From positions 1-54,440 of the forward strand of contig CALXEY010000002.1 of assembly GCA_944387455.1 (NCBI GenBank): a stretch of DNA of 54,440 nt, in the 5' to 3' direction. This DNA is from an uncultured Clostridia bacterium (GTDB lineage Bacteria > Bacillota > Clostridia > TANB77 > CAG-508). The translations under genes were made by a program, and so were the position numbers. This document shows, piece by piece, positions 1-54,440 of this stretch. The notes under the pieces were generated by a model that ran no database searches, was not told where the DNA came from, and saw nothing but the letters and a program-made list of their open reading frames with translations. Position 1 is the first letter of the stretch; each line of letters starts with the position of its first letter.

Positions 1-33
1 AGAAAAGCAATAAAACTTTCTAACAATGATAAA

Positions 34-258
34 TTGAAATACATAATATTTAAATCAAGAAGAGAAGGTTATGATATCAGAACAATAAGTAATGCATGTA
101 AGTTTAAAAAAGAACTAATTCAAGCTAAAGATATAAATACTGCTAGAAAATTAACGAATATAAATGATTTAATATATGTCGATATACATAGAAAACTTTG
201 TTGTACAAAAACATTAAATGGGGCAATAACCCTTGTAAAATATAATGAAAAGAAATAA
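34..258 (+). CDS. hypothetical protein (74 aa), chromosomal flank
   Basis: ORF from the track, followed by a weak hairpin plus T-run at about 270-300. No recognisable motif. Confidence 0.3.
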   Translation: MKYIIFKSRREGYDIRTISNACKFKKELIQAKDINTARKLTNINDLIYVDIHRKLCCTKTLNGAITLVKYNEKK

Positions 259-561
259 TATTTTTTATAAAAGAGAGGATTTTTTCTTCTCTATTTTTTT
301 ATTATTTTATTTAAAATATATTTCTTTATTTTTTATTTTGACCATCTTATACATATTAAGAGCCAAATGTATATGCAAGTCAATATTTGAATAATATTTT
401 CTTTTGGGAAAATTTTCAGCCTTTTTATAAATTATTTTTTTGAAATAAATTTTTATGATAAAAATTTCATAGCAAAACTATTTATATTACTATTAAAGTA
501 GTTTTAAGATAGAAAAAACTCTATAAGTATTAATTTTAAAATACTTATAGAATTTTGATTC

Positions 562-637
562 TGGTCGAGGCGACAGGGTTCGAACCTGCGACCTCATGGT
601 CCCAAACCACGCGCGCTACCAACTGCGCTACGCCTCG
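562..637 (-). tRNA. tRNA-Pro (anticodon UGG)
   Basis: The reverse complement reads CGAGGCG..GGTTCGAACCCTGTCGCCTCGACCA. It has a 7-bp acceptor stem, a GTTCGAA T-loop, the anticodon loop TTTGGGA and an encoded CCA. Confidence 0.9.
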
Positions 638-797
638 ATTTCTTATTGCTCTATTTTTTATAGAGTATTTTATTTGCTCAACGCTTATATATCATAACAC
701 ATTTTTTCTATGTTTGCAATATTTTTTAATAAATTTTCTTAAAAATATTGAAAAACTTGACTTTTTACTATATAATAATAGAGTATCTGTTTTATTT

Positions 798-836
798 GCG
801 TCTGTAGTTTAGCTGGATAAAATGCGAGCCTACGAA
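798..836 (+). pseudogene. 5' half of a tRNA-Arg(ACG)-like gene (acceptor 5' strand, D-arm, anticodon stem 5' strand and loop); 3' half absent
   Basis: GCGTCTGTAGTTTAGCTGGATAAAATGCGAGCCTACGAA aligns with 988-1026 of the intact tRNA-Arg up to the anticodon loop and then diverges. No complementary acceptor 3' strand (CAGACGC) occurs downstream. Confidence 0.5.
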
Positions 837-987
837 CCGTTAGTCAGTAATAGCAAAAGCTATTGATATATAGGCTGGTTTGGGAGTTGGTTTTTTGGTT
901 TCCCCCAACAATGCCCCCACAAATGCTTAATTAAATTTATTTTACTAATTGAACTTTTTTTTAAATTGTTTTATAATAATTATATAT

Positions 988-1064
988 GCGGCTATAGTTC
1001 AACTGGATAGAATGCAGGCCTACGAAGTCTGAGCTTGGGGGTTCAAGTCCCTCTAGCCGCACCA
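988..1064 (+). tRNA. tRNA-Arg (anticodon ACG)
   Basis: Acceptor stem GCGGCTA/TAGCCGC; anticodon stem CAGGC/GTCTG with loop CTACGAA; T-arm GGGGGTTCAAGTCCCTC; encoded CCA. The integrase gene stop lies 25 nt downstream. Confidence 0.9.
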
Positions 1065-1089
1065 AATTAAGCGTTTGTGGTTTTTTGTA

Positions 1090-2589
1090 TTAAGCACTTA
1101 TTTGCGTAAGTGCTTTTATTTTTCGCCTAATTTTCTTTCCGGTGTATCCTGTTTTTTTCTTTTCTATATTTGAATTATTCGTAATATTTGTATTATCTAT
1201 GCCCTTACTTTCATATAACTTGTCAAATACTTCTTTGTTTGCTTTTTCATTTGCTCTATTAAATTCCTCTTTCTTTCTTTTGTCAGATATATAAATATAA
1301 TAAAATTCAGTTGTTTCAAAATCAGCATGTCCCATTATTTCTCTTAATACTTCTTTATCCATACCATATTCACTCATTAATGTCGCAAAAGAATGTCTAA
1401 AACCATACACTGTCATATGTTCCAATTTGTATTTTTTAATTATAGACCTTATTTTATTATCTAGTCTTTCAGGTAAATATGGTGTTCCAATTGTATTTAA
1501 AAAAGCATATTCTTTTGATGGGTCAAATTTTCTATGTTGTTTTTCACGTAATTCTTTTCTTTCATTGTATATAGTTTTTAGCATCCTCTTTAATCTATTG
1601 CTCATAGGTATTTCTCTATAGCTTTCGTCAGTTTTTAGTTCGTCATCAACATATTCATGTCCAATAATATTAAAGTCATCATCATACAATGTAATCTCCT
1701 TATGTGCATTACCAACATAAATCATATCTTTATCAAAAAAAATATTTGAAAGAAGTAAGCCACACCCTTCTTCTGGTCTCATACCTGTTTGCAATAAAGT
1801 TGCAAATAGCTTACAAAATTCTCTCCCATCATTTTCTAATATATCTAACCACACAGGCTGTCTATCTGCTGGTAAATATACTAATTTTGTTTTTTTCGAC
1901 CTTTTCTTCTTTGGAAATTTAATTTCAAACTCCGGTACTTCTTTAATTAACTTCTTCTTTTTTGCATACTTTAATACCTGTCTAACCATTATAAAAACAT
2001 CTTTTGCTGCACGAGGATATTTTTTACGGAGATTTGAAACATAGTCTTCAACAACTTCTTTTGTCATTTCTGGAACTGTATATTGTGAGAAATTATCTTT
2101 TATATGATTTTTCAAAGTATAAGCATAATTTTCAATAGTTTTTGCACTAACCGTTTTTCCTGTGTTAGGATTAACATCTACCTTTTTATAGTTAAGCCAC
2201 ATCTTAGAAAAATCATAAAAGTTAATGCAAGAATGTACTCCTTTATGTAATATAACATCTTCTTTCGCTTCCCTATATTCCGAAAAATTTTTCAAATTTT
2301 CTTCGCATTCTTCTGAAAATACATTTTCTTCTGTAATCTCATAATTTTGTTTTACTATATAAGTTTCTATAATAAGTTGTGCCAATCGTGTTCTTGCAAT
2401 TTCTTCTGTTGCACCTGATCTTGATAATCTAGGATTTCCATCTTCTCCTTTCTTTCCTTTTTTTAATTCTAGTCTTATCCTTGCTTCAAAGCTGTTACCT
2501 CTTTGTCTTATTGTTACTGTCCCTTTCTCAGCTTTTCCAACTTTCTTGCTATTCCTTATAGCAACACTTTTACTACTTATTTTTTCCAT
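1090..2589 (-). CDS. int: tyrosine recombinase / ICE integrase (499 aa)
   Basis: The C-terminal catalytic region reads ...VYGFRHSFATLM...LREIMGHADFETTEFYYIY (R..H-x-x-R..H..Y). The N-terminus has an arm-binding-like 'TIRQRGNSFEARIRLE'. Confidence 0.95.
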   Translation of the reverse strand: MEKISSKSVAIRNSKKVGKAEKGTVTIRQRGNSFEARIRLELKKGKKGEDGNPRLSRSGATEEIARTRLAQLIIETYIVKQNYEITEENVFSEECEENLKNFSEYREAKEDVILHKGVHSCINFYDFSKMWLNYKKVDVNPNTGKTVSAKTIENYAYTLKNHIKDNFSQYTVPEMTKEVVEDYVSNLRKKYPRAAKDVFIMVRQVLKYAKKKKLIKEVPEFEIKFPKKKRSKKTKLVYLPADRQPVWLDILENDGREFCKLFATLLQTGMRPEEGCGLLLSNIFFDKDMIYVGNAHKEITLYDDDFNIIGHEYVDDELKTDESYREIPMSNRLKRMLKTIYNERKELREKQHRKFDPSKEYAFLNTIGTPYLPERLDNKIRSIIKKYKLEHMTVYGFRHSFATLMSEYGMDKEVLREIMGHADFETTEFYYIYISDKRKKEEFNRANEKANKEVFDKLYESKGIDNTNITNNSNIEKKKTGYTGKKIRRKIKALTQISA

Positions 2590-2696
2590 TCTTCTTTTCT
2601 CCTTCCAAATGGCTTAAAAATAAATAAAAAAGATTTATTATAAAACTATTTTATATTATATAATAAATCTTTCACTAAAATCAATGTTTAAGAAAA

Positions 2697-2918
2697 TTAA
2701 TATTTTCCATATGTACCATAGTTATTATCAAACCATTCCTGTAACTTTGCCCCATTAATTATAATTTTTCTTTTAAAACGAATAGCTGGAAAACCAGGAA
2801 CGGTTACGAGTTTTAACATTAAATTTCTACCTATTCCTAACCTTTTTCTAGCCTCATCAACAGAAATTCCAAATTTAAAAATCTCTTCATTGTTATTTTC
2901 CATTTGTTTCACATCCAT
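2697..2918 (-). CDS. xis: excisionase-family helix-turn-helix DNA-binding protein
   Basis: 73 aa; 'ISVDEARKRLGIGRNLMLKLV..PGFPAIRFKRKIIINGAKLQEWF' is typical of MerR/Xis-type excisionases. It lies directly upstream of int. Confidence 0.7.
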   Translation of the reverse strand: MDVKQMENNNEEIFKFGISVDEARKRLGIGRNLMLKLVTVPGFPAIRFKRKIIINGAKLQEWFDNNYGTYGKY

Positions 2919-3129
2919 TTTTTATATTTTGTACCTTTTTTCTTGCCCAAGACTGAGAATCAGCAATATTTTGTATGATATTTCTAGGATATAGTTTAAA
3001 GCATTGTTTCATTTCAATACCAAGTGTTATAGGATTTATTTCCCCAGTATATTTAGAACTTTGCATATGTTCTAAAGTAACTTGAGCATAAGCAACAGCT
3101 TCTTTTTTATTCATTGTTTGTACCTCCAT
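2893..3129 (-). CDS. hypothetical protein (78 aa)
   Basis: ORF overlapping its neighbours in an operon-like array. No motif recognised. Confidence 0.4.
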   Translation of the reverse strand: MEVQTMNKKEAVAYAQVTLEHMQSSKYTGEINPITLGIEMKQCFKLYPRNIIQNIADSQSWARKKVQNIKNGCETNGK

Positions 3130-3364
3130 TTACATACATTTCAAATAAATGAATTGCGTTTTCCCAATTAATAATTGTATTCTGTTTTAATTGGATTTCT
3201 AATTTTTCTACATAATCAAAGCCTTTTTTAGTCCTAATACAAATTTCTAATTTTTTTCTATTGTCACCAGAATAATGTATTTCTGCATACACTTTGTTTT
3301 GTTTTTCATTCAATTCATCTGCGAGTTTAATAAGTTTTAACAAATACTTTTCCATGATTTTCAC
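3107..3364 (-). CDS. hypothetical protein (85 aa)
   Basis: ORF with start/stop overlaps suggesting translational coupling with its neighbours. Confidence 0.4.
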   Translation of the reverse strand: MKIMEKYLLKLIKLADELNEKQNKVYAEIHYSGDNRKKLEICIRTKKGFDYVEKLEIQLKQNTIINWENAIHLFEMYVNGGTNNE

Positions 3365-3783
3365 CTTTCTTTAATATATTTAGGTATATCAGCAGCACGT
3401 CCAAGATTCTCACAAAATTCGTACCTATGCTTTGAAGGGTTGTATTTATAAGCACTTTTATTCCATTTTCTATAACTTTCATTAGTTAGTTTTTTGGGTT
3501 TTGATAATTCGCGTGTGGCCTGTTCGTGTTGTGCTTGTACCAAAGTGTAGTTATCTTCAATTCTTTTATTTTCTCTTTTGTGTTTAATAAAATTGTTCTG
3601 ATTTAGCTTTCTTTTTTCTTTTGATTTTTCTTTTCTAAAATTCTTTTCTTCCTTATACCTGGAATCTGTCTTTATAACTTTTGTTATATATGCAGAAGTT
3701 ACATTTGTTTTTTCTGCTATTTCTTTAACTTTCAAATGGCCAATATAAAACAGGTTAAGGATTTTATCTTTTAAGGATTCCAT
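3361..3783 (-). CDS. putative HTH DNA-binding protein (140 aa)
   Basis: The N-terminal 'LKVKEIAEKTNVTSAYITKVIK' is HTH-like, followed by a basic middle region. Confidence 0.45.
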   Translation of the reverse strand: MESLKDKILNLFYIGHLKVKEIAEKTNVTSAYITKVIKTDSRYKEEKNFRKEKSKEKRKLNQNNFIKHKRENKRIEDNYTLVQAQHEQATRELSKPKKLTNESYRKWNKSAYKYNPSKHRYEFCENLGRAADIPKYIKER

Positions 3784-3856
3784 GTAATACCACCTTGTAT
3801 TTTATTGGTTAATTTTTTGTCGACACTTTTTATATATGACAAGACTATTAGAGAAA

Positions 3857-4048
3857 TTATTTAATCTCTAATTCTTTCATTTTTTTACTAAAGGCTTTCT
3901 GTCTTTTTTTCTTTTTCTTTAACTCTTTATATAAATGATATTTTGATTTTATATTAGGTAACAAAACATCGAAAATAAAAAGTAATGATACAAGCGATAT
4001 CCCTAATAATAGACATCTGAAAAACATAATCCATATTTCTCCTTTCAT
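3857..4048 (-). CDS. small membrane protein (63 aa)
   Basis: A single hydrophobic helix 'FFRCLLLGISLVSLLFIF' followed by a Lys-rich tail. Confidence 0.3.
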   Translation of the reverse strand: MKGEIWIMFFRCLLLGISLVSLLFIFDVLLPNIKSKYHLYKELKKKKKRQKAFSKKMKELEIK

Positions 4049-4169
4049 TAATTTAGGTAAAGGACAGATAAGAGCTAGTCCAATCTGTCCTTATTTAATA
4101 TAGTGCTTCCTTTTAATTTGCCCTTCAATTTATATAAATACAAATTTTTAGAAAAATCCGACCGAAAAT

Positions 4170-4361
4170 TTAAAATTTGTAATTTTTTATGCCTTTTATT
4201 AGTCTTTCAAGTATGTATTGGTAACAGTCATCATCTCCTTTAGCATATCTCAAAATTGTTTTTCTTTTAATTTCAATTATTTTTATTAGCGAAATTTCAT
4301 CCCCACATTTTGCTTTAAAACCTAATTCACATAAACTTTGATTTTTCATATTAATTCCCAC
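4170..4361 (-). CDS. small regulatory-module protein (63 aa), Tn916 orf8-like position
   Basis: It overlaps the stop of the sigma-like gene. The assignment rests on position only. Confidence 0.35.
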   Translation of the reverse strand: MGINMKNQSLCELGFKAKCGDEISLIKIIEIKRKTILRYAKGDDDCYQYILERLIKGIKNYKF

Positions 4362-4785
4362 CTTTCATATATTTTTCGATTTTTTTCAAAGCTCGTTTTT
4401 TAATTCTTGTTACAGAATCACTGCAGATTTGTAGTATCTTACTAGCCTCACTACTCTTTAACTGTCTATCAAACAACAAAAAAATCACTGTCATTTCAAT
4501 ATCTGACAGTGATTTTAAAGCAGAAACCAATAATGGATTATTACAAAGATTAATAAACTGGTCTATACTTTTAGTATAGGCTGATGTGTTTTCATATTTA
4601 GTATATTTTTTTAAATATTCTGAATAGTTTTCATCATCAATAATCTTTAGTTCCTTAGAATCTTTTTTTAATTTTTCACTAAAATATTTCCTTGCAGAAA
4701 ATATAATTGTTTTATTTAAAAAACTATCAAATTTTTTATCTTCGTCTTTTGCATAGGAATTTTGATATTTTTTATAAACACTCAT
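4351..4785 (-). CDS. sigma-70 family (region 4) protein, Tn916 orf7-like
   Basis: The C-terminal 'LSDIEMTVIFLLFDRQLKSSEASKILQICSDSVTRIKKRALKKI' matches a sigma region 4 HTH. Confidence 0.6.
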   Translation of the reverse strand: MSVYKKYQNSYAKDEDKKFDSFLNKTIIFSARKYFSEKLKKDSKELKIIDDENYSEYLKKYTKYENTSAYTKSIDQFINLCNNPLLVSALKSLSDIEMTVIFLLFDRQLKSSEASKILQICSDSVTRIKKRALKKIEKYMKGGN

Positions 4786-5231
4786 TTTGGGTTCCTCCTA
4801 AATTATTGAATTTAGGTCAAATTCCTATTCAAGAGGAACTTTCTCGAATATTTATAAAAACCTCCTTTCTTATAAAATTACAATTTTTAAATAAAAAATA
4901 AGCCCATTAACCTATTTGAAATTGTCATACGTATATCACTAAAAACTCTCTCGTATTTCGACAAAATTCTTCTCAAATAGGTGTATTAGACCTATGCTAA
5001 GTATATACTGCCGAAAAATGGGATTTTCTTATATTTTATGGTAATAGATTTTTCTAAAATTCAAATATTGATAAATAATAATTCTTAAAAAACATTCATA
5101 TAAGTTCTTTTTTTTGGGAATACTATACTTTGCTAAAGTACAATATTTTAGTGTTACAAAGTATATTATGTTTTTACTAAAGAATATAAAATAAATGTGG
5201 TAAAGTGTTTTTTTATTTGGAGGTTCATAAA

Positions 5232-5576
5232 ATGGCTTTAGACAAAGTGTTAATTGGTGATAGAATAAGGTATATTAGAGAAAATATATTTGTAGAATCA
5301 AGAAAAAATTTTGCAAACAGATGCGACTTAAATGAAAGATATGTCGGTCAATTGGAAAGAGGAGAATTTTTATTAAGCTTGGAAGTACTTGATAAAATTT
5401 CAATATCTACAGGTATAGATACAAATTATATTTTATATGGAAAAGGAAAAAATAATAATCTAAAAATAAAAGATACTTTAATGAATATTATTAAAAATGC
5501 TGATAAAGAAGAATTAAAGGTTTATTATAAGTGCATTATTGCTATAAAAAAGTTTAAAGACAAAGGTTTCAATTAA
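5232..5576 (+). CDS. XRE-family HTH transcriptional regulator (Tn916 orf9-like, divergent from the sigma operon)
   Basis: 'IGDRIRYIRE...FANRCDLNERYVGQLERGE'. The start was chosen at the ATG preceded by GGAGG. A hairpin terminator lies at 5577-5600. Confidence 0.8.
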   Translation: MALDKVLIGDRIRYIRENIFVESRKNFANRCDLNERYVGQLERGEFLLSLEVLDKISISTGIDTNYILYGKGKNNNLKIKDTLMNIIKNADKEELKVYYKCIIAIKKFKDKGFN

Positions 5577-5682
5577 AGAAAAGTTATAACTTTTCTTTTT
5601 TATTGTGTAAATTTAATTTCTATTGATTCACAAATAAATATATGCTATAAATAAATTATAAATAAAAAGGAGAGATTAAAAA

Positions 5683-5883
5683 ATGGAAGATATTAAAAAA
5701 AGAAAGAATTATATGCCAATTGGAGAAAGTAGACTATTGAATATAAAAGTTATCATAGATGGTAACCAGATGTATGAGGGAATGGTTGAAGATGCACCAC
5801 AAGAAATTAGAAAAATGAAATATTATAAAATAGAAATGGGAAATCCTATAATATACTATGTAGACACTTCATTAGATGAATAA
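5683..5883 (+). CDS. hypothetical protein (66 aa)
   Basis: RBS AAAGGAGAG upstream. It converges on a shared hairpin at about 5888-5907. Confidence 0.4.
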   Translation: MEDIKKRKNYMPIGESRLLNIKVIIDGNQMYEGMVEDAPQEIRKMKYYKIEMGNPIIYYVDTSLDE

Positions 5884-5907
5884 AATAAAAAAATTTAAAA
5901 TAGAGGA

Positions 5908-6384
5908 TTAATCCTCTATTTTTGGTATTTCTTGAAAAGATTTAATTTTCTTACTTTCATCATAAAGAGCTTTATACAATAAATCATCATTATCTTTGTC
6001 CTTGTATAAATCATCTTGATAATGATATAGTTTCACACCATTTTCTAATATAAAGTCTTCCCTTCTATGTATAGCATATTTTGGACTTTCATCAAAATCT
6101 GACATAAATTCAAAAAGTTCTTCTGTTGTTAGCTCTGGTTTTTTTATTTCTTCTTTTACATTAATAATATCTCCTAAAAAATTCATTTTTATATTTACCG
6201 TTGGAGTATAATCAAAATCTAAGCCATATCTAACTTTCACAAATACTTTTTGCTGATTTTTTGGGCTTATATAGGTGTAAAAGTCTGTTTTATTATTTTC
6301 TCCTATTTTTTTCATATTTAAGCTCTTTACAGTTCTGTAAAATTCTTCTACTGAAAGTTGTATTTCTTTTACGAATTTTCCCAT
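5908..6384 (-). CDS. hypothetical protein (158 aa)
   Basis: ORF with an RBS. No motif recognised. Confidence 0.5.
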   Translation of the reverse strand: MGKFVKEIQLSVEEFYRTVKSLNMKKIGENNKTDFYTYISPKNQQKVFVKVRYGLDFDYTPTVNIKMNFLGDIINVKEEIKKPELTTEELFEFMSDFDESPKYAIHRREDFILENGVKLYHYQDDLYKDKDNDDLLYKALYDESKKIKSFQEIPKIED

Positions 6385-6489
6385 AATATTTCTCCTTTTT
6401 AGTTGTAAATAATTTTAGTATAATTTTAAAAAATTATTTTTAATGACTTCTTTATTAACTAGGCAGCAATCATTTATTTACAATTCTAT

Positions 6490-7017
6490 TTAATTTTCTT
6501 CTGTTTTAAAATAAAATCTACACATTTTATCTAATTGTTTAGTGGAATATTTTGCATAATTATGATTAACTTCTAATCTATATTGAGATAAGTCAAAAGG
6601 TGTATTTCCTTGTTCTTTTATTGTGTCAATAAATGCCCTCGAAAAATTTTCTCCTAATGCTATAATTCTCATAGCTTCTAATATTCCATTAGCTGCATTT
6701 ATTAGATAAACATTTAATTTTAATCCCATATTTTCTCCTGGATACTCTATTTTTGAAAGTTTTTTACTTAAATGAACATTGTATGGGCAATCTAAAGTTT
6801 GAAGTAATCCTAATTTTGCTACAAAGAAAATGACACTATCTAATTTTATAAATTTGAAAATAGCTTTTCCTTTTTTACAACTTTCAATTTCATCTTTTGT
6901 TGGATTGTTAAGGTATATAAATAAATTTGCTCCCGAGCTATCAATATCAAATCTACAACCTTCCATATAGCTAGTCTTATCTTTGTTGAATAATTCCCCT
7001 ACTTTTAATATTTCCAC
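6490..7017 (-). CDS. hypothetical protein (175 aa)
   Basis: ORF with an RBS. No motif recognised. Confidence 0.5.
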   Translation of the reverse strand: MEILKVGELFNKDKTSYMEGCRFDIDSSGANLFIYLNNPTKDEIESCKKGKAIFKFIKLDSVIFFVAKLGLLQTLDCPYNVHLSKKLSKIEYPGENMGLKLNVYLINAANGILEAMRIIALGENFSRAFIDTIKEQGNTPFDLSQYRLEVNHNYAKYSTKQLDKMCRFYFKTEEN

Positions 7018-7117
7018 ACTTAACCACTCCTATTTATTAGTATATATTACTTATTATACTATATAAAAATAAAAAAAACTAGTCTATCTCTTCAAAAGAA
7101 TGAGATAGACTATAAAT

Positions 7118-8206
7118 TTAAGCTGAGCTCTTTAATGTGTAATTGACATTAAAAGTTTCATCAAAAAAATCTAAATCAAAGATTTCATTAAAATTTGAAA
7201 TGCATTTAGTATCCAGATTATATCCTAGTGGTAATAAATCACGAAAAATACGATTTATAATATAATCTAAATTATTGTTACAATTAGGTATTCTTATAAT
7301 AAAAGTAATATTTTTAATATTAGTATTTTCAATTTCTTTCAATATCATATATGAATTAGAAATATTTTGAAAACTAATAACAGGCATATTTAAAGAATCT
7401 TTTATAAGATTACCTAAAATAAAATTATCAGTTAAAATAGCACTTGTTGTATTAGAAGTTATATTACTTTTCATTATATAATTTTTTGTAGCTGTTCCAT
7501 TTATTTTGTTATTACTTGAAAACCATATATCTTCCGTGTTATTAAAAGATTGGTCTAAATGAACTGATAATCCTTGTATGTATCCGTTATCATCAAAGAC
7601 AGGTATAAAAAATCCATTATATTTATTAAAGCACCAGTTAAAATCTTCCTCTTGAAAAAATCCAGGTATTCCTGCAAGATCATACTTTTTAGATAAAATA
7701 TTAGATATTAACCTTCTTTTTATATATTTCTTGGGTACAGTTCTATATAAATTATCTTCAATGGAACTATCTAATAAACCAATTCTTCTTAAATAATTTC
7801 TATGCTGACCTTCTAATTTTAACATATCTAGTAAATCTCTATATACTCTATCTCTTAACTGTATATCTGCTAATAAGTTTATAGGACTGATTTCAACTGC
7901 CACTTTGTTTTGAGAATAGCACTCTCTATCTAAAAGTTCTTTATAGGCCTCTTGATTACTTATTTTTTTCATTCGAGCATATAAACCTATTGAATATCCT
8001 CCAGCACCACATCTTACACAATGATATTTATTGTTTTTAGAATTTAATGATAGTGTAGAAACTTTACTATTTTTATTATACCCACAAAATGGGCATATTG
8101 CTTTATATTCAGTTCCTCTTTCATCTACTATTTCCAAACACAACTGATATGCTACATTTAAAATGCTTATATGTTTTTTTACTTCTTGCTCATCTAAATA
8201 ATTCAT
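7118..8206 (-). CDS. DnaG-like primase-related protein with a CHC2 zinc finger
   Basis: 'CPFCGYNK...KYHCVRCGAGG' is a CHC2 zinc finger. Downstream, 'GFFIPVFDDNGYIQGLSVHL' resembles a primase core. Confidence 0.55.
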   Translation of the reverse strand: MNYLDEQEVKKHISILNVAYQLCLEIVDERGTEYKAICPFCGYNKNSKVSTLSLNSKNNKYHCVRCGAGGYSIGLYARMKKISNQEAYKELLDRECYSQNKVAVEISPINLLADIQLRDRVYRDLLDMLKLEGQHRNYLRRIGLLDSSIEDNLYRTVPKKYIKRRLISNILSKKYDLAGIPGFFQEEDFNWCFNKYNGFFIPVFDDNGYIQGLSVHLDQSFNNTEDIWFSSNNKINGTATKNYIMKSNITSNTTSAILTDNFILGNLIKDSLNMPVISFQNISNSYMILKEIENTNIKNITFIIRIPNCNNNLDYIINRIFRDLLPLGYNLDTKCISNFNEIFDLDFFDETFNVNYTLKSSA

Positions 8207-8227
8207 AATTCTTGTATCCTTTCTTAT

Positions 8228-8395
8228 CTATTTTCTTTTCCAATAATAAAATGTTTCATTATTACACTTTACTACAAATTCTTTTCTATTAATAAATTTT
8301 TTGTTATATTTTTTTATAATCTCAACGAAACTAACTAAGTCCTCCCAATATGGTGCAATTAATAATAATTTTCCATTTTTGTATAATTTAAACAT
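8228..8395 (-). CDS. small hypothetical protein (55 aa, below the track cutoff)
   Basis: Manual translation gives MFKLYKNGKLLLIAPYWEDL.., with AGAGG upstream. It fills the gap between 8206 and 8411. Confidence 0.3.
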   Translation of the reverse strand: MFKLYKNGKLLLIAPYWEDLVSFVEIIKKYNKKFINRKEFVVKCNNETFYYWKRK

Positions 8396-8410
8396 TTCAA
8401 AAACCTCTTT

Positions 8411-8794
8411 CTAATAAATTTCATCTTCTACAAAATTAGTAATATCCATCTTTTCTATTTTATTATTTTTATGTAAAATCAATTCTAATTCATCTGAGTA
8501 ATACCCATTTTGTTCGTTATAACACGGTACAAAAAACTTTTCTCCAATTTTAGAAATTAAATTAAAACCACAGTCTTTTTTTCCTTCTATTAGGTCTTTC
8601 AAGTTTTCGCAAAAATCAACTTCATAAATATTAACATTCTTACCTGTTTTAGTTGATACATTGTATGTTTCTAATATGCTAAAATCTGCATATACTTCTT
8701 CACAGCAGTCTCTTTCATGATGATGCTCTAACTTATACCCATTATTAAATACTATTTCACTATATTCTATTTTTACGATTTTCAATTTTATCAT
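8411..8794 (-). CDS. hypothetical protein (127 aa)
   Basis: ORF within the operon. No motif recognised. Confidence 0.5.
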   Translation of the reverse strand: MIKLKIVKIEYSEIVFNNGYKLEHHHERDCCEEVYADFSILETYNVSTKTGKNVNIYEVDFCENLKDLIEGKKDCGFNLISKIGEKFFVPCYNEQNGYYSDELELILHKNNKIEKMDITNFVEDEIY

Positions 8795-8828
8795 CCTTTC
8801 AAATTTAAATTTTATTTAAGTGTTAATA

Positions 8829-9188
8829 TTATACTCTGATTTCACACATATTTTTAGTTGCATACACTTTTAGTAAATACTCCTGTCTTTTACGGTAATT
8901 TATTCTAGCAGAGCATTGATTGCATAATACTTTATTATTTCTACTTACTCTCTTACCACAACTGGTACAAATTCCTTGCTCTTTTAACTGATAGTATCTT
9001 TTTTTAGCTCTTATGCGATTTTTTGCCTGTCTTTCTTTTTTATGAGCCCTATTATATTTCAAAGATTCTTCTCTGCTTTTCATCATACATTGCAAACATA
9101 AAGTATGATTCCTTTCTGCATCTTCTTGACCACATCTTACACAAATTTTGTGACTTTTATAATATTCATAATTATTTTTACTACACAT
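8829..9188 (-). CDS. double zinc-ribbon protein (119 aa)
   Basis: Two CxxC...CxxC units (CVRCG..CLQC; CTSCG..CNQC) are separated by a basic helix. Confidence 0.5.
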   Translation of the reverse strand: MCSKNNYEYYKSHKICVRCGQEDAERNHTLCLQCMMKSREESLKYNRAHKKERQAKNRIRAKKRYYQLKEQGICTSCGKRVSRNNKVLCNQCSARINYRKRQEYLLKVYATKNMCEIRV

Positions 9189-9204
9189 AATTTTCCTCCA
9201 ATTC

Positions 9205-9450
9205 TTAAGTATTTTTATTATTCAAAATTTCTACAATTACATCTTCTAAATCATAATAATCACTACCATATATACGAGCCTCATCTTGATTTTCTTCTCT
9301 GTCGTCATTTGGTATTGTAATATCTTTTTCTTCTAAAAATTCCTCAAGTTTATCTAGTATTTTTATAGCAGTCTTGCGATTTTTTTCAATTTTAATTGTG
9401 TTATTTCCATGAATTAATCTATCTTTAATAGTACTAACTAAAAAAAACAT
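9205..9450 (-). CDS. hypothetical acidic protein (81 aa)
   Basis: ORF within the operon. Confidence 0.4.
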   Translation of the reverse strand: MFFLVSTIKDRLIHGNNTIKIEKNRKTAIKILDKLEEFLEEKDITIPNDDREENQDEARIYGSDYYDLEDVIVEILNNKNT

Positions 9451-9462
9451 AATATTTTCTCC

Positions 9463-9795
9463 TTATATTTCTAGTTTTTTTAATATATTTTCAAATTTCT
9501 CTTTAAACTCTTCTTTTGATATACTTTCTACATAATCATTATTTTCTAAATATTCTCTAATATAATTATCTGTATAAATACCTTTATTTAATGAGTATTC
9601 ATAAGAAATTGTACGGTTACTTATAATAGTTACAATTACTAAATACTCTTTATTTTGCCATATACCAAAAAAAGTTTTTATTCCGTCATATGAATTGTAT
9701 CCTTTTAGAAAGATATTTTTAGTATCTACAAGTTCAAAATCTCTTTTTTCTTTAATAAATTTACTTTTCTCATATTCAATAATAGTCATAAACAT
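9463..9795 (-). CDS. hypothetical protein (110 aa)
   Basis: ORF with RBS AAAGGAGA. Confidence 0.45.
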   Translation of the reverse strand: MFMTIIEYEKSKFIKEKRDFELVDTKNIFLKGYNSYDGIKTFFGIWQNKEYLVIVTIISNRTISYEYSLNKGIYTDNYIREYLENNDYVESISKEEFKEKFENILKKLEI

Positions 9796-9806
9796 TCTCC
9801 TTTCAT

Positions 9807-10661
9807 TTAAGCGGCAAGTTGTTGTTCTTCTTGGACTTCAAATTCTTCGAGTTTATTTATAAAATCAGTTGCACATTTTTTGATTTTTTTTCCTAAATCA
9901 ATTAAAATATTAGGATTACCATTAGCATATTGCACAATATAATTAAAACTACACATTGAATTGTCTATTCCAAAATAATCTGCTACCATATAGGCAACAG
10001 ATTCAACAAAAACCTCTGATAAATTTTTATTTGTTTTATAATCAAAGTCATCATATATGCCGTGTGCTAATTCATGTAGTAGAATTGCCGTTTTTGCATC
10101 AACTGATAATCTTGAATCTAATACTATTTCCTTTCTAATTGGGCTGTAATAACCTTTCACACCTTGTTCAAGTTCTCTTTCATAGATCGGAAATTCACTA
10201 AATTCTTTTAATTTATAAAAAAAAGAACCCATATTATCACTATTTAGCATTTTAACTTCTAGTGGTATTGGTTTTCCTATGGTTTCAGATATATCATATA
10301 CATATACCTGTTTATATGCTATATAATCATAAGTCTGTTCTTCTTCAACTTCTTTTCCATCAACAATTTTTTTAACTTTTTTCTTTCCTTTAGCCGGCAT
10401 ACCAGCAGTTATTTGTATCCTTTTTGCACCGTCTATTAACTCTCTACCTAATTCTTTCCACTTAACTTTTCCAGCAACATATGTAGCATCTGGAAACTGA
10501 CTAAATATTAGTATGGTATTATTAAAACTGTATTTTGTAAAATTATTTTGAAATTTTAAAAACTTTTCATATTCTCCGTTTCGTATAATAGTTTGCACAT
10601 TGCTAACAACCTTATCATAAATTTCTTTTGCCTTAAATCTTCTATTATATTTAGTTTTCAT
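9807..10661 (-). CDS. ArdC-like protein: N-terminal ssDNA-binding (DUF1738-like) domain plus HExxH zincin
   Basis: 'YSFNNTILIFSQFPDATYVAGKVKWKELGRELIDGAKRIQI' resembles the ArdC N-domain. 'LLHELAHGIYDD' is a metallopeptidase motif. The protein ends in ..QQLAA. Confidence 0.55.
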   Translation of the reverse strand: MKTKYNRRFKAKEIYDKVVSNVQTIIRNGEYEKFLKFQNNFTKYSFNNTILIFSQFPDATYVAGKVKWKELGRELIDGAKRIQITAGMPAKGKKKVKKIVDGKEVEEEQTYDYIAYKQVYVYDISETIGKPIPLEVKMLNSDNMGSFFYKLKEFSEFPIYERELEQGVKGYYSPIRKEIVLDSRLSVDAKTAILLHELAHGIYDDFDYKTNKNLSEVFVESVAYMVADYFGIDNSMCSFNYIVQYANGNPNILIDLGKKIKKCATDFINKLEEFEVQEEQQLAA

Positions 10662-10675
10662 TTTACCTTCCTCCT

Positions 10676-12217
10676 TTAAGCTACACGCTTATTAAATTTA
10701 TATTTGATAACTCTAATTTCTTGTTTCTTTTTGTATTTTTCTTTTAAATCTATAAAATTTCTAAAACCAATCCATTTATCAATAAATTTTAATTGTTCCT
10801 CTGTAAAATCCTTTGAATGCTGTGGTAATTCCTTTTGAACAACACGATTATTTTTATATTCAAGAGTAATAAAAGATTTATTAGGATTTGATAATTCTCG
10901 AATTAAGTATATTTCTGTTTGATTATTTATATAACTTTGTAAATATGTTACGACACAATTTCCTTGCTGTTTTCCTTCATCTTTAAAATCATCTACACTA
11001 GGAACAGGAAATACAATGTATTTTTCATCTTCATAAGTATATTTTGACAAATTCAAATATCTTGAATATGCTTTAAACTCTGTATCCATATCTTCATTTA
11101 TCTTAATTTTCTTTGCAAATTTATCATGCCAAGCTATTAACTGGTATGGAAATAATCTTTTTTTACTTTTTAAACTTATTCCTAATTTACTTGCCATTTC
11201 TAAATAATCTAAATATATATGTATATTTTTTACCCCTTTTTTATAGTTAAGAAATTTTTTTAGAGAAGTATATTGACATATATTTTTAAGTGTATAAAAA
11301 TCATTATGAAATTTATTGACTATTTCATAATTATATAGAAATCCTTGTTTCTTCATAAAAACTAGGTAATTATAACTAAAATAGCGATATTTTTGAATCA
11401 ATTTCATATCTGGTATTTGTAAAAGTTTAAGTAGACGATAATCAATATAATCAATATCATTCTGAACCATAAAATTTAAAAACTTTTTAGGTACCCCAAA
11501 TCGTCTAAGAAAACTACCTTTTTTATTAAATAGTTTAGGGTATCTTGCTAATTTATGAAGTCCCATTTTCCACAATATTTCAAAACTTTTATATGTTGCA
11601 AGTTGCATTATTTCAAAGTTTGTATAACTATGGTTTTCCTTTTTAAATTCTTCTATCGGAGCATATTGTAAAGATGTATTTTTAAATAACATTTTCTTAT
11701 TATAAGGATATATAGGTATATCATTTATCACTTTATTCCCTGTATATATATGCCAATTTTCTATAGGTATATTATGCCATACTTTTTGATACCACATATA
11801 AAAAGAAACACTATTATTTATAATTATGCCAATATTAGGAATAAATCTAGCAAATTCTTGTACATCATAATCAAAAATTCTTGTGGTATGATTATATTTA
11901 GACTCTACCTCAAAAATTCTTAAAACTATAGTACCATCTATTTTACTATAAAACGCTATATCTTTTTTATATGTTTCATTGCGTATATTACTGTTTCTAG
12001 TAAAATATTCATTATTACAATAAGGACATTTTTCCCATTTGTATATTTCCACTTTTTTATCAAAATATTTTTGACAATAAGTGCAAAAAGCTCTATTTCC
12101 ACATTTTAAAATAATATTATGGTCTACTAAATTTTTTTCAATAAATGAACTCCAATGTTTAGGTGCTTTTTTATTATCAATTTTTCCCATAAGTTTTTGT
12201 AATTCTTCTTTTGTCAT
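10676..12217 (-). CDS. PcfJ-like conjugative-element protein (513 aa)
   Basis: N-terminal Cys clusters and a C-terminal 'EGKQQGNCVVTYLQSY...IYLIRE'. It sits directly downstream of a PcfK-like gene. The family assignment is from memory. Confidence 0.4.
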   Translation of the reverse strand: MTKEELQKLMGKIDNKKAPKHWSSFIEKNLVDHNIILKCGNRAFCTYCQKYFDKKVEIYKWEKCPYCNNEYFTRNSNIRNETYKKDIAFYSKIDGTIVLRIFEVESKYNHTTRIFDYDVQEFARFIPNIGIIINNSVSFYMWYQKVWHNIPIENWHIYTGNKVINDIPIYPYNKKMLFKNTSLQYAPIEEFKKENHSYTNFEIMQLATYKSFEILWKMGLHKLARYPKLFNKKGSFLRRFGVPKKFLNFMVQNDIDYIDYRLLKLLQIPDMKLIQKYRYFSYNYLVFMKKQGFLYNYEIVNKFHNDFYTLKNICQYTSLKKFLNYKKGVKNIHIYLDYLEMASKLGISLKSKKRLFPYQLIAWHDKFAKKIKINEDMDTEFKAYSRYLNLSKYTYEDEKYIVFPVPSVDDFKDEGKQQGNCVVTYLQSYINNQTEIYLIRELSNPNKSFITLEYKNNRVVQKELPQHSKDFTEEQLKFIDKWIGFRNFIDLKEKYKKKQEIRVIKYKFNKRVA

Positions 12218-12630
12218 TATCCAACACCTCCAAATAAAGAAATTTGTTCTGTTTCTTTTTTCTCTTCCATATTCTTTTTTGCATCTTCTAAGGAAACAAC
12301 ATTGTTTTTAGATTTTTCCGTTTTTAAAGATGTTTCCGTTTTACTCTTAGTAGTTATATCTTTCTTTTCTATTTTCAGAAAAGAATTAGGAAATGAGAAA
12401 TACATAATAGCCCATGCATATACCACTTCATTAGGAATATAATTCCAGCCATTTTGATAATATTTCAAACCTTTTTTTCTAATAAATTGTGCCATTTCAT
12501 CAACTGTTTTTTCTTCATTTAGATATTTTTGTTCCATCTCTTCTCTCGATAACAAGTAATCTACTGTTTGTAATAATGCTTTGTCCTTCTGGTCCTTTAC
12601 TTGTTCTTTTAATCTTTCAAAACCAGTCAT
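12217..12630 (-). CDS. PcfK-like / AcrIIA9-family-like protein (137 aa)
   Basis: 'LLQTVDYLLSREEMEQKYLNEEKTVDEMAQFIRKKG...VVYAWAIMYF' resembles PcfK-like proteins. It is paired with the PcfJ-like gene. Confidence 0.5.
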   Translation of the reverse strand: MTGFERLKEQVKDQKDKALLQTVDYLLSREEMEQKYLNEEKTVDEMAQFIRKKGLKYYQNGWNYIPNEVVYAWAIMYFSFPNSFLKIEKKDITTKSKTETSLKTEKSKNNVVSLEDAKKNMEEKKETEQISLFGGVG

Positions 12631-13028
12631 TTCTTATTTACCTCCATTTTTCTAAACCTTTTATACAAATCACTTTTTGATTGTCTTTCCATATACTTTT
12701 GATAGTTTTTTAAGCCATATTTATTGATTTTATCTTTTTTTTCACTTTGTACTGCATTTATTACATTTTCTAGTTCTGTAAAGTCATAAAAACGGCAAAT
12801 AAGTCCACCTTTTACAATGGACTTATCACCAGAATAATTTTTTATAACATTAAATCTGTAACTATATTTTTTTTTGCCTGGATGGTCAGCTATTCTTATG
12901 CCACACGCCACTCCATAATCTAACTTTAGATAAATAGAACTTGTAGAGTATGCATTATAACGATGTACTATAAATCCAAGCGAAATAAGTTCTTGAGCTA
13001 AAATACATGCTACCTCATTACCCGTCAT
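12627..13028 (-). CDS. hypothetical protein (133 aa)
   Basis: ORF with a TAATG overlap with the upstream gene. Confidence 0.5.
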   Translation of the reverse strand: MTGNEVACILAQELISLGFIVHRYNAYSTSSIYLKLDYGVACGIRIADHPGKKKYSYRFNVIKNYSGDKSIVKGGLICRFYDFTELENVINAVQSEKKDKINKYGLKNYQKYMERQSKSDLYKRFRKMEVNKK

Positions 13029-13303
13029 TAAGCTGCCTCTTTTTTTATTTTATTTTCTTGCAAGTACTTTTTCTTGTCTATTTTTTCTGTAATCAATTTT
13101 AAACTGGCTTTCATAAACTCAATCTTAAACTCTGGAATGTTTATTTCTGATACTCTCGCAATTTTTTCTCCATAAGAAGTAGGAGCAACAACTAAATCCC
13201 CAACCTCTAATGGAATTGCTGTAATATAAGAATATGCCCTACCACTAAAAGTTTTAGGCACATATTTATCTTCATACTTTACATTTACTATTTTTGTTTT
13301 CAT
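13028..13303 (-). CDS. hypothetical protein (91 aa)
   Basis: ORF within the operon. The protein ends in ..KKEAA. Confidence 0.45.
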   Translation of the reverse strand: MKTKIVNVKYEDKYVPKTFSGRAYSYITAIPLEVGDLVVAPTSYGEKIARVSEINIPEFKIEFMKASLKLITEKIDKKKYLQENKIKKEAA

Positions 13304-13304
13304 C

Positions 13305-13724
13305 TTATTCTTCCTCCTTCAATACTTCTAATTCTGTTAATTCTATTATTATATTATCTATATCTGTATCCATATCATAAGCATAATCTTCAAATAATAT
13401 TACAATGTTATTATATATATCTTTAACATCAATACTACTCAAATAAGCTGACAATTTTTCAGGATATAGATTATAATTATCCTCTTGTGGAAAAATTAAA
13501 AATCTAATATTTACTTTTGTACCTTGTGATAATTTCAAATTATTAATAGTTATATACTCTGTAGAATATCGTTTAATATCATCATATTTTTTTAATTCAT
13601 TTATAATAATGCTTTTAATACCTGTATTAAGTAACTGATATAATGTAATATTACTTAAACAAATTTCGGGTCTAGCATTTCCTTTTATTTGAATACTAGC
13701 CCTTTCTTCTCCTTTAAATTTCAT
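13305..13724 (-). CDS. hypothetical protein (139 aa)
   Basis: ORF within the operon. Confidence 0.45.
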   Translation of the reverse strand: MKFKGEERASIQIKGNARPEICLSNITLYQLLNTGIKSIIINELKKYDDIKRYSTEYITINNLKLSQGTKVNIRFLIFPQEDNYNLYPEKLSAYLSSIDVKDIYNNIVILFEDYAYDMDTDIDNIIIELTELEVLKEEE

Positions 13725-13743
13725 ATTATAACCATCCTTTCAA

Positions 13744-13953
13744 TTATTCATTATAACTATCATAAATGTCTACTTGATATATTTTTTTCTTTTCATCAAT
13801 AGTATTAAAAATAAGTCCATGTATATCTTCAAAGTCAAAAGATTTAACAATACCTCTTGCTTTTCTAATATCTTTTTCAATCTCTGGTAATATTTCTAAA
13901 GATTCTATTTCTATTACTGCTGTTTCATATCCGTCATTTTTTACTAATTCCAC
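13744..13953 (-). CDS. hypothetical protein; possibly N-terminally longer
   Basis: The frame stays open upstream to 14043. There, an ATT codon lies 5 nt after a perfect GGAGGAG, and the track's GTG start has no RBS. The start is therefore uncertain. Confidence 0.4.
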   Translation of the reverse strand: MELVKNDGYETAVIEIESLEILPEIEKDIRKARGIVKSFDFEDIHGLIFNTIDEKKKIYQVDIYDSYNE

Positions 13954-14116
13954 ATTATTTTTTTTATCATATTTTTTTATAACATTTAGATAGTTCTCTG
14001 GTAGTTTAAGACAATAATTAAAACTATTTATATAAAGCTTAATTTTTTCTCCTCCTTTTTATTTCCAACTATTATAAAATTCTGTTTTATATATTAAAAC
14101 AATTCCTTAAATTTAT

Positions 14117-14536
14117 TTATATTTCTGAATATTTTTTGTATAATTGTTCAAAATTAGATATGTTATTACTAATTTCTTTATTATCAACCATTTTATAAAA
14201 TAAATTTGTATCAAATATTTTGACATTTTTAGGTTTAGTATTTGTTGTTTGTAATGAAACTAATCTATTAATTATCTCTTCTCTAAAAATAGGATTTGCT
14301 CTATTTAAAAAACAACCATAAGTAGTTATTACAGGTTTAGCAATTCCAGGCATAAAGAAATACATTTCTGCTTTATGTCCTGTTCTTTTAGATTCAAGCA
14401 TAATAAAATCTGCAATATCGTTCTTTTTAATAATATATTTGTCTCCGAGATTAGTTTTAACAAATAAAATGCCATCATTTTCTAATATTTTAAGAAATTC
14501 TTTTTTACTATATTTTTTGTAACTTTTATTATCCAT
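14117..14536 (-). CDS. hypothetical protein (139 aa)
   Basis: Start chosen at the ATG (MDNKSYKK) preceded by GGAGGGAAAG. It lies just downstream of ssb. Confidence 0.5.
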   Translation of the reverse strand: MDNKSYKKYSKKEFLKILENDGILFVKTNLGDKYIIKKNDIADFIMLESKRTGHKAEMYFFMPGIAKPVITTYGCFLNRANPIFREEIINRLVSLQTTNTKPKNVKIFDTNLFYKMVDNKEISNNISNFEQLYKKYSEI

Positions 14537-14555
14537 TAACTTTCCCTCCAATTTA

Positions 14556-14978
14556 TTAAAAAGGAAGATCATCATCAGAAGAAATAAACTCTTCTGATGT
14601 GTCTTTCTCTTTTAAATCTTCACTTATATTTTCTTGTGTATCAGTGTTTTTCATTTTATCATAGCTATCTGCAAAATAAATTTCTTCTGCAATAACCTCT
14701 GTTACATATCTTTTAATGCCATTTTTGTCCTCATAGTTTCTGGTTTGCAATCTGCCTAATACGCATATTTGAGTACCTTGTTTTAAAAACTTTTCGACAA
14801 AATCTGCAAGTTTAGAATATACAACTATATTAAAAAAATCTGCTTGTCTTTCTTCTCCTTGTTTTACATATCTTCTGTTTACTGCTAAGCTAAATGAAGC
14901 AACCTTAACATTATTTGTTTGCGAAAATCTAATTTCTGGAGCTTTGGTTAATCTCCCCAATAAAATTGTTTTGTTCAT
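14556..14978 (-). CDS. ssb: single-stranded DNA-binding protein
   Basis: 'MNKTILLGRLTKAPEIRF...FSLAVNRRY' is an OB fold, followed by an acidic tail ending in DDDLPF. Confidence 0.95.
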   Translation of the reverse strand: MNKTILLGRLTKAPEIRFSQTNNVKVASFSLAVNRRYVKQGEERQADFFNIVVYSKLADFVEKFLKQGTQICVLGRLQTRNYEDKNGIKRYVTEVIAEEIYFADSYDKMKNTDTQENISEDLKEKDTSEEFISSDDDLPF

Positions 14979-14999
14979 AATTAAATCCTTCCTTTCATT

Positions 15000-15287
15000 T
15001 TAAACATCATTTTTGACCGTTATAAATTTTAATATATTTTCATTTCTTCTATAATTTCTTTCTAATTCAGGTAAAATGTTGGATTTTCCTTTGAAATAAA
15101 TTATATAGTAATAAGCATATTGATATTTTCTAACTTCATAAGCTAATTTCTTTTTACCTAAATTTTCTTCATTTGATATTTCTGCATTTTCGTTAAGATA
15201 TTGTTTTATTGTGTCTACAACAGAATTTCTTTCTTCTTCTGTAATATCATCCTTCATTAAAAAAATTGTTTCATAATTATTATTCAT
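15000..15287 (-). CDS. ribosomal protein bS6 (RpsF)-like paralog (95 aa)
   Basis: 'YETIFLMKDDITEEERNSVVDTIKQYL..NLGKKKLAYEVRKYQYAYYYIIYF....ILKFITVK' aligns along the whole length with bacterial S6. RBS AGGAGG upstream. It sits immediately upstream of ssb, as in the chromosomal rpsF-ssb arrangement. Confidence 0.7.
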   Translation of the reverse strand: MNNNYETIFLMKDDITEEERNSVVDTIKQYLNENAEISNEENLGKKKLAYEVRKYQYAYYYIIYFKGKSNILPELERNYRRNENILKFITVKNDV

Positions 15288-15298
15288 AATTTTTCCTC

Positions 15299-15943
15299 CT
15301 ATATTAAAACTTTTTCTTGAATTGTTAATTCTTGTCCTACATTTATATTGTCGCCTAATGTAAATTGTACTTTCCAATATTTTTTAAGCTCATTTTCAAT
15401 ATCTTTCATGTTTTTTAATTCCTTAACAGTATGAAATCCTTTTACATAAACATATTCTTGTAACTTTTTAACAGCAACCTCAAATAATCTATTTATATCT
15501 TCACTCATAGCAAGTATATTTGCTTCAGAAAAGGGTAATTTAAGGTTTTTACTGATTAACATATATACTTTTGTATCCTGTGATTTAGGTATAAAAGAAT
15601 TTATGTTTTGATTTGTTCTAAATGGATTTCTAATCTTTTTTAGAATAGGTAAAGTATTTCTTTGTGCCTCATTGTTAATGATAAAATGGAATATAACATT
15701 ACCATTAGACTTTAAAATACTTTTGATTTGTGTTATTTTCTTTTCGTTTGAATCTATTTCAAATTTTATATGATAGCCTTCTTCAAATTTCTTTATAGGA
15801 TAGTCTAACTTACGTTTTCCTAAAAAATATATCTTGTTTACTTTGCTTTTTTGTTCAAAAAGACTAACAATACCTCCTTGAATAAAATCAATTTTTCTTT
15901 TGCTAATATTTGGGTTTAATACAACCATTGCTAAATATTTCAT
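15299..15943 (-). CDS. protein with an S6-like N-terminal domain plus a ~110-aa C-terminal extension (214 aa)
   Basis: 'YLAMVVLNPNIS...FLGKRKLDYPIKKFEEGYHIKFEI...VIFHFII' follows the S6 pattern. The similarity is weaker than for 15000-15287. Confidence 0.45.
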   Translation of the reverse strand: MKYLAMVVLNPNISKRKIDFIQGGIVSLFEQKSKVNKIYFLGKRKLDYPIKKFEEGYHIKFEIDSNEKKITQIKSILKSNGNVIFHFIINNEAQRNTLPILKKIRNPFRTNQNINSFIPKSQDTKVYMLISKNLKLPFSEANILAMSEDINRLFEVAVKKLQEYVYVKGFHTVKELKNMKDIENELKKYWKVQFTLGDNINVGQELTIQEKVLI

Positions 15944-15966
15944 AATATAATTCCTTCCTTTCTTAC

Positions 15967-16383
15967 TTATGCTGCATTTTTAAAGATAACCTCTTTATTA
16001 TGCTTTCTATTTTTTACCTTCATTTTTCTTTGTCTGTAATAGTATTCTTCCAAAAATTCTTCTTTGTATCTTGCTATTTTCTTTTCGTGCTTTATAAGTT
16101 TGAACATATTGTAAAATTTTCTTATATCTTTTCTTTTCAGCGAAGTAAGTTTTTTATTCTTTATAGAAACAACTAGAAAAGTACCATATAAGATATATCC
16201 TTGAAAAATCCTATTGAACTCATCATTCGCCGCATTTCGATTAGCAATAATTAAGTTATTTTTGCTAGCTCTTATTTTTAATAAATCTTTTCCTATTAAA
16301 GCTCTTACAAATTTTAAGCTTCCTGGAATTTTAACTCTTTGTACCTCTTTATTTGGCATAACTAATAAACATTTAATTTTCAT
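15967..16383 (-). CDS. hypothetical protein, DUF3846-like (138 aa)
   Basis: The N-terminal 'IKCLLVMPNKEVQRVKIPGSLKFVRALIG' resembles DUF3846 proteins of conjugative elements. The protein ends in ..FKNAA. Confidence 0.35.
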   Translation of the reverse strand: MKIKCLLVMPNKEVQRVKIPGSLKFVRALIGKDLLKIRASKNNLIIANRNAANDEFNRIFQGYILYGTFLVVSIKNKKLTSLKRKDIRKFYNMFKLIKHEKKIARYKEEFLEEYYYRQRKMKVKNRKHNKEVIFKNAA

Positions 16384-16401
16384 ATGTATTCTTCCTTTCT
16401 T

Positions 16402-17209
16402 TTACCATAAAGAGATTTGAGTATTTCCTTTTACCATAACCTCTTTAAATAAATTTTGATTTTCTATTGTTTTTTCAACAATAATTTTATTATTATTTTG
16501 TTCTATTTCCTCTTGTTCTTGCTCGTTAAACTGCGTATAAAATTTTCTGAACTTCCAATATTGTAAAAAATATAAGGGAGTTTCCATTTTAAAACGCATT
16601 TTTTGTGATAAAGCATCTCCACAATATACAATAGCCGGTATTCCATATAAAGATAGTTGAATATATGTTATATAAACACATACATCTGAAATGTCCGTTG
16701 CTTCTACAAGTAAATCTTTTTGATAGTTAATATGTCTTTTTTCTAATGCCTTAGCAAATGAAAGTATCATACCGACCAGCACCACATGTAGGTTCTGCCA
16801 TTGTTATAAATCCATTTTTTTTTATATTTTCCTTTAGAGTATTTTCATCTCCAACACTAATTTCAGACATAAAGTTAGAAACGGGTGTTGGTGTAAAAAA
16901 CTGACCTATATGGCTATTTCCTAAATTTTCTTTTTCATAAAAAGGTCCAAGAATATCTATAATATCATTAGCTTCTTCATACATCATAATAAGTTCACCA
17001 AACATTTTAGAAAATATATTTTGTTCTTCCTTTTCATAAGAATTTATTGTTCTTAAATACTCTTGTTCCATTACTTGGTTTTTAGCAAATGAATTATAAA
17101 TTGAAATAGCACACATCTTTACAAAATCAGAAAACACAGCATATTTACCATAAATTCTTGAAAGTTTGTCAAAATTATTTTTAAAACTTTTTTCATAATC
17201 CTTATACAT
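16402..17209 (-). CDS. N6-adenine-methyltransferase-like protein, frame interrupted (+1 at CGG 16772-16774)
   Basis: 'FFTPTPVSNFM...AEPTCGAG' is motif I. After skipping the C, the frame continues 'GMILSFAKAL...YIQLSLYGIPAIVYCGDALS'. No NPPF/Y motif IV was seen. Confidence 0.5.
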
Positions 17210-17270
17210 TTTTATACCATCCTTTTAAATAATAGAAAAAAGACAGAATATATCCGCCTTTCCTATAAAT

Positions 17271-19253
17271 TTATGCTGCTTTTGGCATAGCAGTATTATT
17301 TTTGTTATAGATTTTTATAGTTTTTGCATTTGTTATTACTGGTTTAATAATAGTACAATCTTCATTATTATAATAATCTGCAATTTTTAAATTTGAGCCT
17401 TTAACTACATTAGATACAATTATTTGAGAATTGTTTGCATATTCTTTTATAAAATTATAATCAGCACAAGATTCCATATCGTCAACGAAAATAGGGAATT
17501 TAGTTTTTGCTATTTTGTTAAACATATTAGCAAATTCTAAAGCTGTTGCAATAGTTTCTGACCTAGATAAATTAGATAGTGGATTTCCTTTATATGTAAT
17601 TATAAAATCATCCTTTATTTCTCCAGTAGTTTTAAGTACAGAATAAAACTTGATTTTGACATTTTTTAAATATACTTTTGCAAGTTTCATTTTTTCTTCA
17701 ATGTAAGAAATATATAGTTTTTGAGCTACTTTCCTTGCATCTTTTAAATCACTAATGTATTTATTTTTTATAGAAATTTGCTTATTAAAATTAGATATGT
17801 CACTTTTAGCATTTTGAATATTTTTCTGTTTGACAGCAATTTCATTATTAAATTTTTCGACTTCTTTTTGTTCTTTTTCTAGTGCTTTGATATTCTCATT
17901 TATATTGGCAATTTTTTTACTGTTTTCTATACTTGTATCTCCACCCAGTGCATGATACTGACATCTTTCCATTGTAAGTTTTAATTTTAAGTCTTTTTCT
18001 TTTGCTTCTAATGTGTTCTTTTTATTAAAAGCATTAGTTAATTCTTTTTTCATATTAGCAATAGTCTTTTCTTTTGCTTGATCTTGTATATGTTGTTCAC
18101 AAATAGGACAAAGGCAGTTTGTACCATCTTTTATTGCTAAATATTTTTTCTTGCCTTCTTTCATGGATTTATCTAGCTCTTGGATTTCTGTTGATATGTT
18201 TAAAATTTCTTTTTCTAAATCCTCAACTTTTTTCTTTTGGGCCTCTTTATCTTGAATTTCTTTATCGTTAGATAAAGAATCTAACTCTTGATAGGCAAGT
18301 GATAATTCTGTTGTCTTTTCAAAATTCTTTTTTTCAGGCAATTTTTCATCTACAATAATTTGTGCATATTCGATTTTTCCATTTAAAGAAGTAATATAAC
18401 TTTCTGCTTTTTTTATGTCTTGGTTTAGGTCTGTTATATATTTTGGTATATCTTGAGGGATGCCTTCTAATAGATTTTGTTCTTCTTGATTTAAATTGTT
18501 ATATGCTATATCCATAAAGATATTTAATATATGAGTATTTATAAATTCCTCTTGCTCTTTTTGAGAAAGCATATAGTAATACTTTGTGTCTTTTAAAACT
18601 ATATCTTTAAAACTACTAAACAATTCTTTTTGTGATAATTCCTCGAATCTTTTATTAGTAATTTCTTGTAATTTATTAGAAATATAAAGTTTTTTAAGTT
18701 CACTTTCATCTAGCTTATCAAATATTTCTCTTACAGATATTCTAAAATATTTACTAAGTAATGTCTGTTGTTGTAAATCACTTAAATTTTTAAATATTTC
18801 CATAGGTTTTATATCAGACAAGTATTTATCAACCATTTCTTTTTGTTCAGCAGGTTTCTTAGATAAAAAATATAATGGGTTAATTATAGACAAAAATAAT
18901 TTTTTATCTTTATAAAAGCTACTCAATTCATTTTGAGTTACAGATTTCCCATCAAGTATAAGAGAATTATTTTTTGTATCAATTTTATTTTTTATACGAA
19001 CTAATATATGATTAATTCCTTGATTATCCGTGAAATGCAATTCTCCATATGAGCTATCAACCTTTCTATTTATAAGGCAAGCTTTTTCATCTCCTGACAG
19101 ATTAGTTCCTAAAAGTGTATTTACAATAGCAAAAAGGACATTGCTTTTTCCAGAACGATTTTTTCCACTAATAGAGGTAGTATCATACAATTTAGTTTCA
19201 AATTTTCCTTTAAACTTCCTAAATCCAATTGTTCTTATATAATTAATTTTCAT
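17271..19253 (-). CDS. Rad50/SbcC-like AAA ATPase with coiled coil and CxxC zinc hook (660 aa)
   Basis: Walker A 'GKNRSGKSNVLFAI', a long coiled coil with a central 'CLCPICEQ', and a C-terminal 'FPIFVDDMES'. The protein ends in ..MPKAA. Confidence 0.7.
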   Translation of the reverse strand: MKINYIRTIGFRKFKGKFETKLYDTTSISGKNRSGKSNVLFAIVNTLLGTNLSGDEKACLINRKVDSSYGELHFTDNQGINHILVRIKNKIDTKNNSLILDGKSVTQNELSSFYKDKKLFLSIINPLYFLSKKPAEQKEMVDKYLSDIKPMEIFKNLSDLQQQTLLSKYFRISVREIFDKLDESELKKLYISNKLQEITNKRFEELSQKELFSSFKDIVLKDTKYYYMLSQKEQEEFINTHILNIFMDIAYNNLNQEEQNLLEGIPQDIPKYITDLNQDIKKAESYITSLNGKIEYAQIIVDEKLPEKKNFEKTTELSLAYQELDSLSNDKEIQDKEAQKKKVEDLEKEILNISTEIQELDKSMKEGKKKYLAIKDGTNCLCPICEQHIQDQAKEKTIANMKKELTNAFNKKNTLEAKEKDLKLKLTMERCQYHALGGDTSIENSKKIANINENIKALEKEQKEVEKFNNEIAVKQKNIQNAKSDISNFNKQISIKNKYISDLKDARKVAQKLYISYIEEKMKLAKVYLKNVKIKFYSVLKTTGEIKDDFIITYKGNPLSNLSRSETIATALEFANMFNKIAKTKFPIFVDDMESCADYNFIKEYANNSQIIVSNVVKGSNLKIADYYNNEDCTIIKPVITNAKTIKIYNKNNTAMPKAA

Positions 19254-19256
19254 AAC

Positions 19257-19535
19257 TTATCTCCTTTTTCTTTGATTTTTGATGTTCTTGTTTTTTATTT
19301 TTCGTTCATAAGGTTTTCGTAAATGTTGTGGTTGTATCCAATCTTCTTTTCCATCTTTAAATCTAACTAAATAATCTTGGTAGTATGGATCTCTTTCAAC
19401 AATAAAAGCTGGCACATTTCTATAAAACTTTCCACTCTTTTCACCAGGGCCATATACAAAAACCTTTTCTTTGTTTTTGAATTTATTGTACATTGTATAT
19501 TCTCCTTTACTATTAAATTTTTGTTTTTTGACCAT
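19257..19535 (-). CDS. hypothetical basic protein (92 aa)
   Basis: ORF directly downstream of 19623. The overlapping ORF 19367-19645 is judged spurious. Confidence 0.4.
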   Translation of the reverse strand: MVKKQKFNSKGEYTMYNKFKNKEKVFVYGPGEKSGKFYRNVPAFIVERDPYYQDYLVRFKDGKEDWIQPQHLRKPYERKIKNKNIKNQRKRR

Positions 19536-19622
19536 TGACTTATTTTTATTTTTTGTATATTATATAAATAATTAATGCAAATGACATTTGTAAATAACGG
19601 TAGTAGTATAAGAATTTCTTTC

Positions 19623-20691
19623 TTATGCTGCTTTATTTTTTTCATTATTTTGTACGAATTTTATATCTGTAATTATTTTTTTACCTTTAAATTCTTGTAT
19701 TTCTGTTTCAAATATTGAACCAATATCACATTCAAGTATTCCATCAATTAATTCTGGTTTAACGATAAAATTAACAGGTTTATCTGTCATATCGTAAAAT
19801 TCTCCAATAAAATACTCTTTTGGTTTGCCATCTTTCATAAATGTCTCTGTATGATGATTTGTAAAATAGTAGCATTTATCAACATTAGGGTTTTCTGATA
19901 CTTCAATTTTTGTTACTTTTTTAGTATTTTTTCTTGTAGTTTTCTTTTTAGTTCCTTCTTTTGGTGTTTCAGTTGTTTTTTTAGTATTATTTTCTACATT
20001 GTTATTCACAATTTGTTCATTTGCTGTGGATTGTTCTTGTGAATTTTCCTTATTTTGTGGGGTAGTATTAGAAATAAAATCTTCTTTCTTTATAATATCG
20101 ATTATATAGTTATTGAATGTCTTTCCATCTTTGGAGTTTTCAACTTGTTTTAGAAATAAAATATATTTTCCTTTAACAGTATTTCCTTGTTCTTTTTGTA
20201 AAGAAAAATATTGATTTAGAGCATCTACTGCTTGTTGGCTAGTAATCTTCATAAGCCAAATTCTATCTGTTGCTATTTTAGGTATAAGAAATTTAAGCCA
20301 ACCTATTTTTTTACAGTCAGGTGGTCCAACTTGTTTTTTCTGTCTATACTGACAGTTAATACCTAAACATTTTATTTTTTGCCAACCGTCTTTTGTCTTT
20401 TGATTTGCTTCATCAGTTCCAAACATACAATAACATACTTGTCCTGACTGGTTTGACCTTGAATATTTTGCAGAAAAAGGTTCTTCTGTAATAAACTCAA
20501 TTTCTATACTTGTTTTTCCTTTATACATTTGGTCAAACTTTTGCAAATATCCTTGCATATATTGGTCTTGTACTTTTGCTATAAAATGTCCTAATTCTTT
20601 TGCTCTTTTTCCTCCATTTGAAGTTGGTACTTGTTCTCCATGTTGGATTCTTCCGAATTACTGGTAAATTTACATACCTTGTCTGTTCCAT
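19623..20691 (-). CDS. conserved ICE/phage-type protein of unknown function, frame interrupted (+1 at CGG 20653-20655)
   Basis: MEQTRYVNLPVI is read from the ATG at 20691. After skipping the C, the frame continues GRIQHGEQVPTSNGGKRAKELGHF..MQGYLQKF.. into the track ORF. The protein ends in ..KNKAA. Confidence 0.5.
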
Positions 20692-20713
20692 AATACTTCA
20701 TTCCTTTCATCTT

Positions 20714-21076
20714 CTATGCAGCAATTAATTCTTCTGCATAACAGTAGTTTTTTTGTACTTTACTAGTATCAATAGTGTAAATTGGATATATGCTATTATT
20801 TACAACACATATTCCTGTTTGATTTTTGATAATACCAAGTTCTAATAACTGTGGTATTAGGGTAGGTTTAAACTTACAGTCAACCACAATTTCATCTTCT
20901 CCAAGCACTTTGCTATTTTGTTCAAGTGAAATATCAGCAAAATGTGCTGTTTCATTTGTGGCTGGATCAATACCAAATAAACTTAGTTGTAAATCGCCAT
21001 TAGAATACCTTGAACTATGTAAGAAACAATTTGTGAATATAGTTTCATATAGTTCAAAACTAAATCCATTCTTCAT
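20714..21076 (-). CDS. DUF4313-like protein (about 120 aa)
   Basis: Start chosen at the ATG (MKNGFSFELYE) preceded by GGAAGGAGA; the track ORF extends to 21172. The protein ends in ..EELIAA. Confidence 0.4.
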   Translation of the reverse strand: MKNGFSFELYETIFTNCFLHSSRYSNGDLQLSLFGIDPATNETAHFADISLEQNSKVLGEDEIVVDCKFKPTLIPQLLELGIIKNQTGICVVNNSIYPIYTIDTSKVQKNYCYAEELIAA

Positions 21077-21172
21077 AATAACTAAATCTCCTTCCATTAT
21101 TTTTGTGTAAAAAAGATTTTTTTGATAAATCCTCCTTTCCTTTAATTTGGGTAAAAAAAGAGAAAGTAACAA

Positions 21173-21385
21173 CTAAAAGCGGGGGTTGGGGATAGGCTTT
21201 TAGAATTATTACTTTCTTTTATATTTGAGCATCACAAATAATCTATATAGTTGTTCTGCTAAATACCCATTTTATGCTACATCGTTAAAAATGTAGAAAT
21301 ACTACTACTAACTATAATTTTTAGTAGTTATGCCATAAAAGTTATTCTTTTATGGGTAGTTATAGTTAGTATTTAACTATAACAT
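21173..21385. promoter_or_regulatory. cluster of inverted and direct repeats at the head of the long leftward operon
   Basis: CTAAAAGC-(G-rich 15 nt)-GCTTTTAG at 21173-21203. CTACAT..ATGTAG at 21277-21296. ACTACTAACTATAA / TTATAGTTAGTA arms flank CCATAAAAG-ttatt-CTTTTATGG at 21333-21355. Confidence 0.5.
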
Positions 21386-21632
21386 AAATCTTATTACACA
21401 CTTATATTTTACAGAGTTTTTTTACTTATTTCAATAAACACAAAATAAAAAATTTTTTTATTGATATTTCAACTTTTTCTAATAATTTTTATAGGGCTTT
21501 TCAAAATTTTTACATAAAATTTCTTTTTGTTCTTACAGTATCAACTAATATAAGCTACAAAAATTTTCATTACTTCAACATTCCATTAAGGAAAATGATT
21601 TTATAAAATTATTATAGAAAGGAGTGATTAAT

Positions 21633-21968
21633 ATGGAAAATTATCCCCAAGAGCTTTATAACCTTCTACATATCTTATATGATAAAAAGGAATATGAGGG
21701 ATTGATGAATTTTAATAATAAAGAAATAACCAAAATAAGTCATCAAATAGGTGATGTAGAAAAAGAAATTATTTCTCTTATGGATAAAAGAATACATCCT
21801 CATACTAGAGAGAAGCTTGAAGAATTATTAGAAAATCAAAAAGATCTTTTATATACATACTTTTATATAGAAAATAAGTTAACATATGAAGATGGTGTTA
21901 CAGACGGAATAGATTTAATAGTTTCTAATTTTTCTATTAAAAAAAAGGATAAACAAAAAACTAACTAA
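21633..21968 (+). CDS. hypothetical protein (111 aa)
   Basis: An ATG after AAAGGAG. A hairpin GCTCTATAT..ATATAGAGC at 21975-21998 follows. Confidence 0.5.
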   Translation: MENYPQELYNLLHILYDKKEYEGLMNFNNKEITKISHQIGDVEKEIISLMDKRIHPHTREKLEELLENQKDLLYTYFYIENKLTYEDGVTDGIDLIVSNFSIKKKDKQKTN

Positions 21969-22003
21969 TATTAATGCTCTATATTTCATATATAGAGCAA
22001 AAA

Positions 22004-22131
22004 GTTACAAATATTTTTTTGTAACATAATGATACTTATGTTACATATAACCTAAAATAATAATAGAAATAAAGAAATATATGTAACATAATTGACTAAA
22101 AGCCTAATATTTATATGTAACATAATTGACA
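22004..22131 (+). promoter_or_regulatory. array of GTAACAT-core repeats upstream of the second recombinase
   Basis: GTTACAAA-n6-TTTGTAAC; GTAACATA-n8-TATGTTAC; and two direct copies of TATATGTAACATAATTGAC (about 22078-22098 and 22112-22131), the second abutting the RBS. Confidence 0.55.
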
Positions 22132-22143
22132 GGAGGTGTAAAT

Positions 22144-23025
22144 ATGTCAGAAGATTTTATGTTAGAAAATTTTAAAAAATATATGATAGAAAACAAATTA
22201 AGTGAAAACACTTACAATTCTTATTTATCAGATGTAAAACAATATATAAACTATTACAAAGATAGTTATGGTGAAGATTTAGTAAAATTAACAGGTTCAG
22301 ATATACAAAGTTATAAATCTTATTTACAATATAATGAAAATCGAAAACCCACTTCAATAAATAGAAAATTAAATGCTTTAAAAAAATTCAACGAATATCT
22401 AGTAGATAAAGGAATACAAAGTGATATATTAATAGATAAAAGAGATTATATAAAAATAGCCCCTATATTTGTAAAAGACGATGTACCTGATGAAAAAGAA
22501 ATTAAAAAGCTAATACATAAAACGGTAGAAAATAAAAGAGATAATTGTATTTTAACAATTGCAACCTATGGAGGACTTCGTGCAAGTGAAATTGTAAATA
22601 TTAAACTTGCTCATATTCATTTGGAGAAAAGATTTATTGCTATTATAGGAAAGGGAGAAAAATATCGTGAAGTAACTGTAAATGATAAAATGTATAGAGC
22701 TATTAAGGATTATTTAGAAGAAAGATTGCAAACTAATCAGGATAACCCATACCTATTTGTAGGTAAGAAAAGTAAATATTATAAGGATAAACCATTATCA
22801 AGAAATGTAATAAATAGAATATTAACCAAATATAATGAAGATATAAAAATAAAAGATTTACACCCACACTTACTTAGACATTTTTATAGTTCTCTTGCAT
22901 ATTATAAAGCTGGATATAGTGAGATACAAATTGCCTCTCAATTAGGGCATGCTAGTACTAAGATGACTAGAAGGTACATAGATAATCATAATAAAGATAT
23001 TTTGGAATTATCAAATCGTTTATAA
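22144..23025 (+). CDS. XerC/XerD-like tyrosine recombinase (293 aa)
   Basis: An N-terminal SAM-like domain, then 'TYGGLRASEI', 'HPHLLRHFYSS' and 'LGHASTKMTRRY' (R..H-x-x-R..H..Y). Start at the ATG after AGGAGG. Confidence 0.9.
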   Translation: MSEDFMLENFKKYMIENKLSENTYNSYLSDVKQYINYYKDSYGEDLVKLTGSDIQSYKSYLQYNENRKPTSINRKLNALKKFNEYLVDKGIQSDILIDKRDYIKIAPIFVKDDVPDEKEIKKLIHKTVENKRDNCILTIATYGGLRASEIVNIKLAHIHLEKRFIAIIGKGEKYREVTVNDKMYRAIKDYLEERLQTNQDNPYLFVGKKSKYYKDKPLSRNVINRILTKYNEDIKIKDLHPHLLRHFYSSLAYYKAGYSEIQIASQLGHASTKMTRRYIDNHNKDILELSNRL

Positions 23026-23094
23026 AAAACTCTAAAATAAAAGTAGTTTCGTATAATTATACAAAACTACTTTAGGACCTACATTCTCGGATTT

Positions 23095-23307
23095 TCAGTT
23101 TAGCGATAACAAAATAATTATTAAAAAAATAATTATTCCTGAAAAAATCGCTTTTGCTGCTTCTTCCGTAATTCCAAAACTTCTAATACGATTTATTATA
23201 CTTTGATACAAGTATGAAAAAATCGGTTTAGAAATGTTCCAAAAAATCCGAAAGAATATCCAAACGATAAACAAAGACATCAATATGGCTATTCCTATTA
23301 CCCACAT
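23095..23307 (-). CDS. small two-TM membrane protein (70 aa)
   Basis: Two hydrophobic segments, RBS GAGGAGG, and its own promoter TTGAAA-17-TATAAT at 23350-23378. Confidence 0.5.
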   Translation of the reverse strand: MWVIGIAILMSLFIVWIFFRIFWNISKPIFSYLYQSIINRIRSFGITEEAAKAIFSGIIIFLIIILLSLN

Positions 23308-23433
23308 TAGTCCGTCCTCCTCTTTACATTCAGAATCCTTACATTAAGTATTATATCATATTCTTTCTATTTTTTCAACTTTATGTACACTTTCTTTAAT
23401 AAGAAGGTGGTGTCAGTTGACACCACCTTCCTT

Positions 23434-25305
23434 TCACATCACAAACCTAAAGACACTGCCGTCTCTAGCCAGTACATACAGTTCGCTACGATTTTCATTT
23501 ATATAAACCACTTCAAAAGATGAATTAATGGTAATAACATCTATAAGTGGGGTCTCTGTAACAACATTGGAAATAGGCATATTGGCCACATACGGCATTA
23601 CAGAAATCATCTTTCCTTTTGCCGGTAAGCATAATGTAGCACGATAAAACACACTTCCTTGTAAATTCGTGTTGCTATAGTCGATGTCCTTTGTTTGGGA
23701 AACAATCTTCCCTCTCCTAAATACAATTGTATTGTATTGGGAGTTATGCAACTTTGCAACCCAAATCCACATATTGGAAACAGCATCATACTTCATTATG
23801 ATTGGCATTTGCTTAGGTAGTAATGTGATTTTACCACCAATGTCTATCTCAATGCCATTTTGTTGAGGAGAGATTATAGCATAATTTAAGTTGGGACCAA
23901 CATTATATTCAAAAGCTGTTGGCTTTTGGGCAACTTGGCATTCCTCGACATTACCATTATGAATGGTTAGCCTTTTAAGAGTGTGTGTAGATTCCTCTAC
24001 ATAATATATCGAGTTTTCGGCAATCTTAATAGTTGCTCCATTCTCGACATATCCCTTATAAATCTGTGTTTCATCTTTATAAAGGTATAGATTACACTCG
24101 TTATTATTGAAAAGAGTTGCCTTTTTGAACAAAGATAGAGGCTTAATCTTAAGCATATATCTTTCATCGTCCAAAAAATTTGTGTCCCTTTTTCCAAAAC
24201 CTTTAACGCTCTTCCGTACTTCTTCTCCTCTGTCATTTACGCGAACAACTTCACCTACATTATTAAGGTAAGTCCTGTAGTCATAAAGTTGTTGAACATT
24301 TTGACAGGGAATAAATATCTCTCCAGAAAAAGCTCGATCTTTTTTGGTAACCGTTCTAGTAGCTTGTAGATACTTGCTACACTTGGGACATCTATTATAT
24401 GAACCATCATAGTAACCTTGATGGCGTTTGCAATACTGCAAACTCATCAATTGCTTAAAAAGGATAGGTCCAATATTGTACCTTTTTCTTCTCTCAAAAA
24501 TATCAAGAAAAGCCTCTTTAAGCTCGTCAGACATCCAAATGTCCCAGGTCTTCCCCTTCATTAGTTTAATATCATGGTCTCCAAGAACTGAAAGTTGATT
24601 TCTGGCTCTCAGTTCAGTAGGCATTTTCTTGTCGACCTGATAAACTCCACCAAAAGGATGCTCACCTGTTAGTACCTTAAATGCAATAACAGCCAAAGAA
24701 TAATAATCATTAGCCTGCGAATAAGATTTAACAGTTACATCTCTACAAGAAAAATCTCTTGCTATTGGATCAACATAATAGGGAAGACACTTTCTGTCAG
24801 CGGCCAATAGCTCATCTGAGCCATTCCAACCCCAAGAATCTGTATCAACGAAGTAAATATCTTCATCCACAACCAAAACTTGTCCAGGATGAAAATCACC
24901 TATAATTAAGCCAAGATTATGAATCTTCTCTACAGCTTGCGCAACTTTTATCATAATCTGCAGACTCTTTTTAAGGTCCATTTTGTTTAAAAATGATTTT
25001 TCTGCAATATAGTCCAAATCTTTTGCATTCTGAACATATCGCATAGTATAACCAACAAAATGGTCATTTACACTTACTTCTTTGATTGGAGCAATTACTT
25101 CTCCAAAATTAACATTCCGGAATTGGCTAATAAGCCGTCTTATTTTTTTATACTTTCTTGCTAAATTCACTTCATTCGCGTTGAAGATTTTTATAGCAAG
25201 ATGATGATGGTCATCATATACCGTTCCCTCTCCTCCAAGATGAGAATTAAGTTGCCTTAACCTTTCATTGAGTTGGTTGGTGCTTGAGAATCTAAAATTG
25301 TTCAT
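23434..25305 (-). CDS. Ser/Thr protein-kinase-like protein (TerY-P type) with zinc ribbon and ~300-aa C-terminal domain (623 aa)
   Basis: 'LGGEGTVY' is the Gly loop and 'LAIKIF' carries the Lys. 'IIGDFHPGQVLV' is the catalytic loop and 'FVDTDSW' is DFG-like. Also present are 'DYYSLAVIAFKVLTGEHPF' and the zinc ribbon 'CKRH..CPKC'. Confidence 0.8.
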   Translation of the reverse strand: MNNFRFSSTNQLNERLRQLNSHLGGEGTVYDDHHHLAIKIFNANEVNLARKYKKIRRLISQFRNVNFGEVIAPIKEVSVNDHFVGYTMRYVQNAKDLDYIAEKSFLNKMDLKKSLQIMIKVAQAVEKIHNLGLIIGDFHPGQVLVVDEDIYFVDTDSWGWNGSDELLAADRKCLPYYVDPIARDFSCRDVTVKSYSQANDYYSLAVIAFKVLTGEHPFGGVYQVDKKMPTELRARNQLSVLGDHDIKLMKGKTWDIWMSDELKEAFLDIFERRKRYNIGPILFKQLMSLQYCKRHQGYYDGSYNRCPKCSKYLQATRTVTKKDRAFSGEIFIPCQNVQQLYDYRTYLNNVGEVVRVNDRGEEVRKSVKGFGKRDTNFLDDERYMLKIKPLSLFKKATLFNNNECNLYLYKDETQIYKGYVENGATIKIAENSIYYVEESTHTLKRLTIHNGNVEECQVAQKPTAFEYNVGPNLNYAIISPQQNGIEIDIGGKITLLPKQMPIIMKYDAVSNMWIWVAKLHNSQYNTIVFRRGKIVSQTKDIDYSNTNLQGSVFYRATLCLPAKGKMISVMPYVANMPISNVVTETPLIDVITINSSFEVVYINENRSELYVLARDGSVFRFVM

Positions 25306-25439
25306 TTTAAATACCCCCCTAACAACTGTTGTTAAATGTTTGACTAATCGTAGCTATAACACAATGTACTGGTTTCGTAATATGACGATAGAGTAAACTA
25401 TCATTTTCAATGTACTTATATCTATAAAGATACGTTTAT

Positions 25440-25468
25440 ATTTTAACATAAATTTCCAAAATAGTCAA
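25440..25468 (-). promoter_or_regulatory. sigma-A-type promoter of the kinase gene
   Basis: The minus strand reads TTGACT-17 nt-(TG)TTAAAAT. Confidence 0.55.
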
Positions 25469-25561
25469 TATTATGTAAATATATTGCTTTTATTAATAAA
25501 AAAACAAAGTAGAGGAAATTAATTAAAAACCTCTACTTTGTTCTTTCATAAATATACAGTA

Positions 25562-26578
25562 CTATTTATATTTTTTTGCTATTGCGTCCACAATATTAAA
25601 ACTTCTACTTATACTAAATCTAATTTCATCTGGACTTTTCAAATAATACGCAAAAACTTGGGCAAAATATTCCTCTACACTTGATATTCCATAATCATCT
25701 TTAGTTTGATTATAGTATATATTTTTTTCTTTTTTATATGCTCCATAAAACTCTATAACAAGTTTAGACGTAATATTAAGCATATGCATATAATGCCCAA
25801 ATTCATGGAATAATATCATGTCCAAATTATCTTTAGATGCCTTAACCACTATTTGCTGGACATCACTAATTAGATAACCCACAAAACTTTTTCCTTGTTC
25901 ATCATTTCTCCATTCTCTTGAATTAGTTAAAACAACTTTCCAACCATCGCTTACAAAACGCTTTCTTAAGCCAATAGGAATTATTTCCCAGGCTTTTATT
26001 ATTTCAAAAACTTGCTTTTCAGTTACATCTGTTCCAATCTGTAAATAATTTGGCAAAATAGATGTTCTTACTTTAAAAATATCCTCATTTAACCAACTTT
26101 TTACATATGCACAGGCTTTGGAATATGCATATCTATTATCATGAGGATTTTCAAGCATTCTAATAAACAATAATTCAAAAATCTTTTCCAAATTTATTTC
26201 GGAAATTCTTGTTAATAAAATACTTGATAATAGCTTTTCTTCATTTCTACAAACCTTTTTGAAGAAATCATTTTCCACTGGGTTTCCATATTCAATTTTG
26301 ATATACCAAATAAACCCAATATATACTATCCCTTTTGTAAAAGGTGCTATTTTAATATTAATCCATATTCTTTTTTCATTTGGATCTGAAAAAATTAGCG
26401 TATTTGGATCATAAGTTCCACTAATCGAAATATCAGTTGTAAAAACTATTTGCCAGTTATCCTTTTGAAATCTTCGTATCCAATTTCTAGGAATTCTCTC
26501 ATATTGCTCCTTAAATTCTCTTAATTGTTGCTGACTAATATCTTTAGTATAAATAACTGTATCCCGAAGTTTTTTCAT
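25562..26578 (-). CDS. tandem ATLF-like (anthrax lethal-factor-type) zincin; N-terminal copy degenerate, C-terminal copy with HExxH (338 aa)
   Basis: 'LFHEFGHYMH...SSVEEYFAQVFAYY' matches the HExxH plus downstream E-x-x-x-A-E/Q pattern. Both halves begin with a similar 'IP..(W/L)..RF..D(N/G)W(Q/K)(I/V)V(F/L)T' segment. Confidence 0.6.
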   Translation of the reverse strand: MKKLRDTVIYTKDISQQQLREFKEQYERIPRNWIRRFQKDNWQIVFTTDISISGTYDPNTLIFSDPNEKRIWINIKIAPFTKGIVYIGFIWYIKIEYGNPVENDFFKKVCRNEEKLLSSILLTRISEINLEKIFELLFIRMLENPHDNRYAYSKACAYVKSWLNEDIFKVRTSILPNYLQIGTDVTEKQVFEIIKAWEIIPIGLRKRFVSDGWKVVLTNSREWRNDEQGKSFVGYLISDVQQIVVKASKDNLDMILFHEFGHYMHMLNITSKLVIEFYGAYKKEKNIYYNQTKDDYGISSVEEYFAQVFAYYLKSPDEIRFSISRSFNIVDAIAKKYK

Positions 26579-26654
26579 TATAAACTCCTTTCAAACTGTA
26601 CTATATATCTATTTTCAATGTTCTACTCAAATGCTATTTACATTTGCTACCACT

Positions 26655-26683
26655 ATTATATATTATTATTTTAATTATGTCAA
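26655..26683 (-). promoter_or_regulatory. sigma-A-type promoter of the zincin gene
   Basis: The minus strand reads TTGACA-17 nt-TATAAT. Confidence 0.55.
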
Positions 26684-26741
26684 CAATTTCGTATTTTCTT
26701 TGTATATTAAGCAATATATAGTATTTAGATTATTATTTTTT

Positions 26742-26777
26742 AAAAAAGATAGAGTGGAGAAATATCTCCACTCTATC
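26742..26777 (-). terminator. rho-independent terminator after the vWA gene
   Basis: A GATAGAGTGGAGA-aatat-CTCCACTCTATC hairpin followed by a T-run on the minus strand. Confidence 0.7.
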
Positions 26778-26811
26778 CCCTGTTTAAAAGATTCATGTCT
26801 AGTTGTTGTTC

Positions 26812-27540
26812 TTACTTATCATTCCCTTGGGATTTCTTAATAGTTCCGATAGACACAAACTTCATAATCTTATGCAAATCATGAATGGTTGCATCTGTTC
26901 TGACCACATTAACAATCCCCAACTGGTGAGCCAAGTTCTCGCATTGATTACTGCCAAATGCGATAAAGCAAACTGTAACATCATCATCCTGCATGTTCTT
27001 TACAGATTGCTTCGTTTCTTCAAGACTAGCTACTGAATCGTTATCAAGTCCATCAGAAAGGATGCACAAGACAGCTTGTACAGAAACGCCCTTTTGCATA
27101 AGGTCATCCCTATACTGCTTAATTCGACGCTCGCTATCGATAATGCTGTCAAAAAGCTTCGTGCAGCCTGAAACAGCTGAATAGCTTGTGTCAAACTTTT
27201 CGACATCTGTATAGCCTCCAGGCTCTACAGTATCGGCAAACAAAGTCTTGGAAATCTGAATTCGGTTCACCTCTTCCGAAGTGACAATTGACTCCTTTAC
27301 CAGTTCAAGTGCTTGTTCCATTGCTCTAGTGAAACCACCCATCGAACCGGACTTGTCAATGTCAAGTCGAAGCAATGTTTGTGAAGAACTCTTGAGCTCA
27401 TTTACTGGAGTATTGACCGTTTCGATATTGTCGGACTCCAGTTCCGGCCCAAAATTCTCTTCAATCCCCACAGCATCGTAGTCATCGTTAAAAGAATTCC
27501 ACGCTGCACTGCCGAACATGTTCTCGTCTTGCTTAGCCAT
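26812..27540 (-). CDS. TerY-like von Willebrand factor A domain protein (242 aa)
   Basis: MIDAS 'DIDKSGSMGG', with 'ILSDGLDN' later in the protein. Start chosen at ATGGCTAAG after GAGAGGAG; the track's TTG start at 27606 lies inside the promoter/operator. Confidence 0.8.
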   Translation of the reverse strand: MAKQDENMFGSAAWNSFNDDYDAVGIEENFGPELESDNIETVNTPVNELKSSSQTLLRLDIDKSGSMGGFTRAMEQALELVKESIVTSEEVNRIQISKTLFADTVEPGGYTDVEKFDTSYSAVSGCTKLFDSIIDSERRIKQYRDDLMQKGVSVQAVLCILSDGLDNDSVASLEETKQSVKNMQDDDVTVCFIAFGSNQCENLAHQLGIVNVVRTDATIHDLHKIMKFVSIGTIKKSQGNDK

Positions 27541-27599
27541 TGTGAGACTCCTCTCAAAATCTCTTTCTTGATCTTTATGCATGAATCTTTTAAAACAGG

Positions 27600-27653
27600 T
27601 TGTCAACGAACTCTTGACAAATATATTATACCAAACTTTTCCATCTTTGTCAA
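27600..27653 (-). promoter_or_regulatory. promoter plus palindromic operator of the vWA gene
   Basis: The minus strand reads TTGACA-17-(TG)GTATAAT at 27625-27653. It is followed by the inverted repeat TTGTCAA-n7-TTGACAA at 27600-27620. Confidence 0.6.
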
Positions 27654-27705
27654 CATAATATAATCAGTTATGTTAAGCTTATTGGTTTTACTTATGATTT
27701 TATTT

Positions 27706-30700
27706 TTATCTTTCAGATAAAGCTTTTTCTCCCATTAATTTTTTCCTTAACAAAAGTGTTTCGTTACCCAAAATAGGCTCTGCATATGTTCTTTCTGGTG
27801 TTATTCTCATATATGTTCCATCTTCTATACAATTTGATGATACACTTAATTGATATTCTTCAGGTGTTAACGAAATTTTACAATCTTCTAATAGTTTCTT
27901 ATAAAGTGTTTCCGCACTTTTTTTATCACCAGATTTTGAAAGTAATCTTATCATTGACTTTCTGCCTTTTGTTAATTTAGCTCTATATTCCATCCAACAA
28001 TCTATTTCATCGATAACTTTTCCATTCGCTCTAGCTTCTTTAATTTTTGGATCATATCGTTCTAATTTTTCTCTTCTTACTGCTTGCATATACTCTTCAT
28101 ATATCTTCTCTGCTTTATCAAATTCTCCATTTTCTACATATAATTCTCCCAAATCTATAAAATTATCTTCAAGTATAGAAATAGTATCTTCGCCTCTTGA
28201 TAAAACTTCGTTTTTTCTTAGAATTGTAATAGCTGATTTTAATAATCTTTCTGCCTCTTTTTCCTTACCTGGAATAGTAGACAATCTATGTCCTGTTTTA
28301 TATGTTGCTAATCCTTTAACTAATTCATCATCTGATGTCATATCATATATATCCTTATGTATAACACTCCTATTCACTTCTTCAAGAGATTTTTTTGCTT
28401 TTCCTCCAACAAGTCCTTTTGCTAAAACACTGTAACTATGATACCTTTTATTAAATTCTTCTATTTGAGCTTTTCTTTCTGCTTCTATCCTTGCTCGTTC
28501 CTCTGCTGCTTTTCTTTCTGCCTCTATTCTTGCTCGTTCCTCTGCTGCTTTTCTTTCTGCCTCTATTCTTGCTCGTTCCTCTGCTGCTTTTCTTTCTGCC
28601 TCTATTCTTGCTTGTTCCTCTGCTGCTTTTCTCTCTGCCTCTTTTCTTGCTTGTTCCTCTGCTGCTTTTCTCTCTGCCTCTATTCTTGCTTGTTCCTCTG
28701 CTGCTTTTCCTTCTGCTTCTATTCTTGGATAACCTACGGGTGTAATATTCTCTACTGTAGCTTCTTTTTGACTATCCGTTACCTCTCTTATTGGTTCATT
28801 TTTTTGTTGTATAGCTCCTGCTTTTAAATCTTCCCCAACTCCTGTTAGTTCTTCTAATATTTTTGGTTTCGTATTACTTCTTCCACTTTCTTTTCTAATA
28901 GCACTTTTTCCTCTTCCAATATTATGTATTTTGTTTGTTATTGGCTCGAAGAAGCTTTTGACATCATTTATCTGAGATTTATCTGTTTTTGGTTTTCTTA
29001 TTTTTGGACTAGTAACTACTCTTTTTCTCTGCATCGTAGTTGCTTTCGGTCTTGCCCTGTTAGCAACTTGCTGTCTTTCTGTTTTTATCTGTGATTTCTT
29101 TGCTAATAAAGCTTCATCTCCAATTATAGAATAAGTTATTGCATTACCTTTTCTAATCTTTACATATTTTCCATCTTTTATATAATTATTCTTTTTACTT
29201 AATTCATATTCTTCTGGACTTAATACAATTCCTGAATCATCTAACATTTGTCTATACAAATCCTCTGCTTCAAACTCTTTTCCAACCATACTTAAAATAT
29301 ATAATTCTCCTCGTTGTCCATTAACAACTTTTCTTCTATATATCATCCAATAGTCTATTTCTTCTATAGTATTTCCATTTTTTCTAGATTGTAACATCAA
29401 AGGATTTAATCTTTCTATTCTTTCCTTTTCTAATATACTCATATATCTTTTATTAATACTTCCTGCACTTGAATAGTCTTTTTGTCTTAAATATAAATTT
29501 CTTAAGCTAAGTAATGTTTCTTCTAAATAGTCAAATACTTTTTCTGATTCTGCAAATAAATTTTTATTTGTGAATTGTTTTTCTGCATCATTTAGGTATT
29601 TTATTGCCTCAACAATGTTCGTTTTAGATAATTCTTTACCTACATTTAATGTTGCAACTGCCCTTATAACAGGATTTTCAGAAGATAATTCATACAATTC
29701 TCGATCAATATCACTTTTACTTATTTCATTTAATGTTTTCAACGGTCTTAAATTGAACAATTTTCTAGCTAAATTAGCATATAATTGATACCTTCTAATA
29801 AATTCATAGTTATCTTTTCTTTTCATGTCATCCTCCTTGTTTTCTTCTTGTATGTTTTCTTCTATACTATTTTCAATTCCTACATTATTTTCTTCTAAAT
29901 CGTCTATATCCTTACTTATTCTCTCAGGATTTTCTTTTCTTCTTATTTTATCCAATATTTTTTCTATTAAACCTTTTTTTCTATATACTTCCCCACCTAT
30001 TTTTTCTTCTGTTTTTCCTGCTCTTTTCATTAATCTTGCATTCTTTCCTTTTAGTTTTGAATTTACAAGATTATGTTTCAAATTAAACCATAATCCTTCC
30101 ATATTATTTACACATTCTATGTATTTATTCATTTCTTCATCATTATATAGCGCACTAATAACAACTGGATTAAGTTTTCTTCTTAACCTTATAGCTTGTA
30201 TTATATTTCTGGTAAAATTACGACATTTTTTATTTATTTGAAACTTGGCATAAATATCTTTTTTTTCATCCATAATATCTTCTATATTTCGTTGATATTT
30301 TTTTCCATTTACAGTCTCAAATTCTACCACACCTCTCTCTTCATCTATATCTATGCTAAATATTTTCTCTTCGTTATAAATAGGTTGAATATTTTTTTTA
30401 ATTTGATTTTCTGTGTTAGAAATCATTATATCCTTTGGTTTATTCTTTATTGTTGAAGTAACAGGAATTGGCGGTATCACTTCTTTTAAAACTTTTGCAT
30501 TTTGTGTATTAGGGCTTACATTTCTTTGTATTGTTGGTATCATTATCGTTTCGTCCCCATTTGTTCTTAATGATGTTCTTGGCGTTTTATTATTAATACC
30601 ATATGTTTTACTCTTTTCGTTATGCAAACTGTTAATATTCTGAGTTTCACTAGATAAATCTTCATTATTTTTAGAGAAAGCTGTTGTTTCACTTACTGTT

Positions 30701-30831
30701 TTTGGTTCTTTATTTTCTTTACGACGAAAAAAAATATTAATAAATTTATTTTTTATATTATTAAATGTTTTCTTTATATTATTTAAAACATTTTTAAATC
30801 CATCTTTTATTTTTGAAAAAAATTCTTTCAT
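27706..30831 (-). CDS. 1041-aa protein with two ~230-aa paralogous helical-repeat modules separated by a tandem RIEAERKAAEE(Q/R)A array
   Basis: The modules '...EKERIERLNPLMLQSRKNGNTIEEIDYWMIYRRK...LSPEEYELSKKNNYIKDGKYVKI' and '...RREKLERYDPKIKEARANGKVIDEIDCWMEYRAK...LTPEEYQLSVSSNCIEDGTYMRI' are clearly homologous. No known catalytic motif was seen. Confidence 0.7.
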   Translation of the reverse strand: MKEFFSKIKDGFKNVLNNIKKTFNNIKNKFINIFFRRKENKEPKTVSETTAFSKNNEDLSSETQNINSLHNEKSKTYGINNKTPRTSLRTNGDETIMIPTIQRNVSPNTQNAKVLKEVIPPIPVTSTIKNKPKDIMISNTENQIKKNIQPIYNEEKIFSIDIDEERGVVEFETVNGKKYQRNIEDIMDEKKDIYAKFQINKKCRNFTRNIIQAIRLRRKLNPVVISALYNDEEMNKYIECVNNMEGLWFNLKHNLVNSKLKGKNARLMKRAGKTEEKIGGEVYRKKGLIEKILDKIRRKENPERISKDIDDLEENNVGIENSIEENIQEENKEDDMKRKDNYEFIRRYQLYANLARKLFNLRPLKTLNEISKSDIDRELYELSSENPVIRAVATLNVGKELSKTNIVEAIKYLNDAEKQFTNKNLFAESEKVFDYLEETLLSLRNLYLRQKDYSSAGSINKRYMSILEKERIERLNPLMLQSRKNGNTIEEIDYWMIYRRKVVNGQRGELYILSMVGKEFEAEDLYRQMLDDSGIVLSPEEYELSKKNNYIKDGKYVKIRKGNAITYSIIGDEALLAKKSQIKTERQQVANRARPKATTMQRKRVVTSPKIRKPKTDKSQINDVKSFFEPITNKIHNIGRGKSAIRKESGRSNTKPKILEELTGVGEDLKAGAIQQKNEPIREVTDSQKEATVENITPVGYPRIEAEGKAAEEQARIEAERKAAEEQARKEAERKAAEEQARIEAERKAAEERARIEAERKAAEERARIEAERKAAEERARIEAERKAQIEEFNKRYHSYSVLAKGLVGGKAKKSLEEVNRSVIHKDIYDMTSDDELVKGLATYKTGHRLSTIPGKEKEAERLLKSAITILRKNEVLSRGEDTISILEDNFIDLGELYVENGEFDKAEKIYEEYMQAVRREKLERYDPKIKEARANGKVIDEIDCWMEYRAKLTKGRKSMIRLLSKSGDKKSAETLYKKLLEDCKISLTPEEYQLSVSSNCIEDGTYMRITPERTYAEPILGNETLLLRKKLMGEKALSER
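28469..28730 (-). repeat. in-frame 39-nt tandem repeat, about 6.7 copies, encoding (R/K)(I/K)EAERKAAEE(Q/R)A
   Basis: Copies of GCTTTTCTTTCTGCCTCTATTCTTGCTCGTTCCTCTGCT start every 39 nt from 28469 (28508, 28547, 28586...). They are near-identical. Confidence 0.9.
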
Positions 30832-30865
30832 ATTCTCCTCCCATTAATTAACAATATGCAATAAT

Positions 30866-30894
30866 ATTATACCAGTTTTCTCCTATTCTGTCAA
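30866..30894 (-). promoter_or_regulatory. sigma-A-type promoter of the 1041-aa gene
   Basis: The minus strand reads TTGACA-17-(TG)GTATAAT, preceded by GGTTACATAATAA. Confidence 0.6.
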
Positions 30895-30947
30895 TTATTA
30901 TGTAACCTTTTAATTTGCTAAATATCCTTGCTTAGTCAAACTTACTT

Positions 30948-30989
30948 ACAAAAAAACACGTAGTACATTGATTATTGTACTACGTGTTT
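30948..30989 (-). terminator. rho-independent terminator after the PP2C gene
   Basis: A 14-bp perfect stem AAACACGTAGTACA/TGTACTACGTGTTT plus a T-run on the minus strand. Confidence 0.8.
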
Positions 30990-30997
30990 GAAGTAAA

Positions 30998-31678
30998 TTA
31001 AGAGGCAATAGAAATGTCATCTAGTATTAATTCTTTGTTTCTTCTAAGAATTGTTTCAATTTCCCTTTGGTTTCTTTCTACCAAAGCTTTTTTAAACAAA
31101 TCCCTATCCTTAGAAGGAAACTTATCACCAAGCACAAATCTTAATCCATCACTAGCAACATATACATGTTTATATTGAGTTTTTGAAAAATATTTTTTAC
31201 CAAATATTACCTTTGTACTGTATCGTTGCCTATTTGGAATATAATTATATGCTAAATATTTTGGTGCTTCTCCATTTGCAACATTCACATCATTATCCAG
31301 TTGAATGTACTTAATCACATTTGAATTGTCAACTGTGATAATGAAGCCATCACCTGCTGAATAGACAATATACTCGCTTTTTGTCTCTAAACAGGCAATT
31401 AAAGTAAATTGCAATTCTGCAATAATTCTGTCTTCACTATCATCTTCCATGACAATTTCATAAAATGAAGTATAAGCTATATCTTCAAAGTTTCCCTCAT
31501 TGATTCTCCTTGATTTCTTCCGAAGTGCCTCGCCCATCTTGTGAGCTCCTACTTCTGAATGCTCACCAGAACCACATCCATCCAATACTACTGCAAGGTT
31601 ATTTGTTGAAATAGCATAATCTTGTCCTATATTTTTTCCCATTCCAGTTTGTACAATTTCAATTCCAACCTTTTTCAT
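30998..31678 (-). CDS. PP2C-family Ser/Thr phosphatase (TerY-P type, 226 aa)
   Basis: 'AVVLDGCGSGEHSEVGA' and 'YVASDGLRF' match the compact PP2C of vWA-kinase-phosphatase triads. Confidence 0.7.
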   Translation of the reverse strand: MKKVGIEIVQTGMGKNIGQDYAISTNNLAVVLDGCGSGEHSEVGAHKMGEALRKKSRRINEGNFEDIAYTSFYEIVMEDDSEDRIIAELQFTLIACLETKSEYIVYSAGDGFIITVDNSNVIKYIQLDNDVNVANGEAPKYLAYNYIPNRQRYSTKVIFGKKYFSKTQYKHVYVASDGLRFVLGDKFPSKDRDLFKKALVERNQREIETILRRNKELILDDISIAS

Positions 31679-31785
31679 AACATTCCTCCTTAACAGTAAT
31701 AAACTGAACTTGCCTTTTTACTTTTTATAATTAGCACAAAAAATATTTTATGCTAATCAAACTTACCTCAATAGGTAATGCCTAA

Positions 31786-31814
31786 ATTATACCATTATCA
31801 GTGTTTTTTGTCAA
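31786..31814 (-). promoter_or_regulatory. sigma-A-type promoter of the PP2C gene
   Basis: The minus strand reads TTGACA-17-(TG)GTATAAT. Confidence 0.6.
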
Positions 31815-31971
31815 CATAATGTGTGTACATGAAAATTTTTCAAAATGATACAAAGCGTTTATTATTAATAATAAACCGTATTGTTTTAACCCAAAACATA
31901 CAACTTGTCCTTAATAATATTATGATTTTTATAAATACTAAAAAAGATAGCTTAATTGCTATCCTTTAAAT

Positions 31972-32214
31972 TTATTCTATAGTATTTTTTAAATCATTAT
32001 AATTTATATTTAATACTTTACAAAGTCCAATTAATTCAAAATCTTTAACAATCTGCTTTCCATCTTCAATTCTTTTTAATTCTGTTGAATCTAGATAAAC
32101 AGCATGTAATTGCAACATTCTGCTAACATCAATCTTTTCAAGATTGCGCTTTTCTCTATATTCTTTTATTAAATTACCAATAACATTACTTTTTATGTTT
32201 TCATATTTTTTCAT
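31972..32214 (-). CDS. XRE-family HTH protein (80 aa)
   Basis: 'IGNLIKEYREKRNLEKIDVSRMLQLH...LKRIEDGK'. Confidence 0.65.
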   Translation of the reverse strand: MKKYENIKSNVIGNLIKEYREKRNLEKIDVSRMLQLHAVYLDSTELKRIEDGKQIVKDFELIGLCKVLNINYNDLKNTIE

Positions 32215-32383
32215 TTTTTATATTCCCTTATTCAATAATATTATTGATTTTATTATATTTTTTTGCTATCATCTCGAGAGAGCCTCGACCTTTTTATTAT
32301 TTTATACTTTTTTAGAATAATTATGAGTTAAGTAAGAAAAAAATAAAAAAAGCTAACACTATGTGCTAGCTTTATAAAGATTT

Positions 32384-32698
32384 TTATTTTGTACCTAATA
32401 AAACACTAATCATTTTATTTATAACAGATTTATCTCTATCAGATAACAATTCGTACCTGTCGATAATATCAGGAGATTTAATTAGGTCTTTAAATAGCTT
32501 ATTTGAAGAACAATTTGCAGTATTACAAATATTAATAGCACTATCAATGCTAATACCAGCTTTTCCTGTTTCTACTTGTGATAAAAACTGTGCATTAATA
32601 TCTAACTTTTCTGCAAACTCTTCTTGTGTTAGGTTAAGATTTTTTCTAATTTCCTTAACATTACGACCTATAATTATACTATTGTCTAAATTTGCCAT
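32384..32698 (-). CDS. XRE-family HTH transcriptional regulator (104 aa)
   Basis: 'IGRNVKEIRKNLNLTQEEFAEKLDINAQFLSQVETGK'. Confidence 0.8.
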   Translation of the reverse strand: MANLDNSIIIGRNVKEIRKNLNLTQEEFAEKLDINAQFLSQVETGKAGISIDSAINICNTANCSSNKLFKDLIKSPDIIDRYELLSDRDKSVINKMISVLLGTK

Positions 32699-32867
32699 TA
32701 GCTCACCTCAATGATAGTATATTAAAATCTAAATAAAAAATGAAATAGTTACCAACTCTAATTTAAGCACAAGAATATAGTTGACATCTATATTATATTA
32801 GATATAATAACAAAAAAATCGAGGTAATACCTATAAATTAAAATTATATTAGAATGGAGGTGTTTGA

Positions 32868-33494
32868 ATGTATTTATATTGTGTTATCTTTATATTAATA
32901 TTTATTATAGCAATAATAATTTGTCTTATGATAGAAAAAAATAAAGAATATGCTTTTAATATATCCAAAAAAAATGATAAAATTAAAGAAATAACCAAAA
33001 AATGTGAGTTTTATAAAGAGAAATGTGAAAATTTAAACATTATAATTGGAATGAATGAAAAAACAGATAAAGATAAAATATTAAAAGCACTAAAAAAGCC
33101 CCAATATACCCCAATATATAAAGGAAAAAAAGCATTAATTGGTGACTATTTTAAACCATCATACATGCAAACCAAACTTGCACTTGAAAGTTTAGGATTT
33201 GATGTTACTATTGCATTAACTAGTGAAGATGTTATAAAAAGAATAAAGAATAGAGAAAAGTATGATATAATATTTAGCAATAATATATATCCAGATGGAA
33301 CTGGTCCGGAATGCCTAGCTAAATTAAAAGAAATAGAAGGTTTTAATATTCCTGTTGTTATTCATACTATTACTAAACATGCTAGACATCATTTTATAAA
33401 TGAAATAGGCTTTGATGATTACCTTGAAAAACCAGTAATTCAAGAAGATGTAAAACCAATTTTAGAAAGATTATTAAATAAAAAAATAATATAA
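32868..33494 (+). CDS. membrane-anchored protein with a C-terminal receiver (CheY-like) domain lacking the phospho-acceptor Asp
   Basis: An N-terminal TM helix, a coiled coil, then 'KKALIGDY...YDIIFSNNIYPDGTGPECLAKLKE...PVVIHT...GFDDYLEKP'. The position of the acceptor Asp reads S-N-N. A promoter TTGACA-16-TATAAT lies at about 32783-32810. Confidence 0.55.
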   Translation: MYLYCVIFILIFIIAIIICLMIEKNKEYAFNISKKNDKIKEITKKCEFYKEKCENLNIIIGMNEKTDKDKILKALKKPQYTPIYKGKKALIGDYFKPSYMQTKLALESLGFDVTIALTSEDVIKRIKNREKYDIIFSNNIYPDGTGPECLAKLKEIEGFNIPVVIHTITKHARHHFINEIGFDDYLEKPVIQEDVKPILERLLNKKII

Positions 33495-33656
33495 CAAGTA
33501 AATATAAAAAATCATAAATTTTCTTTTATAGAATTTATGATTTTTTTTGATAAAAAAAGCAGATACATTGCTGCATCTGCTAAAAGATTTAGTAATATAT
33601 AAATATATGAAGCCATTTATATACTACACTATTTATAACATAAAAAGGTCTAAAAA

Positions 33657-34166
33657 TCAATAAATTTCATCATCCTCTGTGATTTCATCATTGACTACAT
33701 CTAAGTCCGGATAGGTACAATATAAAAACGGTATATTAGTAGTTATTTTATCTACATCTTCCCTATCAGGAAACGCTAAAATAAGTCTATCTGCTTTAGG
33801 GAGGCATAGGGGAGAATTAATTAATTTTATGATTCCTTTTTTGTTTTCCTCATCTGCTACAATTATATGATATAGTAAATGATCTTTTGTTAAAAATGTG
33901 ATATATATAGGAAAATTGTTTTTATGAAATGTTACGAATCTCCCTTTATATCTGCATAAAATATCAAGTGCTACTAACATATTATCATCTATTTTTTGTG
34001 TATTATGCACAAATATATTTCCTTTTCTACTTATCATATTTGATAAAATACTTCTAAAATTATTGTTATATTCATCAAATAACCTTTGCAACTGGTCTAT
34101 TCTAGCCGAACCAAAATCCTGTAAAAAATTAATAATTTTTTCATCTTTTTCTTTTATTTTAATCAC
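33657..34166 (-). CDS. hypothetical protein (169 aa)
   Basis: ORF with a GTG start after GAAGG. A terminator hairpin GCAGAT..ATCTGC lies at 33557-33582. Confidence 0.5.
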   Translation of the reverse strand: MIKIKEKDEKIINFLQDFGSARIDQLQRLFDEYNNNFRSILSNMISRKGNIFVHNTQKIDDNMLVALDILCRYKGRFVTFHKNNFPIYITFLTKDHLLYHIIVADEENKKGIIKLINSPLCLPKADRLILAFPDREDVDKITTNIPFLYCTYPDLDVVNDEITEDDEIY

Positions 34167-34175
34167 CTTCTTCTA

Positions 34176-34970
34176 TTAAATTATTCGCATAAGATAACCA
34201 TAAATTAACTTCTTATCTTCTTTTATTTCTGTGATTTTTATTAACACATTATCCTTAAAATGTGGATAACTATTAAATCTAGGTGGCACTCTTGTAAGAA
34301 CGCTAACTTGTGAATTATCAAGCTGTACAATTATCCCACTATTTTGCTTTGGAAAAGCTATTACCTTGCCTGTATATTCTCCTTTTTCAACAATGTACTT
34401 TCTTATATTTTTAAAAGGATTTTCCGTAAAATCTTTAGCTGATAATTCAAATACATTATTTTCAATATCTATATTCTTAATTCTGACTTTTAAATTTTGA
34501 CCTGCCGAATAATAGTCTTTACAATTTACTATATAAGTATGTTGTAAATTATTTGCCTTGATAATTACTTCTTTTCCATATAAATCAGCAATTATATGTT
34601 TCGCACCAACTGCTAATATTCTTACTTTTACAACATCATTTACTTTTAACTTAGGTAACTCTATCCTAGACCTTAGTTCCATAGCATCTTTTCTACTTGC
34701 TATTGCTATATTACTTGTTTTATCATATTCAATAACTATAAAATCTATTTCAGCCCCTAGCATTCCTCTAATTACTGATTTATTTACTTTTTTTATTCCT
34801 AAATGAGTAGAGGGAATTAGTATTTTTATATTGTTATACCATACAATAGCACAAGGGATAGTCTCTCCTTTTAATTTATAATATTCATCTTCAATTCCAC
34901 TTATTTTACCTGTTAAAATTCTTCTTTCTTCTTTACTTCTTAATATTTCTTTTAATGTTAGGTCCTCCAA
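34176..34970 (-). CDS. S1-like RNA-binding (OB-fold) repeat protein (264 aa)
   Basis: Three segments resembling S1 domains, for example 'VNDVVKVRILAVGAKHIIADLYGKEVIIKAN' and 'GEYTGKVIAFPKQNSGIIVQLDNSQVSVL'. TTG start after GGAGGTG. Confidence 0.45.
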   Translation of the reverse strand: MEDLTLKEILRSKEERRILTGKISGIEDEYYKLKGETIPCAIVWYNNIKILIPSTHLGIKKVNKSVIRGMLGAEIDFIVIEYDKTSNIAIASRKDAMELRSRIELPKLKVNDVVKVRILAVGAKHIIADLYGKEVIIKANNLQHTYIVNCKDYYSAGQNLKVRIKNIDIENNVFELSAKDFTENPFKNIRKYIVEKGEYTGKVIAFPKQNSGIIVQLDNSQVSVLTRVPPRFNSYPHFKDNVLIKITEIKEDKKLIYGYLMRII

Positions 34971-34982
34971 TTTTTCACCTCC

Positions 34983-35017
34983 AATAAAAAAACATCTACC
35001 ATTTTAGGTAAATGTTT
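34983..35017 (-). terminator. terminator, copy 1 of a paralogous hairpin family
   Basis: AAACATCTACC-n6-GGTAAATGTTT with a T-run on the minus strand. Confidence 0.65.
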
Positions 35018-35050
35018 ATTATTTCGATTTTTTAATCTTCATTGTTCACT

Positions 35051-35263
35051 TCAAATTTTTTCTATAATTTTACCATTTTCTTCAAGTAATACTTCAAAAT
35101 CTTCCCCAAAATATAAAAAATCTCCATAAGTTACAGTTTCAAAATCGTCTTCATCTTGATTTCCAAACTCAAATTCTATTTCGTCTTGTCTATATATAAC
35201 ATCTTCTATTGGTACACCTTTTGAAGCTCTACCAGTTTTAATATTTTTTATTTTTAATATCAT
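35051..35263 (-). CDS. hypothetical acidic protein (70 aa)
   Basis: ORF flanked by terminators. Confidence 0.4.
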   Translation of the reverse strand: MILKIKNIKTGRASKGVPIEDVIYRQDEIEFEFGNQDEDDFETVTYGDFLYFGEDFEVLLEENGKIIEKI

Positions 35264-35434
35264 TTGACTTTTCTCCTATCTCTATAAATTATATCATAAT
35301 AACATAGATTATTAAAGTATTTTTCTTTTTTTCTTTTTTTCAACTTTTCCTATTATTTTCTTTAGCTTAACTAAATTAGAAAAAATATTTTTAAAAATTT
35401 CTTTTATAAATTTTTCGCTCTCTTACTTCTAACT

Positions 35435-35464
35435 AAAAAAGCATTTACCATTTTAGGCAAATGC
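35435..35464 (-). terminator. terminator, copy 2 of the hairpin family
   Basis: AAAAAA-GCATTTACC-n6-GGCAAATGC. Confidence 0.65.
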
Positions 35465-35519
35465 TAAAAATTTTTTTATATAAATTATTCTTTATTAAGA
35501 AAATATAGATTAATCGCCT

Positions 35520-36017
35520 TTATTCTTCATCACTTATTTTATTACAAAGAAATAAGAAAATAATCTTTAATGTTAAATCAATACATTCTTGTTTTTTTAT
35601 TCCAGTTCCATATTTTATAAGCATCTTATTTATTAAAATATTTGAAATTTTATAATATTCTTTTGCAGTTATTTCTCTATCTTCTAAATTAATATCAAGT
35701 ATTTTTAAAGTATTTTTTGTTTCATCAGAAAGTTTTTTATATATATTCATTTTTTTATCTGGATAATCATCATCAGTTATAATAATATCAATTCCCTTAA
35801 AATAGAAATCATGAAATTTATTAACTTCTATTATTGCAGAAAATACCTGTTCTCTTGTTAAAGGTAATTCTGATATTCTATTTGTCATATTTTTCATTAC
35901 CCCAATTACATTGCTTGCATTCTCCTGCTTTAAATCCTTTTCATTGACCTCAAGTTGTTTTAAAATATATTTTTCTCTTTCGTTCAATGTTTGATAAATA
36001 TTTATGGCTTTATTCAT
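35520..36017 (-). CDS. hypothetical protein (165 aa)
   Basis: ORF. No motif recognised. Confidence 0.45.
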   Translation of the reverse strand: MNKAINIYQTLNEREKYILKQLEVNEKDLKQENASNVIGVMKNMTNRISELPLTREQVFSAIIEVNKFHDFYFKGIDIIITDDDYPDKKMNIYKKLSDETKNTLKILDINLEDREITAKEYYKISNILINKMLIKYGTGIKKQECIDLTLKIIFLFLCNKISDEE

Positions 36018-36157
36018 TAAAACACCCCATTCCTGTAAACATTATAGCACAAATTTACATAAAAACAAATAGTTTTACATAAATTATAGAATAATATATT
36101 CAATAATAGAACTATTATTTTTAGTAGAAATTACATACTTAAAAATTTTATCTTAAC

Positions 36158-54440: not shown

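Follow-up and report, generated by a model that had tools for sequence, protein, structure and literature searches.

A recurrent gene cassette of uncultured Clostridia that combines vWA, PP2C phosphatase and Hanks-type kinase genes

Gene content of the locus

The window (the whole stretch of DNA analysed here, 54,440 nucleotides from an uncultured Clostridia bacterium) contains genes for conjugation, replication and integration, encoding a T4SS coupling protein, a VirB4-like ATPase, PcfJ, a primase and integrases, which bears out an earlier, preliminary description of the genes studied here as ICE cargo. The cassette spans positions 23040-31814 on the minus strand, and its GC content is 29-37% versus 22-26% for the ICE backbone. 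The five co-oriented open reading frames described earlier are all present with their motifs, in the order PP2C, helical repeat protein, vWA, zincin (an optional member, see below) and kinase. A limit of five genes proved too narrow: a sixth conserved gene, for a small protein with two transmembrane helices, follows the kinase gene outside the region then delimited. The encoded proteins and their domains are the following:

30998..31678, minus strand: PP2C-type Ser/Thr phosphatase, 226 aa (Pfam PP2C_2, E=2e-10)
27706..30831, minus strand: 1041-aa helical scaffold-like protein (TPR/PPR-like sub-threshold Pfam matches only)
29086..29805, minus strand: first TPR/PPR-like helical module (module 1) in the 1041-aa protein, aa 343-582, 33% identical to module 2
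28469..28727, minus strand: 39-bp tandem repeat, 6.6 copies, 95% identical, encoding (A/R)IEAERKAAEE(Q/R)
27709..28470, minus strand: helical (TPR/PPR-like) module 2, aa 788-1041, from internal comparison
26812..27540, minus strand: standalone vWA protein, 242 aa (Pfam VWA PF00092, E=2e-4, just under the cutoff)
25562..26578, minus strand: ATLF (anthrax lethal factor / PPEP)-like zincin, 338 aa (Pfam ATLF PF07737)
23434..25305, minus strand: kinase open reading frame (Pfam Pkinase, E=8e-10, above the cutoff)
24436..25248, minus strand: Hanks-type protein kinase domain, aa 20-290 (Pfam and motifs)
24379..24432, minus strand: zinc ribbon of CHCC type in the kinase (C292, H295, C306, C309)
23437..24303, minus strand: all-beta domain at the C terminus of the kinase (aa 335-623), a putative sensor, predicted to fold as a beta-propeller
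23095..23307, minus strand: 70-aa protein with two hydrophobic helices (homology and hydropathy), with its own promoter and terminator

All three kinds of domain that make up the triad proposed earlier were recovered, and the catalytic and metal-binding motifs are all intact. The phosphatase has the motifs DGCGSG, GDG and SDG and a C-terminal DD, with D33, G34, D110, G111, D220 and D221 invariant in 9 relatives. The vWA protein has a complete MIDAS (D-x-S-x-S, T, D), including the motif DIDKSGSM; D62, S64, S66, D163 and G164 are invariant, T127 is nearly so, and an acidic, S/T-containing N-terminal tail is conserved. Its start is most likely the ATG at 27540, rather than the TTG at 27606 assumed previously. 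In the kinase, K39, D137 and D154/D156 are invariant, and the two features singled out in the preliminary description recur across 21 homologues, the atypical catalytic loop GDFHPGQ being nearly invariant and the zinc ribbon fully so. The C-terminal domain that follows the ribbon is predicted to form a seven-bladed beta-propeller: its AF2 model reached a pLDDT of 80 and a pTM of 0.74, and the leading Foldseek matches in the PDB all contain beta-propellers.

The zincin scores just below the threshold of its family (ATLF PF07737, E=1e-5, 25.9 bits; cutoff 27.4) and gives a weak profile match to PDB entry 9g0j, an "ATLF-like domain-containing protein". Its C-terminal half contains the invariant residues HEFGH (258-262), Y296 and E302/E303, and is predicted to be catalytically active, whereas the N-terminal half appears to be a degenerate duplicate, the duplication being visible over a 35-residue stretch. 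Neither a signal peptide nor a toxin-delivery domain was found in the sequence, and thus the enzyme is probably cytoplasmic.

The 1041-aa protein begins with an amphipathic basic segment, a low-complexity stretch and a conserved globular region (approximately aa 150-300); these are followed by helical module 1, a K/R-rich linker, an ER/K-type 13-aa repeat and helical module 2. The internal duplication reported earlier is real and is that of the two modules. The charged 13-aa repeat probably forms a single alpha-helix or a coiled-coil spacer, and in L020, of the same lineage as the window, the underlying 39-bp repeat differs in copy number or assembly. In most lineages the kinase gene is followed by the gene for the 70-aa protein, a candidate membrane effector or anchor, which shows 44-58% identity in six loci (L001, L005, L008, L013, L015, L033) and 35% in L031.

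Promoters and terminators

Sigma-70-type promoter sites and hairpins were found between the genes, by scanning or by reading the sequence:

31786..31814, minus strand: perfect promoter ahead of the PP2C gene, TTGACA-17-TATAAT with TG extension, site scan
30954..30989, minus strand: intrinsic terminator hairpin of the PP2C gene, found by scan
30866..30894, minus strand: perfect promoter upstream of the 1041-aa gene, site scan
27625..27653, minus strand: perfect promoter ahead of the vWA gene, also a perfect consensus site in 5 other lineages
26742..26780, minus strand: terminator hairpin of the vWA gene, read from sequence, with compensatory changes in relatives
26655..26683, minus strand: perfect promoter ahead of the zincin gene, also a perfect consensus site in 5 other lineages
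25497..25542, minus strand: terminator hairpin of the zincin gene, read from sequence
25440..25468, minus strand: 10/12 promoter-like site ahead of the kinase gene (TTGACT-17-TAAAAT, TG extension)
23403..23430, minus strand: hairpin of the kinase gene with a weak T tract, read from sequence
23350..23378, minus strand: 11/12 promoter-like site ahead of the gene for the small membrane protein (TTGAAA-17-TATAAT, TG extension)
23040..23073, minus strand: terminator hairpin at the cassette end, found by scan

The whole window contains only six perfect 12/12 TTGACA-17-TATAAT sites, four of which lie upstream of cassette genes. The earlier suggestion that each gene has its own consensus promoter therefore holds for the PP2C, 1041-aa, vWA and zincin genes, but less well for the kinase gene; the terminators placed after the kinase, zincin, vWA and PP2C genes were all located. 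Since each gene has its own promoter, and most a terminator, co-regulation is not evident. With strong constitutive promoters of this kind, control of the system would be post-translational.

Recurrence and distribution of the cassette

The identical gene order was observed in at least nine lineages, all of them uncultured Clostridia, in unrelated genomic contexts: the flanks include an ICE, a rho/yabPQ region, a ribosomal operon and IS elements. This recurrence indicates that the cassette is a real unit and not a chance neighborhood. Homologues of both the zincin and the 1041-aa protein, on whose recurrence the preliminary description had made its proposal depend, were found alongside vWA, kinase and PP2C genes in several contexts independent of one another, always in this order. 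The five components proposed are nevertheless not equivalent. A homologue of the helical protein is present in every cassette of the clade, which makes it a core member and not an add-on, together with PP2C, vWA, kinase and the 70-aa protein. The zincin, in contrast, is accessory: it is found in at least six lineages (the window with L020-24; L012; L001-4 with L014; L013; L015; and L005/L008/L029/L032) and missing from three others (L009, L031, L033), which retain the rest of the cassette. The proteins diverged to unequal degrees. The vWA protein is the most conserved, with 77-90% identity in the zincin-bearing loci versus 53-69% in the three zincin-less lineages; in the zincin-bearing loci, the kinase shows 56-84% and the helical protein approximately 37-68%. 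One locus (L006) kept the kinase and small membrane protein genes without the other cassette genes.

The family belongs to gut Clostridia, is extremely rare and patchy, and is known solely from metagenomes. Among 185,579 species, each represented by one genome, we found four loci of the cassette clade and two distant relatives, and among 1.84 billion representative proteins the helical module has only approximately 11 true relatives (representative clusters). Distant relatives, at about 30-35% identity, are contiguous vWA-PP2C-kinase triads (L016, L025), so that the earlier wording of a triad "split apart" is a fair description; some of the distant relatives sit on phage-like contigs.

The behavior of the zincin bears on whether the cassette is one functional system. 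It could be a composite, in which the PP2C, helical, vWA, kinase and small membrane proteins form one system, and the zincin, with an antisense 220-aa partner in most lineages, came in separately as a gene pair that landed between vWA and kinase and is functionally unconnected to the triad; the pair could be, e.g., a protease toxin and its inhibitor or immunity protein. This would explain the intact cassettes lacking the zincin, as well as the 45%-identical zincin found without any triad gene in two loci (L018, where the zincin stands alone, and L019). Moreover, the zincin gene has its own perfect promoter and terminator, and travels with the antisense 220-aa gene in all lineages but that of the window and L012. 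However, within the zincin-bearing sub-clade its position has not changed through about 45% protein divergence, and no locus of the sub-clade lacks it. Furthermore, an index-limited search returned 14 clusters of zincin homologues, and all those with examined context are in the cassette, except P0068. Finally, a paralogue of the 220-aa protein upstream of PP2C (L001, L005, L029, L032) ties this family to the cassette as a whole. We consider the composite a serious but clearly lesser possibility than a single system with the zincin as an accessory part.

Comparison with known systems

TerY-P triads protect against T7-like phages (PMC7699616; 10.1101/2022.08.12.503731). As reference we used the experimentally validated TerY-P locus of E. 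coli G3/10 (NZ_CP060075, 59618-62877; Gao et al. 2020; Stokar-Avihail et al. 2022, Table S1). Like the cassette, it encodes a standalone, MIDAS-bearing vWA protein, a phosphatase of the PP2C type and a Ser/Thr kinase extended at its C terminus, and lies in a mobile or defense neighborhood (a type I R-M system adjoins the E. coli locus). The kinases have corresponding motifs, GDFHPGQ in the cassette aligning with GDFQTGN in E. coli and VDTDS with IDYDG, and in both D-x-D replaces DFG. The E. coli genes form a tight vWA-PP2C-kinase operon, whereas in the cassette the order is PP2C, vWA, kinase, with other genes interspersed and separate promoters; the E. coli kinase has an OB-fold-type C terminus (PMC11090510) instead of a zinc ribbon and beta-propeller; and the cassette holds two to four extra conserved genes. 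Pairwise comparison of the triad proteins with those of E. coli G3/10 gave no similarity. At the profile level the kinase domain matched (E=3.5e-5, probability 72%), but neither the vWA protein nor PP2C gave anything significant. In sequence, the TerY-P relationship proposed earlier thus stands for the kinase domain only, and for this reason the cassette shares the TerY-P architecture without being a sequence-level member. The expected match to a TerY-P profile did not appear among the available profiles: PADLOC, in a copy that may not hold TerY-P models, returned generic kinase matches only, and no defense-library profile recognized the vWA protein, the zincin or the helical protein.

The fusion of a kinase to a C-terminal zinc ribbon is also seen in the TerY-P triads of CoCoNuT Type II and III-A (McrBC-related) systems, where the triad likewise accompanies other conflict genes as an add-on, with coiled-coil-rich partner proteins within the same loci (PMC11090510). 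The cassette differs in having no McrB/McrC, helicase, HEPN or nuclease genes, its partners being the TPR-like scaffold, the zincin and the small membrane protein. By description, the same kinase architecture occurs in a known conflict-system module, in which a kinase-zinc ribbon-beta-rich domain protein is linked to an adjacent PP2C and a standalone vWA protein (Kaur et al. 2020, PMC7159879). It comes from actinobacteria and is linked to a GAP1-N2 GTPase, neither of which applies to the cassette. The operon DRA0331-0334 of Deinococcus radiodurans is likewise reported to encode a vWA protein, a Ser/Thr kinase and PP2C together as a signaling module, there with FHA-domain proteins and a tie to DNA-damage signaling (bioRxiv 10.64898/2026.01.23.701218); no FHA domain was found in the cassette. 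The zincin shares with anthrax lethal factor and the Pro-Pro endopeptidases the HEFGH...Y...E gluzincin signature at equal spacing, and with lethal factor an apparently inactive N-terminal duplicate ahead of the catalytic domain. It differs from these enzymes in being encoded inside a signaling cassette, without a delivery domain.

Genomic context and possible function

Pairs of Hanks-type kinases and PP2C phosphatases are common regulators in Firmicutes. The cassette could therefore serve physiological signaling of the PrkC/PrpC kind, tuning sporulation, the cell envelope, or ICE transfer and maintenance, with the vWA and TPR-like proteins as adaptors. The lack of defense-library matches for most components is consistent with this, as are regulators adjoining some loci: in the window these are HTH genes and a protein with a receiver domain, and in L001 a Spo0A-like response regulator. 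However, these regulators are not conserved among the loci compared, the family is exceedingly rare and patchy, and its genomic position varies by lineage, in association with IS elements or an ICE; we regard a physiological role as unlikely.

Other neighbors point to genetic conflict. A TmtA (Tiamat)-like gene lies at 36590-38638 of the window (E=1e-52), PDC-M46A/B immediately follow the cassette in L015, and transposases flank it in L013. Because of this context (the Tiamat-like gene, PDC-M46, the IS elements and the ICE), the most likely role of the cassette would be to protect the host, or the ICE itself, from phages or other mobile elements. The same cassette might instead be a weapon, serving the ICE, or phages in related cases, for host takeover or manipulation or for exclusion of competitors. 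Besides the ICE carriage in the window, there are related triads on a 167-kb contig with many small co-oriented genes (L010) and on a GenBank fragment labeled "Bacteriophage sp." (L025), and in BFVD the closest structure is that of a full-length kinase from "Myoviridae sp. ctNQV2". These phage-like relatives could equally fit an offensive role. Nevertheless, most copies are chromosomal, with no mobility genes seen in the available flanks (e.g., L005 and L031), and a scan of IMG/VR with the kinase motifs of the clade found no relative. Location itself does not discriminate, since many true defense systems are carried by prophages and ICEs. We consider an offensive role the least probable of the readings discussed.

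We therefore favor, with a probability of roughly 0.55 for the reading as a whole, a conserved, horizontally mobile cassette built as one unit around a TerY-P-type vWA/PP2C/kinase phospho-switch, with added scaffold and effector genes. Against it stand the separate promoters, the separable zincin, the partial locus L006, the generic nature of the kinase matches to defense profiles, and the vWA and PP2C comparisons with E. coli, which showed no significant similarity. The substrates, the sensor ligand and the effector roles named next are inferred. In the cytoplasm, the kinase would use its beta-propeller and zinc ribbon to sense an invader- or stress-derived ligand, and would then phosphorylate the acidic S/T-containing tail of the vWA protein, the S/T-rich N-terminal part of the helical protein, or both. 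PP2C would reset the switch. The MIDAS site of the vWA protein may then engage or release the two-module TPR-like scaffold, with output through the small membrane protein and, in the zincin-bearing sub-clade, possibly also through the intracellular lethal-factor-like zincin, which would cleave host or invader proteins.

A six-gene cassette on an integrative conjugative element

With a GC content of 25%, the window is an integrative conjugative element (ICE) of Firmicute type and has genes for a T4SS coupling protein, a VirB4-like ATPase, a T4SS pilin, PcfJ, a primase and two tyrosine recombinases. Within it, the cassette forms a block of six genes, all co-oriented on the minus strand, with a GC content of 29-37% versus 22-26% in the ICE backbone. 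An integrase gene marks one border of the block and two small HTH genes mark the other:

22126-23025, plus strand, integrase, one border of the block
23095-23307, minus strand, small two-TM protein
23434-25305, minus strand, kinase
25562-26578, minus strand, zincin (putative ATLF-like metalloprotease)
26812-27540, minus strand, vWA protein
27706-30831, minus strand, 1041-aa helical protein
28469-28727, minus strand, 39-bp tandem repeat in the 1041-aa gene (6.6 copies, 95% identical), encoding an ER/K-rich 13-aa repeat
30998-31678, minus strand, PP2C phosphatase

Megablast searches of phage and plasmid collections returned no close DNA relative of the block. We also looked for a cassette-free ICE by means of the adjacent integrase; each contig with that integrase has the cassette too. 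The neighbouring HTH and receiver genes were rejected as members of the unit, as they are not conserved across loci.

Predicted folds and conserved residues of the cassette proteins

The five larger genes carry the domain types that the preliminary description had assigned to them. The kinase matches Pkinase (E=8e-10) and the phosphatase PP2C_2 (PF13672, E=2e-10). The zincin matches ATLF (PF07737) below the cutoff (E=1e-5, 25.9 bits, cutoff 27.4), as does the vWA protein Pfam VWA (E=2e-4, just below cutoff); a vWA relative from a Clostridium MAG (L016) lies above it, at 29.8 bits.

The kinase has an invariant Gly-rich loop (GGEG) as well as invariant K39, D137 and D154/D156; a subdomain-IX-like motif (SLAVIAF..LTG..PF) identifies it as Hanks-type. 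Within the clade, its catalytic loop (GDFHPGQ) hardly varies, with Q replaced by N in more distant relatives. The AF2 model (pLDDT 84) matches IRAK4, BRAF and PknB, and C292, H295, C306 and C309 form an invariant CHCC zinc ribbon. Foldseek searches with the full-length model returned kinases only, and therefore the C-terminal domain (residues 331-623) was modelled alone. The resulting prediction has 28 strands (pLDDT 80, pTM 0.74), and all 50 of the 50 PDB matches listed are beta-propeller-containing proteins (E down to 8e-6, TM up to 0.51), including IFT-A WD40, WIPI/Hsv2, the prolyl-oligopeptidase propeller and BamB. The domain is thus predicted to be an all-beta toroid of repeated four-stranded blades; their number may be about seven, judging from the strand count rather than from coordinates.

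The MIDAS of the vWA protein is complete among 10 relatives (D-x-S-x-S and D invariant, T nearly invariant), and its N-terminal tail is conserved, acidic and Ser/Thr-containing. The metal-binding residues D33, D110, D220 and D221 of the PP2C are likewise invariant. The same holds for HEFGH (258-262), Y296 and E302/E303 of the zincin, which has no signal peptide. PF07737 is assigned to 11 of 14 zincin homologues in the precomputed Pfam table of the sequence collection, and a weak profile match links the zincin to PDB 9g0j, an "ATLF-like domain-containing protein" (E=0.02). The opening part of its catalytic half recurs in the N-terminal half (34% identity over 35 residues, E=9e-6), an arrangement reminiscent of lethal factor and its inactive N-terminal domain.

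The 1041-aa helical protein has only sub-threshold TPR/PPR matches in Pfam. It begins with a conserved amphipathic segment (MKxFFSKIK...) followed by a low-complexity S/N-rich stretch; about residues 150-300 are conserved and have no database match. Two TPR/PPR-like modules of 240 aa share 33% identity and are separated by a K/R-rich linker and the ER/K-type 13-aa repeat. In the otherwise 100% identical locus L020 the repeat site has about 100 extra nt and interrupts gene calling, so the copy number is either variable or mis-assembled. The small TM protein has 70 aa and two hydrophobic helices. No useful match came from PDB sequence searches with the vWA family, with residues 138-342 of the helical protein or with its helical module.

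A rare cassette with a conserved core

For the kinase, 19 clusters of full-length homologues were found, sharing 42-89% identity with it. We collected neighbourhoods from metagenomes and MAGs of Clostridia/Bacillota and compared all cassette proteins by tblastn. A shared order (PP2C, helical protein, vWA, zincin, a 220-aa gene on the opposite strand where present, kinase, small TM protein) was found in at least six lineages: the window with L020-24; L012; L001-4 with L014; L013; L015; and L005/L008/L029/L032. The flanks are unrelated among lineages, comprising the ICE, a rho/yabP/yabQ region and IS transposases; in L015 the cassette adjoins the phage-defence candidates PDC-M46A/B. Across zincin-bearing loci the proteins are conserved to differing degrees, with identities of 77-90% for the vWA protein, 56-84% for the kinase, 55-87% for PP2C, 52-82% for the zincin and about 37-68% for the helical protein.

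The zincin is missing from three deeper lineages, L009, L031 and L033 (kinase identity 42-51%), in which PP2C, helical protein, vWA and kinase are all present; L031 and L033 also have the small TM gene. In L031, the cassette lies beside a ribosomal-protein operon and its PP2C is duplicated. We conclude that the core of the cassette includes both the helical protein and the small TM protein, and that the zincin and its antisense 220-aa neighbour are an accessory insertion. The 220-aa gene was lost in the lineage of the window and L012. Alternatively, the zincin, alone or together with the 220-aa gene, may be an independent insertion that is functionally unlinked to its neighbours: zincins at 45% identity occur in L018 and L019 with no triad gene nearby. 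Set against this is its fixed place in the shared order of the zincin-bearing lineages.

The cassette family is tiny and known from metagenomes only. In a set with one genome per species (185,579 species), we found four loci of the clade and, besides these, two distant relatives. An exhaustive profile search of 1.84 billion representative proteins gave about 11 true relatives of the helical module, the remaining matches being short TPR/PPR-like stretches; a word-indexed homologue search returned only two fragments. Scanning IMG/VR with kinase motifs revealed no relatives.

Several loci show further features. In most lineages, members of the 220-aa family lie antisense between zincin and kinase (L001:9024-9686, L005:9038-9700, L013:9044-9712 and L015:7088-7756, all on the minus strand), share the C-terminal motif CFGYYYEY.FSN..GHI and have no match in Pfam, PADLOC or PHROGs. 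Some lineages have a second copy 5' of PP2C (L001:1483-2160 and L005:2273-2944). We had considered this L001/L005 protein as a second vWA and discarded the assignment, since it is a paralogue of the antisense gene. A true second vWA is found only in L015 and L006. That of L015 (218-907) is divergent, 24-31% identical to the cassette vWA, and lies directly 5' of PP2C, an adjacency resembling that of contiguous triads. L006 (Logan ERR14295202_1909) has a kinase 100% identical to that of L005 and the small TM gene, and lacks PP2C, helical protein, cassette vWA and zincin; 5' of its kinase are a divergent vWA ("vWA2"), a 117-aa gene and a 989-aa Metallophos protein. This locus is either a natural deletion/rearrangement variant or a chimeric assembly. 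L012, the closest cassette relative, has a Fic-domain protein (191-880; HPFREGNTR) 5' of the cassette, and a LemA/DUF2207 pair is also found upstream.

Each gene is a separate transcription unit

The preliminary description had read the genes as separate transcription units, and this was borne out. Perfect TTGACA-17-TATAAT promoters lie directly 5' of four genes (PP2C, helical protein, vWA and zincin); such sites number only six in all 54 kb of the window, and the chance expectation in the cassette block is below 0.1 (a rough estimate from base composition). The kinase and small TM genes are preceded by TG-extended promoter-like sites matching at 10 of 12 and 11 of 12 positions, respectively. 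A hairpin terminator lies 3' of each of the genes for PP2C, vWA, zincin and kinase, and the small TM gene, besides its promoter-like site, has a terminator of its own. The vWA and zincin promoters are kept as perfect consensus in five other lineages, in which the proteins are only 52-90% identical, and the hairpin 3' of vWA shows compensatory substitutions among relatives. The separate-unit layout is thus a conserved trait.

For the vWA gene, the most likely start is the ATG at 27540, giving a protein of 242 aa, since every homologue begins there and the -10 element of the promoter ends at 27625. Right after this element, in the 5' leader (window about 27575-27620), is an inverted repeat, TTGTCAA-N7-TTGACAA. 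Its counterpart in L001, L005, L013 and L015 reads ATGTCA...TG(A/G)CAT, in which the G/A changes would preserve G-U pairs in RNA. The repeat may act as an operator or fold into a 5' stem-loop in the mRNA.

Relationship to TerY-P systems

In the architectural definition of Anantharaman et al. (2012), as relayed in PMC11090510 and PMC4978471, TerY-P comprises a vWA protein with MIDAS, a PP2C and a kinase in one operon. According to the same two sources, the kinase has a C-terminal zinc ribbon, or an OB fold in a stand-alone defence form. The cassette has three of these four features. The vWA is a standalone MIDAS protein, TerY-like by these features. The PP2C belongs, by sequence, to the phosphatase family with intact metal-binding aspartates. 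The kinase, by its Pkinase match (E=8e-10), its IRAK4/PknB-type model and its invariant CHCC ribbon, conforms as well, the predicted beta-propeller being an extra part after the ribbon. The fourth feature, adjacency, is lacking: the 1041-aa and zincin genes intervene, and each gene has its own promoter and most a terminator.

As a reference we used the experimentally used TerY-P of E. coli G3/10 (Table S1 of 10.1101/2022.08.27.505566; RefSeq NZ_CP060075 59618-62877), whose genes PGAP names "TerY-P anti-phage system ..." in RefSeq. Pairwise BLASTP of its proteins against those of the window, L016 and L010 gave nothing below E=0.05. With hhalign, the kinase domains align (E=3.5e-5, probability 72%), placing GDFHPGQ over GDFQTGN and VDTDS over IDYDG; the vWA comparison is marginal (E=2.6e-3, probability 11%) and that of PP2C is null (E=0.42). 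Homology to a validated TerY-P is thus found for the kinase domain only. The initial reading of the three genes as TerY-P components stands for their domain types and does not extend to homology of all three proteins.

In a PADLOC copy that may lack TerY-P models, no TerY-P-named match was returned for the cassette or for the contiguous triad of L016; the kinase matched generic models only (PD-T4-6, MkoA and mad6), and the vWA, zincin and helical proteins matched nothing. A scan with NCBIfam HMMs was dismissed as a test, as the E. coli TerY-P proteins themselves match no TerY-P model; since no NCBIfam HMM of that name matches these genes, their PGAP names come from another rule type. There is published precedent for TerY-P variants missed by detection tools and recognised through domain content (10.1101/2022.08.12.503731). 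The actinobacterial GAP1-N2 systems (PMC7159879) offer a further likeness, with a kinase, zinc ribbon and beta-strand-rich domain beside PP2C and a standalone vWA. The cassette is TerY-P-like in architecture and probably in logic; it is not a demonstrated member of the validated TerY-P family.

Relatives at 29-37% identity form tight vWA-PP2C-kinase arrays in L016 and in L025, a GenBank "Bacteriophage sp." fragment from human faeces. Because relatives occur as such arrays, the layout of the window is a rearranged and expanded derivative of a contiguous triad. A third locus, L010, has the order vWA, 104-aa gene, PP2C and, 6.5 kb on, kinase; its scaffold (ENA ERZ920244 scaffold_5, 167.7 kb), with dozens of small co-oriented genes and several DUF5758 proteins, looks like a large phage or plasmid. 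The best viral-library structural match of the kinase is the full-length 550-aa kinase of "Myoviridae sp. ctNQV2". Searching PLSDB by tblastn with the window vWA found nothing, and hence no link to classical plasmid-borne TerY. Such a link was also rejected for the L016 vWA, which has only weak PLSDB matches, to lone vWA genes without PP2C or kinase neighbours.

A possible immune system

We tentatively propose, with a probability of roughly 0.3, that the cassette is an undescribed multi-gene immune system, in which a TerY-P-type switch (propeller kinase, PP2C and MIDAS vWA) would be coupled through a two-module TPR-like scaffold to executioners: the small membrane protein and, in one sub-clade, an intracellular lethal-factor-like protease. 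As to the probable mode of action, the beta-propeller and zinc ribbon of the kinase would serve as a cytoplasmic sensor; the predicted propeller resembles a ligand sensor. The phosphorylation state set by kinase and PP2C would be that of the vWA tail, of the S/T-rich region at the N terminus of the helical protein, or of both, and the vWA MIDAS would bind an acidic or phosphorylated ligand on this scaffold. The scaffold modules, kept apart by a rigid charged helix, would recruit output proteins, and the response would be executed by the small two-TM protein and, in the sub-clade of the window, the intracellular zincin. A strong constitutive promoter for each gene fits a system kept ready and controlled post-translationally.

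The suggested defence role draws on genomic context, rarity and analogy with TerY-P, whose triads are validated anti-phage modules (PMC7699616; 10.1101/2022.08.12.503731). The cassette is ICE cargo of foreign GC content with a TmtA (Tiamat)-like gene 5 kb off (E=1e-52), PDC-M46 adjoins the L015 cassette, IS elements surround that of L013, and the distribution is patchy and rare. The cassette may instead be used offensively by mobile elements, in keeping with the presence of relatives on phage-like contigs, or it may be a physiological regulator.

The triad architecture, including a kinase with zinc ribbon and beta-rich domain, is already known from comparative-genomic surveys. As far as the searchable literature goes, what is new is the fixed link to a private helical scaffold family, a small TM protein and an LF-like zincin, together with the rearranged gene order and the gene-by-gene promoter/terminator layout; we found no paper there joining ATLF, vWA and kinase. 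In the literature found, the sensing and the killing or blocking steps of TerY-P are not worked out, and its three genes encode no obvious effector. In this clade the triad is permanently accompanied by a private scaffold protein and a two-TM peptide, and in some members by a lethal-factor-like protease. If the parts cooperate, candidate substrates, partners and outputs are now named and open to direct testing. If the immune-system reading is true, the cassette would supply the effectors and partners that the classical three-gene TerY-P does not evidently have, and with them a handle on how such triads act. Its value lies mainly in possibly exposing partners and effectors of a poorly understood defence module, its weight being limited by rarity. 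As ICE cargo in human- or animal-gut Clostridia, the cassette is wholly missed by current defence annotation.

Other genes of the element

Further genes of the same ICE are:

36590-38638, minus strand, 682-aa protein with HATPase_c_3/sacsin-like and NOV_C domains
38889-40943, 684-aa ORF beside the 682-aa gene
41481-42746, minus strand, T4SS coupling protein
42718-43647, minus strand, ORF overlapping and preceding the coupling-protein ORF
44802-47438, minus strand, 878-aa surface protein with a thioester domain and four SpaA-type prealbumin-like domains

The 682-aa protein is the one matching the PADLOC TmtA models, at less than half of the model length, and is probably a second defence-type cargo of the element; the adjacent 684-aa ORF has no match in Pfam or PADLOC. 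The T4SS-DNA_transf match of the coupling protein reaches only position 328 of the 468 in the profile, where the ORF ends, and the gene may be split or frameshifted. The 878-aa surface protein is presumably an ICE-encoded adhesin.
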